Notes under the pieces: model-generated
Databases searched by the model: none
Seen by the model: only the letters and a program-made list of their open reading frames with translations
What the model was told of the DNA's origin: nothing
Shown: positions 1 through 64,000 of the stretch, one piece after another
Layout: each line of letters begins with the position of its first letter
Numbering within the stretch: position 1 is the first letter of the stretch
Position numbers and translations under genes: made by a program
NCBI GenBank assembly: GCA_963720465.1
Contig: OY970393.1
Span: 416,001 to 480,000, forward strand
Direction of reading: 5' to 3'
DNA: 64,000 bases
Origin: Methanobacteriota archaeon
Lineage (GTDB): Archaea; Halobacteriota; Bog-38; Methanoflorentales; Methanoflorentaceae

Positions 1-119
1 GCTTCGTTTAAGGCGAGTTCGAGTTGGCTTCGTTGAACAGCAAGCGCTTGTGCCTGCTGTTGAAGTTGTTGCAACTGAGCAACTTGATTTTGAATTTGGG
101 GTGGTAATTCGGTACTCAT
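1..119 (-). CDS. pfdB: Prefoldin beta subunit (5' part, runs off window)
   Basis: Manual translation MSTELPPQIQNQVAQLQQLQQQAQALAVQRSQLE; typical position downstream of pcc1. Confidence 0.9.
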   Translation of the reverse strand, partial: MSTELPPQIQNQVAQLQQLQQQAQALAVQRSQLELALNE

Positions 120-164
120 TCAATATTCTCCTTGAGGGTCTTTTTCAAGCGGTTACAGTTTAGT

Positions 165-419
165 TTAATTCTTTAAAGTATCTGCGACAAGTTCGTCCAC
201 TTCCGTAGCAATCAGCACCAATCTCAGCCACGAATTTGTCGCCGACCGGCAGGAGGCTACGTCCGAAGCTTCTATGTCGATGACTAGCTTCTCTGCCGTC
301 TTATGTACGGTCACAGAAGAGCGCGTCCCCGCGATGGCGATTGTCTCCAATTCAGGAGTAATTGAACGGTACAAATAGTCTGCGTTTTGCGTTTCTATCA
401 AGTACGTTGAATGGAGCAT
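165..419 (-). CDS. pcc1: KEOPS complex subunit Pcc1
   Basis: IxAxDVASCRSATNSWLRL motif; superoperon context. Confidence 0.9.
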   Translation of the reverse strand: MLHSTYLIETQNADYLYRSITPELETIAIAGTRSSVTVHKTAEKLVIDIEASDVASCRSATNSWLRLVLIATEVDELVADTLKN

Positions 420-496
420 TGTGTATCAAGGCCCGTATCGCGAGCGGCTAGCGATTTCTTGCGCTCAACAATGGTAGACTTTAAGCACTCCTTTGC

Positions 497-634
497 CTAA
501 AGGACCCTCACTTTCTTGATGATAGTAGGCCGCTCTTTTATCAATATTCGATGGCCGCAATAAGGACACCTGATCCCGCCGTACTCGGACTCTACTTCAA
601 CCTCGCGCTTACACCGAATGCATTTGTAAACCGT
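497..634 (-). CDS. rpoP: RNA polymerase subunit P (Rpo12), 45 aa, absent from ORF track; start uncertain (ACG at 634, or TTG at 649/655)
   Basis: Manual translation [45 protein letters not shown]; two CxxC motifs; follows rpl37ae. Confidence 0.93.
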
Positions 635-651
635 AAAATCACCTCGCAAGT

Positions 652-948
652 TCAAATCTGTTCTTTTTCCTCATTCGCGCGGCGAATCGAGCGCGCGACG
701 GTTTTGCCAACCGAGGTCTCCGGGAGGTATGCTCCCCCAGCAAATGTTGTTTGGCACTTCGCACACACCCATATCCCCGTGCCATTTCGAGACACCGCTT
801 TTCGCCCACATGCAGGACACTTGTGCGCTTGGTGCATCGCCGCTTCGACGTCAGCAACTCTCTTGCGAATCTTGCGACCGTATCGCGGGCCGAACCGGCC
901 TGCAGAACGGGTCTTTCTTCCCTTCTTGCGCGCGCCTTTCTTAACCAT
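652..948 (-). CDS. rpl37ae: 50S ribosomal protein L37ae (eL43)
   Basis: [28 protein letters not shown]. Confidence 0.97.
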
Positions 949-1726
949 TCGTTGAACCACCAAAAAGATCATCTCTGATCTGCATGGCTTTGCTGCTCGC
1001 TAGCTTGACGATACGCGCAATCTCTTCCACGGAGAGCGTTCCAGTTCCGCTTTTCTGCATTCCTGCAAGTGCTCCCTGCAAACCGGAGATGACCGTTATT
1101 CTTGAAGATGCGATAGTCTCTTCATCTAGTGAGGGGTCCAGCATGATTTCGCCATCGAGGTCAACCGCGGTCACCGCTATTGGTGATTCGTTGATCGGTA
1201 GCGGGGCGTCAGGTCCATAGCCATATCGCTCACAGGGTTTTTTTGCGTTTACGAGCGCAGCGAGCGCTCCGAGAGCGGCCGCGTCCATGAGATTTCCAGC
1301 GTGGTCTAGGACGTGCACGTCAATGAAAATGAGCCACACTTTGCCGTCGGGTAACGTTAGTTGAGATAAGTCTATAGCTCCAGATTCTCGAACGCCGCGG
1401 TCCACGACACGTGCGAGCTCAATCGCATTTTCATCGGGTGGGCCTGGTTCAAAGGACGGAGATGCCAATGGCACAAGCTCCACGTTGGTTATTATCACAC
1501 CCGTGTCAGGTGCATCTGGAAAAGGCTCTCCGGGTTGAACCTTTACACCAACGAGAACCTGTGTGTTGCCTATCTTCACTCTTGCGGAGCCTTCGGCTTT
1601 ACCTATCAACCCTACTTCGACCTGTATCGGGCGATATTCATCAAGTGCCCGTCCATCTGCCCTTTCACTTCGCTTGGCAAGACCGTAAATGTAGTCTCTT
1701 CTTATCTCAGCAATCACGTCATTCAT
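941..1726 (-). CDS. rrp42: Exosome subunit Rrp42
   Basis: [35 protein letters not shown]. Confidence 0.97.
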
Positions 1727-2429
1727 CTTCTTCCCCTCGATACTTCTGAATTAGCGCTTCTCTTTGCATTTCTGCAATGCTGGCACAACCTATCTTACCG
1801 AGTTCTAGCGCCTGTTCAAACTCGTCCAGCGTCAAATGTCCGTCCATCTGGAGCAGCGTGACTTCCCCGGTCCGTACATCCATGGCGACTGGCATGTCTG
1901 CCTGCCCATAGTTGTCCTCCTCTTTCACGAGATCTAAGACAACCGTATCATCCACCTTGCCAACCGCACACGACGAAATGAGACCGCGCATGGGCACTCC
2001 AGCATCAGCCAACGCAACAGAAGCCGCATTTATCCCTGCTGATCGAGTGCCGGCATCGGCTTGAAGAATCTCCACGAAGATGTCGATTGTCGACCTTGGA
2101 TAAAACTCTTTGATGATGACGGGATCGATCGCTTCTCTGCTCACCTTTGAGATCTCTATGCTCCTCCGGTCAGGGCCTGGTCGCCGCCGCTCCTCCACTG
2201 AAAAAGACGCCATATTGTAGCGGTACCGGATGATTGCACGGTTTGCTTCCTGCAGGTGACGCGGATGTACTGCCCGTGGGCCGTAAACGGCGGCTATAAT
2301 CTTGTTTCCACCGTGCTCGACATAACACGAGCCGTCGGCCCGTTCAAGTGGGCCAACCTCAAACTTGATTGGACGTAGCTCATTCGGGAGCCGATCGTCT
2401 ATTCTCTTACCGTTTTTCATGAACTCCAT
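1719..2429 (-). CDS. rrp41: Exosome phosphorolytic subunit Rrp41
   Basis: [23 protein letters not shown] RNase PH motifs. Confidence 0.97.
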
Positions 2430-3099
2430 GCTTTTCTTCCTCTAACAACTTAGTTATCCTATCTGTGAGTCCCGACGTGTGCGCCTCTTGCTCGATTCTT
2501 TTGATTACTTTGACGGCGAGATCCTCGTCTTCTGCTTTCCCATTGATCCAAATACGGCCATTTTTCCCTACGAAAATGTTTACGTCGAGTTTACTCTTGA
2601 GCAAACTTATCATCGACCCGGCCCGGCCGATAACCCGCGGAACTTTTGTATACGAGACCTCGACGACTCTACCACTTCGCAGCACACGTAGTTGACCTTC
2701 TCGGGGCGCGAGTTCAATCTTCATGGATGGATCTACATCTACAACCTTGAATATCGCGAGGTCGCCGACACCCATGATCTTCGCCATTTCGCTTGATTCG
2801 ATGCGGCGAGGATATTCTGATATATGCATGAGCGCTTCGTACGGTGAGTTAATGTCGACCTTCCAGTTCGAGAAGCTGATGTCTGATACCATTCCGATGA
2901 CCACGTCACCGATCGCAGGAAGATATTTTCCCGAAAGTGGGATCACCCGCACTTTTTCCCTTTCGTCAGCAAGCCCGTATATGAGCGAGTAGACTTTCCC
3001 GTTTTCAACGTAGGTTCCCTCTGCACCTTTAGTTGCGTCTTCAGATAGTAGATCTCCCGGCACGACGATCGTCTTATCGAGTTTTTCTTGCTTCTTCAT
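2407..3099 (-). CDS. rrp4: Exosome RNA-binding cap protein Rrp4 (S1+KH)
   Basis: [29 protein letters not shown]. Confidence 0.96.
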
Positions 3100-3812
3100 T
3101 TTTGCCCTTCCCGGGTAACGATTCGCGTTTCGGCTTCCCCTCGTGATAGTCGATTTACCAGCTCATAAAAATCGTTTTGCAGTCCTGCAGGAAACCGGAC
3201 CACGCCGATCCAAGAGCCGTCTTTTTGCCACTCCCGTCTCACTATCGTGCCAAATCGCTGGATGGGGCCCTCCGATTTTGCGGCATAGTGGGCCGGCACC
3301 TTGACGGCAATCTTGACCTCCTCAAATCTGATAGGTATTAGTGGGCGGATTGCCTTCAAAGCGACGTTCACTTGCTCGTCGACACTTCTTAGGGGGTCTA
3401 TATTCACTTTTGCCTCTTCAAGTGCTTTTTCTATTCGCTGTGGCGGATGAGGCAGGCCCGTTTGGGGATTTATAGCATTCGCAGCTATGGTAGCAATAAC
3501 TTGCTTTCGCTTGTGCTCTTGGATCTTGCGCCTTTGCTGGGCGGTTAGATGTAGATCACCTTCTATGATGATCCGTTTTGCGATGGCTGCTGGATCCGTG
3601 GTACTAAACGCGTGCTGGAGGTTCTCGTCAGACGCTTTTTCCCCTTTTGATGCATCTTTAAATATCTCTTCAATCGCTAGAACAGCGTCCAGCTCAATAT
3701 CGTCGCCTTCTCGCAATCGTAAGGCATTTTCGGGGTCAGCGAGCACTTCAAAGTGTTCTCCTCCTCTCGCAAATCGAGCTACGACTGCCTTATCAAGAGA
3801 TACCATCTGCAC
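3096..3812 (-). CDS. Ribosome maturation factor SBDS/Sdo1
   Basis: GEHFEVLADP, INPQTGLPHPPQRIEKAL. Confidence 0.96.
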   Translation of the reverse strand: MQMVSLDKAVVARFARGGEHFEVLADPENALRLREGDDIELDAVLAIEEIFKDASKGEKASDENLQHAFSTTDPAAIAKRIIIEGDLHLTAQQRRKIQEHKRKQVIATIAANAINPQTGLPHPPQRIEKALEEAKVNIDPLRSVDEQVNVALKAIRPLIPIRFEEVKIAVKVPAHYAAKSEGPIQRFGTIVRREWQKDGSWIGVVRFPAGLQNDFYELVNRLSRGEAETRIVTREGQK

Positions 3813-3864
3813 CTACTCCTCTGTGTGCTGTTCGTTTATGGGGGCGCAAAAAGATGCGAAACCA

Positions 3865-4602
3865 TTATTCTTTAGGCATCGACTCGAGCACACTTTTCAC
3901 GTACGCTTCGAGGTCCTCCGTGCCTAGCTTCTTAAATTGGTTATCTTCCGCGTATACAGCGGCGATTTCGATGGTATCAATTGTAAGCTTGCCTTCCGTT
4001 GCCTTGTACAGCGCTTCAAGCCCAAGTTTTATGGCGTTGTCAATGTCGGCGTTTTGGTCATATTTCTCTTCGAGAAACTCCATAACAGCATTTCGCCCCG
4101 AACCAATTCCAGTAGCCTTTACCATCAAAAGGGCGCCGCTCGGGTCTGTTTCAAAAAGCCGCGGACCCGAGTCATCAATCCCCCCGATGAGAAGTGCCGT
4201 CCCGTAGGGCCTAACCCCTCCATATTGTGTGAACGTCTGCTTGTGATCGGCGATTTTTTTTGCGAGTGCTTCAATGCGAATAGGTTCGTTATACACAACG
4301 CGGTTGATCTGGGCGTCGACACGGGCACGGTCGACTAAAGCCCTAGCGTCAGCCACGAGGCCGGAAGTCACAGCGCCAATATGATCGTCTATTTGGAAGA
4401 TCTTCTCGGTAGATTGGGGCTCAAGGAGCCGACTTGAGATACGCTTGTCGACGAGCAGTGCTACGCCATCCTTTGCTTTTATGCCGACCGACGTGGTGCC
4501 TCGTTTTACAGCCTCGCGCGCGTATTCGACTTGAAAAAGTCTACCGTCCGGTGAAAACACGGTGATAGCTCTATCGTACCCCATTTGTGGTGCCATCTGC
4601 AT
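3865..4602 (-). CDS. psmA: Proteasome alpha subunit
   Basis: GYDRAITVFSPDGRLFQVEYAREAV signature. Confidence 0.98.
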   Translation of the reverse strand: MQMAPQMGYDRAITVFSPDGRLFQVEYAREAVKRGTTSVGIKAKDGVALLVDKRISSRLLEPQSTEKIFQIDDHIGAVTSGLVADARALVDRARVDAQINRVVYNEPIRIEALAKKIADHKQTFTQYGGVRPYGTALLIGGIDDSGPRLFETDPSGALLMVKATGIGSGRNAVMEFLEEKYDQNADIDNAIKLGLEALYKATEGKLTIDTIEIAAVYAEDNQFKKLGTEDLEAYVKSVLESMPKE

Positions 4603-5105
4603 TATATTAGCCTCTCATTGTCATCGATCGTGATGCCGATGAATTGGACGTCAGCACGATCAACAATTTCCCTATCTTCTGGAATTATATCAATTTCCTT
4701 GCCACGCATCCTCACTGCTTTCCCGGACACGGGCACTGTCACATAAGAAGATATAATGCGTCGTATTTTCTCGTCAATTTGTAAATACTTTTCTATAGCA
4801 GCCTTGATCGTTCCGGAAGTGCCGACAACCGTCACGCCAACACGATTGTTCTCAATCTTGCCGATGCTTGCAAATGTCGCTTGTAATTCGGACACGTGTT
4901 GGTAGCGACAACGCACAAGCCCTTTTGTGCCATCAAACATAACAACTTTGATTCCCAACTTACTTACTCCGACGTCTCCAAACAGGCTTTTTGCAGCATC
5001 GAAGATTTCTGCTTGTAAATCGCGCGTTCTCACGGGTTCTTCAGAGTTGAGCGTGAAGGCGACGTATCGAAAGCTGTCTCGCAAAGTAGGCCGAAGTGGT
5101 TTCAT
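4602..5105 (-). CDS. rnp2: RNase P protein Pop5 (Rpp14/Pop5 family)
   Basis: MKPLRPTLRDSFRYVAF, SGTIKAA; ATG at 5105 overlaps rnp3 stop. Confidence 0.93.
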   Translation of the reverse strand: MKPLRPTLRDSFRYVAFTLNSEEPVRTRDLQAEIFDAAKSLFGDVGVSKLGIKVVMFDGTKGLVRCRYQHVSELQATFASIGKIENNRVGVTVVGTSGTIKAAIEKYLQIDEKIRRIISSYVTVPVSGKAVRMRGKEIDIIPEDREIVDRADVQFIGITIDDNERLI

Positions 5106-5761
5106 ACGCGCTCCTCTTCTTTTTGTGTACTGCGCTTGATAATATTTCGCGGCACACTCGATAAAGCGGCCGTCGCTTCCGTGTCTTCTAGAGGCAAAAG
5201 CCGTGCGAGAGCTTTTAATTGGCGAGGAGCCCGCAGGTCGAAGTGTGAATAGGCATCGCTCGTAATAACGATTTGTACTCCAAACTTCTGGCATAATACG
5301 ACGTTTTGATGCTGGAACGCGAGCAATCGAGATCTTGCAACTTGTCCTTTCTTCCAAAAGTAACCAAAGCTCAAGCCGAGCGCGACGCCGTTTTTTTCGG
5401 CGATTTTAGCTGTCACTTGGTTCAGACCACCTCGTTTACCTCTTTCCGGGTGCATCAAAAGATCTACGCGGTCATCGCTGCAAGCAGCCCTGTTGATTTG
5501 TTCATCCCCGCCGTGCACACTTATGACGGCCGCTGTGTCGCTAAAGAACGCAATTTTCTTACGCAGGTCGCGAACGCTATGCGCGACAATTTCTATTCCT
5601 AAAATGGCGTTCGAGTCGGAAAACTGAGACCAGTAAGGCGAATGTGTTATTAGACCAATGGCAGTGAATCCAAGACTCCGAGCAACGAGGTTAAGCCTTT
5701 TCGGCGTGTCTGCCCCTTCCGGAAAGGCGTGAACGCTTATATCGACGTAGTCAGGCATCAT
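5102..5761 (-). CDS. rnp3: RNase P protein Rpp30
   Basis: GGDEQINRAAC, SDAYSHFDLRAPR. Confidence 0.93.
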   Translation of the reverse strand: MMPDYVDISVHAFPEGADTPKRLNLVARSLGFTAIGLITHSPYWSQFSDSNAILGIEIVAHSVRDLRKKIAFFSDTAAVISVHGGDEQINRAACSDDRVDLLMHPERGKRGGLNQVTAKIAEKNGVALGLSFGYFWKKGQVARSRLLAFQHQNVVLCQKFGVQIVITSDAYSHFDLRAPRQLKALARLLPLEDTEATAALSSVPRNIIKRSTQKEEERV

Positions 5762-6233
5762 CAAAGAGGTCGCGAATAATCCGGGTTGCGGTCCCAATAC
5801 GAGCAGGATATGCTGCTATCTTTACGCGCAGCACTATTGGGTCTTCATTCCCTTGTCGGAGGAACCCGCGCGCGGCTGCCTGTTTGCTAAATTTCATAAC
5901 TAGTGTGCACCGTCGGCTGAGGTGCTGCGGGATTTGTTCTCGCAGTTCCATTAGCTCATCTGTTGGGAGCTTCTGCTTGATCGCGCCGACAACGTGGCGA
6001 GTCTCGTATGCTTTTTCGGTTCGCGCGGTGAGAATAACCATTGGATTTCCAAAGTGTCCCGTCACCGACAGGCGATCGACGCTGACGCTCTCTGGCACTA
6101 TTAGCCGCAGCGCCGCTAGAACTTTGCCCTCATTCTCAGTACCGTGAGCGAAAACACTGACGGAAATGCTGTGAATTGTTTTTTTAGGCCTGCACGATGC
6201 GTCGCTGCCATTCAGGACAAGAGGCAACTTCAA
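5751..6233 (-). CDS. DUF54 / exosome-operon RNA-binding protein (true start probably near 6180)
   Basis: HGTENEGKV, GHFGNP, KQAA, KIAAYPA motifs; context. Confidence 0.85.
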   Translation of the reverse strand: MKLPLVLNGSDASCRPKKTIHSISVSVFAHGTENEGKVLAALRLIVPESVSVDRLSVTGHFGNPMVILTARTEKAYETRHVVGAIKQKLPTDELMELREQIPQHLSRRCTLVMKFSKQAAARGFLRQGNEDPIVLRVKIAAYPARIGTATRIIRDLFDDA

Positions 6234-6248
6234 TCCTCAGGAAAGGGC

Positions 6249-6830
6249 TCACGATCCTCGTCTATCATGAGCACTAAGTGAGGGCATTGTTTTTTCGGCA
6301 CCTCGCCCTTTGTTCCTTAAACCGCGACCTTTCTTACCGGCGCTTGTCGTCCCTCGCAGGGCGCGCCCACGCGAAGACGCAATCCAGTTGAGATTGCCAT
6401 CGCTCAGTATCCTCGGGTGGTTCGGATCAACGAGTATTATTTCGTACCACTTCGATTTCCCGTCTTGTCCTACCCAGTAGGAGTTCAGCACCTCCAAATT
6501 GGGAAATCTTCGTGCAGCACGTTCTTCTGCAATGCGCTGTGAACTTTTTCGAGCGGTAAGCCTGTCAACTCCGAGATGCTTCGTTCGACGGCCTCCGCGC
6601 GGGCGCTGTTTTCTCCTGCCACCTCGCCACGTTCTCACACGAGCCGTGATGATACCTTGTTTGGCTTTATATCCCAAGCTTCTCGCTCTGTCGAGTCGCG
6701 TCGGCCTCGTGATGCGAATAACCGCCGGCTCACGCCGCCAGGTTTGTAGGCGCTGCCACGTGAGGCTTTTGACGTAGCTGCGTTCGGGGGTTTTCCAGGC
6801 ATCCCGTATATATCCATACATCGATTTCAT
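6249..6830 (-). CDS. rpl15e: 50S ribosomal protein L15e
   Basis: [30 protein letters not shown]. Confidence 0.98.
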
Positions 6831-6844
6831 TTTGATCTTGTCTC

Positions 6845-6880
6845 AAGCGGTTCAGCATTTAAGCTACATTCCTTAGGATG
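6845..6880 (-). promoter_or_regulatory. Probable eL15 ribosomal-protein leader RNA
   Basis: GGAAUGUAGC-uuaaau-GCUGAACC hairpin with loop-E-like internal loop about 15 nt before the rpl15e ATG; resembles the eL15-Euryarchaeota leader as I recall it. Confidence 0.65.
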
Positions 6881-6939
6881 CGCAATTAGCGTTCATTGAA
6901 CGCTGCTTAAACAAGAGAATCATAGAACATATATCTTTC

Positions 6940-8121
6940 CTACTTGGCGCGCGAACTCGCGACTATTTTGATTATATCCCCATTTTGAAGTATGTGGTGC
7001 TCGCCGAGCCGCTTTTTCGTGCGCGCGTCGACAGCGTAGATGAACCCGCGTCCGATATCAGAATGAACTTTGAAGGCGAGATCCTTGGCATTTTCTCCTT
7101 CCTTAATTAGAAAGGCATCGGGCAAGACTCTTCCTTCCTTGTCTGACCATCGGTGCTCGTCTTCGACGGGATATACAACGATGTATCTGAGAACATCGAA
7201 CACTGCCTTGTTTAGGCATGTTTGTACTCCCGTACCATCAGCCTCAATGAATTTCTGCAATCGCTCAAGAGCCTTCCGCTGCTGCTGATTTGATCGCGCT
7301 GCTACTACAAAATGAGTGTTTCCTGGAACGTAGGTCACGAGCCCCTTTTGATGGGCTAGTCGAAGCGCAAGTTCGGCCTCACCACTCGTTGCCACCACGT
7401 CTTGGCAGACGTCTTCTATCCGCTCTAAATTATGCGGTGAAGCGACGTCTCTCTTGTTGGCCGCTATGATTATCGGTTTCGCGATCGTCCTCAGTTGCTG
7501 CGACAAGTTGACTATGTCTTCGCTTTCCCAATTCTCCGCCGATCGCTCAAACAGCCCAAGCTTCAGCATAGCAGTTTTGACTTGGTTCTCCCCTATGTTG
7601 AGACCTGCTAACTGAGTCGCAATGACGTGCGCCACGTTGCGTTCTAACTGCGCTTTCTTTGCGAGTCTGTGCCAATTCTTTTCAATAATGCCCGCAATCC
7701 ACAGAGCGATCTCACTTTCAAGTAGAGTTACGTCCTCCACTGGGTCGTGCGACGCGGTGCCGAGCACATTGCCCTCTATATCAGTGCCACCAGATGCATC
7801 AATCACGTTTATAATCGCTTCTGACTGCCGTAGATTATCGAGAAAAGCGTTGCCGAGGCCTCGTCCCTTGTGAGCCTCGGGAACCAGGCCTGCCACGTCA
7901 ACCAGCTCAACAGGAACAAATCGGATTCCGTCAACACAGTGACCGCACCGAGCGCTGCGCTGAGTGCAAGGGCACGGAGCGCGCACATGCGACACCCCAC
8001 GGTTAGCGCTGATAGTCGTGAACGGATAATTTGCAATTTCGACATCCACAAGTGTGGCAGCCTTGAAGAAGGTTGACTTCCCCGTATTGGGCTTGCCGGC
8101 GAGAGCGACCGATAAGCTCAT
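6940..8121 (-). CDS. ychF: Obg-family ATPase YchF (archaeal type)
   Basis: GKPNTGKST, NYPFTTI, DVAGLVP, NKxD, C-terminal TGS domain. Confidence 0.95.
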   Translation of the reverse strand: MSLSVALAGKPNTGKSTFFKAATLVDVEIANYPFTTISANRGVSHVRAPCPCTQRSARCGHCVDGIRFVPVELVDVAGLVPEAHKGRGLGNAFLDNLRQSEAIINVIDASGGTDIEGNVLGTASHDPVEDVTLLESEIALWIAGIIEKNWHRLAKKAQLERNVAHVIATQLAGLNIGENQVKTAMLKLGLFERSAENWESEDIVNLSQQLRTIAKPIIIAANKRDVASPHNLERIEDVCQDVVATSGEAELALRLAHQKGLVTYVPGNTHFVVAARSNQQQRKALERLQKFIEADGTGVQTCLNKAVFDVLRYIVVYPVEDEHRWSDKEGRVLPDAFLIKEGENAKDLAFKVHSDIGRGFIYAVDARTKKRLGEHHILQNGDIIKIVASSRAK

Positions 8122-8765
8122 TTGAAGTTCACATCCGCCTGTTCGAGCAAGCGCTTGGCCCATTGCAATTTTTGCATCTTTCTCGGCGTAACGCTCGTGT
8201 CGGAAAAATCAAATCCAATCGCGCTGATCGTGCGAGCGCCGTACTCTTTCGCTAAGAAGATCGCCCGGTCTCCGTCAGTAAAACCACCTACGTTGAGTAA
8301 GAGCGGTTCAGGCTGCGTTTGGGCCGTACCAAGCACGGCGCTCAGCGACGGCACGTGCGCTTCGATCGCATTGATGTTGTCGCCGTGCGCGTGAACGACC
8401 ATTATCGCGCACATCGCATTTGCCCGCTTGAGGTCGCTGATGCTGCCGTCGAGATCGGAAACGACTATGTGGGGGATGACCCCCTGCGCCAACAGCACCG
8501 AGGTTGCACCATCGGCCGCAATGATCGTCTCTTGACCCTCAATCTTGCCGCTCTTGATGTCACGAATCAGTATGGGCGCTTTGCCGCAGACGAGGACGTT
8601 GCATCCATTGATGAGGTGGCTCAGTTTTTCCAGCGTTGAGTCATAGCCTGTTTTTACAGCCAATAAGTGTGACAGAATCTGGGCGGAGCGCTCGTCTTGG
8701 GCGCAATCAAATCCGAACTCACGCACTATTTCCAAGTAGAAAGGCTGCCATTCTTTCAGGTTCAT
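8118..8765 (-). CDS. mptE: 6-hydroxymethyl-7,8-dihydropterin pyrophosphokinase
   Basis: AADGA, SDLDG, VHAHGDN, NxGGFTDGDRA. Confidence 0.9.
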   Translation of the reverse strand: MNLKEWQPFYLEIVREFGFDCAQDERSAQILSHLLAVKTGYDSTLEKLSHLINGCNVLVCGKAPILIRDIKSGKIEGQETIIAADGATSVLLAQGVIPHIVVSDLDGSISDLKRANAMCAIMVVHAHGDNINAIEAHVPSLSAVLGTAQTQPEPLLLNVGGFTDGDRAIFLAKEYGARTISAIGFDFSDTSVTPRKMQKLQWAKRLLEQADVNFK

Positions 8766-8768
8766 ACG

Positions 8769-11700
8769 CTATTCCGCTATTGAGAGTACCACTTGATGGC
8801 CGTCGATCGTCCACTCTTTTCGCAGTCTCGCGTTTTTAAGATCTCCTTTTACTATAGACGTCGCCAGCGTCTCATCTTTGAGATAAGAATCAAACGTTCG
8901 AATCGCTTGGGAGACTTCTGAAGGGCTACTATACGCCACCCTGATTTTTGCGGCATACGGTAAATCCAACTCCTTTCGCATGACCTGTATTCTTCTGACG
9001 ACTTCTCGAGCTAGTGATTCTTTCTGCAGTTCGGCTGTTATTTCGGTGTCCAAAAAAACGACCAGGCTGCTATCGTCGCTTTTAACAAAGCCGCACTTTA
9101 CTTTTTCTGAAATCGTCAGATCTTCCTTTGATAAACTAATAGGTGTTTGTCCGATTTCTAATTCGATGCCGCGATCCATTTTCTCAAGCACAGCGTGAGG
9201 CGCTAAAGTGCTGAGAACTTGTTTTATTGTGGGGGCCAGATCTTTGTATTTCGGTCCGACGCTGGCGAAATTTAGGCCAATTTCGTACGCGATAAATCTG
9301 TCTTTGTCTTTTTCAAAATCAATTGCCTTCACGTTCAGCTCATTTTTGATAATAGCCTGGAGTTCGTCACTCTCGAGTTCTGGTCCTATGCAAATAATTC
9401 TTCTCAGCGGTTGCCGTGTTTTGATGTGTGCTGACGACCGCGCGGCTCTTCCTGCTTCAACGATCCGCTTAGTATAATCCATATCGTGTTCCGCCTCGGG
9501 AAGCAGACGATCGGGTTGCGGGGCAGGAAACGCTTCGAGGTGAACGCTTTCTCTGGCCTCGGGAGCATATCGAGCGAGAGTCTTGTGCATGTACTCAGAA
9601 ATAAATGGCGCGAATGGGGCGATAAGCGCACTTAACGCCCACAAAGTCTCGAAAAGCGAGACGTAAGCAGATGTTTTGTCTAGGTCCTGTTCGTTCTTCC
9701 AGAAACGTCTCCTGGACGTTCTGACAAACCAGTTGCTTAGCTCGTCGATGAATGAGTCGATCGCCAGGGTCGCTAAGTAGTAGTCGTAACGGTCCATATA
9801 CTCGACCACGTTCGACACCAAACCATTTAGCCGGGAGAGCAGCCACCTGTCGATGATGTTTCTTTGCTCGTCCGCGAGCTGCCAGTTCACGTCATACTGA
9901 TCTATCTGAGCATACGTCGTAAAAAAGGAGAGGATGTGCCAAATCGTAGATATCGTCTTACGCTGAGATTCAATGATTGCGTCTTCATAGAACCTTTTGG
10001 GGGTTCCAGGATTGCCGGCGCCGAAAAGGTACCATCGGAGGCTATCAGCTCCCTCGTTGTTCAGGATTTGCCAAGGATCAACCGTATTCCCCTTGCTTTT
10101 TGACATCTTTCTACCATGCTCGTCCACGATGTGGCCCAGGCTTATTGCGGTGCTATACGCGTTCGATCCGAACACGGCGCTCGCTATTGCGTGCAGGCTA
10201 TAAAACCAGCCGCGCGTCTGATCAACACCTTCGGCTATAAAATCTACAGGCAGCTTGAAGTCTTCACTTCGCTCGAACGGATAGTGCAATGAAGCGAACG
10301 GGGCGCAGCCAGAATCGTACCAGCAGTCAATTACGTCGGGAATGCGGCGCATTATCTCAGCGCATTCGTCGCAAGGAAAAACAATGCGGTCGATATACGG
10401 CTTATGGATATCGCCTAGCGTGGCATCATCACGGATTCGCTGCTTCAGCTCATCGATGCTGCCGATAAACACTACGTGATTGTTACGGCATTTCCATATG
10501 GGCAGCGGGGTGCCCCAGTAGCGTTCCCTACTTAGCGCCCAGTCGCGTGCATTTTCGATGAAGTTTCCAAAGCGTCCGTGTTTAAGCGTTTTCGGATGCC
10601 ACTGGACCATTTCATTGTTGCGCACGAGTGCCTCGCGCATAGAGCTCATACGAATAAACCAGGCCCTTCGCGCATAGTACATAAGCGGCGCCTCGCAACG
10701 CCAACAAAAAGGATAGCTGTGTTCGTACATCTCGCGTTTGTACAGCAAGCCCCGACTTGCGAGGGTCTTCACTATTGTAGCATTCGCATCGGTGAAGAAC
10801 AGTCCACCGACCAACGGTACGTGATCGTCAAAGCGACCATCGGGTTTGACAAGCTGCACTAGAGGAAGGCCTTCGGCCTTTGCGACGTTAAAGTCATCTT
10901 CTCCGAACGCTGGAGCGATATGCACAATGCCCGTGCCCTCGGCAGTGTTAACAAACTCAGCGAGCACGACGGTTGGCTGCCCGTCGCTAAATAAGGGCAC
11001 ATATCGTGTGCCACTGAGCTCATTTCCTTGAAACTCAGCTACGACTGTGAAATGCAGCTCATCGCTCAGCACCGTCTCTAAAAGCTCCTTTGCGAAAATG
11101 AGAAACTGGTTCTTCACCTTCACCTTGACATACAAAATGTTAGGGTTGACGGCAAGCGCGACATTTGAAAGTAAAGTCCACGGCGTTGTTGTCCAAGCCA
11201 AAAAATAGGTCTCGTATTGATCCGACAAAGGAAACTTCACAAAAGCTGCTTCCTCAGTTATGGTTTCGTACCCTTGGGCTACTTCGTGCGTGCTAAGAGC
11301 GGTACCACAGCGGGGGCAGTAGGGAACGACATAATGTCCTTCATAGATAAGATCTCGCTCCCAAAGCCGTTTAAGCGACCACCATACTGATTCGATGTAG
11401 CGGGGGTCCATGGTCGTATACGGCGTAGTGAGATCAATGAAGAAGCCTATCCGCTTAGTCAATTCTGCCCACTCATCTATATGACTAAATACTGAACTGC
11501 GACAGACGTTGTTGAATCGTTCAATTCCATACCTCTCGATGCCCGCTTTATCCTCAAATTGAAGTTCTTTTTCCACAGAAATCTCGACTGGGAGTCCGTG
11601 ACAATCCCATCCGCTCACGCGGGGGACGTAGAAGCCTTGCATGCTTTTGTAGCGGAGAAACAGGTCTTTTATGACACGAGCGTACACGTGGTGAACCCCT

Positions 11701-11885
11701 GGTGAGCCGTTTGCGGTCGGCGGCCCTTCGATGAATCGGAATAGCTCCGCTCCTTTGTTTGCGTTTATGCTTTTACTGATAATGTCGCGGTCATCCCATT
11801 CTTTGAGAATGGTTTCCTCCATAGCAACAAAGTTGAAATCGAGTTGCGAGTTTGCCCTTGCCGCGTGCGCATCATTCTCGTTCAC
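8769..11885 (-). CDS. ileS: Isoleucine--tRNA ligase, type 2, GVHH variant of HIGH motif
   Basis: GPPTANGSPGVHH, GWDCHGLP, WTTTPWTL, DQTRGWFY, KMSKSKGN. Confidence 0.97.
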   Translation of the reverse strand: MNENDAHAARANSQLDFNFVAMEETILKEWDDRDIISKSINANKGAELFRFIEGPPTANGSPGVHHVYARVIKDLFLRYKSMQGFYVPRVSGWDCHGLPVEISVEKELQFEDKAGIERYGIERFNNVCRSSVFSHIDEWAELTKRIGFFIDLTTPYTTMDPRYIESVWWSLKRLWERDLIYEGHYVVPYCPRCGTALSTHEVAQGYETITEEAAFVKFPLSDQYETYFLAWTTTPWTLLSNVALAVNPNILYVKVKVKNQFLIFAKELLETVLSDELHFTVVAEFQGNELSGTRYVPLFSDGQPTVVLAEFVNTAEGTGIVHIAPAFGEDDFNVAKAEGLPLVQLVKPDGRFDDHVPLVGGLFFTDANATIVKTLASRGLLYKREMYEHSYPFCWRCEAPLMYYARRAWFIRMSSMREALVRNNEMVQWHPKTLKHGRFGNFIENARDWALSRERYWGTPLPIWKCRNNHVVFIGSIDELKQRIRDDATLGDIHKPYIDRIVFPCDECAEIMRRIPDVIDCWYDSGCAPFASLHYPFERSEDFKLPVDFIAEGVDQTRGWFYSLHAIASAVFGSNAYSTAISLGHIVDEHGRKMSKSKGNTVDPWQILNNEGADSLRWYLFGAGNPGTPKRFYEDAIIESQRKTISTIWHILSFFTTYAQIDQYDVNWQLADEQRNIIDRWLLSRLNGLVSNVVEYMDRYDYYLATLAIDSFIDELSNWFVRTSRRRFWKNEQDLDKTSAYVSLFETLWALSALIAPFAPFISEYMHKTLARYAPEARESVHLEAFPAPQPDRLLPEAEHDMDYTKRIVEAGRAARSSAHIKTRQPLRRIICIGPELESDELQAIIKNELNVKAIDFEKDKDRFIAYEIGLNFASVGPKYKDLAPTIKQVLSTLAPHAVLEKMDRGIELEIGQTPISLSKEDLTISEKVKCGFVKSDDSSLVVFLDTEITAELQKESLAREVVRRIQVMRKELDLPYAAKIRVAYSSPSEVSQAIRTFDSYLKDETLATSIVKGDLKNARLRKEWTIDGHQVVLSIAE

Positions 11886-12049
11886 GAGTGGCTTTACCTC
11901 GGAGTTAGATGTTTGTGCTGAAATGTCCCTTTTTCACTGTACGAGACGAACATTTTTCAGACAAGATTCTATCCCGCGCTCGGTAATAAAGATTGTCGAG
12001 TCGCTTTCATTTGTTCAGGTCGGTCTAGCTATTTTTAGTTAGTCTAGGT

Positions 12050-12477
12050 TAGCGGGGTTTTGTCGCTCGTCCCCCAAAGTGCCAAGACTCAGGCCAGGGA
12101 TAACAAACATCCGAACTTGAAAAACACCGCTCTGCACCATCATTTTTCCGCAAACCCCCTTATATCCGGTGTGCTTCTACGAACCACGTCAATCTCGAGG
12201 CGACTTTTAGCGTCTGAATGAAGGTGTATGGTCGAGGTAATATGTTCGCGTTTTCGCGTGGATGTCAGTCAAAGGGAGATAAGGCCTCGATGCTCGCGAC
12301 GGTAAACAAGCGTGATTATGCCGATCTGAGTTCCCTCTGTCCGACTGAACGAGATAATCAAGAAGATACCCTCTTATAACGTCTCTGATCGCTTCGGATC
12401 GCCAAGAGTAGCCCCTTTTGCCCATCACCTGGTCAAATGCAGCTAGAAGTTACAGGTATTGAGACTCTTATCCTCAT
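12050..12477 (-). pseudogene. nikR: Degraded nickel-responsive regulator NikR (3' limit approximate)
   Basis: MRIRVSIP, frameshift, then LAAFDQVMGKRGYSWRSEAIRDVIRGYL (ribbon-helix-helix); frame lost again downstream. Confidence 0.75.
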
Positions 12478-13213
12478 GAGTTCATCCTCGATCTATGTCC
12501 TCAGTTTCGCGGAATAAGTGAGTTTTTCGGGATATTTATTGATCAGCTAGAGACAGACTGGTCTGTTTAAAATTGTGTTTGTACTGATACGAGGGTGTGG
12601 CAAGTTTTGCGAGGATCTTTTGGACTAGTATTCTAGAACAACACAACATGACCCTTCGCCCCTAAGACTAATATACTGTTCAAGAGCGAACTTGACTGTC
12701 GGAGCCTACGAGATACGCTGTTGCCTGCCAAAGGGCGCCGTTTGGGTACGCTGAGGCCGCGATAAAATCATTCGTCGTTCTCACTGATTTAATGTTCGGC
12801 TTGGTCCTCAGACGGACTAAGGAGCTGGAGAGCCGTTTGTGAGATAGAACAGCCGCGAAAAACGAGTAGGCATCGAATGTCGCGAACATTCAGAGCTCGA
12901 AATCCTTCATCGACTGGAGTGTATTTCCGTGCGACAACGAAGTCATCAGTCTCGCCCTTAGGCAATATCTTTAATGCCGCAAGGTTGGCAGCTGTTTAAA
13001 AAGGCTTGGTCAAAATCGCTAGGTAGCTCTCAGCGAACGATTTTAAGAGCTTGCCCCGCAATGAAATAACGTAAAATGGTTCTGGCAACCGAGTCTTGGC
13101 ACGTGTGCGGGCGCGGCTCTTGAATATCCAAAAAAATATAAATTCCCCGGTGTCCAATAAACTATTAATACCGGAGATTTGAACATCTCCAAAGCTAAAC
13201 GGAGTTTTTTAGT

Positions 13214-13951
13214 TTGAGCACCACGTCCAATCCGATAGAAGGTACAGAGTTGTTGCAAGCGCGAAAAACTATTGTGCACATCATCAATTCACTGAGCCCG
13301 TCAAGCAGGCTTAAAGGTGTTCATATAGACGACATCGTAAGCTACAGCGAATCTCTCGGAATCTATCCTGAAAGCGTTATCGGGGTGATTCAACAATTAG
13401 CAAAAGAAGGGCTAGTCGTCGAGCCGTCAAAGAACCGTTTTTTGAACCGATTTCCCCCGGTCACCATCCCTAAAAACAACCAACAAGCAGGTCTGCATAG
13501 GTCAATAGAGCAAGCAGTCGATTCTCAGCGCGACACTAGCGATGATCTGGACAAGAAAGCCTTGCTTCTCGAGAAGAGTCACATCCTGTTGACCCTCGAG
13601 CAACTGCTTCAAATTGAACGGGAGTACACAGATATAATGGCATCCGGTGACCTCGATTTTTTTTACGACGGTTATCCAAGCGACGCTGAAATTGGCAAAC
13701 GCGTGGGAATAGACAAGAGAAAGATTCAAGGAGCGCGCGTCTTGCTAGGTCTTTTGACCGAGCGTGACGTGAAAATCAACTTCGACCGCGAAAAGCTTCT
13801 AGAGTGGCTTTCGGCGCCCAAGTCTGCGAGAAAGAGTTCAAAGGATTTTGCCGACGAGCTCGGCGTAAGCTACTCAACCTTCAAGCGAAAAAGAGCTCTT
13901 TGGGAGGCATATCTGTCTAAAAGCTCCGTCAGCGGTAAATCATTTGAGTAG
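13214..13951 (+). CDS. Uncharacterised protein with RPA/MCM-type winged helix and two C-terminal HTH-like motifs
   Basis: GVHIDDIV..LAKEGLVVEP; PSDAEIGKRVGID; SSKDFADELGVSYSTF. Confidence 0.7.
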   Translation: MSTTSNPIEGTELLQARKTIVHIINSLSPSSRLKGVHIDDIVSYSESLGIYPESVIGVIQQLAKEGLVVEPSKNRFLNRFPPVTIPKNNQQAGLHRSIEQAVDSQRDTSDDLDKKALLLEKSHILLTLEQLLQIEREYTDIMASGDLDFFYDGYPSDAEIGKRVGIDKRKIQGARVLLGLLTERDVKINFDREKLLEWLSAPKSARKSSKDFADELGVSYSTFKRKRALWEAYLSKSSVSGKSFE

Positions 13952-13963
13952 TGTGTGAAGTGC

Positions 13964-14488
13964 ATGAAGTTCTTAGCTGATCGAATGCTAGGGCGCCTCT
14001 CTTCTTGGCTCAGAATCCTGGGTTATGATACTCTAAGCGCGAATTCCTTCGCTGGTTTGTCAAACGCCGCTGAGGACACTTTCATGCTCCAGCTGTCAGG
14101 ATCCGAGGAGCGGGCGTTACTGACTAAGGATACACAGCTTCATATCCGAGCAAGGCAAAAGTGTGGCATCCCGTCACTTCTCGTTCGAGATGGAGACGTG
14201 CTCTGCCAATTAAACCAAGTGCGACAGCAGTATGGTTTGGTCTTCCCCGAAGAACCCAAACCTGTTCGATGCAGCGTTTGTAACGGGACGCTTGAACTGG
14301 TGTCAATTGAAGACATTCTTCGGTCTCATGAGATCAATAAGCTTCGCACAAAGGGCGTCGATATTGAGAAATTCATTCACAGGTACGCTCGCTTTTATAA
14401 GTGTAGTCAATGCAGCAAAATATTTTGGAAAGGGCAACATTGGCGGAACATGGTCAGTACAACACGACACCTTACTGAGGGGCCCTAA
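13964..14488 (+). CDS. Mut7-C (PIN-like) RNase domain protein
   Basis: FLADRMLGRLSSWLRILGYDT, LLTKD, RCSVCN, CSQCSKIFWKGQHW. Confidence 0.92.
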   Translation: MKFLADRMLGRLSSWLRILGYDTLSANSFAGLSNAAEDTFMLQLSGSEERALLTKDTQLHIRARQKCGIPSLLVRDGDVLCQLNQVRQQYGLVFPEEPKPVRCSVCNGTLELVSIEDILRSHEINKLRTKGVDIEKFIHRYARFYKCSQCSKIFWKGQHWRNMVSTTRHLTEGP

Positions 14489-14547
14489 GTGCATTCTAAG
14501 AAGTTTTTGTGCCGCTCGGATCGGCAAAATGCGTCTTTCTACCACTT

Positions 14548-15327
14548 TTACCCCCCCGTAGGGTTTCCGCTTTGCACTCTAGTCATTTGAACCAGATGGT
14601 CGCGACTTTCCTTTACAGCTGTGTAGTCGTTAACTTCAATTATCGCTTTGTTTATCCCTTTTAGCTGAGTCCAGTCGATGGTTCCTTCACCGATTGGAAG
14701 ATGCAGATCGCGTTCGCCGTCGTTATCACTCACGTGATAGTAAGCCACCGGAAAATCCGCCTGTAAGAAGTCTGTTACGGCGTTGTTCGTGTGTGCGTGC
14801 CCAACGTCGATTGTTGCAGACGTGCCGCACGTTTCGATAAAAAGCTTGTGCTGCTTAACATCGGTGCAGAAATATTTCGTGTTACGGGGCATATTCTCGA
14901 TGGCAGGCGTTATTCCAACGTCGGCGGCGTAGTTTGCCCACTGTTTAAGGCTATACAGAGCCAAATCGAGCGATCGCCTCGTCAGTCTGTCATTTATTCT
15001 CTTGACGTAGCCAGGGTGGGTCGTGATCGTCGAAGCGTCTATAGCGACAGCAAGATCCACCGTCTCGGTGAGTTGTTTCGTCGTTTCCTCGCGTATTCCA
15101 ACGTTGACACTGGCGGGATTGAGATCGACCGTAGGCGAGTGAATCGTTAGTTCAATATCGTACTGCGACGCAATTTCAAATTGCGAAACATTTCTTAAGG
15201 CATGCCGGGGCAGGTAGGGGCCCTCGCATAGCACCTCGATCACGTCGAACCTGTCCTCAAAGGCTCGTTTCATGATCTTGTCAAAAGGCGCGCCAAATAG
15301 AGCAAGCGCCGTGAATCCCACTTTCAT
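14548..15327 (-). CDS. Sugar phosphate isomerase/epimerase-family TIM barrel
   Basis: THPG, ENMP, DVGHA, HVSDNDGERDLHLPIGEGTIDW. Confidence 0.9.
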   Translation of the reverse strand: MKVGFTALALFGAPFDKIMKRAFEDRFDVIEVLCEGPYLPRHALRNVSQFEIASQYDIELTIHSPTVDLNPASVNVGIREETTKQLTETVDLAVAIDASTITTHPGYVKRINDRLTRRSLDLALYSLKQWANYAADVGITPAIENMPRNTKYFCTDVKQHKLFIETCGTSATIDVGHAHTNNAVTDFLQADFPVAYYHVSDNDGERDLHLPIGEGTIDWTQLKGINKAIIEVNDYTAVKESRDHLVQMTRVQSGNPTGG

Positions 15328-15484
15328 AAAAAAATGTGTCGACTACCGAATATAAACGTGTTAGCTACGGGTCACGTGGAGTGCTGCACTCTTATTACAT
15401 TTAGTTCCTAGAAGCTGAGTTGGCTCGAGCAAACAAAGATGCAAACTGCTAATTTTGCATAAGCAAAAAAAATGACGGCACTAA

Positions 15485-16489
15485 TTAGCGGGCAGGATAG
15501 TAGTCTTCCACTCTTACGATATCGTCGACAAATGGTGTTGAGACACTGTGCATGAGAGAGTTTTCTGTGGCCACGATTTTGTGCAAAGCCCCACGCGGAA
15601 TATCCATTGTATCGTTTCTTCCGAAGAACTCCTTTTTGTGCTCGAATTGTACATAGCAAGAACCTTCGAGCATGTAGATTGACTCTTCTTTTTCTTTGTG
15701 ATAGTGATATGAGGTTGTATAGCCTTCTTTTATGTAGATCTCTTTTGTGAGATAATTCTCGGTGCTGATGAGAACCTTTTCATAGCCCCAAGGTTTGTCA
15801 GTTCTGTTTGCGTACTCCTTTTTTATCTCTTCGAGGTCCTTGGTCGTATCTATCGACATCCAAAACGTGTTTTCCTTGTAATATCCGAGTTGATTGGTGT
15901 CTGCGAGGACAGGAAAAACCGTCTTTTCTATTTCGCCCTTTTCAAAATTGCTAAATGGAATCTCAGAGTCGAGTAGATAAATCCCTCCGTTTATGTAATA
16001 CTCAAGGAGTGGCTTCTCCTTGAAAGAGCGGATATGGTCCTCCCCTAGTTCTACAATGCCATAAGGGCTGCGCATTTTCGTGACAAACATCATAGCCTTG
16101 AAATCGCTGACGCTGTACTTTTTCATCATCTTCTTCAGATTGATGTCGGAAACTACGTCGCCGTTGCGGATCAAAACTGTTTCTTTATCTTTCAACAGAT
16201 CAATTCCAAGTTTGATTGCATTGAGGGTGCCTAACGGTTTGTCTTCAACAGAATACTGAATTTCCATGCCACGATAGCGTTTCCCGTATCTATCTTCTAT
16301 CTTCTCGCTCAAGTACCCGGTCAGCAGTATCACGCTCTCAATATCACTGTTGGCCATATCGTATAGCTGCCGGTCTAGAATTGTGTAGTCGTCCGTAATA
16401 TCTATAAGCGGCTTGGGTATGTCCTCGGTATACGGTTTGAGTCGCTTGCCATACCCCCCGCAGAGGATCATGCCTATCATATGAATCAT
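15485..16489 (-). CDS. Sugar-phosphate nucleotidyltransferase with C-terminal cupin
   Basis: ILCGGYGKRLKP..PKPL, NGDVV, FKEKP; KPWGYE, SYHYH cupin. Confidence 0.9.
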   Translation of the reverse strand: MIHMIGMILCGGYGKRLKPYTEDIPKPLIDITDDYTILDRQLYDMANSDIESVILLTGYLSEKIEDRYGKRYRGMEIQYSVEDKPLGTLNAIKLGIDLLKDKETVLIRNGDVVSDINLKKMMKKYSVSDFKAMMFVTKMRSPYGIVELGEDHIRSFKEKPLLEYYINGGIYLLDSEIPFSNFEKGEIEKTVFPVLADTNQLGYYKENTFWMSIDTTKDLEEIKKEYANRTDKPWGYEKVLISTENYLTKEIYIKEGYTTSYHYHKEKEESIYMLEGSCYVQFEHKKEFFGRNDTMDIPRGALHKIVATENSLMHSVSTPFVDDIVRVEDYYPAR

Positions 16490-16643
16490 CGAATAGTCCT
16501 GCTACGACTTTACTTTTTCTGTAGCAAGAAGAGAGGCAGCACTCTGCCTGGTTTCTATGGACCTCGGAAAAAAAGAGTGTGAAATCACTTAGGCCGCGCA
16601 AGCGGCTTTCTAGATGAAAAAAGGTTGGGGCGGCTCAATTAAG

Positions 16644-16967
16644 CTAGCCGCACCCTCCGCTGCACGACCCGCATCCGGTGAGGCTCGGGTGCTTGATAGT
16701 AAACCCTTTCCCAAACATTGGGTCATCGACAAAATCAATCTCGGCTCCATCGAGTGCCGTCTCTACGTTCTTTTCCAAGAACATTTTTACGCCGTTTGAT
16801 TCTTTTACGTCTTCTCCCTTTGTGGGGTTTTCGTCTAGGGACATCGTATACTGCGGGCCGCCACAGCCCATGCCGCCATACGATATCCTCAAACCATATT
16901 CGGATTTGCCCTCTTTTACGAGGAGGTCTTTCAGCTCTCGTGCTGCTGTTTCTGTTACTTGGATCAT
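16644..16967 (-). CDS. HesB/IscA iron-sulfur cluster carrier
   Basis: IQVTETAA, GGMGCGGPQY, IDF, C-terminal CGSC. Confidence 0.9.
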   Translation of the reverse strand: MIQVTETAARELKDLLVKEGKSEYGLRISYGGMGCGGPQYTMSLDENPTKGEDVKESNGVKMFLEKNVETALDGAEIDFVDDPMFGKGFTIKHPSLTGCGSCSGGCG

Positions 16968-17000
16968 TTCGAACTCCTATATTTTTCTCTCTCGTCGCAT

Positions 17001-18767
<1,767 letters not shown>

Positions 18768-18874
18768 TTTTTTCCTCCGTGTAACGTGATCAATCCTAAT
18801 GCCTGTAGGTTCGGCCTTAACTATGCAGAAAGTTCTATAAAAGCGTTTTGTCCGAGGCCTCAGTGAAAGCGCAG

Positions 18875-19816
18875 CTATTCTTCCGATCGCTCGCGCACGA
18901 GATGCATCAATTCAGTCGAGCTGTCCAAGTCCTCGAGTTCTTGCAGACGCACGATAACGGTGTGCAAGATCCTGAAACGCTTGGGCTCATCGTCAGTGAT
19001 GTACAGTGAGTGCGCGGATACAACTCGCGCTATGCTGCTCATCAGTTCAGCTCTCTTTGCCATCAGACTCGCGTTCTTGCTGATCCCGGTCAGTAAGGTT
19101 TCTTCATTGGTCTGTGACAGCATGTCAAATGGTGCCTGAAACATAGGAAGCACCTTGAATCCTAAGTCAACGAGCAACGATATTGCCTGTCTCTCTATGG
19201 GCGGAAGTGAATCAGCTTTCGCTGTTTCCTCGTGAAACCTGTGTCGCGTAAGCAGGTTTATGGGCACGGCAAGCGGCGCGTCTAGAATCGCCTCTAGCCT
19301 GACGGCTATTTCGACCTTAGCATCCATTCCTTCTTCGTACTTACGAATACTTCTTCGCGAAACGCCTAGCTGCGATGCTATTGCACCTAAAGAAAGGTCC
19401 CTTCCAGTGCGAGCTGCATAGAGTGCATTCTCATCTAATTTCACGTATAGTCCGCCGGGAGCGGCATAAATGAGCGGCGGAAGCTCATCTATGAAGAAAT
19501 CCGACAGTGTGTCGACGTTAACAGCGGGGACCCCATAACGCACATACACCGCACCCTCTTGGAGTTCGTGATTTCGAGCTTTCTCGCCGACAAGCAAAGG
19601 CGAGGCATAGAAGCACTCCGCAAGTTTCTTCAGTTCAGAGGCTGTTTCCTCACTTAGGCCATCGATATTTGAAAGCATCTTCAAGAAAAGTAGAATTGAG
19701 CCCTTCCTAGCGGCGATGTCGAAGCATCTAGAGCGAACGTCGCATCTCTTCGATGTTACGAAGCCTGCCGTGTGTAGCACCTCAGCAGTTTGATCTGTTA
19801 ACAGATCCTGGCGCAT
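18875..19816 (-). CDS. Archaeal HTH transcriptional regulator (COG1395-like)
   Basis: [41 protein letters not shown]; divergent from tiaS. Confidence 0.88.
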
Positions 19817-19939
19817 TATTGGGGTCCTCCTAGGTGATTGCAAGCCGCTAGAGCTTGTTAATCTGCCCTACCTTAAATAACATGTTCAAAAAGATACTTA
19901 TATACTTCTGTCGATAGAAAAAATGAGGCTCCTGCTGGC

Positions 19940-21196
19940 ATGCTTATTGGAATCGACGATACTGATTCAAAGCGCGGGATGTGCACCACTTACTTGGGCA
20001 CTTTGTTAAAAAAAGCGCTCGAGCAAGAGCTGAACGAGATTATTCAGCTTCGTTTAGTGCGGCTCAATCCGACAATACGATTTAAGACCAGAGGAAACGC
20101 ATCAATTTGTATCTCCATCAGGCATTCGTATGACGTTCAAGATATCGTGCGAAAGCACATCGAACGAATGGCGCACCTTGATGATGACAATACACATCCT
20201 GGGGCCGTTTTTTTTGATGAAGACGCAATTCCAGCTGATATTCGGTGCTTCGCGCGCGACGCTGTGCATGCCGAGCTTTGCTTGGAAAAAGCCACCGAAC
20301 TCATCGATGGATACGGGCTTGATTTTTTATCATTTAAGAGCGGCAGAGGCTTAATTGGGGCGCTTGCTGCAATAGGCGCGACCGTTGAAAACTGCTCTTC
20401 GTACGAACTTATTGCGTATCGTTTTGAGAAGAATTTTGCAAAAAAACGTTACATAAATCAGCAATCAGTTTGGCGTGCTGACGCGGCTACTTACCCCTAC
20501 ACGTGGGATACACTTGATCGAAAAGGTGAAGCAGTTATATGTGCCCCACACTCTTCAGATCCCATACTATACGGAATTAGGGGAGATGACCCGACCCAAA
20601 TACTCGCTGCGCAGAGCAAAATTATCTCAGAACCATTTCAGTATCTCACGCTTTACAGGACCAATCAGGGGACAGACGCACACGTTCGACCCGCTCAAAT
20701 TCGAGAGTTGGAAGAAGGCCGGTCCTACAAGGTGACTGCAGTGGTAACCAGAGCACCCTGGACAATAACAGGCGGGCACACTTTTGTCCGAGTAGGCGAT
20801 AACGGTGCCGAGCTGCTATGCGTCGCATTTGAACCCACTAAGCAATTCCGTACTACGGTTCGTGAGTTGCGTGTTGGTGACAAAGTGGTGGTCCAAGGCA
20901 GCTACGTCAAAAACTGCCTGCACTTGGAGAAATTGCGAGTTCTGGAACTCTGCGATCAATATAAAAGCGGGAATCCTATCTGCTGCGACAAAAGCATGAA
21001 GTCGCTCGGGCAAGATAAGGGTTTCAAGTGCTCAAAGTGCAAGGCTGTCAAGGATGCTAGACTTAAATGCCAGGTATCGATAAAAAGAGAAGTAGCACCT
21101 GGCGCGTATGAAGTCACCCCGTCTGCGAGACGCCATCTCGCAGAACCACTCATAAGGGGTCACAACCGTGGTTATGCTGTATTTCCAAGCAGATGA
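19940..21196 (+). CDS. tiaS: tRNA(Ile2) agmatinylcytidine synthetase
   Basis: IGIDDTDSKRGMCTTY, KTRGNA, GRGLIGALAA, TNQGTD, RRHL. Confidence 0.96.
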   Translation: MLIGIDDTDSKRGMCTTYLGTLLKKALEQELNEIIQLRLVRLNPTIRFKTRGNASICISIRHSYDVQDIVRKHIERMAHLDDDNTHPGAVFFDEDAIPADIRCFARDAVHAELCLEKATELIDGYGLDFLSFKSGRGLIGALAAIGATVENCSSYELIAYRFEKNFAKKRYINQQSVWRADAATYPYTWDTLDRKGEAVICAPHSSDPILYGIRGDDPTQILAAQSKIISEPFQYLTLYRTNQGTDAHVRPAQIRELEEGRSYKVTAVVTRAPWTITGGHTFVRVGDNGAELLCVAFEPTKQFRTTVRELRVGDKVVVQGSYVKNCLHLEKLRVLELCDQYKSGNPICCDKSMKSLGQDKGFKCSKCKAVKDARLKCQVSIKREVAPGAYEVTPSARRHLAEPLIRGHNRGYAVFPSR

Positions 21197-21281
21197 AGCT
21201 TCGTAAGCCGTCAGGTTCGTCCGACCCTGCTCAGGACACGTGAAAGGTCGTTAACTTTCGTGAAAAGCGTGGAGTCATAGA

Positions 21282-22238
21282 TTGATGTGCGCAAGATTTA
21301 ACAGGCGTGTTCTCACAGGCTTGGCCCGATTTGACGGGTGCATTGTTCACTTGACGCATACGGATCTAGATGCGGTGTGCTGTGACGCGCTCTTTAGGAG
21401 AAAATATGGAAATGTGTTTACGATCTTTTCATCCGTTCAAGATTACAGCTCCTACTTGCAGCTTCTCGCTCAGGCCAAAAAAAAGGTGGATATGACGTTG
21501 TGTCTTTCTGATCTTGGGGGCAGAACAGACGCTTTTGAAGTTGTTGCACGGTTGAAAAGCAAAGGATGGCGCGTTGAGTGGCGCGACCATCACGTGTGGG
21601 ATGAGCGCTTTTTCGCAGATATCGAGAGCGTCGCCGACTACTTGCGCGTTGATCGCGAGCTATGTGCGTGCGAAATCGTATATACAGACCTCCTGGAAGG
21701 CGATGCAATCGCCAAGGAAGTCGCAGCGATAGGGAGAGATAGAGATTTTTGGATCAACAATGACCCACGTTCTGAAGTGCTCTCTACTGCGATAAGTGAT
21801 GATAAGTCGCGAGAGGAGATCGCATTAAAACTGTCACACGGGGCTTTTGCAGACGCCGAGATCGAAGCGATGTATGCGCTTCAAATCGGTCGGAAGAACA
21901 AAGCCATCAGCAAAGCGATAAGAAAATCGGTTCTGCTCGGTCATACGGCGGTCACGACCAGCAACGGTTACACAAGCGATGTGGCTGCGATGCTTAGGGA
22001 CGAGTATCACTCAACGACGGAGCTCATTTTGCGAGGGAATGGTGTATTCTCAGTCAGAACGGTCGCTCCGGTGAGCAACCAGATCGCAATGCTATTTAAC
22101 GGTGGTGGGCATCCGCATGCTGCTGGCGGCAATCTCTCTTTCACGAGACGAGACCAGATAGGATTTAAGCTGGTCGGGTATCGACTCGCGAAGGTGCGTA
22201 AGCTTATCGAAGCAGCATCGAGGTTCAATCACTCGTGA
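21282..22238 (+). CDS. DHH/DHHA1 phosphoesterase
   Basis: THTDLD, SDLG, RDHH, GGGHPHAAG. Confidence 0.88.
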   Translation: MMCARFNRRVLTGLARFDGCIVHLTHTDLDAVCCDALFRRKYGNVFTIFSSVQDYSSYLQLLAQAKKKVDMTLCLSDLGGRTDAFEVVARLKSKGWRVEWRDHHVWDERFFADIESVADYLRVDRELCACEIVYTDLLEGDAIAKEVAAIGRDRDFWINNDPRSEVLSTAISDDKSREEIALKLSHGAFADAEIEAMYALQIGRKNKAISKAIRKSVLLGHTAVTTSNGYTSDVAAMLRDEYHSTTELILRGNGVFSVRTVAPVSNQIAMLFNGGGHPHAAGGNLSFTRRDQIGFKLVGYRLAKVRKLIEAASRFNHS

Positions 22239-23259
22239 CCGACTCGTGACCGACCAGGGTGCCCCCACGCAACTCTGCGATTAGAGCAACCACTTCTTCT
22301 GGATCATAGACCTCCTTAAACACCATAGTGTGACCACTAGTGGTCTTAATAACGACACTTCCTGTTCTCAACAGCCTTTCTAAGAAGCTCTGTTGCCTTG
22401 CGAGCTTCGCAACTCGATTGAGCGGTATAACTGCTCTCTTCTTCAAAAAAAGGCCGTTTTCAATTGATATATCACGCGAGTTGATTCCGTATCTTTCTGA
22501 ATAGACGGTGAGGGCGGTCCGAGCGGCGACGAAAAGAAAAAGCAGCATCGCGGCTCCCCTAAGCGCGGTCGCGATCAAGCTTACGTCTATGAGCCTCTGG
22601 ACAAAAAAAGACCCGAAAAGGAGAACCACTAGTAACAGTACAAGTCCTTTATGTTTTAGCGTGCAACCCAAAATACTGGGACGGGCCAAATATAAGAGCT
22701 CCTTATCATCTATATCCAACCCGCCTTTGATGATCGGATAGGCGGGCCGGGAGGCGCTAATCCGCTTGGTGTCATAGGGGGTGTTATAGGGTGAGCGGTC
22801 GCGAGTGGCTTGTGTGGAATATGATACACCCGCGGTGCGATCGTCGACGTAAGTCGCGACATAATCACGCATCTCCTCTGACACCGCCAAGGCGATTCTT
22901 GCGATTTCGGGGCTAATCTTAATCTTATGAAAAGCGACGATGCCTGATTCCCACCAGTAATCTAGCGAGTCCGCGTTTTTCTCTATCTGAGCTCGCAACG
23001 CTGGGTTGAAAGCAAAACGTCCTCGACTCCTATACTCATCTTGAAGGCAGAGCTGATACAATTCTTTAATCCGGTGAGCGTTTAGAATGACCTCTTCATA
23101 ATCGCCCGATTGATAGAAACGTCGCGCTTTCTCTATTAATCGATCTAGTGTCCGTACGGCCGTGGCGAATTCGGTTGTTGAGGAGGAGCCGTAGCTATCT
23201 CTGTTTTCTGCACGTGGATGTTCCCAATGGTCCGTACTGTCCCCTAACATATGCTTCAC
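22225..23259 (-). CDS. Membrane protein with bacterial PH (bPH_2) domain and HEPN-like N-terminus
   Basis: Two TM segments then Y.I....[24 protein letters not shown]. Confidence 0.75.
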
Positions 23260-23996
23260 GCCAGCCCCAGTAGCTTGTGCACTTGCGGTATGATCCTCAC
23301 CTGGCTTAAATGTCTAGCAGCGACATCCATCATCTGAAAGAGCACAGCGCTATCCGGCGGAACAGCGCGCAGCGTATGAGTAACTGGCTGCAGCACCAGA
23401 AGTAGATCGGTGCTGATCTCCGCGAGGCGCTGCGCAACGAATTCAATCATCTCGCTCGAAGTTTGCTTTAGTACAACGACTTTAATAAAAACGTCAGTTT
23501 GGGAAAGGTAGAATTCCTGGATGGTGCGTAGCTCTTCCCGAAGCAACAAATCATAAGTGGGACTAGCACCGTGTTCGGGCAGTTTTATATCGCACGCAGC
23601 AACGTCCACCGCGTGTTTGAGGCGCCGCGCGCCGCGCGAGTCCATTCCGTTGGTCTCAAGATACAGGGGTTTGGGCAGCTCTTGTGCAAGCTCTAAGATG
23701 AACTCTGTATAAAGCAAGGGTTCGCCGCCAGTCAAGCTAAGATGCGTTGTAGCTGGGGTCCACAAGCTTTCCGTAAGTTTAGCGAGATTGTTCGCTGAAA
23801 TCGGATTGTGAAGTTGATGTGCGGTATTGCACCTCACCCGACTTCCGCTCTTGCAGGGTCTCGCAGACGCTGAATCACAATAAATGCACGTAAGCGGACA
23901 CCCTTGGAATCTAACGAAAACTTGGCGCGTTCCGATATAGGGCCCCTCCCCTTGCATCGAGTTGAACACTTCAAAAACGCTTGCTGTCGCTACCAT
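23256..23996 (-). CDS. queE: 7-carboxy-7-deazaguanine synthase (radical SAM)
   Basis: [35 protein letters not shown]. Confidence 0.93.
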
Positions 23997-24011
23997 TTTT
24001 GCTGTTACGAA

Positions 24012-24698
24012 TTAGATATCGCCTAGCCGTTTTTGCAGAGGGTCTTCCTTATTCAAGTCCTGAAAGGCGCGGCGTCTGCGGAGACAGGACTCGCAAACAC
24101 GACACGGAACGTCTTCAGCGGTGTAGCACGACCATGACCATTCGAGAGGCGCTCCAATGCGCAAGCCGAGTGCCGCGATCTTTGCTTTGTCGTATTCTAT
24201 AAGCGGGGCGACAACCTCTACTTGAGTTAGAGCAGCGTATTGCAACACATGGTTGAAAGAAGTCACGAAATCGGCAGAGTTATCCGGGAACGTTTCAGCC
24301 TCCTCTTTATTGAATCCGACGACAACAGTTTCATAGTGATAATTTTCGCAAAATGCAGTCGCAATTGAAAGAAAAACCGCATTTCGCGCAGGCACCCATA
24401 CGGCTTTTGCAGTTTCACGTACTGCTGCATAATCTTCAAGCGTCTCTTTGGTGAGCTGTGGCAGTTCGTTGTCATCGGTCAACGCTCCCTCAAAACTCGC
24501 ATACCACGGCAATTCGATGATATGATGGCTTACGCGGTACGCCGCGCATATTTTGGAAGCAAATTCGATTTCTTTGACACGCGCCTTCTGACCGTAATCG
24601 AACGTTAGGCACTTAACACTGTCATAGGCGTCATACGCAAGTTTGAAGGATACTACCGAGTCCAGGCCTGCTGACAGCAAAACAACGGCTCGTGACAT
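24012..24698 (-). CDS. queC: 7-cyano-7-deazaguanine synthase
   Basis: SAGLDS, FDYGQ, VPARN, SCY..CRVCESC. Confidence 0.95.
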   Translation of the reverse strand: MSRAVVLLSAGLDSVVSFKLAYDAYDSVKCLTFDYGQKARVKEIEFASKICAAYRVSHHIIELPWYASFEGALTDDNELPQLTKETLEDYAAVRETAKAVWVPARNAVFLSIATAFCENYHYETVVVGFNKEEAETFPDNSADFVTSFNHVLQYAALTQVEVVAPLIEYDKAKIAALGLRIGAPLEWSWSCYTAEDVPCRVCESCLRRRRAFQDLNKEDPLQKRLGDI

Positions 24699-24768
24699 CT
24701 TGACGCCTCGCACTCGCAGAGTTCTATTAGGCAAAGCATTAATTAAAATTGCCTGTTCATTTATTCAC

Positions 24769-25041
24769 ATGTACAAAACTGCTGAGATTCTTGTGTCCGG
24801 CTATGTACAAGCCGTCGGCTACCGCCTGTATACTAAGCGATATGCAGATCATTTGGGCGTCACTGGTTTTGTTCAAAACTTGCCTGACGGAAACGTGAGA
24901 GTAGTAGCATCAGGCGCTGAAGAGGATCTCGCACGTTTTATCGAGCAGTTGCGAGAGGGCCCACGAGCGGCAATAGTTAAAGGCGTTAATGTGACGTGGA
25001 AGAATGGAGAGAACACCTGCAAAGAATTTGTTATGAGGTGA
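24769..25041 (+). CDS. acyP: Acylphosphatase
   Basis: VSGYVQAVGYR, GFVQNLPDGNV. Confidence 0.93.
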   Translation: MYKTAEILVSGYVQAVGYRLYTKRYADHLGVTGFVQNLPDGNVRVVASGAEEDLARFIEQLREGPRAAIVKGVNVTWKNGENTCKEFVMR

Positions 25042-25446
25042 GCCGCGCTGCGCATCCCTGAGGTAGGTCGGACCATGTTCAGTGGCCTCGCCCTGTAGTT
25101 TCGCTCTTTACCAAGTCGAAGTCTTCCATCTTGCAAGGATGCAGTCTCGTTCATTGGTTGTTAAAGTTAGGTGTAGCGCAACTTCCGAAACTTCCACACC
25201 TACTTTGCGGCCTACATCATTGAGATAAGGTCTATCTAGATTAACCGCAGATCTTATGCAATAATGAGCCTGCGAGGTCAAGCGAGCCATGAGGGCTGAA
25301 CCCTGCTCTCTCGCTATCGTCGTGTGCGTTTTAGTCACGTCTCAGTATGTTGTAGGCAAGCGTCTTGAGAAGGACGAATGCAAGTCACGCTGCCAATTCC
25401 CAAATGCTTTTCTAGGACGACAATGATGTGCGCAACACTCGACGGA

Positions 25447-27105
25447 TTATGTCCATCGTCGCCGGGAATCGGTCATTATATCGACAAGCGTCGGTTTTTT
25501 CGCGGAGAGAGCATTTTTTAACGTCTCTTTCAGATCTTGTGGGCCGTCAACCGTAAATCCCTCCCCTCCGCAGGAGTCTGCGTAGTGGGCAAAATCGATC
25601 CTGTGCAAGTCGGTGGCAAAATGCGGGACGCCCGCTTCATCCTGCTCGTGTTCAATCATGGCGAGTTTGGCGTTGTCCAGCAATACAACGGTTAGGGGCA
25701 GCTCGTTGACTACGGCAGTGGCGAAGTCGCCCATTACCATCGTGAAGCCCCCGTCGCCGGTCGTACAGACGACTTGGCGCTCAGGGTACACTAGTTGTGC
25801 AGCCAGTGCTGCGGGCAGGCCAAACCCCATAGAGGCAACATATCCGGATATCAAGATTTCTTGATCTGTTGCCACGAAGTTGCGGGCAAACCAGAGCGTA
25901 TTATCACCGACGTCGTTTGCAATGACGGCATCGTGATCGATAACCTCTTGCAGGGCGTCCATTACTTGTGGCCCTCGCACAGGCGACGCGTCAGAAGCGA
26001 TTTCTTGCTGCTTTTTTTGCTCCCAGCGTTTCTTGATGCGGGCCACCTGATCCAAGTACCCATCCGCGTGCTTATCGGTCACTTTCTCGTGCAACGCAGG
26101 CATTACCATCGCTGCGTCTCCGACGAGTCCAACGCTCACGGGGAACTTCCGCCCGATCATGATAGGTTCGAGATCAATCTGAACTTGCGATATATATGAC
26201 GGCACCGCGGTGTTGTCTGAATAAGAGCACCCAACGGTGACCAGCAAATCCGCGCCAAACACCACTCTCTTCGCGGGATCGGTCCCAATATCCCCCATTA
26301 CACCTAAAGCGAGGGCATGATCCTCTGGAATGACGCCTTTGGCTTTGTATGTCGTGGCAACCGGGGCATCGATCTTTTCCGCTAGGAGTAAGACGGAGTC
26401 TCTTTGTCTTCGAGCGCCGTATCCAACGATCAAAACAGGCCTTTCCGCCGCATCAATGGCATTTACTGCCGCCGTAATCAGCTGCGGATGAGGCATCAGT
26501 CGCAAATCGGGCAATCGTCCTTCTTTCGGCTTAGTTTTGACGTTGGGAAGCACAGGGAGCGTCTGCACGTTCGTTGGTACGCCCAGATGAGAGACGCTGC
26601 GCCCGACAATCGCTCGCTTCATCGCTAACGTGAGAAGCTCGGTTACTTGCTCTGGTGAGTCAATTACCTCATTGAAATCGGCGACTGCCTCAAAAAGCGC
26701 GTGTTGATCGATCTCTTGGAACGATCCCAAGCCCAAGAACTGCAGCCCAACTTGTCCAGTGAGGGCCAACACCGGTGCGTGGTCCATTTTTGCATCATAG
26801 AGACCGGTGACTAAGTTCGTTGCTCCTGGTCCGGCTATAGAGAGACAGACTCCTAAGTCATTGGTGAGCTTCGCATACGCAGACGCCATGAAGGCGGCGA
26901 CTTCCTCGTGCCGCACGAGTATAAAGCGTATCTGGTCGCTTCTCCTCCTGATTGCGTCAACGATCTGAAGCGATGTCTCGCCGGGAATTCCGTAGACCTG
27001 TTTTACGCCCCATTCAACGAGCTGCTCAACGATTATGTCGGCCACAAGTCGCTGGGTCTCACCTTCTGCCATCTCGCCACTCACGTCTGCCACGCCTCCT
27101 TTCAT
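25447..27105 (-). CDS. Thiamine-diphosphate enzyme, pyruvate oxidase-like
   Basis: YGIPGET, RHEEVAAF, GPGATN, FQEID, GDGGF..N ThDP motif. Confidence 0.88.
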   Translation of the reverse strand: MKGGVADVSGEMAEGETQRLVADIIVEQLVEWGVKQVYGIPGETSLQIVDAIRRRSDQIRFILVRHEEVAAFMASAYAKLTNDLGVCLSIAGPGATNLVTGLYDAKMDHAPVLALTGQVGLQFLGLGSFQEIDQHALFEAVADFNEVIDSPEQVTELLTLAMKRAIVGRSVSHLGVPTNVQTLPVLPNVKTKPKEGRLPDLRLMPHPQLITAAVNAIDAAERPVLIVGYGARRQRDSVLLLAEKIDAPVATTYKAKGVIPEDHALALGVMGDIGTDPAKRVVFGADLLVTVGCSYSDNTAVPSYISQVQIDLEPIMIGRKFPVSVGLVGDAAMVMPALHEKVTDKHADGYLDQVARIKKRWEQKKQQEIASDASPVRGPQVMDALQEVIDHDAVIANDVGDNTLWFARNFVATDQEILISGYVASMGFGLPAALAAQLVYPERQVVCTTGDGGFTMVMGDFATAVVNELPLTVVLLDNAKLAMIEHEQDEAGVPHFATDLHRIDFAHYADSCGGEGFTVDGPQDLKETLKNALSAKKPTLVDIMTDSRRRWT

Positions 27106-27390
27106 GTCGGCTAAAGACCGATTACTCGCAAGCCTCGTGCTGAACAAAAATAAGGGTCGCGCGGGGCTCGATGCCAAGTTTGTTCAAGCAGCTGTGACTA
27201 CTTAAAGATTGCACGCAAAAAAAGCCCGATAAGCAGCTGGTTTGAGACACACGCACGACAATTGCGGCACTACTGGCGTATTATAAAATGTGTTAAATGT
27301 GTTCGGACGCTGCCCGCTGGCTCACTTTGGATTGCATGCGCGTGACGCGATTTCGGCGCCAATTGCGACAGCTCTGAGGCCTGAGCCGAG

Positions 27391-28626
27391 TCACGTCACT
27401 ATCGGATAAGTCACACCTGACAGTTCGCTTGTATCGGACGTTAGGGCAACCAAATCGTGCACATCTAGCCTGTGCACGTCACCCTTGCCTACCGCTCTCG
27501 AAATATCGGCAAGTTCCAGCGTCGAAACTCGGATGAAATTAGCAAGCTTCCAGGCGCCGCGATCGATGCTGAATCGCTTGACGAGGTCGGGGTCCTGCGT
27601 CGTTGTCCCAGTAGGACATTGGTTGGTTTCACATATGCGGTAGTATTCACAGGACATTGCCCAGAGCGCCGCTGTTGCGATGTAGACTGCGTCCGCCCCC
27701 AGCGCTAAGCACTTTGCAAAATCACCGGACGTGCGCAATCCTCCTGCCGCGATGAGCTCCGCGTGTTGTCGGTACCCAACCTCCCTAAGATACTGATGCG
27801 CCCGAGGCAGCAAGTTAATGAGGGGCAGCCCGAAATTGTCTCGGATATGGTTAAGGGGGGCGCCGCTGCCCCCTCCAAACCCGTCAACGACTATGTAGTC
27901 GGGCTCCGCATAAATGATTGCGTCGAGGTCTTTCTGGACATGTCCGCCCGCAAACTTAATGCCCACCGGCTTGCCCTCTGTTGTGTCTCGCAGCGTGTCT
28001 ATCTTCTGCTTAAGATCTTCGGCGCTACTGACATCTGGGTGCCGCGCGGGGCTTCGCGCGTCGGTACCCGCGGATATACCACGGGTCGTAGCGATAAGTT
28101 CGGTAACTTTGCTGGCCGGAACTAGGCTCCCGGTGGCAGGGTACGCTGATTGACTGATCCGAAATTCGATCATGTCTGCTTGTTTGAGCCGTTCATCCCA
28201 GACGCCAAAATGGCCGGTCGAGTATTGCAGCGTGAGGTACTTAGCGGATTCTCGCTCTTCGTCGAGCATACCGCCCTCCCCGGTATTTGCCGCCGTGCCC
28301 GCGAGCGTTGACGCTTTCGCAAGGGCGATCTTCTGTTCTTTGTTTAAGGCGCCGAAACTCATTCCCGAGATCAGTATTGGCGTTTCGAGCTGAATCGGCT
28401 TCTTCGAGCGTTTACCAATCGTCGTGCTCGTGTTGACTTGCTCCTCCGAGTTTAAGGGGAAGAGGTACAGTTGTGCCGGAAGGAAATTGAGCATGTCAAG
28501 GCTTGCTCGGATCGGCTTCATCGACCCCATGCCTTCCCGCAGTGATTTGTTCAGCGTTGCGGTCTTTTTAACGTCAAGAATTTTTTTGTACTCCAAAGGA
28601 TGCTCGTAATACATCATCTCTCGCAT
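27391..28626 (-). CDS. FMN-binding glutamate synthase family protein (stand-alone FMN/3Fe-4S domain)
   Basis: MSFGAL, NTGEGG, CEYYRICETNQCPTGTTTQDP. Confidence 0.9.
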   Translation of the reverse strand: MREMMYYEHPLEYKKILDVKKTATLNKSLREGMGSMKPIRASLDMLNFLPAQLYLFPLNSEEQVNTSTTIGKRSKKPIQLETPILISGMSFGALNKEQKIALAKASTLAGTAANTGEGGMLDEERESAKYLTLQYSTGHFGVWDERLKQADMIEFRISQSAYPATGSLVPASKVTELIATTRGISAGTDARSPARHPDVSSAEDLKQKIDTLRDTTEGKPVGIKFAGGHVQKDLDAIIYAEPDYIVVDGFGGGSGAPLNHIRDNFGLPLINLLPRAHQYLREVGYRQHAELIAAGGLRTSGDFAKCLALGADAVYIATAALWAMSCEYYRICETNQCPTGTTTQDPDLVKRFSIDRGAWKLANFIRVSTLELADISRAVGKGDVHRLDVHDLVALTSDTSELSGVTYPIVT

Positions 28627-28784
28627 GATTACCTCTCGGCTTCTGCGCCGCTTATCACAGTGGATGAGTTATATTTATTGGTTTCTAGCCCCTATAACAG
28701 AGCGGAACACCCAGGAACTGCGGCAGGAGCGTCACGATTCGTGAAATTTACGCACGTTTTTTGCCTGACACGCGGAGGGGGCAC

Positions 28785-29183
28785 ATGGCAACTAGTACGA
28801 GACGAAACAGGTTGGCTGAGAGTAGGCGTCAGTTGACGAAACTGCTGATCATTGCGGCTTTGATTAAATATGGACTTCAGATAGGCGACATTGACGTTGG
28901 GAAAGTTGTCCAAGACGACATTGACGAAGCAGCTGATCTTGCCAAACACGGTTCCGTCCACGTTCCAACGGTCTTGATTAACGTCAAGCAATTCGACCGT
29001 TTCGAGCGCTACGTTCCGGCTTGGTTGCGTTTATCTATCGAAACAGGTGTATTGGACGTTCTCGACACGCTCGATAGCGGGGAGATCATTATCGGTTTGC
29101 CGCATGACACGGAAAAACGATGTATCGTGATCCCAAGCAGGATAGCGAAAGAGTTTAAGGAGCTGAACGCGCCAACTGCGTGA
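28785..29183 (+). CDS. Hypothetical protein
   Basis: GGAGG Shine-Dalgarno before ATG; clean ORF. Confidence 0.6.
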   Translation: MATSTRRNRLAESRRQLTKLLIIAALIKYGLQIGDIDVGKVVQDDIDEAADLAKHGSVHVPTVLINVKQFDRFERYVPAWLRLSIETGVLDVLDTLDSGEIIIGLPHDTEKRCIVIPSRIAKEFKELNAPTA

Positions 29184-29306
29184 GCGACGTGAATGAAGCG
29201 CGGGAAGAGGCAAGCCGAATGAGTTTTGGGCTAAGGCCCCACCGCACTGGCGTACTCTAGTGAAGATGGACCACCAGAACGGGCGTCGGTCGCTACAGGA
29301 AGCTTT

Positions 29307-29795
29307 ATGTCCGCCGCGCTCTTCGTAGCAAGCGTGCGGAAGACGATCGTGCTAACGCTGTGCATCTTGTCGTGCTGCTGCCTAGTCAGCGGCTGCACGG
29401 GCAGTGCGCCGAATCAGACGGCAAGTAGCCAGGGATCGAACAGTCCCCAGGCATCGCAACTCTCAGTGAGTTCGGCTCTGACGGCGCTCGGCGAGCCGGT
29501 GTCGATTCAAGCGACCTTGAAGGATGGAAACGGGCGGGCCTTGGATGGCAAGATCGTCGAATGGTTCATCGATGGCGTGTCAGTCGGAAAAAGCCAGGTG
29601 AAGAGCGGGGTCACGATGATGAACCTAACTGGCGAGTACGTCGAAAACTTAGGCATCAACGCACATCAGGTGCGGGTGAGTTTCTACGGAGACGCAAGTT
29701 ACGATAGTAGCACCGCTACTTCATTTTTGCAGGTTACGGCGACCGGTGCGCCAGAGGAAGTAGCTTCGTCCAATTCCACAGCGAGTGCTGTTTGA
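29307..29795 (+). CDS. Predicted lipoprotein with Ig-like domain
   Basis: Lipobox LVSGC; VSFYGDASYDSS Ig-like motif; paralog of 33859-34629. Confidence 0.75.
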   Translation: MSAALFVASVRKTIVLTLCILSCCCLVSGCTGSAPNQTASSQGSNSPQASQLSVSSALTALGEPVSIQATLKDGNGRALDGKIVEWFIDGVSVGKSQVKSGVTMMNLTGEYVENLGINAHQVRVSFYGDASYDSSTATSFLQVTATGAPEEVASSNSTASAV

Positions 29796-29932
29796 GCGTT
29801 CTGCCAAACGTCGAGCGCAAGCTACTCTGATTTGCGCGCTGCTGTTCCGTTTCTAGTGCAACAAGATTGGGACGAGCACTCACGCAAGCTCGACGTACAT
29901 ACGACGGGGGTTTCTCCGCGCGTCGTTGAGCG

Positions 29933-30070
29933 TCAGTCGATCTTCGTTTCGTTTACGTATCGCGAAAAGTTCGGGTTTTTGAGGTCAATGAGATCTAGAA
30001 AAGTCTCAAAATCTTCCTCAAATTCTAGCCCAAAGAGCTCGGTCTCAAAGGTCGATGCTTGACAATTCAT
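29933..30070 (-). CDS. Small acidic protein (45 aa), probably leaderless
   Basis: Manual translation; TTTAAGTA TATA-like box 24 nt upstream of ATG. Confidence 0.5.
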   Translation of the reverse strand: MNCQASTFETELFGLEFEEDFETFLDLIDLKNPNFSRYVNETKID

Positions 30071-30313
30071 TTCTCGTAATTGGATTCTAGCTCCTACTTA
30101 AAGCTTTTCTTTTGCTTAGAAAGCAAAAAAACGGCGCTGTAGTCTCCATACCGGCAGATCCCGCATATAGAACGCGCGAGCGCTAAAGCCGCACTCCAAT
30201 GGAAACATTGCTAGCGCGGACTGGCTAAACGCGTTGCTGTAACGGTCTATAGTGCATCCCAGTCAGTTCAACGGTGGAGAAGGTTATATAGGACATCTGT
30301 AGGTTCATGGTCG

Positions 30314-30604
30314 ATGAACCCTGAGATAGACTTGAATCAGCTCGTCGACGAGTTTTTGCGATTTGAAAAATACGTGGAAGAGTCTAAACTCTACGAACGC
30401 GTAGTCGCAGCGCCGTCGTTGTCAGACGATCAGTTATTTCTTGAACAAGACTGGCAACGGTTCGTGGCGTACAAGTACAATCAGGCGGGAGAACGCGATG
30501 GTCTCCAAGACGCGATACGGAACGGTTACGTTTTGCTGCTCGAGAAGCTCACCGAGCTGGCCCAGCAGGCCGGTTCGCAGCACAGCGAGCTCGACAAAGA
30601 GTAG
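30314..30604 (+). CDS. Hypothetical protein
   Basis: ORF with TTATATA box upstream. Confidence 0.6.
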   Translation: MNPEIDLNQLVDEFLRFEKYVEESKLYERVVAAPSLSDDQLFLEQDWQRFVAYKYNQAGERDGLQDAIRNGYVLLLEKLTELAQQAGSQHSELDKE

Positions 30605-30787
30605 CAACAGCGGCTAAGATCGGTGCTTCGCGTCTGGCAGCGAGGGTAACGTCGCCTTTTTCGCGTGCGAAAGCTTCATGGCTCGCGATATCCTTGATTT
30701 TGCCTCGGTTGTTTACGCTCAAATTGGCTCAAACCTAAATACGTGGCGGTGCTAGATTGCCAATAACATCCCACCGAGGCAAAGAGA

Positions 30788-31150
30788 ATGAAGGTAGAGA
30801 AACTGAGACAGCTCTTCAAAACAGTTCTTTCAGAAATGAAGAGGGAGCTGAAGAGCTACACGTGGCTTTTTTGCGCTGAGCGCGGTTATTGCATCAACGA
30901 TTCACTCTTGGTTGTGGACGATGCAGGACTTTTGCCGGCAATTCGCGTCGCTTTAACCCCTGCGTTGCGGTACGAACTGCCACAGCTTGCGGACCTTGCC
31001 GCTGAACTCGAGCATGACCTCACCAACATCGTCTTCGACTGCGCCTATAATACGAGGCACAAGATAGGCGCGGAAGATCTGAAGACGATCGGGCATATTC
31101 CGTATGTCAGTGAGCATATCTGGCGACTAATGACCGTGCCACAAAACTAG
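30788..31150 (+). CDS. Hypothetical protein
   Basis: Clean ORF filling the intergenic space. Confidence 0.55.
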   Translation: MKVEKLRQLFKTVLSEMKRELKSYTWLFCAERGYCINDSLLVVDDAGLLPAIRVALTPALRYELPQLADLAAELEHDLTNIVFDCAYNTRHKIGAEDLKTIGHIPYVSEHIWRLMTVPQN

Positions 31151-31273
31151 TCTGGCCCGTATTCGACGCCTTGTCTGGCCGCTCATTGTTCTAAGACGAC
31201 AGAGCTTTTTTAGCGCTCACGCCCTCCGGCCCTAATAGAAATGCTTTTATACGGTTTAATATCATTGCGTGAC

Positions 31274-31287
31274 GGAAGTAGGTTTCC
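31274..31287. promoter_or_regulatory. NrpR operator (GGAA-N6-TTCC) upstream of amtB
   Basis: GGAA gtaggt TTCC just downstream of a TTTTATA box (~31247) and upstream of amtB-glnK. Confidence 0.8.
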
Positions 31288-31341
31288 TACTTCTTACTTT
31301 CCGCACACGTAAGATTTGTGGATTTGAACACGGAGGAACAG

Positions 31342-32562
31342 ATGGTTATTGCCGTTCTCAGTTCGGGAGATACCGCGTGGATGCTTATGTCCACGGCTCT
31401 CGTGATGTTGATGACGATTCCTGGATTGGCCTTGTTCTATGGCGGGCTCGTAAAAAAAGAGACCGTCTTGAATACCCTCTTCCTGTCTTTTTCGGCGTAC
31501 GCTATGGTGAGCATCATCTGGTTCATTTATGGATACCCCCTAGTGTTTGGCCCTGACGTGCACGGGTTTATCGGCGCTCCAGGAAACTTCTTCTTCCATA
31601 ATGTGGTGGAATCGAATACGTTGGTTGGGTCGATACCGACGAGCGTTTACGCGGCTTTCGAAATGACGTTCGCGGCGATCACCGTAGCTCTTATCTCGGG
31701 CGCTATCATCGGACGGATGAAGTTCAGCGCGTGGATGCTGTTTGTTCCGCTGTGGGCCACTTTCGTCTACCTTCCTGTCGCTCACTGGGTATGGGGCGGC
31801 GGGTGGCTCGCACAACTCGGCGCCCTTGATTTCGCTGGTGGCACCGTCGTTCACATCAACAGCGGCGTTGCGGCGTTAGCCCTCTGTTTGGTGCTCAGAG
31901 GCCGAAAAGAGCGAAGCATGCTGCCACACCAGCTCGGATATGCGATCATAGGTGCCGGTCTGCTTTGGTTTGGGTGGTTCGGTTTCAACGCTGGATCCGC
32001 GCTCTCTGCCGGGCCGCTCGCCGGCTCAGCGTTCATCGTTACGAACACCTCCGCGGCTGCGGGCATGCTCTCATGGATGCTGATCGAATACCTTCGATTC
32101 GGCAAAGCGACCATGTTAGGCGCGGCCTCAGGCATTGTCGCGGGCTTGGTCGCGATCACGCCGGCGGCGGGATTCGTCAACATCCCTGCTGCTATGGTGA
32201 TCGGCTTCGTCACCTCCATTGTGTCGTACACTGCGATCTCTTACCTCAAGCCGCGGCTCGGCTACGACGATGCGCTCGATGTGTTTGGCGTGCACGGGAT
32301 CTCAGGCATTTGGGGTGCACTCGCTGTTGGGATCTTTGCGAGTCCGTTTATCAACGCGGCGGGAACTGGCCTCGCCTATGGCCATCCTGCACAGCTGGAG
32401 ATACAGGCTATAGCGGTGGCTGCAACGTTTGCGTACTCCTTCGTGGTCACGTTGATCATCGCTAAAGCGATCGACCTTACCATCGGGCTGCGCGTGAGCG
32501 AAGAGCAAGAGGCTCAGGGCTTAGATCAGGCACTGCACGACGAGGCTGCGTATCATATATAA
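31342..32562 (+). CDS. amtB: Ammonium transporter
   Basis: [36 protein letters not shown]. Confidence 0.97.
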
Positions 32563-32598
32563 TCTCCGGATGCGTTAGCAAGGATTTGACAGAGGTGA

Positions 32599-32940
<342 letters not shown>

Positions 32941-32951
32941 GCAGCACCGCT

Positions 32952-32982
32952 GGTGATGGCGTGCCCATCACCTCTCTTTTTT
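32952..32982 (+). terminator. Hairpin plus T-tract terminator after glnK
   Basis: GGTGATGG-cgtgc-CCATCACC then tctctttttt. Confidence 0.7.
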
Positions 32983-33032
32983 AATCAGGTTCTCCGTTCC
33001 GACAGCGCATCCGCGCTGCGCCACGCTGCTTG

Positions 33033-33452
33033 TTACATCGCTCGAGTTTCGGCGTCAAAGCTGAAAGAGCGATCAACGACGTCAGCTGGTTCGAGGACCC
33101 AGACTCCCTTAAGGTCGATGGTACGTGCCCGTAATTCATCGAGAAACTTCTCGTACAGTGGACCAGCGGTTTGGAACTCTATAACAGAGCAGATGACCTG
33201 ATAGGCGATCTCACGCTCTCCGCTTGCTGAGACGCACAAGATAGACACCAAGGTGCTGGTTTCCATATGGCGCAGGAGCTCTTGGTCGAATTGTGCTCCT
33301 CCTGGCTGAGCCAGCACAATGATATTTGGCTCAGGCGCTTTCACTCCTCGAATATTCACAAGGCTGACCGTGCCATCAAGGGCAGTCGTTGCGAGCGTCT
33401 TAACCGCACTGCGATCGTTCAGTAACCGCACAGCTTCATCGGGAAGATCCAT
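33033..33452 (-). CDS. Pyridoxamine 5'-phosphate oxidase-like split-barrel protein
   Basis: AVKTLATTALDG, AYQV, FQTAGPLYEK. Confidence 0.7.
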   Translation of the reverse strand: MDLPDEAVRLLNDRSAVKTLATTALDGTVSLVNIRGVKAPEPNIIVLAQPGGAQFDQELLRHMETSTLVSILCVSASGEREIAYQVICSVIEFQTAGPLYEKFLDELRARTIDLKGVWVLEPADVVDRSFSFDAETRAM

Positions 33453-33489
33453 ATCGAGAACAGTCGTTCACATCGCCGAGCGCACTGCG

Positions 33490-33723
33490 CTAGTCTTTGT
33501 CTAGTTCAGAGACGTATAACACATTGTTGCCGCGCAGAATGAGTTTGCCGAATGCTGTGCGCCGGTGATTTCTGCATTGCTCAGCTTCGTCAAGCGAAAT
33601 GTTCCAGTGTGGGTCGTACCCCAGAAACGTTCCTGTGAAAACTTGCGCGCCCTTTAACCGTACGGTGACATTCTTGCCGATGTTGCGAGACAACACGTCA
33701 AAAGGTCTTTTAGTCTGCGTCAT
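33490..33723 (-). CDS. Sm-like archaeal protein (LSm)
   Basis: RPFDVL, GYDPHWNISL, LRGNNVLYVS. Confidence 0.92.
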   Translation of the reverse strand: MTQTKRPFDVLSRNIGKNVTVRLKGAQVFTGTFLGYDPHWNISLDEAEQCRNHRRTAFGKLILRGNNVLYVSELDKD

Positions 33724-33858
33724 ACTCTGTCAGAACCGCTCAGTAGCCTACGGATTGAGCGGACCACTCGCGTTAAGACTCTTCGTTCACCTACATAAAA
33801 CATGGTACTCCTGAGGTCTGCATAATCTTTATCTCGTGAAATGGGAGAGTGATAGAAG

Positions 33859-34629
33859 ATGCTGAAGCTTGTTGTTGTCTTAGCCTCGATTTTGCTCATC
33901 GCGGTCTCCGTGGGCTGTCTACAACAAGCGAACACGAACGCGCCGTTATCGACCTCCTTAGCGACAACGACGCTAACGATCAGCGCACCACTCGTTAACC
34001 AGAGCGAGTATGCGACGTTTGCGTGTCAGCTCAACGTGACGCACGGCCCAGGCTTGAACAACAAGGCGATCCGCTGGTCTATCGACAACGTGAACAAAAA
34101 TACCACGAGCACCGTATGGGGGTACGCGACGTTGAACTTGACCATACCCGAAACTCAGGGCTTATCGATCGGCAAGCACGTTCTCACGGCTTCTTTTGAC
34201 GGTGATGCTAACTACACGCCGTCGCACGCAACGACGACGTTCCAGGTGCAGATCGCCCCGACGCCGAGCCCGAATGCTTCTTCGAATGTGACGAAGGAAA
34301 ACGCATCAGTAACGCTGAGCGTGCCTTCCACGGTGCAACCGGGGGATGCTATCCTTACCGGCACGTTCTCAGGAATGAGCAGCAGCAGCAGCCTCTACGT
34401 GCTGGTCAGACCTACCGGAAACGACACGTGGATTGTGCAACAGGTCCCACTCACTTACGCCAATGGTACGTACGCCGACCACGTGAATTTTAATACACAC
34501 GGGAACAGCAACAGTCAACAGTTTGACCTGCTGGCCATCATCACCTCGAACACCCTTAACGCGGGGGACAGCATCACGAAGCTGCCAAAAACGCTCGCGC
34601 AGAACCAAGTGACAACCACGGTGCAATGA
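33859..34629 (+). CDS. Predicted lipoprotein with two Ig-like domains
   Basis: Lipobox VSVGC; ASFDGDANYTPS. Confidence 0.78.
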   Translation: MLKLVVVLASILLIAVSVGCLQQANTNAPLSTSLATTTLTISAPLVNQSEYATFACQLNVTHGPGLNNKAIRWSIDNVNKNTTSTVWGYATLNLTIPETQGLSIGKHVLTASFDGDANYTPSHATTTFQVQIAPTPSPNASSNVTKENASVTLSVPSTVQPGDAILTGTFSGMSSSSSLYVLVRPTGNDTWIVQQVPLTYANGTYADHVNFNTHGNSNSQQFDLLAIITSNTLNAGDSITKLPKTLAQNQVTTTVQ

Positions 34630-34854
34630 AGTCTACTTGGGCAACGTAATTCTTCTGCAGATGCTGCGTATTCGACTTCATTCGGCGCCCATTGCAGTCC
34701 ACAGCGCGTTTCGACTGGCTCCCAATGCGTCTGCTACTAACATCACAAATTATAAATAAAAACAGCGCGAGCATAAGCCATCATTAATAATGATATTTTG
34801 ACGATCTAGCCAGAGAGGCTGAACGCAAGTGGTCTTCAAAAGGGGTGTAGGACA

Positions 34855-36627
34855 TTGGCAAACCGAGCGGACTACGAATGGACTATAAAGACCGTGAATG
34901 ATCGAGAGATCATCGAAAAGCAGTGGCCAGGCAACATGCCGAGCTATGAGCAAGCCTGTGCCGAATTTCGCTTCGAAGACGTCGAAAAAGAGTTTACGTG
35001 GTACGATACAGGCCGCGTAAACCTCGCGCACGAAGCGATTGACCGGCACGCCGAAGGGTGGAGGAAGAACAAGGTAGCTCTCTACTCCGACGGTCCTGAT
35101 GGCGCACGCAAGTACACGTTTCTCGATCTGAAGTTCCTGTCAAACCAGTTTGCGAATGTGTTGAAGAGTCTCGGCATCGCCAAGGGCGACCGAGTCTTCA
35201 CGTACATGGGGCGCTACCCTGAGCTCTACATGGCGGCTATTGGCACGGTCAAGAACGGTTCCGTTTGGGGGCCGCTGTTTGGAGGGTTCAGGGCGGAGGC
35301 CGTCATGGACCGGCTGGAAGACAGCGGCGCGAAGGCCTTAGTCACCACCCCTGATCTCAAGGCGTCCAGCGTCGACGAGATCGTCGATAGCCTTCCTGAG
35401 CTCCAGTACGTGATCGTCGCAAAGTCGGACGGTGCCGAACTGACGGGCGAGCGTACGGTCAGCTTCGAAGAGGAGATGACGGGCGCCTCAACGACGCATC
35501 AAACAGAGTGGATGGACCGGGAAGACCCCGTAATGATGCACTACACGTCGGGAACGACGGGTAAGGCGAAAGGAGTTGTGCACGCCCATAACGCGATGAT
35601 CGGACACTACATCACGACGCGGTACGTGCAGGACGTCACCGAGTCTGACATCTACTGGTGCACAGCGGATCCAGGATGGGTCACAGGCACGTCGTACGCG
35701 TGTTGGGGTCCGTGGCTGAATGGTACGTCGCAGGTCTCGTACAGCGGCCGGTTTGATTCTGCCACGTGGTACGGCATCATCGACAACTATCAGGTGACCA
35801 TCTGGTATACCGCACCGACTGCGCTCAGGCTCCTCATGAAAGACGGGCTTGACGTCTCGAACAAGTTCGATTTTGGCAGCTTGCGATACATCACGAGCGT
35901 CGGTGAGCCACTCAATCCAGAAGTGATTCGCTGGGGGCTTAAGGCATTCGGGCTGCCCATCCACGACACGTGGTGGATGACTGAAACGGGTCAGATTCTC
36001 ATCGCGAACTATCCGTGCATGTCCATTCGGGAGGGCTCGATGGGACGCCCGTTTCCGAGCATCACGGCGTCGATTGTCGATGACGCAGGCAATGAGCTCC
36101 CCCCAAACACTCCGGGGAACCTCGTCATAAAGCCGCCGTGGCCCGCGCTCTTGCGCAGCATTTGGAAAAACCAGGAGAAGTACAAGAGCTACTTTGAGAT
36201 TCCAGGATGGTTTAAGACTGGCGACAGCGCGTTTCGCGACGAGGATAACTACTTCTGGTTTATGGGGCGCGTCGATGACGTCATAAAAACCTCGGGAGAA
36301 CGTGTGGGCCCGTTCGAGGTGGAAAGCGCCCTTGTCGAGCACCCGGCCGTCGCTGAAGCGGGCGTTATCGGAAAGCCCGACGCGCTGCGCGGCGAGATCA
36401 TCAAGGCGTTCGTGAGCCTCAGGGCAGGACAGATGCCATCTGAAGACCTCAAACAAGACATCTCGCAGTTTGTCAAAAAACACTTGGCAGCCCACGCGTT
36501 TCCGCGCGAGATTGAGTTCATGGAAAAGCTCCCGAAAACCCGAAGCGGCAAGATCATGCGGCGGGTGCTCAAGGCACAAGAGCTCGGACTGCCTATGGGG
36601 GACCTCGCCTCACTCGATGAGGACTGA
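34855..36627 (+). CDS. acsA: Acetate--CoA ligase (AMP-forming)
   Basis: YTSGTTGKAKG, ADPGWVTG, DTWWMTETG, PKTRSGKIMRR. Confidence 0.95.
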   Translation: MANRADYEWTIKTVNDREIIEKQWPGNMPSYEQACAEFRFEDVEKEFTWYDTGRVNLAHEAIDRHAEGWRKNKVALYSDGPDGARKYTFLDLKFLSNQFANVLKSLGIAKGDRVFTYMGRYPELYMAAIGTVKNGSVWGPLFGGFRAEAVMDRLEDSGAKALVTTPDLKASSVDEIVDSLPELQYVIVAKSDGAELTGERTVSFEEEMTGASTTHQTEWMDREDPVMMHYTSGTTGKAKGVVHAHNAMIGHYITTRYVQDVTESDIYWCTADPGWVTGTSYACWGPWLNGTSQVSYSGRFDSATWYGIIDNYQVTIWYTAPTALRLLMKDGLDVSNKFDFGSLRYITSVGEPLNPEVIRWGLKAFGLPIHDTWWMTETGQILIANYPCMSIREGSMGRPFPSITASIVDDAGNELPPNTPGNLVIKPPWPALLRSIWKNQEKYKSYFEIPGWFKTGDSAFRDEDNYFWFMGRVDDVIKTSGERVGPFEVESALVEHPAVAEAGVIGKPDALRGEIIKAFVSLRAGQMPSEDLKQDISQFVKKHLAAHAFPREIEFMEKLPKTRSGKIMRRVLKAQELGLPMGDLASLDED

Positions 36628-36696
36628 GCCCCTCCTCCTCCTTTTCTTTTTTCTCACATCCTTAAGTACGAGCCGTCCTCTTTGGTGTACGAGGGC

Positions 36697-37272
36697 ATGA
36701 CGGAGACCCAAAGTGGCATAGTTGAGTTTCGCATCACGCTGCGCGATCAGGAGCGCCGTCAGCCCAAGCTGTCCGCAATCCAAGAGCTGATCAAGGACCG
36801 CATCCACCAGTCAGCTGATTTGAGCGACCTCTACTACGCGCCTTCTGACGCCTATGCCGAGCTGGAAGCGACGTGGTCGACTTCAGATGGAACGCTCAGC
36901 GTGGTGAAAACGATCCCTGCGGGCTCTGTTGCAGTGCTTCACTGCAGTACGTATGTAAAACGTTTTGACCACACGAGAGAGGAGCTCAACATTAAGTCGA
37001 TCGTATTGAGCAAGGGGTACGACATCGGCGTCTGTACGGGGCGAAGCTTTGTTAAATACGCCTGCAGCGATCTCATGTATGCTGACCGTTTTTTCAGTTA
37101 CCGCTTTGGGGACCGGAGGTACTGGTTTGTCTGCTATTTGAGCTCTCTCGACGACGCTGAACTCATCAGTGACAGGTTCGTTGAGCTCTTCGGCGCACGC
37201 CGCGGGCCTCAGGTGTTTGCGTGGCTCAAAGAAGTACTCAGCTTGGAAAGGGCTCGCAGCTATAGCGCGTGA
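36697..37272 (+). CDS. Hypothetical protein
   Basis: GAGG before ATG; clean ORF. Confidence 0.6.
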   Translation: MTETQSGIVEFRITLRDQERRQPKLSAIQELIKDRIHQSADLSDLYYAPSDAYAELEATWSTSDGTLSVVKTIPAGSVAVLHCSTYVKRFDHTREELNIKSIVLSKGYDIGVCTGRSFVKYACSDLMYADRFFSYRFGDRRYWFVCYLSSLDDAELISDRFVELFGARRGPQVFAWLKEVLSLERARSYSA

Positions 37273-37521
37273 CGTGCGTCAGGCCCTGTCGCGGCTCATC
37301 GCTGTAGCCAGCGTGACCACCTCATTATCAGACGCCGTAGCGCACGGTCGCAGAGCGGACGGCAAAACACGCGTTACTTTTGATTTAGGCAGGTTTTCGC
37401 CTGTCGATGCCACGGCCTTTGTTAACCCCGCGTAACGATCGCAGCAAAGGCATCGTTAGCAGGTTCGCTTTAAATAGACGTCTCGCCACACTTCTATCGA
37501 CGTACTTGATTGGTGGTATGT

Positions 37522-37989
37522 ATGGACGATTGGAAAAAAACACTCGATGACCTCTTTCAAAAGAAGGCGGCCTACGAACAAAAATTAGCGGAAGACAGAC
37601 AGAAAGCTGTCGCCGCACACGCCCAGCAATTCTCACTCGTTGCGGCACTCTTCGATTCGACGATCAATCCGGCATTTGAAGAGGTACGGTCGGAACTACT
37701 GAAACACGGATCCGAACCGAACATCCTTCTCGCGCATCCGTCGGCCAGAGCCGGTTCCCGATTGGCCAGTGCACTTGAGATCGACGAGGGGGTGACCCGG
37801 TTCGGTTATGAGATTTATGCTCGTGTCTCTCCGACCGGGTACAGCTTGAATACGCGCGTGCAGGTAGACAACTACGAAACCGCCCGGCATGACCTCGCGC
37901 AAAGCCTCCTGCCCAACACAAGCTCAAAAAGTGACATTATCAATGACGTCGTCGAGCGGTACATGAAGGCCATAACGGCACAGTTATAA
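37522..37989 (+). CDS. Hypothetical protein
   Basis: GGTGG SD-like element; TTTAAATA box upstream. Confidence 0.6.
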   Translation: MDDWKKTLDDLFQKKAAYEQKLAEDRQKAVAAHAQQFSLVAALFDSTINPAFEEVRSELLKHGSEPNILLAHPSARAGSRLASALEIDEGVTRFGYEIYARVSPTGYSLNTRVQVDNYETARHDLAQSLLPNTSSKSDIINDVVERYMKAITAQL

Positions 37990-38091
37990 CGGGCGCATTC
38001 TCCCCCCATGCGCGGACCGCGTGAACGCGTGATAACTTGAACTATCATAACTGCACAAGCAGAAATGGCGTTAAGCCGAATCGTAACGTAG

Positions 38092-38521
38092 GTGACTAAA
38101 CTGAAGTTCAATGTAGATATTGCGACCTTAGTAACGCAAATTGATGACTTGTCCACTCTCTTAAAGGCAGCGATCGCAGGAGATCTGGTAGAAACGCTCA
38201 AACGGCAAAGCCCCTTGACGATCTTCGCTCCTGATAATGAAGCGTTCAGTAAAGTTCCAGCTGGCACACTCGACAGTTGCTCAATAACAAAGAACAGCTG
38301 ACTGGCGTTCTTACATATCACGTGGTGGCCGGGAAGCACTTTGCGGCTGATTTAGCCAAGCAGGAGACTCTTCTGACTGTTCAAGGTGGTATGCTCGAGG
38401 TTCACGAACATCATTGGCTGCGGCACGAGATCACGATAAACGATGCTGTGGTAAAAGATGCCAACCTTGAGTGTGCTAACGGTGTTATTCACATCATTGA
38501 CACCGTGTTAATGCCGACTAG
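38092..38521 (+). pseudogene. Frameshifted fasciclin (FAS1) domain gene
   Basis: LTIFAPDNEAF in one frame; VLTYHVV and NGVIHIIDTVL in another; break near 38275. Confidence 0.85.
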
Positions 38522-38763
38522 ACCTCGGTCTAAACGTCGCGCCGAAAAAATACTGAGAGCGGTTAACGAAACAAACAGCGGTTTTGTCAAGAGCTGGCTG
38601 TTTTATTTCGCGATTAAACGCAGGATTAACGCGCTAAAGGGAGATGTGAAACGGCATCAGAAACAGGGAGCCCCTAACAGAATGGAAAGAGGAGAGCACG
38701 TGGATTAACCCAGAGATACCAGACTTGCGATGAGGCATTTTGTCCCCCAAATCTGCTTTTTAT

Positions 38764-38955
38764 TCACGGGATAGTGAAGCCGAGGACGAATAAAAGTAGC
38801 ACGAGCAAAGCTCCTGGGATCCCAGCCAGTGCACAAATAATTACAGTGATGAGATTTATGGGCACTGCAAACCCAAGGAATTTCGCCAAAGCCAGAATGA
38901 TGAGGCCAAATATCGAATTAACTACTAGATATCTTATTGTGCTCCCCAGACTCAT
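38764..38955 (-). CDS. BofA-family small membrane protein (possibly N-truncated)
   Basis: NSIFGLIIL..VPINLITVIICALAGIPG. Confidence 0.75.
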   Translation of the reverse strand: MSLGSTIRYLVVNSIFGLIILALAKFLGFAVPINLITVIICALAGIPGALLVLLLFVLGFTIP

Positions 38956-39068
38956 AACACCAACTTAACAACAAGATCTAAAAGAAGGTTTAGATTTTTT
39001 TAATTCGCTGGTGAATCCGCTTCGCGGATTTTCTTGCGGACAAAGCTTTATTTGAGAGATATGCAGGA

Positions 39069-39353
39069 TTGTCTCTCTGGTTCACTCCCGGGCATCCCAC
39101 GTCTCCGTCACGCTGGAAGATGGTGCTACTGCTCACCGTGAGTATCTTCATAATGGCTGAGATCATCACACCTCTCCTTAATCTCGCTCTTGGTCTCTTG
39201 CCGCAACCTCTTGCGTTGTTTATTTCTTTGGGCATACAGGTTGCCCTGCTTACCTATTTCGTATTGCCGTGGCTTACTACAGAGTCGCGAAATGGCTTTA
39301 TGATGTACCGCAATCTGACGGATAGGTACCGCGGTGGTATTGCGGCGCGGTAA
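39069..39353 (+). pseudogene. C-terminal membrane fragment of an antibiotic-biosynthesis-monooxygenase (COG3224-like) protein
   Basis: WF..P.RWKM..LLTYFVLPWLT pattern without the N-terminal domain. Confidence 0.55.
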
Positions 39354-39871
39354 ATGACGTTTAATATCCATTTGTCTGGTATTTTCTAGAATTAGCGACA
39401 GGTTAGCGGAGTTTTTTTTAGGCCGCTGAGCTGGCTTCAGCGTGTTTGCAAGACTGAAGGGGCCGCTTTTTCGGCAAAGAGGTCGAGAGGAGTTGGGCTG
39501 AATAAGCAATGTGGGTTGACGTCTTTTCTGGCGGGGGGCGGTCTAGTCAGGATCATTGGTCCCTCTCCGCGCAGCAGTCGTCATGAACACGTGCCATTGG
39601 CGGGGACAACACAGATTCTGATCGCAAACAATCGCGAAGTGATCGAGAACAGTTCATCTGCAGCTCATTGTATTGGCGTTTAGTTTCTGTTATCTGTTTG
39701 GTCAACCAAGACCAACCTCTGAGGTGGCTCGGGGAAAGTTTATCTGCGATGGATAGTGCATGTTTAATAGATCATAATTTTTCACTATGATCTAGTAATA
39801 AGCCAAGTGAAAAATGTGGTGTACACCATACGCGAATATGAATTTCGTGTGGTTTTTGGGAGCGATGGAAC

Positions 39872-40633
39872 ATGAATGAACGTGAATTACATGCTCGATT
39901 TCGCGAATTGGGTTTTGAGCTCCCTCACCCATCCATCAAGAGATGGAGTCGGCAAGGATTACTCCCTCAGCCCGGCGTGGCCGCGTCGCGTGGAGTAGGT
40001 CGTGGACGAGGCCGTGCAGCCGATTGGCCCGAATCGACTGTAAAACAAGCAGCCGCAATCTACACGATGCGCAATCAGGGGTATCCGGGTCAGAAGAAGC
40101 GCATCTCACCAAAAACGGTCGCTGCGATTAGCGGCTTTGCCAATACATTCTTTGTATGGCTCGAGGAGTACCGCTCAAACGTCAATGATCCGCAGCTCAG
40201 CGCTTTTTATAACCGATTTTACACGCCGATCGATGTCAAGGTTCCCAGCGAGTTCATTAAGGAAAACGATAGGAAAAATGACAAAGGGGAGGTATGGTCG
40301 TGGAGACCAGCACTTTTTGATGAAGCTCGTGAGTCGCTTGCTGTGAAATGGATTGCGACCGTCGAAAAAATCGAGCTCAATATTCCCGTAACATCGCCTT
40401 TGGCAATCAAGTACTATTTCTCTCGAGCGAGACCGAGGGGCGATGACGCGCTGGAAAACGCCACCATTCCAATGCTCTACAGATTCGGTTCTGCAGAAGT
40501 ATCTGAAGCGGACGCGATTTATGTTATCGCTCTCACCTTTCCGGAATACGAAAACCTCGCACTGTCTTTCGAGAAGAACACGGCGCTTGTTGGCTTCAAG
40601 GACCGAGACGGTTGGACACAAGTGGTTCCATGA
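39872..40633 (+). CDS. MerR-like HTH protein of unknown family (paralog of 44480-45691)
   Basis: SIKRWSRQGLLPQP..GRGRGRAADWP; KWIATVEK. Confidence 0.75.
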   Translation: MNERELHARFRELGFELPHPSIKRWSRQGLLPQPGVAASRGVGRGRGRAADWPESTVKQAAAIYTMRNQGYPGQKKRISPKTVAAISGFANTFFVWLEEYRSNVNDPQLSAFYNRFYTPIDVKVPSEFIKENDRKNDKGEVWSWRPALFDEARESLAVKWIATVEKIELNIPVTSPLAIKYYFSRARPRGDDALENATIPMLYRFGSAEVSEADAIYVIALTFPEYENLALSFEKNTALVGFKDRDGWTQVVP

Positions 40634-40741
40634 GATACGCCAAGATGAAATGCGGGCCACGAGAAGCTGCTTCGCCGGGCCGGACTGGGTCGGTCGCGAA
40701 GAAGAAGTCAGCAGAGGATTGTAAAGGGGAGCATTTTAGAT

Positions 40742-41245
40742 ATGCAGTGCAAGGTCTGTTTACACCCTAAAAGGGCTCAAATAGAGCAGCAAGTAGCGGA
40801 ACGCACTTTGACGCAGTCACAAGCAGCTCTAATTGTTGGCTGTCACAACAGCACCGTCTCTCGCCACATGCGGTTCTGCGTCGCACCACACGTCGCGGAG
40901 ATCGCACGAAAAGCGAGAGAAACCCAGGGTATTAACGTCTTTCAGTGGCTAACGGAGTCGCATCGGAGGACACTCGACATCCGTGAGAGAGCCCTCAGTG
41001 AGGGGAAACTGTGCGACGCTCTGAGGGCGCAGGAGGTCGAGCTCAAACAACTCGCGTATATGGCGAAGTTGACTGGCCAGCACCACGATGCACCAGAGAT
41101 GAACTTCCGAATAAACCCTGAATACGTTCAGGCGATACAGGTCATTATGACCGAGCTCGGGCCTTACCCGGAAGTCAAAGAAAAGGTGGCGCGGGCCCTG
41201 TTGAGTCCGCAGGCGGAGACAGGGAATGACAGCAGGAGTACGTGA
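40742..41245 (+). CDS. Putative terminase small-subunit-like protein (CxxC + HTH)
   Basis: CKVCLHPKRAQIE..TQSQAA..STVSRH; overlaps the terminase ATPase gene. Confidence 0.65.
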   Translation: MQCKVCLHPKRAQIEQQVAERTLTQSQAALIVGCHNSTVSRHMRFCVAPHVAEIARKARETQGINVFQWLTESHRRTLDIRERALSEGKLCDALRAQEVELKQLAYMAKLTGQHHDAPEMNFRINPEYVQAIQVIMTELGPYPEVKEKVARALLSPQAETGNDSRST

Positions 41246-42011
41246 AGACCTTGCAGCGGCGATAAGTCCGGTCGTGTTCGCACAGTCGTTACATATAGAT
41301 CCGGACCCGTGGCAGAAGACCGTCCTGAATTCCACATCTAACCGGATCCTTCTGAACTGCTCGAGGCAAAGCGGAAAAAGCACGATAACGGCGATAATGG
41401 CGCTCCATCACGCCCTCTATACGTCGAACGCTCTTGTTCTCGTCGTAAGCCACACGCACCAGCAGGCAACTGAGACGTTCAGAAAAATCGTCCATTTCTA
41501 CGCGCAACTGAGTTCACCGATCCCTGCGACGGCTGAGACGGTCCGTCAGCTTGAGCTTGCCAACAGAAGCAGAATCATCTCTCTGAGTGGCCAGCGTCCT
41601 GACTCGCTCCGCGGTTTTAGCAGTCCGACGCTACTTGTCATCGATGAAGCCGCACTCGTGCTTGATGAAACTTATGATGAGGCCTTGAGGCCTATGCTGG
41701 CAGCCAGTAACGGAAAGATCGTGCTTCTCTCAACGCCGCATGGGAAACGCGGCTTCTTTTACCGGGCGTGGGAACACGAAGCTAACTGGCTAAAGATAAA
41801 GATCAACGCTGACGAATGCCCGCGAATCTCGAGGGAATTCTTGGAAGAGGAAAAAAAGAACAAGCCAGAGTGGCTGTTCAAGCAGGAATTTTTCAATTTC
41901 TTCGCGGAAGTCGTTTCTTCGGTCTTTAGACTTGAGGACATCGATGCAGCGTTAAATCATCCGGAACTTCCAGTGAGGTCGGAAATTGATTTGTCGTTGG
42001 ATGACCTTTAA
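41226..42011 (+). CDS. Terminase large subunit ATPase domain only
   Basis: DPWQ adenine motif, SRQSGKS Walker A, LRG, VIDEAA Walker B, STP motif III; no RNase H-like domain. Confidence 0.9.
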   Translation: MTAGVREDLAAAISPVVFAQSLHIDPDPWQKTVLNSTSNRILLNCSRQSGKSTITAIMALHHALYTSNALVLVVSHTHQQATETFRKIVHFYAQLSSPIPATAETVRQLELANRSRIISLSGQRPDSLRGFSSPTLLVIDEAALVLDETYDEALRPMLAASNGKIVLLSTPHGKRGFFYRAWEHEANWLKIKINADECPRISREFLEEEKKNKPEWLFKQEFFNFFAEVVSSVFRLEDIDAALNHPELPVRSEIDLSLDDL

Positions 42012-42230
42012 ATTATTTAGACTTATTTTGTGGGGTGCGGAGCTGGAGGAAGCAGCAGTGAGATTCAACCGTGCAGGGTTTGAGGTTACGGGTGTAGATA
42101 TTAAGGAGTAACCGAATTATCTCGTTCGAGCTTGTGCAATTGGGACGCAAACGCCGTCGACGACCCTCTTTACTCTTTTCAATGAGTAGATGCAGAAGCT
42201 CCTGTGGCGGTCTTCCTCCATGTCCAACAG
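42001..42230 (+). pseudogene. Decayed C5-cytosine DNA methyltransferase
   Basis: Across frameshifts: MTFKL-LDLFCG-AGG..FNRAGFEVTGVDIKE*PNY..PPC (motifs I, II, IV). Confidence 0.72.
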
Positions 42231-42272
42231 AGTAGTTTCATGCCGTTCGCCCTCCTACATTAGAATCATGCC

Positions 42273-43520
42273 CTATATCTCTTCAAAAAATAGCCGCGTC
42301 TTTCCTGCCGTCTGCACCGGCAGGGGCTTCGTTTTGATCACGAAAGGATAATGATTCGTCGCCTCGCCGACGGTGAGACACGTTCTCGGCGGCAATGCTC
42401 GCGCGACCTGTTGGATAGTTTCTGGGTCAATCCTCGTGGCTGGAGTAATATGTTCGAGGTCACCAGCTTCAGTTAAGTGGAATAAGAAGAGGTTGTCTGC
42501 CTGCCTAATCACAAGCTGCCGGATGGCCGTCGGTGTGTTAGTCATATAGATTTGGTACGTCCCTAAGTGGCGCATCCGTGTCACTGCATCGGCCCAATTC
42601 GTCTCGTGCAGGTACATATGGGCCTCCTCGGCAAAGATGAATAACGGGTCAAACCCTACTTCTAAAAGCGCTTGAATTTTGCGCAAGACGGTCTGGACGA
42701 CCAGATCCAGCGTGTTTTTGTTCTTCATCTCCAAGTTGATGATGAGCGCTCCGCCATTGGCGATTTTTTCAAGTTCGGACTCAGGTGTTGTTGCGTCAGC
42801 CTCGTCGTCGACAAAGAGGTTCGTCTTTTCTATGCGGTCCAACCGGCGGAGAACCGCTCCCTTAATCCGTCGATCCATACTCTCGTCTACCTTTGCGTAC
42901 AATTTACTGAAGGACACGGGCCCATTTTCCTCGATCGCAGCCCAAATGTTTCTGAGCTCGTACGCTGAGGGTTCCCCAAGGCCGATAGTCATTACCAGTA
43001 CGTCAAGAAACACGTCTGGTCGACATACGGAAGCGTAAAACGCAGATTCGTTCTTGGATCAAGCGGTCGAATGGTGTCGTAGTACGCGCTCTGACTAGCA
43101 TCGTCGTTGTATCGCATCGGGGGATACTCGTCGTTGATGTCAAACACGATACCTTTCGCTTTCTGGTCGATGAGGCCAAGGAGTAGTGCTTTGCCGATAT
43201 GGCTCTTCCCGCTTCCCTTCTTGCCCACGACAATGGATATTCCCTGGAGGTAAAAGGCGCTCGTAGTCAGCAGCGTCTTCGTGTAGGCGGTTTCCCCCAG
43301 CGTGATAGGATGTTCGAACCGCTCATGTGCTAGCCCAAGCTTCTCCAAAAGCCACCCGTCGTCTACTGACGTAACGGTCGCCCCTCTATCGGGAATCCAC
43401 CCACTCCAGTCGACGACGTTCTCTTGGCCGTCCTCGACGGCGAGGTCCTTACGTATCTTCGCCCGCGCGAACTTCATGTTGCGCACGTCGTGGTAGAACC
43501 GCTCGTACTCGACCGTGTGT
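42273..43520 (-). pseudogene. HerA/DUF87-type ATPase, 5'-truncated and frameshifted near 43020
   Basis: GKKGSGKS, FDINDEY in one ORF; FAEEAH, RMRHLG, RQADN in the next. Confidence 0.85.
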
Positions 43521-43688
43521 GTGGGTTGCTATGAGAAGATGAAAAAGGAAGCGGAAAACGAAGCAGTCGCAAAGGCGGTTAACGCGGCTCTAGCGCCGTA
43601 TTTGAACGACTCGTTGCCTACTGTCAACGTCACGGACGCAATTATGCAGAAGGGCGAGGTAGTGCACGCTATAATGGACGCGACGTGA
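43518..43688 (+). pseudogene. Gene fragment abutting the HerA truncation point
   Basis: CVGCYEKMKKEAENEAVAKAVNAALAPYLNDSLPTVNVTDAIMQKGEVVHAIMDAT*; protein-like but short. Confidence 0.4.
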
Positions 43689-43802
43689 ACTACGATCTAT
43701 TTTCACACTATAGACGCAAAGAACTGAGGACAAGTCGGCAAATTGCTCGTCTGATTCTATTAAAATGAGAATTGTCTCTCCGGTAATGTGTCGTCTAAGT
43801 GC

Positions 43803-44351
43803 TTAAATATGACTAAAATTCGCCACTAACATCACCTCAAAGGAGCGGCTGCGTTTTTTTGCCATCGGTGCCAACGCGATCACCCAAACAATCACGACGG
43901 CCACTACTATTTCTGGTCCAGAGAACAACTCGGTATCCTTGAGGGCGCTAAGTGTCATCATTGCCAGCATGGCCAAAGGCAAGCTGTTAGCTTCTATTTC
44001 AGCCAACAGGGCTCTCACAGAGCCGAATCTTACTTCACGTTTTTTCAACTCAGTACCCTCTACGGATCCGACGTCCGGAGAATCTACTGCCTTCGGGAGA
44101 ATTTCTGGGACGAAATGCCAGTTCCCGTCAATTTCTGAATGATTCGCAAGATCCGTCTGCTTCGGGTGGTGGCGAAAATTCTCGACGCTTGCGTTGCCTG
44201 TCAGATGTATCTGGTCGCCATCGCAACATTCCTTGAATTCCATCCGGCGCATTTGCGAGGGCGATGATGGTACCCTCGCTGTTTCGACCCAAGATCGCAA
44301 CGATGCGCTCGTTTGTCTGGTCAAGCGCTTCTTTCTTGAGTCGTGTGTCAT
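43803..44351 (-). CDS. Hypothetical protein with C-terminal hydrophobic segments
   Basis: AAGGA SD-like element; two hydrophobic stretches. Confidence 0.45.
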   Translation of the reverse strand: MTHDSRKKRLTRQTSASLRSWVETARVPSSPSQMRRMEFKECCDGDQIHLTGNASVENFRHHPKQTDLANHSEIDGNWHFVPEILPKAVDSPDVGSVEGTELKKREVRFGSVRALLAEIEANSLPLAMLAMMTLSALKDTELFSGPEIVVAVVIVWVIALAPMAKKRSRSFEVMLVANFSHI

Positions 44352-44479
44352 AGGTTTTCCTTGGAGCGCTCAGCGCCCCATAAATACTTAGGGCTGAAAA
44401 AAAGTAAAGATTAATCAGAAAAGCCTATCACTCTTTCTCAAATATATATACTTCAGAAGATGACGGGGACCCTTTTACT

Positions 44480-45691
44480 ATGAACACCAAAACACTGGTC
44501 AAAAAGCTCAAAACCCGTGATGTGGATATCGACCCAAAAACGCTCACCAACTGGGGGAGGGAGGGGATAGTTTCCGGCTGCAAGATATACCCAGCTACCC
44601 GTCGGTCGCGGGGGCGTCCTTCAAAACGGCCTGAAGAGATAGACCACAGGGGGAAACCCGGCCGTTTCCACGCTGAATGGGATGATGAAGCGGTAGAAGA
44701 GGTTGCAGCGGTATGGGTAGTAAGCGGCGGCCGCAGACGACTCTCAAGGACGCGGATCGAGATGATAAAAACTGTAGCAAACCACGCCTATCAACATGCT
44801 TCCGCATTTTACGAGTTCCCTGCAGGCATTAGGGTCACTGGCCCGGAGCCAACATCGCAGTGGAATTGGCGTATGCTGAAAATGATGGTCTATCCCGACC
44901 GTGCGCTCAATGCGCAGGCGCAGAAGTGGATCGCCACGAAAGAGAAGGCGAAGCGCAACAAGAAGATCTCCGAACCGAAAAAGGTGCTCTTTTACTGGCA
45001 GTCACAGCCGGCCGACATAAGGGCGGTTCCCATAAGAGCGCGCAATGGTCACGAACTCCTCAGCAGCCTGAAACGCTTCCTACCAGATCTCTCTATGACG
45101 GGGCCTGGAGTTTCCGGTGCGCAGCCTCCGAGTTCTGGAGAGATTCCATTACTATTCCCACATGACAACGTGCGAATGAGTCGCCCATCTGAACATCCCG
45201 GATGGGAGCTTCGGCCGTCGAGGTGGAAGTTCGACTTGGAGCGGATTGAGCTTGAAGACGCAGACGTTGATGAGCTTGTTTTCCTCCTCGATGGCCGCGA
45301 CAGCCGGATAAAGGCGTGGTATGCCCCTTATGATCTGTACGATCCGGCCGTTGATTACGAGAAGAGAGCGGATGACCCCAGTCAGAGCGATCAGAATGGC
45401 GCTCGATGGGATGCTGGGATCGATTTGCTCGTGGACGAGTCCCGCTCGCTCTTTAGCGAGATCGGTCCCCTGCTCTCCGATATGAATCGCGAACACGTCA
45501 CCCGGAAGATTACATCTTCTGTGTTAACACTCGTCCCGACCGAGTTTATGCCTCTTATTCGATGGCTCCCGCTGCCGCGACAAGAAATAACGCCTTTTGT
45601 TTTTTTTACACCGTTACAGAGCATCTATCTACGAGACCAGCTACGCCATCTCTTGAAAATTACCAATGCCATTAGTAGTACGCCATTGTAG
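44480..45691 (+). CDS. MerR-like HTH protein of unknown family (paralog of 39872-40633)
   Basis: TLTNWGREGIV..RGRP..AEWD; KWIATKEK; ATATATA box ~44443. Confidence 0.75.
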   Translation: MNTKTLVKKLKTRDVDIDPKTLTNWGREGIVSGCKIYPATRRSRGRPSKRPEEIDHRGKPGRFHAEWDDEAVEEVAAVWVVSGGRRRLSRTRIEMIKTVANHAYQHASAFYEFPAGIRVTGPEPTSQWNWRMLKMMVYPDRALNAQAQKWIATKEKAKRNKKISEPKKVLFYWQSQPADIRAVPIRARNGHELLSSLKRFLPDLSMTGPGVSGAQPPSSGEIPLLFPHDNVRMSRPSEHPGWELRPSRWKFDLERIELEDADVDELVFLLDGRDSRIKAWYAPYDLYDPAVDYEKRADDPSQSDQNGARWDAGIDLLVDESRSLFSEIGPLLSDMNREHVTRKITSSVLTLVPTEFMPLIRWLPLPRQEITPFVFFTPLQSIYLRDQLRHLLKITNAISSTPL

Positions 45692-45957
45692 ACTGCTGGC
45701 CGTAGAGAGCACTTTCCGTATTGTGAGGATTACCGACGCCCGCAGCGCCTATCGTGGTAACGGCGCGTTACTTTGGCAGGTAGGATAGTATAGCGTGTTC
45801 CGTTGAGCCTCTCCGTAGCTCCTAGCTCGTTACTTCTTTTGGCTATTTAGAACGCGTGGAGAGGCCCGTTTCCGGACCACAATCAAATGACTAAAAGATA
45901 TTTGCCCCCAGACCAAAGGTAAAGAGTAAAGAATCGACGATCAGATCTCCTAATCCC

Positions 45958-46077
45958 TCACTCGTTCCTTACGGCGCTCGCAATTGCTAGTATCGCGATT
46001 CTGATGCCTTCAAGCTCTTTTGTATTGGCGTCAACCGCCCTAATGAGCTGCTGCAGTTCCGTAGTTAAGCCGTCCAT
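45958..46077 (-). CDS. Small amphipathic protein (39 aa)
   Basis: GGAGGTG SD 5 nt before ATG; MDGLTTELQQLIRAVDANTKELEGIRIAILAIASAVRNE. Confidence 0.6.
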   Translation of the reverse strand: MDGLTTELQQLIRAVDANTKELEGIRIAILAIASAVRNE

Positions 46078-46210
46078 GTGTGCACCTCCATTCTTTTTCG
46101 ATATGAGTGATTGCCTCAAAACATCGTCGACGAGGGCCCTCTGAGTTTTATTACACTTTCACTCTACTTTTAGACTAACTTTACCCAGGTATACCCTCTA
46201 TTTTGCCCCC

Positions 46211-46465
46211 ATGAACGATCTAGCAGAAGTCGATGAACTCATCCTGCAAATCGCAGACTACAAGAACGACTATGCCGATATGGCTGCCGAAAGACTTTTT
46301 AGGAAGTGCTCGACCAGGTGGGAACCTTATCAATACCTGCGAGATCGCGTGCATGATAGCTGGCTACCCAACAACGCACGCCAGCAATTACAACGAATTA
46401 TCAAAAGGATACAAGTGCAGATACATCAAAGTCGGGAATATGGGTGGGCGTATGAGTATTCATAA
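46211..46465 (+). CDS. Hypothetical protein
   Basis: Clean ATG ORF, helical composition. Confidence 0.5.
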   Translation: MNDLAEVDELILQIADYKNDYADMAAERLFRKCSTRWEPYQYLRDRVHDSWLPNNARQQLQRIIKRIQVQIHQSREYGWAYEYS

Positions 46466-46595
46466 GCGTATTAAAACCCAGCTAACACTCGCCGCTAGAA
46501 AAAAGGTCATTTTGCATTTAATATCGCCGTTAGAAAAAACCACACATGAAATATGTCATGCCGTCCATGCGTTAGCACCGAGTAGGAGGGAGAAA

Positions 46596-46871
46596 ATGCT
46601 CACCAAGGCGTTAGTTTTGACGGACGACGAGGCGGAGCTGCTAAGTCGCGCGCTTGAAGAAGTGAAGACCAAAACCTTTGAAGAGTTCCAGATTAGCCTA
46701 GATGATTTAGGTGCTCTCAACGCTCTTGTTTCACATTTCAGGGAAGCTGAGAAAGTAGAACCGGATAAGGAAGCACATCAAATATCCGTTAACCCATTGA
46801 GCAAACGCCTCTTTTTAGGGCACTTCATCGGTAGAGAAGGCGGTACAGACACAGCGGGCGGGTCGCAGTAG
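46596..46871 (+). CDS. Hypothetical protein whose 3' end runs into a repeat
   Basis: AGGAGG SD before ATG at 46596. Confidence 0.55.
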   Translation: MLTKALVLTDDEAELLSRALEEVKTKTFEEFQISLDDLGALNALVSHFREAEKVEPDKEAHQISVNPLSKRLFLGHFIGREGGTDTAGGSQ

Positions 46872-46885
46872 AGTTGACCTCGCAC
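46787..46885. repeat. Degenerate ~97-bp direct repeat, copy 1
   Basis: CGTTAACCCATTGA.CAAACGCCT..GGGCAC..ATCGGTAGAGAA..CTCGCAC shared with 47482-47576. Confidence 0.85.
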
Positions 46886-46989
46886 GAGCAACTGACACAA
46901 GTAGATTGCAGCACTCAGGCCACATAGCGCGCAAATCCGGGCGAAAGGACTTATTCTTGCACGTTAAATGACGTGACAGGTGACAAACC

Positions 46990-47298
46990 ATGCTTTGCTT
47001 GGTATATATTGAGGTTCCCGCAGAAGTAGGCACTCGCGTAGATTTCGAAGAACAGGGCCCCGGGCAAATCATCGGGTATATGATGAATAGGTTCGCGCCC
47101 GAGGCGGTGTATATAAAGGCCGGCACGCGTGCTAGTTTTATGGTTGCCGATCTGAATGAGACACAGATGACGGAGCTTATGCTTATTGTGTCGAAGAATT
47201 TCGGCACGTATCCGGAGTTCACGGCTCTCATTCCCGCAGCGGCTATTCCCGAAATGGCTGGAAAGGCGATAGAAGCGGTGAAGAAGGCACAAATTTAG
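46990..47298 (+). CDS. Small protein, GYD/DUF3303-like
   Basis: AGGTGA SD; F.PEAVY...GTR..FMV.DL pattern. Confidence 0.65.
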   Translation: MLCLVYIEVPAEVGTRVDFEEQGPGQIIGYMMNRFAPEAVYIKAGTRASFMVADLNETQMTELMLIVSKNFGTYPEFTALIPAAAIPEMAGKAIEAVKKAQI

Positions 47299-47481
47299 CG
47301 TGGTCTTTACGAAAGTCGTCGATCGAATCAGTTTCACCCAATCCATGGCCGATCCCAAAATGACATTCTAGACTGGCTATCGACCGTGCTGGCAGTCTTG
47401 GGCAGGCCAGACGGCACAGAAAGAGAGTGATACATCAAAAAATAGCGGTGATCTCAAAATTACGGTAGCGCGTACGTAGCT

Positions 47482-47576
47482 CGTTAACCCATTGAACAAA
47501 CGCCTTTTTCTGGGGCACATTATCGGTAGAGAATGTAGCACGGACGCAGCGAGCGAGTCTCAGGGCTGACTCGCAC
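47482..47576. repeat. Degenerate ~97-bp direct repeat, copy 2
   Basis: See 46787-46885; itself flanked by ~35-bp direct repeats. Confidence 0.85.
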
Positions 47577-47668
47577 TGCAGGCCCTGGGTACTCTTGTCG
47601 GCAGGCCTGACGCAGAAAGAGAGTAGTCTGAAAAACACGCTTACAGCTATTGGCGGCTAACTATAGGG

Positions 47669-47857
47669 CTAACATTCTGATCGCCACCTAGCCACCATAG
47701 CGTCATATTCTCGCTGGGTGTTTTCAAATACGCGATCGCCTTCTATCTCTTTATGGCAAGTCGCGCAAACGGAGCTTGACGCTTGTAAACGCACTTTATG
47801 TACCGCAGGTTTACCACAGTACAGGCACGGCTCACCTTCTTTCTCGTTATTTCGCAT
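47669..47857 (-). CDS. Small zinc-finger protein
   Basis: CLYC..CATC; GAGGTGA SD. Confidence 0.7.
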   Translation of the reverse strand: MRNNEKEGEPCLYCGKPAVHKVRLQASSSVCATCHKEIEGDRVFENTQREYDAMVARWRSEC

Positions 47858-48063
47858 GTCACTCACCTCTAATAAGGGCTAATTTTTCCACGGCGCTCAT
47901 AATCTTACACAACTCTCCCCATGATCAAAACGGCGCGTTAGCATAGACGTCTTGCAGGTCCCGGTCGTTGAAGCAGATACAATGGCGCGTATATAGCCAC
48001 TAATCTAGCATCCGCTGGGCGCGACTACACATAAACTACGGCTCCCCCCGACGAGACACAGAT

Positions 48064-48759
48064 TCACTCTTCAAGGGGCGTAACGAAGCAGGATGCCAGC
48101 TTGGTGCTAATGAGCTTCTGTTCGTGGAAAAGGCGCGAGGTGAGGTGGTACATGCCTTCTTCACTCGCGTAAAGCTCGCTTACGAATCGCTTCGTGCCGC
48201 CTCCTGCGATGAAGTCGATATCGAGCACGTCCATGAGCGTGTGCGATTTCGAAGGGGGAGTTGCGGCGATCTCAAGCCGTAGATTCGACACGTCGCGGTG
48301 AGCGTGCACGACCGTCTCCGTCTCGATGGTTTCTTCATAGGCCCAGTAGGGCCGATTCACGAAGAAGGTCTGGATCTCCGCGGGATCTTCTACGAGTCGA
48401 ACCTCGTAATAGGGAGAGTACCAGTTCACGAAAGCACCGTCGCGGTACGCCGTGACGTGCAGATAGACCCATCCTGTGTGGTTCGCAAAGACGTGGAAGT
48501 TGAGCGCTGCCATGCCGTTAGGGCGCAATTCTTGCACGAAATGAAAAGAGCCGCTTGCCAAAACGTCGAGATCGTGCGAGTTAAAGGTATACAGCGTTGC
48601 GCTCACGTCGACGAGGGGCTCCGTTGATACGTTCCTCAGCTTGACGGTGATCCAGTGGCGCCCCCGGTCGAGCACCTCGGGCGTAACGGTTGCCTCGAAG
48701 GGATGCTTGCGTCGTTCTTCCGTGGCGATTCTCTTCTCTTCTTTCTTTTCGTCGGTCAT
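48064..48759 (-). CDS. Hypothetical protein, tandem beta-sandwich-like
   Basis: Alternating beta-strand pattern (ITVKLRNVS, GMYHLTSRLF). Confidence 0.65.
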   Translation of the reverse strand: MTDEKKEEKRIATEERRKHPFEATVTPEVLDRGRHWITVKLRNVSTEPLVDVSATLYTFNSHDLDVLASGSFHFVQELRPNGMAALNFHVFANHTGWVYLHVTAYRDGAFVNWYSPYYEVRLVEDPAEIQTFFVNRPYWAYEETIETETVVHAHRDVSNLRLEIAATPPSKSHTLMDVLDIDFIAGGGTKRFVSELYASEEGMYHLTSRLFHEQKLISTKLASCFVTPLEE

Positions 48760-49185
48760 AGTATCATCAAATTGAGTAGCGCACGGAGGGGGATAAGGCA
48801 TACGCAAGGAAAAAACAGGTCACGAAGGAGAAACACGCTACGTTATCATAGCTCGGGCCCCCGAAAATTACCACACTAGAACTGCATGTTATTCTTTTAT
48901 TTCGAACAAACCCCTTATACGTCCCCTTTTTGCGAGGGGAACAACTCTTTTTTAGTTAAGGGTCGCTCTTCTTGCAACCTGCGCTTACATTGCACTTACG
49001 CGATCTCGCGCGAAAAGTTCGGAGTATTAATTTGTCGTTTTTTTTGTTGTTTGCTTTTGCTGCCTACGCCATTTGGAGCGTGATAAGGCGCAGTGTTGTT
49101 GAGTCACGAGTAACGATTCGAAACACAGAATTATATCTCACAAATGCGCACACTTTTGCACAATCGAGCAGAGGTAAAACTGACC

Positions 49186-49650
49186 ATGGCAAATCTATCA
49201 CACGTCGAAATGCTCCTGCAGGGAGTACCTGTTTGGAACCAATGGAGGGCGGCGCATCCGGAGATACGGCCAGATCTCAGCGGGGCGTACCTTGCCGGGG
49301 CTGACCTCACCGAGGCGGATCTCATCAAAGCTGACCTCAGAGGAGCTGACCTCACTCAAACGAGCCTTCACGCGGCTGACCTCACCGAGGCTGACCTCAC
49401 CGAGGCTGACCTCCAAGAGGCTGACCTTACTGGAGCAACCCTTATCAAGGCGGATCTTACGGGGGCTGAAGTCAACGAGGCCGACCTTTCTGACGCTAAC
49501 CTCACCAAGGCGAACCTCACCAATGCTGCGTTTCGAGGCGCTAAACTTGTCAAAGCGGACCTCAGTGAGACGACCTGTATCGGCGCCGACCTGACCGGGA
49601 CCGACGTGACGGGGGCGGACACGACGGGCGCCATCTTCGAGCATCCTTGA
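49186..49650 (+). CDS. Pentapeptide repeat protein
   Basis: GVPVWNQWR..PDLSGA followed by ADLxx repeats. Confidence 0.93.
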   Translation: MANLSHVEMLLQGVPVWNQWRAAHPEIRPDLSGAYLAGADLTEADLIKADLRGADLTQTSLHAADLTEADLTEADLQEADLTGATLIKADLTGAEVNEADLSDANLTKANLTNAAFRGAKLVKADLSETTCIGADLTGTDVTGADTTGAIFEHP

Positions 49651-50075
49651 TCGGGCGAGATGGATCCGGACGAAGCGTTACGCGAGTCCCCTGAATTTCT
49701 CTGCCGTCGTGCCTCCGGAATGACCGACGCCGTTTCGGCCCGCCATTCCTGAGCATAAGTGAACAGCACCCGCATCAAAGTTTTGTTGTTGCGCTTCGGC
49801 GACGAGCAAGCAGTCATATTTGCCAGGCGGAGTAAAACTCCTTAAAATGCACCTGCCCTTCGTGTCAGCTGTGAATGGTCAAAGAGGCAGATGTAGGCTG
49901 TGCGATAGCGAACGTGGTGAGAAATGACGTCTTGCAAAGAGTACGGGCATAAGTTAGGCTTCTTAGAACACGCAGCCGATGGCCTTTGCAGAGATGCTCA
50001 TTCTGTAACCTCACCGTCTGTGCATGAAGCGGGTCACTGACGCTGTAACTTAGATAAAGATTAGACACCTTATGC

Positions 50076-50522
50076 ATGACTCGTACTACTGCTGAGGGCG
50101 ATGCCGTGCCAGAGGAGGAAATAGATGCGAACCTTGTGCCCCTCGTCAAAGTACTCAACACCCTTCCGTGTGTTACCACGGTGTGCTGCTGTGGTGGACA
50201 TCCCGGCGAACGTGACCACGGGAAGTGGCCAGAAGGAACGTGGTATGTCACGCTAGAGATTGCACAAAAAGAGCAGGGGTGGCGTACGCTGGCGTTTCTT
50301 GGATGGGCAATCAACCGCGAGTATCGTAAGGTAGGGCATCACGTCTTCTTTTACCCTGACGCATTGCCGCCTCGCGCTGTCGGCGACGAGGCCACACTCG
50401 GTTTCCAGCTGGAGGGATACCGATACGAGCGTCCTGACGAGCTCGCGAACTGGATAACGAAGATGCAACACAGCGACGAAAGCTTCGCACGTAGTACACA
50501 GGGAAAACCGCCACGTAACTAA
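50076..50522 (+). CDS. Hypothetical protein with TYW3-like N-terminal motif
   Basis: EIDANLVPLVKVLN...TTVCCCGGH. Confidence 0.65.
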   Translation: MTRTTAEGDAVPEEEIDANLVPLVKVLNTLPCVTTVCCCGGHPGERDHGKWPEGTWYVTLEIAQKEQGWRTLAFLGWAINREYRKVGHHVFFYPDALPPRAVGDEATLGFQLEGYRYERPDELANWITKMQHSDESFARSTQGKPPRN

Positions 50523-50919
50523 GAGTCACGTTCGTGCTTATAAGGTCGTGAACGTCACTATTGGCTCTGCAATAACCGTAGGAAGGCGCTCCGCTTTTCA
50601 GCTCTTTTTTGACGTCTGACACATATACAGCCGTTCAGAGCAGGTCGACGGGCAAAAAATGCAAGTAGATTTTTAAATATGGGCATGACGGTTCGTTTCG
50701 GGGCTTTCCATCGAACAGCGGGCGTTTCTTTTTGATGATCTACGCTCACATAGTCCTTCTTTTTCGAGATGCCGCCGAATCCTAACGGCTCCATTGGTAC
50801 AACGCAACGACGCAAAAAAAGCAAAAAGAGCAGTTCGCCTGCTGCAAAATGAGATTCTATGATGTTAGACCCGGCAAAGCTACTTAATCATTCAAAAGTA
50901 ATTCTAAGCGGTGATATCA

Positions 50920-51216
50920 TTGGCTGAAAAAGAACGCATCTTTGTCGCGCCGAATGCATTCTTGTATCACGACAAGAAAAACTACACCATCGAAGTGGAA
51001 CTTCCCGGCGCAGATAAAAAGGACATCAAAGTTGAAGCTGGGGAAAACGGGTTTTGTCTCTCGGCGCCTCGAGATGATATCGAGTATGCCGGGTGCTGGA
51101 CACTCTCCCATACTATAAATCCGGAAGCGGCAACGGCCACGTTCGAAAATGGCCTTCTGAAGGTGACCATACCGCTAGCGGAACGGCTTGAGGGCATCAA
51201 GGTACCCATAAAATAG
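50920..51216 (+). CDS. Small heat shock protein (Hsp20)
   Basis: VELPGADKKDI, ATFENGLLKVTIP; GGTGA SD before TTG. Confidence 0.92.
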   Translation: MAEKERIFVAPNAFLYHDKKNYTIEVELPGADKKDIKVEAGENGFCLSAPRDDIEYAGCWTLSHTINPEAATATFENGLLKVTIPLAERLEGIKVPIK

Positions 51217-51330
51217 TCTCCCCCGTTCGTTGGAGCCGCGCGTGATGACCATGCCGCGAAGCTAGCTGCAGCCCCGAACCCTGGACAGCCCGTGTTGTTC
51301 TACGCGCCGAATTAGAACGGGAGCAGAGGA

Positions 51331-51522
51331 TTGAAAATGAATTGCGAAGAGATATTAGAGGATGCTATAGCCTTCTGTAAGAAGCAGATCGAAGAGCTTG
51401 AGGATAAGACAAATGTTGATGACCCAAGCGGTTATGACGGTCGTAACACTCGCAGAGGGCTTCGAGACGCGTACGAGAACGTAATAGAGCGCATAGCCAT
51501 AAAAAGGGCCGTGGAAAAATGA
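51331..51522 (+). CDS. Small hypothetical protein
   Basis: GAGG SD; charged helical 63 aa. Confidence 0.5.
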   Translation: MKMNCEEILEDAIAFCKKQIEELEDKTNVDDPSGYDGRNTRRGLRDAYENVIERIAIKRAVEK

Positions 51523-51589
51523 TGGACGTCGGTCACGTTTACCGACATTGCTGAGGTGCACAACGGTCTGTATAGCCAAGAACGATGTT

Positions 51590-52050
51590 CTACGGCGCGT
51601 CAGCCTTCTCAAAAATGCCCTTGTAAACCGTCCATTGCATTGATCGTGTCGTCGTGCTCTCCCACTCGCGTAACCCCGCCGTTGTGAGTACCTGTCGAAA
51701 CTCATCGATCGACGTCCCGTGTGATACCCGTGTCGGCTCACATATCAAGAATCGACCCTCTCCATCAGCTCAGTGAGCTCTTGGATACCTGTTGATTGCG
51801 TCTTTCGGCAGGTCATGATTGAGGCTTCGCTTACCGGCATAACGGTGATGCCACCAACGTCTTCTCCGTGTTGTGCACAGAAGCCCCCATATCCATGGCT
51901 CCGGACGCGAGATAGTAGAATTGAGCGGCCCCGGCCCGTTCCTTATCGCTTGGGTTGCAGAATTGATCCAGCGCAAACCACGAGATGACTCGTGTAGTCA
52001 TAAGCGGCTTCGATATCAGAGCCTCATTGCCTTCGACTAGATTGCCCGAC
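51590..52050 (-). pseudogene. Possible decayed SAM-dependent methyltransferase
   Basis: Fragments VISWFALDQF..DKERA..QFY and DEFRQVLTTAGL in different frames. Confidence 0.3.
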
Positions 52051-52121
52051 CGCATGTTACAAATATCCAATTTTGATATGGAACTACGATAGCCTTAAGG
52101 AACCCGACGCATTTTGTTCTG

Positions 52122-52556
52122 GTGATTAAAATACACGAACGCATTTTTGAAAGCGTCGGCGATGTCACCTTTTGTCTTGATGAGGTGCCTCACGCCAGTC
52201 ACGGTACGATCACTTTCACAGTTAGGCAAGATGAGCTCTCGGCGTCAAACTTCGAAGAGCCACGTGCGAGGCTTTCCGGATTAGAAGACACCCGCGGGGT
52301 AATTAGCCTCGAGAGCCGACAAAACCAGGAGTTGATCCACCAGCTTGATGAGTATTTCATCGCTAAGGAGGGCCTCACGCTCAAGGGTGAGTTCAAGGAC
52401 AAGCTCGGCGGCTCGGTAACGGCGTGGATACTCGAGGTGCAGCTGTCAAAAAAGAACTCTTCAAGTTCGCATCAGGAAGGAGCCACTACCTATGAATTTG
52501 ATTCGGCCCCCGCATCAAAGCACCTTACGGGCGCGCATGACCTTAAGCGATGCTAA
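52122..52556 (+). CDS. Hypothetical protein
   Basis: Clean ORF with TATA-like CTTAAG upstream. Confidence 0.55.
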   Translation: MIKIHERIFESVGDVTFCLDEVPHASHGTITFTVRQDELSASNFEEPRARLSGLEDTRGVISLESRQNQELIHQLDEYFIAKEGLTLKGEFKDKLGGSVTAWILEVQLSKKNSSSSHQEGATTYEFDSAPASKHLTGAHDLKRC

Positions 52557-52735
52557 CACGGTTCAAAAGATGCACTACCGGCGTGGTCAAAGCTGTATAT
52601 CTGGGTCACTAATCAGTGCTTTAGCTCTCGTTTTCTTGATGCCTCAGCGTAAGCTACAAGATGCCGATTTTGCGGCTTTAGCGCTCGGCAAAGCTATTTA
52701 AGCGTTTGAAGTGAACCTTCCAGTGGTGATCATTA

Positions 52736-53032
52736 GTGCCTGAAAAAGAACGGATCCCGGTCGCACCAGATGCAGTTTTCTATCATGATACAGAAACTTA
52801 TACCATTGTAGTGGAACTGCCTGGCGTGCACAAGAAGGATATCGAATTTGAGGCGATGGAAAATGGGTTTTGTGTCACGGCACCCAGAGACGATATCAAG
52901 TATAGCGGCTGCTGGGTACTTACCCACAAAACCGATCCTGCAAAAGCAACGGCGACGTTCTCGAATGGACTTTTAAAAGTGACCGTGCCGTTAGCTGAGC
53001 GAGTTGCAGGCTTTATGGTACCCATAAAATAA
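52736..53032 (+). CDS. Small heat shock protein (Hsp20), paralog of 50920-51216
   Basis: VELPGVHKKDI, ATFSNGLLKVTVP. Confidence 0.92.
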   Translation: MPEKERIPVAPDAVFYHDTETYTIVVELPGVHKKDIEFEAMENGFCVTAPRDDIKYSGCWVLTHKTDPAKATATFSNGLLKVTVPLAERVAGFMVPIK

Positions 53033-53459
53033 ATTACCCTTTCGTCAATGCGCTTTTGTTACCCGACGGCGTCATTCCTGAGTTAGACATAGAGGGTTCG
53101 CAGATAAAGGGTACGCAACAGGGAGCACGATGCGTGAATTCCAGACAGCACGCGACAACGGCGAGAGATAAAAACTCTTTTTGACCAAATGGACGCGAAG
53201 TAGGTTTGCGATGATCCTAGGCGCTTTGCGTGCGAAGGGCCTGCCACACATTACGAAAGTGAGTAACCCCTAGCATGCGCTCGGAGCGGCTGAAGATTCG
53301 AGCAAAAGGTGCTCTATCACAGGATTGACGTGCAAATTCCGACGATGTCAAAAAATGTGATGATATCTCCCTGTTGCAAGACCTGCACACAACGAACATC
53401 GCGTTGCACGCGGTGTGCATAAAAAAGAGACGGGGAGGTCCCCCGGCTACACTCACGCT

Positions 53460-53939
53460 TTATTCAGGCGCAAGCACGGAATCAATAACGTGAATCACGC
53501 CATTATTGCATTCAATATTCGCCTGAATGACTATGGCATCGTCCACCGTTAGCTCTTCAAATGCCGCGATTTCATCGTCTTCGACAATGACATCATCTTC
53601 AACGGCCACCGTGTCCTCCTCGATGACCGCTGTCTCTGTTGCAATCGTCAGCTTCGCACCCTGAACGGTCTTTGCTGTCGTCATTTTCATCAGGTCGGTT
53701 GCCATGTATTTGCCGGCCACTACGTGATAGGCAAGCACGGCAGTGAGCCTGTCTTTGTCTTTTAACAGTTCGTCTACCGTGCCGGCTGGCAGCTCGGCAA
53801 ACGCGTCATCGTTCGGAGCAAATAGCGTAAAGGGCCCAGGGCCGCTCAAGGTATCGATGAGACCGGCTGCCGCCTTCAGTGCTGATACCAGCATTGTGAA
53901 GGAACCATCATCGATTGCTGTCTCTATAATATTTTTCAT
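53460..53939 (-). CDS. Fasciclin (FAS1) domain protein with acidic insertion, no signal peptide
   Basis: FTLFAPNDDAF, LAYHVV, NGVIHVIDSVL. Confidence 0.92.
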   Translation of the reverse strand: MKNIIETAIDDGSFTMLVSALKAAAGLIDTLSGPGPFTLFAPNDDAFAELPAGTVDELLKDKDRLTAVLAYHVVAGKYMATDLMKMTTAKTVQGAKLTIATETAVIEEDTVAVEDDVIVEDDEIAAFEELTVDDAIVIQANIECNNGVIHVIDSVLAPE

Positions 53940-54477
53940 ATTTCCTTGCTTCCTTTTTCACAAGCGCAGCAGGTGGAACGCATCACGTGCATCCGCGTGC
54001 GCTAAAGATCTCCTATCCCCATTTAAGCTTACGCTATTAAAAGCAAATGGTCTTGCAATTCGAGGCCGCAAAGCGATGCTCCTCGCTCGGACGGAACGCG
54101 ATTTCTGGGCTGCGTTTAAACGGGCTGCACCCATCGATTTTTTTATAACGCCTGGCTAGTCATACTTCAAATGCGGAAAAGGATTTTTTTGTGACTGGAA
54201 TTCAGGCCCTGGAACGATGCCGCTAGCCCTTAAGAAGCAGCAGCTGTGTATGAAGGGTGAACGAACGATTTTTTGGGTTTCTTCGAGGCGTTTCGGATTA
54301 CGACGCTAAGGAAAGGAAGCGTCAGCAGAACATTTCGGCTCTTCTGTTAACAGCGCGTTATGAATAGCGTGCTTTTTTACCTCCAAAGGGCCAGTTGAAC
54401 ATAAGAAGAGTCGAGCTGCGAGCGTGAGGCTCACAACGGAAGAAAAAAGCATAATCAAACACGCTCGAATTATCGAC

Positions 54478-54660
54478 AAAAAAGTGAAGTTGGACTCTAT
54501 AGGATATGTGAATAGCGAAAGTGATCCCTTCCAATGGCGTGTTTGAGAGCCAAGGCGAGTTCGCCCAATGCTTCAGAGCAGAGATTTCTCTGCCCCGAAA
54601 GCTCTACTCCAAAAGCCATTGGAAGCTACCTTTTCCTCCACACATCCTATAGAGCGTACC
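54478..54660 (-). ncRNA. Candidate novel ~183-nt structured ncRNA
   Basis: Nested inverted repeats (16, 11, 5, 12 and 5 bp), wobble pairs only on the minus strand, BRE/TATA upstream, T6 tract downstream. Confidence 0.7.
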
Positions 54661-54682
54661 TTAATTATATGCGCCTCTTCGA

Positions 54683-54694
54683 TTTATACCTTTC
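54683..54694 (-). promoter_or_regulatory. BRE/TATA promoter of the candidate ncRNA
   Basis: GAAAGG-TATAAA; predicted start at ~54660. Confidence 0.65.
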
Positions 54695-55189
54695 ATGAGA
54701 AGTGAGCGAATGCTGCCGACAAGCCCAAAAAAATGCCATACTAGGCACAAAGTGCTTTCTGACTTTGATTTTTATGAAGAGGGGGAGCCGGACTTCCTCA
54801 CAACCAAACTCTAAAACACCGACCTTTTTCAAGTGCTGCAGCACGAATGTAGCGTCCTTATCGCGCGGTCATTTCTGGCTCTGCTACTCCCAGAAACCGA
54901 GTACCATCCAGCTACTGTGCCGCTCAAATAGGATTCTCCTGCGCACTATTGTGATTTAGAGCAATTGCCGGCGTGCGCTTTGGCACCTGCTCCGAAAACC
55001 ACACGGATTAGCGTGCCAAATGCCTCTAGAAGCGAGCAATTGCGACTGCGTAAATATTTCAGTCTATTCGCCCTGAGAGGTATTTTGCGCTATTTTGGCT
55101 GCAATCAAAGCCTCCGAATTTGGACTATCTTGGGAGAGATCAAGCGAAGAAACGCTTAAAGCATAACCCATCATTATAACGTGTTGCGC

Positions 55190-55342
55190 ATGGGTATACT
55201 CAATTCAGCAATCCTGTTGATAGCTTTTATCTTCCTGCTATTCACATTCTGGCCAGGAGCACTCGTCGTAGTCGTGGTGTGGGTGTATTTGCAGTTTATA
55301 CGAAAGCCTCGGACCACGAGCACCACAGAAGGACAGCGATAG
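55190..55342 (+). CDS. Small membrane protein (50 aa)
   Basis: MGILNSAILLIAFIFLLFTFWPGALVVVVVWVYLQFIRKPR..; GAAACG-CTTAAA promoter-like element upstream. Confidence 0.6.
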   Translation: MGILNSAILLIAFIFLLFTFWPGALVVVVVWVYLQFIRKPRTTSTTEGQR

Positions 55343-55706
55343 GGCGCCACGACAGAAAAAGGAACGAGGCGTTATCAGCATTTTTGTTGCCCGATCTTTT
55401 ATTTAACCGGCTAGCCCCACTGTGAAACAGCAATTTTTTTATGACCTAACGACATAAATCTCCGACACTAACGGTCGCGCGAAAAGGCAGCAAATGTCTG
55501 TTTAAGAAGAATTATATATTATTGATGGAATAAAAACTAATGTTAAATATTGCTGCCGTTGCTTCTTACGGGTCGAACGGACGCGTTGCCAGCAAAGCGG
55601 TTTTTTGAAAGCCGAATTGCCAGGGCAAAGCAAAGCGAGCGAAAAAAATCCAGAGCGTAAGCCTTAAATCTAGTGTGTTCTATGTGCTGTGACAGTGAGT
55701 GATAAC

Positions 55707-55853
55707 ATGATCGAGATTGAAACCGTACCACAGGAAACCGCATACTGCGAGCGGTGCGGCAACCCAATTATTATCAAGACGTGGTTTGCTAAATTGTGTC
55801 ACGAGTGCTCACGTGCTGAGTTCAAGGAGCATTTCGAATCGTTCGCATCGTGA
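55707..55853 (+). CDS. Small zinc-finger protein (48 aa), absent from ORF track
   Basis: MIEIETVPQETAYCERCGNPIIIKTWFAKLCHECSRAEFKEHFESFAS. Confidence 0.7.
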   Translation: MIEIETVPQETAYCERCGNPIIIKTWFAKLCHECSRAEFKEHFESFAS

Positions 55854-56031
55854 TCGGAAGTCGCATACGGCGGCCTCGCTTTTTTTGGGGTGTCCGGCTT
55901 TGCCAGCCTTAGAGTTTTACTAGCCTTAGCGTAGTCGGCGCACGCTATTTTTTGTGCTTCAAGCGTTTTCAGTTGCGTGAAAAATGGCAACAACCCTTTT
56001 AAATCGCCGCGTCGTGGTTCACTCGGTGAAT

Positions 56032-56412
56032 ATGAAAGATTCAGAACTGATAAGCGAATGCAAAGCGACCGGGCGCGCGCTCAACTATGATGTCCAGTCG
56101 GCCGTCGACATCGGAGCTGGCGAAATCGACGTCGTTTGGACTAAGAAAGAGCATCCAAATCTCCCGACGTTCAAGCTCGGATTCTTCTTGTGTCCCACGG
56201 GAGGCGAAATCGCCACGGACTTCCTCACGCAGAGCGTCGCAAAGGCGCTGCTCTCTGTGTGTGACAAAGCGATCTTCCTCGTGCGCGATGACGCTTCATT
56301 GAAGTCGGTGAGAGGCAAGATTCAAGCGCTTGACGCAATCGGTGGGGTGCTGCAGCTCAAGAAATATGCCCACGCGATTACTTCAGACGAGCTGCTCGGA
56401 GGGATTAGGTAA
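56032..56412 (+). CDS. Hypothetical protein, possible degenerate restriction-endonuclease-like fold
   Basis: G..L.Y....GEIDVVW pattern without ExK. Confidence 0.65.
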   Translation: MKDSELISECKATGRALNYDVQSAVDIGAGEIDVVWTKKEHPNLPTFKLGFFLCPTGGEIATDFLTQSVAKALLSVCDKAIFLVRDDASLKSVRGKIQALDAIGGVLQLKKYAHAITSDELLGGIR

Positions 56413-56423
56413 GAGGTGAAAAA

Positions 56424-56867
56424 ATGCGTATAGAACGCGGCAAACAAGCAAATCTGAAGGAGCTTAACGAGGATTTGTACCTGGAAGCGAACGTCCAGCT
56501 GTACCCTGTAGACAAGGACGCTACGATCAACGTCTACGGCATCTTGACGACTGAGAACAACGTCGTAATCAACGGCTCAATTGAGTGCTCTGAGGCTTTT
56601 TTCGGCGATAACTGTCACGTCAAGGGAACAGTAGTTACCGGCGGGATCAAGACGGGGAGCGGATTTAAGGCGCACCACGTTGAAGCCGGAGAACAGGCCG
56701 ACATCGGCAGCGACTCGCAAGTCAACAAGATCGACGCGGTTGGAGACGTGACGATCGGCAGCAATTCGCGCGTTCGGCACGCGATCAGCGAGCGTGGCCA
56801 GATTATCCTCGCTGCAGGAGCTGTTGTCGACGTCGCAGAAGCGGCTCAAGGCACGAAAAAAGCGTAG
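56424..56867 (+). CDS. Beta-helix (bactofilin/acyltransferase-like) protein
   Basis: Repeated IG.NSxV / V.G.I motifs; GAGGTGA SD. Confidence 0.7.
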   Translation: MRIERGKQANLKELNEDLYLEANVQLYPVDKDATINVYGILTTENNVVINGSIECSEAFFGDNCHVKGTVVTGGIKTGSGFKAHHVEAGEQADIGSDSQVNKIDAVGDVTIGSNSRVRHAISERGQIILAAGAVVDVAEAAQGTKKA

Positions 56868-56873
56868 CTCAAA

Positions 56874-57635
56874 TCAGAGAAAGATCTTCATCAGGTCGTA
56901 CGCGACGTCAACCCTTCCAGGGAACCTCTCCTTTACGACGTCGACCATGGCATCCTCATGCCCGCTCGCGTGCGGGTAGAGGTGGGTAAGCACGATGCGG
57001 TCGATGTGCTGGTCACGTATGAGATCGCGCAGCTTAGCTGGCGTCGTGTGGTTCGAGACCGAGGCGTACGCATCAGGGAACGAACACTCGTGGATTAGCA
57101 CGTCAACTTCGCCGTGACAAAGATCGCGGACACTTTCTGTGGGTTCGGTATCGCCTGAATACACGAGCGTCGACGTCGGCGTTTGCATGCGGTACGCGAT
57201 TGATGGAACGCTGTGCTTGGTCGCCCGAACGGAGGCCACTCCGTTTCCAACGCGAATGCTGTCGCCGTCATCAAGCTCTGTTACGTCGACATTGACGGTA
57301 AGATAATCATAGAGCTCGAGCAACTGCGCTACGTGGTGTTGCGTGCCGGCGGGACCATACACATTCATCGTCTCCACCTGCGCGTCTGAATCGACGGCGG
57401 TCAGTTGCTGCGCCTTGAGCAGTGCCAAAAAGTCAGAGTTGTGATCGAGGTGGTGGTGGGTGAAAAAGACCTTGTGTATTTTGCAATAATCGTAGCCGCT
57501 CTGCACGATACGGCCCAGGATGCCCGCCCCGCAATCAAAGAGTAGCAGTTCTTCCGGGGTCTTAACGAGAATGCCTGATTGGGCCTTTTCGAGCTGTGGA
57601 ATGGCGACGCCCGTCCCGAGGAGAATAATGTTCAT
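56874..57635 (-). CDS. MBL-fold metallohydrolase, RNase Z-like
   Basis: LLGTG, DCGAG, THHHLDH, YSGDT, HECS, LTHLY. Confidence 0.92.
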   Translation of the reverse strand: MNIILLGTGVAIPQLEKAQSGILVKTPEELLLFDCGAGILGRIVQSGYDYCKIHKVFFTHHHLDHNSDFLALLKAQQLTAVDSDAQVETMNVYGPAGTQHHVAQLLELYDYLTVNVDVTELDDGDSIRVGNGVASVRATKHSVPSIAYRMQTPTSTLVYSGDTEPTESVRDLCHGEVDVLIHECSFPDAYASVSNHTTPAKLRDLIRDQHIDRIVLTHLYPHASGHEDAMVDVVKERFPGRVDVAYDLMKIFL

Positions 57636-57680
57636 TTAATCCCGGTAGCTCTATAGAGGCTTTAGGTACATAGCGTTTGC

Positions 57681-58145
57681 TTAGGGCTTAGCACACAGAC
57701 GGAGGGCCGTCTCAACGGCCGCCTCCGGTGAGTCGGCGAGAACGGTTCCCTCGATTTTCCACTTGGAGGCTAAGGTCACCACTGGTTTTGCCATCTGGAG
57801 AGCGAGGGCAATTTCTGAGAGTGTGCCAAACTCGCCGGCGATCGCGATGAGGCAATCGGCTGCTCGCGCGATAATAGCATTTCGCGCGTGGCCCATGTCC
57901 GTGGGGATCTTAACGTCGATAAAGGGATTCGCTTCGGTTTTCAAGGGACCTGGAAGAATTCCTACGGTGAGCCCCCCTGCAGCCTGTGCGCCGCGCGCAG
58001 CGGCTTCCATGACGCCCTCCCTTCCCCCACAGATAAGGATCGCCTCGCGGGACGCAATGAGGCTTCCTGTGCGCTCGGCAATACTCGCAATCTTGCTCGA
58101 GCAGCTCCTGCTTCCGATAATGCCAATTTGCGGACGGCTCGTCAT
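57681..58145 (-). CDS. LOG-family protein (TIGR00725-like)
   Basis: CGGREGVMEAA, GHARN, GEFGTLSEI. Confidence 0.92.
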   Translation of the reverse strand: MTSRPQIGIIGSRSCSSKIASIAERTGSLIASREAILICGGREGVMEAAARGAQAAGGLTVGILPGPLKTEANPFIDVKIPTDMGHARNAIIARAADCLIAIAGEFGTLSEIALALQMAKPVVTLASKWKIEGTVLADSPEAAVETALRLCAKP

Positions 58146-58338
58146 TCTGGACACCACCTTGTATGCACTAGCTTCCGATTGACGCACGATGAACCTTTCC
58201 CCGTCTTGTGCATATCAAGCTCAAATGTTATTTTGACTCTTAAATCCATTTTTATTAGGGAATATTACCTTAAAATCGAAAAAATACCGAAAAAGTATAT
58301 ATATGTTGAAAATCTCACTATAGAGCGAGGTAACTCAA

Positions 58339-58551
58339 ATGGCAGAATTACAAGCAGCAGGAGTAAGCAGGATTATCCGAAAAGCTGGAGCAGAGCGCGT
58401 GAGCGCTGAAGCGACAGAACAGTTTAGAGAATACCTAGAGACGTACGGCAAGGAACTCGCCGAAGAAGCAATCGAAATGGCAAAGCACGCGGGCCGCAAG
58501 ACGGTCAAAGCCGAAGACATTAAACTCGCCTGGACCAGACTCAATCGCTAG
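58339..58551 (+). CDS. Archaeal histone (HMf-type)
   Basis: [26 protein letters not shown]; strong TATA at ~58297. Confidence 0.96.
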
Positions 58552-58570
58552 TCTCACTATCGTTTCTTTG

Positions 58571-58612
58571 GTAGCATCTCTTCGCACGCGAGATGCTATT
58601 GCTTATTTTTTT
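58571..58612. terminator. Hairpin and T-tract between convergent genes
   Basis: TAGCATCTC-N9-GAGATGCTA then T-run. Confidence 0.6.
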
Positions 58613-58754
58613 ATATTTTTTCTCTGTTCTTAACGTCGAGTACGAGCCATTTTCCTGCGGTATGGCAGCTCTTGCAGGTTAGCTTGTCCAGCTCGATAAA
58701 ATCGGTCCAGATTTCCGCGCCACAGACGCGACATCGGTAAAGATACGCTCTCAT
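58611..58754 (-). CDS. Small zinc-ribbon protein (47 aa)
   Basis: YRCRVCG..LTCKSCH; GAGG SD. Confidence 0.7.
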   Translation of the reverse strand: MRAYLYRCRVCGAEIWTDFIELDKLTCKSCHTAGKWLVLDVKNREKI

Positions 58755-58848
58755 GTCAGTACCTCGCGTGCGATCAATAGTTTTTTGCACGCTGAGCGTA
58801 TTAAACCTTCTCACGTCGACGTCCAACCTGAATCAGTTCGCGTGCAAG

Positions 58849-59544
58849 TCATTCCACCCCATCGCCTGCCCGCAGAGGCGCCAATTCACTAGAATGCATC
58901 TCGGCTCGAAGATGCCTGGCCTTGATGTGAGCCAAACGAAGCGGCTCAGGTAATCTGTGGCTCACCACGCAGCGCTGAACGATTCGCAATGCGCCCTGCA
59001 ACGAAATACGGTTTCCTGGACTAATGAAGATCGGTTTTGTGCCGGCCGCCGTTTTTAAGACGAACCCAAACTGTTTGCCGTTGAATGTCAGCGCGGTGGA
59101 GCGGCCGGCTTGAGCCGGTTCAACGTACTCCCCGCAGAGGGCTTTTTTGGACACGCCAACCGTTGACGTGTTGAGAATAACTCCGACGTGCGACGCGATT
59201 CCTGCAAACCGGGGGTGGTTCATGCCGCACCCGTGGACGATTAAAACGTCAGGTCGCCTGCGCAGCTTCTCCACGGTGGCTATCACCGCGGGACCCTCGC
59301 GGAAAAAGAGGAGACCCGGCACGTACGGCATGGCTGCCGCCGCAATCGACGCAGACTCGTCTATGACGTTCATGAGTGTGTCAACAACGACGGCTGACGA
59401 AAACACCAGGCCCTCCTCAAAGGATTGCGCTACCGCCCCTATCGACGCAACGTCACGCGCGGGATCCTCTAGGACCACCTGCTTCGCGATGTTTGTTTGA
59501 ATCTGCCGTAAGGTGTGAAACTCACTCACGTCTTTTACAGCCAC
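58849..59544 (-). CDS. nfi: Endonuclease V homolog with substituted catalytic aspartates
   Basis: PYVPGLLFFRE, HPRFAGIASH, PIFISPG, RLPEPLRLAH. Confidence 0.9.
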   Translation of the reverse strand: MAVKDVSEFHTLRQIQTNIAKQVVLEDPARDVASIGAVAQSFEEGLVFSSAVVVDTLMNVIDESASIAAAAMPYVPGLLFFREGPAVIATVEKLRRRPDVLIVHGCGMNHPRFAGIASHVGVILNTSTVGVSKKALCGEYVEPAQAGRSTALTFNGKQFGFVLKTAAGTKPIFISPGNRISLQGALRIVQRCVVSHRLPEPLRLAHIKARHLRAEMHSSELAPLRAGDGVE

Positions 59545-59647
59545 GTCGGTTCGGCCTCCTGGAGATGATGCTCAAAAAAGCAAGCGCAAGCGACGTTTGC
59601 CCTGTCAGCTCGAAAAAAGTTCTCCCGCAGATGCGTTGATGGCGCGA

Positions 59648-60913
59648 TCACAACGCGTCGACGTCGCCCCAGTACGTTGGAGCGTCGGTCGTGCCGTGCC
59701 CTCGTTTGACGTAGTGCGTATTGAAGAGTTCCTTGTATCTTCTCGCGACCTCTTTCCACGTGATTGAGCGCCCATACATATACGTGCGAATTTCCATCTC
59801 CCGTCTCAGACGATCGTTGCGCATCAGCGTGGTAATCGCTTCGGCTATCTCCGTTGATTCCCCCGACTTGAGAAGCACGCCTCTTTCGTCTGCAAGCGCA
59901 TCTCGTGCGTGCACAAACGGCGTTGAGATTATGGCCTTTCCACAGCCTACTGCCTGGGACAGTACGCCACTCACGATCTGATCCCTGGCGAGATAAGGGA
60001 GGACGCAGATATCCGTGGCGAGAAAATGTAGGATCAGGTTTCGGTTGGTAAGATATCGGTCGACGAACTTGACGTTGTGCCCTAAATCGAGGTCTGTGAC
60101 GATCTCCTTCAGCCTTTCGCGATAGCGCTCGCCTTCGTTCTTCACGATATTTACGTGCGTCTCTCCGACGACCAAGTAGAGGGGGTCCGCTTCAGGATTA
60201 TCGGCAATCACCTGGGGCAGCGCTTCAAGGACATGCTCGATACCCTTTGCGGGATGGAGCAACCCGAATGACCCTATCACGAATCTGCGGGAGAGTCCTA
60301 GCTTCTTCTTCGGCCGCTCCGTGCTGATAAACGGAACGTCGGGCACGCCGTGCGGAATGACCTCAACTTTCTCAGGGCCTAAGTCAAACGCTTTTTTCAA
60401 TATATCGACGCCGACGTGCCCGGGTACAACGACGTTAGCTGAAAGACGGTACAGCTCGCGGGTAACCGCTTTGGCCTCTTCCGGGGGTCTCGGCAGCACC
60501 GTGTGCAGCGTCGTCACGATCGGGATTTCTAGAACTTCCATGAAATCGAGGATATATCGGCCCCACGAGCCACCATACAACCCATACTCGTGTTGTATGT
60601 TGACTACATCAGCGCGCGATGCGTTTATTTTTTCAGCTGCCTCGACAAAGCCGATTTGATCGGTATCTTTGATGACGTACGCGACCCGCGATCTCGGATA
60701 GATAAGCGGACTTAAACAGCCGTAAGCGCTTGAGTCCTTGTTTCCATCAATGGCACAAACGTTAGCTCTGATATCAGGGTTCTCACTAATAAGGGTGAAA
60801 AGCAGGTCTTGCGTGAATGTGGCGATACCACACTCTCGGGGAGGAAACGTGCTTACGAACGTAAGGCCCAGTCGGTTGCGCGGCATCAGACTGTGTATTA
60901 GGGTCCGACTCAC
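59648..60913 (-). CDS. Glycosyltransferase family 4
   Basis: STFPPRECGIATF, QHEYG, TTLHTV, IPHG, KGIE. Confidence 0.92.
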   Translation of the reverse strand: MSRTLIHSLMPRNRLGLTFVSTFPPRECGIATFTQDLLFTLISENPDIRANVCAIDGNKDSSAYGCLSPLIYPRSRVAYVIKDTDQIGFVEAAEKINASRADVVNIQHEYGLYGGSWGRYILDFMEVLEIPIVTTLHTVLPRPPEEAKAVTRELYRLSANVVVPGHVGVDILKKAFDLGPEKVEVIPHGVPDVPFISTERPKKKLGLSRRFVIGSFGLLHPAKGIEHVLEALPQVIADNPEADPLYLVVGETHVNIVKNEGERYRERLKEIVTDLDLGHNVKFVDRYLTNRNLILHFLATDICVLPYLARDQIVSGVLSQAVGCGKAIISTPFVHARDALADERGVLLKSGESTEIAEAITTLMRNDRLRREMEIRTYMYGRSITWKEVARRYKELFNTHYVKRGHGTTDAPTYWGDVDAL

Positions 60914-61181
60914 TTAAAACTATTGAACTGCGCTCACGAAAGGACTACCGGAGGCCTGCGCGGCACTAGTTATAATCTATTGCGAGAGCCAGATGATGCC
61001 TTATACAAGCTCACGCGAATTCCTTAGACGTGGCTAACAGCACCGGCGACGCTACCTGCGCGGTCCCAGCCCCCCTCGTCTGAAGAGCACAAACGACATC
61101 AATAAACAGGTTTATGGGCATGAAACTCGCAGACTAGCAATTCAGACACTGCGACACTCGATTGTGGTGTTGGAGACAGGT

Positions 61182-62303
61182 ATGTGGGCAGAACGCACTT
61201 CACATTTTTCCCTTTCAGGAATTCGGGAGATGTTTGCGCTGACTAAACCCGGCGCGATCAACCTGGGGCTCGGCCAACCGGACTTCGACACGCCAACACA
61301 CATTAAAGAGGCGGCAAAAGAGGCACTAGACAAGGGGTACACCGGGTACACGCCTAACAAGGGCTTTCCTGAACTCATCGACGCAATCGCGAGCTACTAT
61401 GAACAGTACGGAGTCCAAGCTGGCCAGGAGCAGATCATATGCACTTCAGGTGGCAGCGAGGCCCTTCATCTGGCGTTCGAGGCTTTGATCAATCCAGGCG
61501 ACGAGGTGATACTCCCCGATCCCGGATTTGTCGCCTATGCACCACTCACACACGTGGCGGGTGGCGTGCCCGTGAGCGCGAGGGTGAGCGCTGATGATGG
61601 TTTCAGGCTGCAGCCTGACGCCGTTGCGGATCGCATCACGGACAAGACAAAAGCCCTGGTCATCAACTCACCGGCAAACCCCACTGGTGCGGTGCAGCGG
61701 TACGATGAGATCCGGGGGTTTGTTGAGCTCGCCGACGACCACGACTTCTACATAATTTCCGATGAGGTCTATGACAAGATACTCTACGAAGGAGAACACG
61801 TCAGCCCGGCAAGCATCGACCCAGACCGCGTGATTGTCGTTAATTCGGTGTCAAAAACGTATGCGATGACCGGGTGGCGGCTCGGGTACGCGATCGCGCC
61901 AGCCGCGATTGTTGAAGAGATGCTGAAAGTGCACCAATACATCCAGGCCTGCGCACCATCTATCTCGCAAAAAGCTGCTTATGCCGCGTTGACGGGCCCC
62001 CAGGAGAGCGTGAGATCCATGGTCGACGAGTTTCTCGCGCGACGCAGCGTCGTGGTGCAACACCTTAAGGGAATAGCTGACTGTGTGACGCCTGAAGGAG
62101 CGTTTTATGTGTTCCCACGGTTTGCCACGTCGGACACAAGCTTCGACCTCACGATGAGGCTTGCCCAAGCTGGCGTCATTGTTGTTCCGGGATCGGCGTT
62201 CGGGCGCTTTGGCGAGGGGCACGTTCGAATCTCGTACGCAGCGAGTCAAGAGAGCATTGACCGCGCGTTCCAAATCATCAGAGAACAGGTTTCGGCGCGT
62301 TAG
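61182..62303 (+). CDS. PLP-dependent aminotransferase class I/II
   Basis: GQPDF, NSPANPTG, SDEVY, SKTYAMTGWRLG. Confidence 0.95.
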   Translation: MWAERTSHFSLSGIREMFALTKPGAINLGLGQPDFDTPTHIKEAAKEALDKGYTGYTPNKGFPELIDAIASYYEQYGVQAGQEQIICTSGGSEALHLAFEALINPGDEVILPDPGFVAYAPLTHVAGGVPVSARVSADDGFRLQPDAVADRITDKTKALVINSPANPTGAVQRYDEIRGFVELADDHDFYIISDEVYDKILYEGEHVSPASIDPDRVIVVNSVSKTYAMTGWRLGYAIAPAAIVEEMLKVHQYIQACAPSISQKAAYAALTGPQESVRSMVDEFLARRSVVVQHLKGIADCVTPEGAFYVFPRFATSDTSFDLTMRLAQAGVIVVPGSAFGRFGEGHVRISYAASQESIDRAFQIIREQVSAR

Positions 62304-62361
62304 CCGCTGCGAGACTACTATAACACTCTGTCACCTGCCGCGGCCGGCGTGTTTATCTTTT

Positions 62362-63729
62362 CTATCGTGTGCCGCTGCGCCGCTGGGCAATCAATTCTTT
62401 GAACTGAACGGCCTCGAGGCTCTGGGGGTCTATTTCGAGCGCCCGGTCAAAACAGGACACCGCATCGTCGTATCGCTTAAGGCTGTACAACGCGCTGCCT
62501 TTTGATGTCCACGCAAACTCATCGCTCTCATCGACTTCTAAGACGCGGTCAAAGCACTCAATGGCCTTTTCATATTCCCCTAAACCATCATAAGAGCTTC
62601 CTTTGAACGAAAGCGCGTACGTGTCGTCGGCGTTTGTGCTGAGCACCTCATCAAAAATAGCGATTGCCTCCTCAAATCGATCGATGCCGAACAGAATGAA
62701 CCCTTTTCTGTTCAACACCCAAAAGTTCTCAGGATCCAGTTGGAACGCCCGATCCAAGCACTGGATCGCTTCGTCGAAGCGGTTCAAACTATCGAGTGCG
62801 AGACCCTTATTGATCCACGCGAGAATGTAGTCTGGACTTATTTCGAGAGCTTTGTCGAAGTTTTCAATCGCGTCGTCAAATTTTTGCAGATTATAATAAA
62901 CGTACCCCTTGTTATTGTACGTGATGAAATAGTCGGGATCACGGCTCAGCGCTTTGTCAAAGCTCTCCAGTGCGTCAGGCCATTCATACTGGCTGGCGAG
63001 AGCGAGCCCGCGACCGTCCCAAGCCGCAGCCCGGGTGTCGTTAATCACCAGGCCTTTGTCATAGTTGATGACAGCATCTTCGTAGCGCTCCAAGTTCGCT
63101 AGCGCGTTCGCTCGGTAGAACCATGCATCGGCGTTCATAGGTTCCAGCAGCAGTGCCCTCTCGAACATTCCTTCCGCTTTTTCGTTGTCGTTCATCAGCG
63201 CATAGCAGACACCCGTGTTGAACCAAGGAAGATCAAACTCAGGATCAGCTTCCTGCGCTTTGTCATAGCATTTGAGTGCTTGTTCGTATAGACCCTGTTT
63301 TTGAAACAGGTATCCCTTGGCGTTGTAGGCTACCGCAAACCGCGGTTCGCTCGCTATGGCAGCATCGAACAAACGTACAGCAGCGTCAACATCTCCTCTA
63401 TCGCGAAAGATGCTCCCTTTGGCCACGAGAGCGGGAGCATGGGTGGGATCTGCCTCTAAGGCCCGTTCATAATAACTAAGCGCCTGATCGCCGTTGCCCA
63501 ACTCTTCTGTCAAAGAGCCAAACGTGAATAGGACGTCGACGTTTGAAGGGTCCATACTGAGGGCTTCTCTGACGCGATTGAGCGCGTCTTTCAGCTTACC
63601 TTGCTTTCGAAGCAAGAGCGCTTCTTCAAGAACATCCATCGCTGTCTTGGCTATTTGAACGCCGCATTCACAGCACGCCTCTGTTTCATCTGGGTTGGTC
63701 GCCCCGCATCCGGGACACAGCTTTGTCAT
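62362..63729 (-). CDS. Zinc-ribbon plus TPR repeat protein
   Basis: CPGCG..CCECG then many 34-aa TPR units. Confidence 0.93.
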   Translation of the reverse strand: MTKLCPGCGATNPDETEACCECGVQIAKTAMDVLEEALLLRKQGKLKDALNRVREALSMDPSNVDVLFTFGSLTEELGNGDQALSYYERALEADPTHAPALVAKGSIFRDRGDVDAAVRLFDAAIASEPRFAVAYNAKGYLFQKQGLYEQALKCYDKAQEADPEFDLPWFNTGVCYALMNDNEKAEGMFERALLLEPMNADAWFYRANALANLERYEDAVINYDKGLVINDTRAAAWDGRGLALASQYEWPDALESFDKALSRDPDYFITYNNKGYVYYNLQKFDDAIENFDKALEISPDYILAWINKGLALDSLNRFDEAIQCLDRAFQLDPENFWVLNRKGFILFGIDRFEEAIAIFDEVLSTNADDTYALSFKGSSYDGLGEYEKAIECFDRVLEVDESDEFAWTSKGSALYSLKRYDDAVSCFDRALEIDPQSLEAVQFKELIAQRRSGTR

Positions 63730-63888
63730 CCTTTGTTAGATGCGGTTTCTGAGTCATATGTTTTGCCCACTGGACGGGGCATTAGTTAGCGTTCTGCTGA
63801 AACACGAAAGTAAAGTGTGACTGAGATTATCGGCTCGAGGCCAACCGTCGAAGCGAGAATACTGTGAATCGTATGCACAATCACTGAA

Positions 63889-64000
63889 TTACGCGTCGAA
63901 GACTCGCTGTCCAAGCTTGAACGCCCTGATATTGGCGGCAAGAGCTTTTTTGGGCGCGTGCGCCGGCACCATGACCCACTGCTTGGGGTCCTTCTTGAAG
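63889..64000 (-). CDS. 3' end of an indolepyruvate oxidoreductase-like ORF (partial, apparently chimeric)
   Basis: FKKDPKQWVMVPAHAPKKALAANIRAFKLGQRVFDA*. Confidence 0.5.
   Translation of the reverse strand, partial: FKKDPKQWVMVPAHAPKKALAANIRAFKLGQRVFDA

Follow-up and report, generated by a model that had tools for sequence, protein, structure and literature searches.

Among described noncoding RNAs, the closest parallels to the locus considered here are bacterial 6S RNA, the Y RNAs, a few orphan RNA families and, with regard to the behavior of the gene, the tRNA and tmRNA genes that serve as integration sites. 6S RNA is a mimic of the open promoter, with a large open central bubble held between a closing stem and a terminal stem, and some bacteria have two 6S RNAs. 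We know of no 6S-type regulator in archaea, and the papers listed by our literature search on this point concern bacterial 6S RNA only. Y RNAs accompany the protein Ro60 in eukaryotes and some bacteria. OLE, raiA, GOLLD and ROOL are orphan structured RNAs that came out of comparative genomics.

Here, we analyze a gene, T1, on the minus strand of a 64,000-nucleotide stretch of an archaeal genome (that whole stretch is called the window), together with its diverged paralogue, T2. T1 is like bacterial 6S RNA (RF00013 and relatives) in being ∼180 nt long, in having its own promoter, in pairing its ends in a long closing stem, in its interrupted-rod shape and in occurring as two paralogues in one genome, but it has no open central bubble, carries an apical three-way junction, is distributed narrowly and patchily, and belongs to an archaeal host without sigma factors. 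The likeness to Y RNAs lies in paralogues that share a conserved two-end terminal stem, differ in their inner module and have a U-run as their last element; T1 is, however, about twice the size, no tRNA-like module is seen in it by eye (with ARAGORN as the only tRNA scan), and the genome is without a TROVE/Ro60 gene. With OLE, raiA, GOLLD and ROOL, T1 has in common a supported fold, strong conservation, restriction to a lineage and a function that cannot be deduced from sequence; unlike them, it is archaeal and has no conserved partner gene, it matches none of them in a scan of all Rfam families, and it is much smaller than GOLLD and ROOL. Finally, as at tRNA/tmRNA integration sites, partial copies mark points of rearrangement and orphan 3′ fragments flank ∼6 kb of accessory genes, but no integrase lies beside the fragments, and the orphan fragment is upstream, not downstream, of the intact gene.

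Our best explanation, to which we assign a probability of roughly 55%, is that 54478-54660 (minus strand) is transcribed on its own into a stable and extensively folded noncoding RNA of ∼180 nt, which belongs to a new family and may work as a protein-bound particle.

Gene, promoter and terminator

Archaeal promoters have BRE and TATA elements, and archaeal transcription terminates at oligo-T runs. Signals of both kinds can be read at T1:

54478..54660, minus strand: predicted T1 transcript, ∼181-183 nt, with its start at G54660/G54659 and its end in the T6 run
54689..54694, minus strand: BRE-like element GAAAGG, read from the sequence, abutting the TATA box upstream
54683..54688, minus strand: TATA box TATAAA, centered ∼26 nt upstream of the predicted start
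54662..54671, minus strand: proximal stretch rich in A/T, ATATAATTAA, past the TATA box and ahead of the start
54478..54483, minus strand: T6 run, predicted oligo-T terminator, 10-11 nt past the terminal stem P1

The start and end of the transcript are predictions from promoter geometry and the T-run. An earlier sequence-only reading of this DNA had proposed an archaeal promoter and a T6 terminator for a minus-strand gene, and the proposal is borne out: GAAAGG, TATAAA and the T6 run are all present, and the BRE/TATA elements, their spacing and the T-run are conserved across 16 aligned homologues, GAAAGG itself being kept in 13 and replaced by single-base variants in the other three. GAAAG and a TATA-like box also precede T2 with identical spacing, a T-run stands behind 33 of 35 aligned T2 copies, and TATA-like boxes lie at a similar distance before tRNA genes of the same genome. 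The GTATA core of the proximal stretch (54662-54671) is partly conserved among aligned homologues, and this stretch may be a proximal promoter element. A scan for bacterial promoters gave nothing at the T1 locus, as expected for an archaeon, and no tandem repeat was found there. With a conserved BRE/TATA at the right distance and an oligo-T terminator, the locus looks like a stand-alone archaeal small RNA gene, and we consider it very probable that T1 is a real, expressed, structured RNA gene.

Could the transcript be a message for a small protein? T1 has a single internal ORF, of 40 aa (54497-54619, minus strand), which would have to be translated. Among 37 distinct T1 sequences, 15 preserve it in full, but 12 truncate it to 4-9 aa and another 10 have no ATG, which refutes the ORF as a conserved feature; the loop of hairpin P5 varies by 1-2 nt among species, so that the frame shifts, and substitutions follow base pairs, not codons. 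We give translation of this ORF practically no credence.

Fold and strand

The consensus fold of T1 comprises six helices:

54494..54655, minus strand: P1, terminal stem of 18 bp (arms 54638-54655 and 54494-54511), which seals the 5′ and 3′ ends
54512..54637, minus strand: P2, irregular and nearly sequence-invariant helix (strands 54626-54637 and 54512-54527)
54528..54625, minus strand: P3, helix of 10 bp (arms 54616-54625 and 54528-54537), 11 bp in the single-sequence fold
54542..54613, minus strand: P4, junction helix (arms 54606-54613 and 54542-54550), register uncertain
54570..54602, minus strand: P5, long hairpin, its tip variable both in sequence and in length
54553..54566, minus strand: P6, small and nearly invariant hairpin, GGGCG-AANN-CGCCU

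RNAfold gives the minus strand of 54478-54662 a minimum free energy (MFE) of -86.9 kcal/mol (z = -10.1), while 200 dinucleotide shuffles of that strand average -49.5 +/- 3.7 kcal/mol with none as good. The plus strand of the same segment reaches -66.5 (z = -6.7), and 300 random 180-nt windows from the same genome have an MFE of -49.8 +/- 9.4 with a minimum of -80.0. All of the nested inverted repeats described in the sequence-only reading are recovered by repeat search and RNAfold: the inverted-repeat search returns arms 54495-54510 and 54639-54654 (16 nt, 94% complementary as DNA), which RNAfold lengthens to the 18 bp of P1. A further 5-bp pairing that had been described, 54546-54550 with 54601-54605, is possible, but as an alternative register of P4, and covariation decides for neither. 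The 17/13-nt internal bubble of the same description gives way to a largely paired consensus (4 + 3 bp), in which GAAA pairs with UUUC (54632-54635 / 54517-54520) and GGU with AUC (54628-54630 / 54523-54525), with purine-rich mismatches between; this is the irregular, sequence-invariant helix P2. The apical end of T1 is a three-way junction carrying P5 and P6.

That the non-Watson-Crick positions are G-U wobbles on the minus strand, as was first noticed in the single sequence, holds across orthologues: the forward fold of the 37 distinct T1 sequences has 366 G-U cells versus 24 A-C, and the strand of the T1 RNA is thereby fixed. The forward strand gives the better fold in 37 of 37 sequences, and the alignment folds at -119.1 forward versus -92.8 in reverse.

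This asymmetry also bears on a DNA-level reading, according to which the locus would be a MITE, a site of recombination or attachment, or a palindrome with a part in replication. The long inverted repeat would suit such an element, as would the partial gene copies at rearrangement points and the orphan 3′ fragments that flank accessory genes (see below), but an excess of G-U over A-C of this size is not expected of a double-stranded DNA site. Additionally, the promoter and T-run are conserved, the internal helices covary, no integrase or transposase was found near T1, and a BLAST search of the 2.31-Mb single-contig genome, a check proposed at the outset against a multi-copy mobile element, gives one full match, i.e. 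one close copy and not many. We judge a DNA element to be very improbable.

Conservation and covariation

Of the 2216 pair cells in the 37 distinct T1 sequences, 98.1% hold standard pairs, versus 31-50% when the partners are slid by 1-3 columns; at the level of the family, the 27 shared pairs are 92.1% paired, versus 40-59% when slid. The T1 sequences are 75-100% identical, and only 3 of 60 pairs have changed on both sides, such that covariation within T1 is thin. In shuffle tests, which overstate support as the sequences compared are kin, the T1 covariation score of 0.117 (0.096 in shuffles) was reached by 0 of 500 shuffles, and the compensatory, both-side changes seen in 11 of the 27 family-level pairs were reached by 8 of 500. 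Mean column identity in T1 is 90%, with invariant runs in P2 and in P6.

The helices differ in how they vary. In P1, 99.1% of cells in the T1 set are paired and 11 of 18 pairs vary through G-U; between family types, one pair exchanges A-U for G-C (8 versus 8 sequences), and the conserved sequence CUCUAU(A/G)GG ... CC(U/C)AUAGAG runs through the whole family. P3 has the clearest covariation: within the T1 set, one of its pairs takes six forms (GC, GU, UA, UG, CG, AU), a second goes from UA to CG three times and a third from GC to AU once, and across family types both sides change in 6 of 7 shared pairs. P4 has no covariation in the 37 distinct T1 sequences, and its 3′ strand belongs to a family-wide motif, CCUUG.CU.U.AAAC.C.CC. 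P5 exchanges G-U for A-U and C-G for U-G, with a loop that varies by 1-3 nt in length among species. In other words, pairs are kept through compensatory and G-U changes in excess of the controls, as is characteristic of a structured RNA, and it is changes of these kinds that the sequence-only reading had proposed to seek in homologues.

Comparison with known RNA classes

None of the 4227 families of Rfam matches at gathering score in the window, which answers the first check that had been proposed for this locus. At E <= 10 over 53900-56000, nothing overlaps 54478-54662, and a search of six loci with paralogue and sister-genus copies likewise places nothing over the RNAs. The sole Rfam match in those six loci is a CRISPR repeat, 1.3 kb off, at one sister-genus locus.

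Individual classes were considered as well. The statement that T1 is not a tRNA, 5S, SRP or RNase P RNA is upheld by Rfam, by ARAGORN, which finds no tRNA or tmRNA gene in 53000-56500, and by the genome's own SRP RNA (C1:2168682-2168994) and RNase P RNA (C1:654285-654574), both encoded elsewhere. For a Y RNA, there is no Rfam model match, and PF05731 (TROVE) has no match in the 2.31-Mb genome, control genomes having matched as expected. A retron RNA is likewise set aside, there being no PF00078 reverse transcriptase match anywhere in the genome. H/ACA guide RNAs have an ACA box 3 nt after a stem, a pseudouridylation pocket and a K-turn, and C/D guide RNAs have C and D boxes; no Rfam guide-RNA family matches T1, and on visual inspection UCC-AAC, not a conserved ACA, comes after the stem, and a C-box/D-box pair is lacking.

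Paralogues and distribution

Among 17 other genomes of the genus, 13 carry an orthologue of T1 and 14 carry T2, the RNA being present in 16 of 17 in one form or another. In the sister genus, a T1-like form is found in two of six genomes; it was not found in the other four, one of which is a closed 2.7-Mb genome, and the RNA is therefore not essential for the lineage. Among 140 other genomes of the phylum, there is one marginal match (E = 0.009, 21 bits). In these searches, the family is restricted to a single class-level lineage of peat methanogens, which is probably Bog-38/Ca. Methanoflorentaceae, alias Rice Cluster II; it numbers 78 distinct sequences in the genomes analyzed. T1 is most likely the type-1 member, and the first to be described, of an RNA family new to the literature; we found no paper on this RNA.

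T2 and rarer variants have the terminal stem and one junction motif in common with T1, and a scan of the genome for the terminal-stem motif returns T1 and T2 only, plus two unrelated chance pairs. The T2 locus lies within C1:1752600-1753600. T2 presents an oddity: promoter and T-run both mark the forward strand, yet in 33 of 35 sequences it is the reverse strand that gives the better fold. In the forward sense of T2, A-C exceeds G-U several-fold, and by eye there is no conserved promoter on the reverse strand. T1 and T2 seem to be under structural selection on opposite strands.

Partial copies of the T1 gene lie at rearrangement points in other genomes, with P6 as the break point, and accessory genes are bordered by orphan 3′ fragments that lie ∼6.1 kb upstream of the full gene. 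Pfam searches reveal no mobile-element gene and no integrase beside the partial copies; these copies are more readily explained if a stable-RNA gene serves, in the manner of tRNA genes, as a hot spot of recombination.

The distribution is also pertinent to the analogy with 6S RNA that the sequence-only reading had drawn. Here, T1 would be an archaeal functional analogue of 6S RNA, or a counterpart of 6S or B2-type RNAs, that docks, in the guise of a promoter, on RNA polymerase or TBP/TFB and damps transcription, perhaps under stress; the part of promoter DNA would be played by the conserved, UAUA-bearing terminal stem together with the irregular helix. A size of ∼180 nt, ends sealed by a long stem, an interrupted helix, a strong promoter of its own, two paralogues per genome and adjacency to stress genes are all in keeping with this proposal, and the UAUA of the terminal stem, ∼12 nt before the first internal loop, is suggestive only. 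No 6S model of Rfam matches, however, even at E <= 10; the supposed bubble is mostly paired and sequence-invariant, its loop region forming 4 + 3 conserved pairs; the apical domain is a three-way junction; and UAUA is not retained in T2 (UAUG). Near-universality in the host group, as for a core transcription regulator, is not what the genome counts give: 16/17 in the genus, 2/6 in the sister genus and 1/140, a marginal match, in the phylum. The analogy has thus lost its footing on each of these points, and we rate a 6S analogue as quite improbable, and the version that extends to B2-type RNAs a shade more so.

Genomic neighborhood

Three features lie on the downstream side of T1:

52736..53032, plus strand: gene for a 98-aa protein with an alpha-crystallin (HSP20) domain only (Pfam HSP20, E = 5.6e-6), convergent with T1
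53460-53939, minus strand: inserted fasciclin gene, between the HSP20-like gene and T1
54352..54378, plus strand: terminator-like hairpin and T-run, in a conserved block downstream of T1

The HSP20-like gene is a context feature whose link to T1 is putative only. A gene of this type is found downstream of T1 on the opposite strand in 48 of 59 T1 loci, 92-1833 nt apart, and HSP20-like genes adjoin T2 in 26 of 41 loci, the neighbor of T2 being a 72%-identical paralogue of the protein. In distant genomes, the conserved block 54340-54790 abuts the HSP20 region, and judging from this arrangement the hairpin at 54352..54378 probably marks where the HSP20-like gene once ended, the inserted fasciclin gene now standing between the two. 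The HSP20-like protein occurs in 22 of 24 genomes of the class, including genomes without the RNA, and in one genome its gene is present but apart from the RNA; it is for these reasons not an obligate partner. The T1 gene position is syntenic across the genus. The adjacency to HSP20-like genes may be no more than synteny limited to a single genus.

No neighbor gene common to all family types was found; across the types, neighbors encode methyltransferases, fasciclin, SRPBCC, cupredoxin, Nramp, GyrI-like and MFS proteins. We also found no lost HSP20 gene upstream of T1, no similarity between the flanks of the T1 and T2 loci, and nothing comparable to T1 in a sliding-fold scan near the other two HSP20 paralogues. 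Of the 20 ORFs of the window that were scanned (44-64 kb), none was recognized as an integrase or other mobile-element gene; with this result and the syntenic position of T1, the suggestion that T1 is an antitoxin or decoy RNA of a genomic island is not supported.

The adjacency invites the thought that T1 and T2 are cis-linked elements of the HSP20-like genes, i.e. antisense or untranslated parts of extended HSP20 transcripts, on their 3′ side in the case of T1 and on their 5′ side in that of T2, that serve, for example, in convergent-transcription control or as a thermosensor. T1 is convergent with the HSP20-like gene at distances down to 92-119 nt, in 22 loci T2 is divergent from it with a spacing that scarcely varies (304-341 nt), and it is the T2 strand co-directional with the HSP20 gene that bears the G-U-tolerant signature. 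Yet the structured strand of T1 is antisense to the HSP20 gene, a plus-strand terminator-like site stands ∼100 nt before T1, T1 keeps its own promoter and terminator and is unchanged in the window despite the intervening fasciclin gene, and no HSP20 gene was found in the sequence examined around the sister-genus copies and the variant types. We find a cis-linked role quite improbable.

A second proposal that involves this neighbor is that T1 is a base-pairing riboregulator, a mimic of the anti-Shine-Dalgarno sequence. P2 contains the motif GGAUCAC, identical to 7 nt of the 3′ end of 16S rRNA (GGAUCACCUCCU, read upstream of the spacer tRNA-Ala), which could pair with ribosome-binding sites of the GGUGAUC type and block or tune translation; one possible target is the ribosome-binding site of the HSP20-like gene, which has GGTGATC 5 nt ahead of its GTG start. 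The motif is nearly invariant in the 37 T1 sequences, and T1 adjoins HSP20-like genes. On the other hand, three of the seven motif bases are paired inside the RNA (AUC with GGU), and the motif is absent from T2 and from the sister-genus form and is therefore not a feature of the family; by our own estimate, a chance 7-nt match to a given 12-mer in 184 nt has a probability of ∼5-7%. An anti-Shine-Dalgarno mimic strikes us as unlikely, though it is the strongest of the alternatives.

Proposed mode of action

We return to the reading of T1 as a protein-bound particle. In the molecule that sequence comparison supports, the ends are paired in the 18-bp stem, which is followed by the invariant irregular helix, the covarying 10-bp helix and the three-way junction, with its one variable and one invariant hairpin. 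The sealed ends would shield T1 from exonucleases. What leads us to propose a bound protein is the pattern of conservation: non-Watson-Crick parts and one junction strand are conserved beyond what pairing needs, the tip of P5 drifts freely, and paralogues in the same genome retain the terminal stem and the junction motif and replace the rest. From this pattern we infer a particle in which T1 is a scaffold or a decoy, a tentative assignment of mode that we put somewhat below even odds. As a decoy, T1 would sequester a protein; in neither capacity would it act through long antisense pairing. A stress-related role is weakly indicated by the presence of both paralogues beside small HSP20-type genes in this genus, and we hold such a link to be rather doubtful.

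Significance and outlook

According to one preprint, Bog-38/Ca. Methanoflorentaceae are among the most abundant methanogens of northern peatlands (10.1101/2025.08.21.671631). A search for literature that joins "Methanoflorens" and "non-coding RNA" found none. To our knowledge, these archaea are uncultured and their RNA biology is a blank. A conserved, promoter-driven, structured RNA with two or more copies per genome and no match among 4227 Rfam families is a candidate for a new ribonucleoprotein or regulator. The T1 family could also be used as a specific marker of the lineage in metatranscriptomes. Should T1 bind the transcription or translation machinery, it would fill a gap, archaea being without a known 6S-type regulator; should it be only a lineage-specific regulatory RNA, it would still be a new family worth adding to Rfam.

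A probable structured RNA gene and its strand

T1, our name for the RNA under study together with its orthologues, is very probably a genuine structured RNA gene that is conserved and specific to one strand. The minus strand of 54478-54665 forms a single closed structure with a minimum free energy of -86.9 kcal/mol (z = -10.1), a stability reached by none of 200 dinucleotide shuffles (-49.5 ± 3.7); for 300 random 180-nt windows taken from this genome the mean is -49.8 ± 9.4 and the lowest value -80.0, and the plus strand of the locus gives -66.5 kcal/mol (z = -6.7). Repeat search and folding recovered every inverted-repeat arm that the sequence-only reading had named, and the GAAAGG-TATAAA promoter and T6 tract were confirmed in the sequence. 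The 17/13-nt 'bubble' is mostly paired rather than open and is better termed an irregular helix, P2. T1 reads in the sequence as a unit driven by its own promoter, predicted to start at G54660/54659 and to end in the T-run; its elements are labelled by general promoter, terminator and motif definitions.

Elements of T1 (window coordinates)
54694-54683, minus: GAAAGG-TATAAA, read from sequence
54638-54655 / 54494-54511, minus: P1, terminal stem, 18 bp
54632-54635 / 54517-54520, minus: P2a, 4 bp
54628-54630 / 54523-54525, minus: P2b, 3 bp
54616-54625 / 54528-54537, minus: P3, 10 bp
54606-54613 / 54542-54550, minus: P4, junction helix
54570-54602, minus: P5, hairpin
54553-54566, minus: P6, hairpin
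54483-54478, minus: T6 run, read from sequence

Both the P1-P6 architecture and the strand are supported by sequence comparison. Beyond the window's genome, the genus has 17 genomes, and BLAST homologues (82-96% identity) occur in 13 of them; mean column identity among 37 T1 sequences is 90% (pairwise, 75-100%). Standard pairs fill 98.1% of 2216 pair cells, a share that falls to 31-50% once the 3' partners are displaced by 1-3 columns, and the forward fold is the more stable in 37/37 distinct sequences. The forward alignment fold (-119.1 kcal/mol) holds 366 G-U against 24 A-C cells, as the earlier reading of the non-Watson-Crick positions as minus-strand G-U pairs had anticipated, and the reverse fold (-92.8 kcal/mol) holds 140 and 89; this asymmetry and the uniform forward preference establish the window minus strand as that of the RNA. 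That the locus is instead a DNA-level element is highly improbable. Most pair variation passes via G-U, both-sided changes occur at three pairs, one of which passes through six pair types, and the covariation score of 0.117 (shuffled, 0.096 ± 0.003) was reached by 0 of 500 shuffles; because the sequences are kin, all these T1 comparisons overstate independence. Promoter elements, stem spacing and the T-run are kept in 16 aligned homologues, with single-base BRE/TATA variants in three.

Known classes offer no home for T1. None of the 4227 Rfam models matches any part of the window at gathering score, and of the five weak matches within 53900-56000 at E <= 10, none overlaps the T1 locus. ARAGORN reports neither tRNA nor tmRNA there, and the SRP RNA and RNase P RNA genes lie elsewhere in the genome, which bears out the proposal that T1 is none of these. 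Those two genes also mark the host as archaeal. Many genomic copies, suggested beforehand as the sign of a MITE, were not seen: in the 2.31-Mb single-contig genome BLAST recovers a single full match, and a genome scan for the terminal-stem motif returns just T1, a paralogue and two chance pairs unrelated to them. The genome has no TROVE/Ro60 gene and no reverse transcriptase gene. A resemblance to bacterial 6S RNA had also been proposed; on every count testable here T1 is not a 6S RNA, and a putative 6S-like polymerase decoy is quite unlikely. A 40-aa internal ORF was rejected as a coding gene, being intact in just 15 of 37 distinct orthologues, and a small-protein gene is scarcely conceivable.

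An undescribed RNA family

T1 founds an RNA family that is archaeal, restricted to one lineage and undescribed. With a metagenome scan, which matched 108 stretches and contributed 80 loci, and the covariance model, we collected at least 106 members, at least 78 of them distinct; all relatives come from metagenome-assembled genomes (MAGs) or metagenome contigs.

Family types, with distinct sequences
T1, 37: orthologues of the window RNA
T2, 35: diverged paralogue
Sister-genus form, 3: T1-like
Long variants, 2: 228-233 nt, central domain expanded (L058:2229-2461, minus; L137:11983-12210, plus)
T3, 1

Locus L044:900-1067 (+) holds T3, and L097:1033-1192 (+) holds a degenerate T2-like copy lacking a clear TATA box. 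All types share the terminal stem CUCUAU(A/G)GG ... CC(U/C)AUAGAG, a GUGGAG...AAA stretch, P3 and the junction strand CCUUG.CU.U.AAAC.C.CC, as well as a GAAAG plus TATA-like promoter at identical spacing and a T-run; the central domains vary from type to type. Across types, 27 common pairs are paired in 92.1% of cells (40-59% when slid), 11 of them show both-sided changes (equalled by 8 of 500 shuffles), and the covariation score is 0.279 versus 0.187 shuffled, reached by 0/500.

One set of 24 genomes in two genera makes up the class, the order and the family to which the window's genome belongs. The T1-derived covariance model finds T2 in the window's genome, outside the window (G000:C1:1752731-1752898, equal to L049:1501-1668, minus strand), and in most genomes of the genus. 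Of the 17 other genus genomes, a broader model assigns T1 to 13 and T2 to 14, and it finds no member in one that is 59% complete; one genus genome carries T3 and a long variant in place of T1 and T2. In the sister genus, two of six genomes have the T1-like form, and the four without the RNA are 72-91% complete, one being a closed 2.7-Mb genome. An Rfam CRISPR-DR7 match (43.5 bits, L047:124-160) lies ~1.3 kb upstream of a sister-genus copy and does not overlap it. Among 140 other genomes of the phylum there is one marginal match (21 bits; E = 0.009, E-values from these purpose-built models being rough). A pattern search of species-representative genomes gave 28 contigs, 25 holding a true member by covariance model, from peat MAGs named as Methanomicrobia, Halobacteriota, Methanobacteriota or Euryarchaeota archaeon, including isolate 'bog_38'. 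A preprint equates family Bog-38 and Ca. Methanoflorentaceae or Rice Cluster II, which it describes as hydrogenotrophic and as abundant methanogens of northern peat (10.1101/2025.08.21.671631). To judge by the MAG names, the window's genome probably belongs to this lineage.

In T2, promoter and T-run are both on the strand that corresponds to T1, yet the T2 reverse complement is more stable than the forward sequence in 33 of 35 distinct sequences (alignment fold, -94.5 reverse versus -77.7 forward). At variable helix positions in the forward sense, A-C replacements far outnumber G-U; the reverse fold has 206 G-U cells versus 53 in the forward fold.

Locus context

T1 and T2 are both set in ORF-poor DNA. 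In this genus each of them adjoins one of a pair of paralogous genes (products 72% identical) for a 98-aa protein consisting only of an HSP20 (alpha-crystallin) domain. Four such paralogues are present in the genome; their N-terminal arm is almost absent, and VPIK is found C-terminally.

HSP20-like genes and an inserted gene
50920-51213, plus: HSP20 paralogue
52736-53032, plus: HSP20 paralogue
53460-53939: fasciclin gene, inserted between T1 and the HSP20-like gene
G000:C1:1673764-1674054: HSP20 paralogue, outside the window
G000:C1:1753234-1753527: HSP20 paralogue, outside the window

The HSP20-like gene is downstream of T1 on the opposite strand, 92-1833 nt away, at 48 of 59 loci (the other 11 have <2 kb of flank), and upstream of T2 on the opposite strand at 26 of 41 (304-341 nt away in 22). 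In distant genomes, the conserved RNA block (~54340-54790) directly abuts the HSP20 region. This link is a lead rather than a partnership because the protein occurs in 22 of the 24 genomes of the class, RNA-less ones included, and other family types have different neighbours; additionally, in one sister-genus genome the HSP20-like gene does not adjoin the RNA. A cis or antisense element of HSP20 transcripts is very unlikely. An anti-Shine-Dalgarno mimic or antisense regulator is unlikely: GGAUCAC in T1 is identical to the 16S 3' end and GGTGATC precedes the start of an HSP20 gene, but GGAUCAC is partly paired within T1 and confined to the T1 type.

Partial T1 copies occur at L100:1066-1162 (G004:C128) and L099:206-275 (G007:C110). 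One has the promoter and ~100 nt of the 5' part followed by unrelated sequence, and the other has unrelated sequence followed by ~70 nt of the 3' part; both break within P6, where a polymorphic insertion may occur. Two metagenome contigs terminate inside the gene, one at model position 105 and one at 119, and Pfam gave no match on ORFs adjoining the partial copies. At L111, an orphan ~60-nt 3' end (3572-3631) lies ~6.1 kb upstream of a full T1 (9769-9954) in the same orientation, an arrangement also seen at L127, L141 and L143. In L111, the sole locus scanned, the intervening DNA encodes a Staygreen protein and an amino-acid permease and carries three fasciclin-domain genes; no integrase was seen there. 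The surroundings of T1 resemble a hot spot where accessory genes insert. Fasciclin genes are also near the window T1 and one long variant.

No integrase or mobile-element genes were found among 20 window ORFs scanned (44-64 kb). Of five ORFs (149-403 aa) scanned within 44480-50314, four lack a Pfam match and the fifth (49144-49650) encodes a pentapeptide-repeat protein. The 1.8 kb at 54160-55984 contains no ORF >85 aa and is 79-84% conserved in close relatives only. The T1 promoter is closely preceded by the end of a terminator-like hairpin and T-run (minus strand, 54748-54727), where a second small transcript may end.

Mode of action

Three features would point to recognition of T1 by protein: the sealed 5' and 3' ends, the invariant sequence in P2, P6 and the junction strand, and the freely drifting P5 tip. 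We therefore favor, at a probability of roughly 45%, a stable ribonucleoprotein in which T1 would act as a scaffold or decoy. That its role might be stress-related is a more doubtful proposal. The paralogues retain the stem and junction motif and swap the remainder, which suggests that members of this family would share a core partner and carry different accessory modules.
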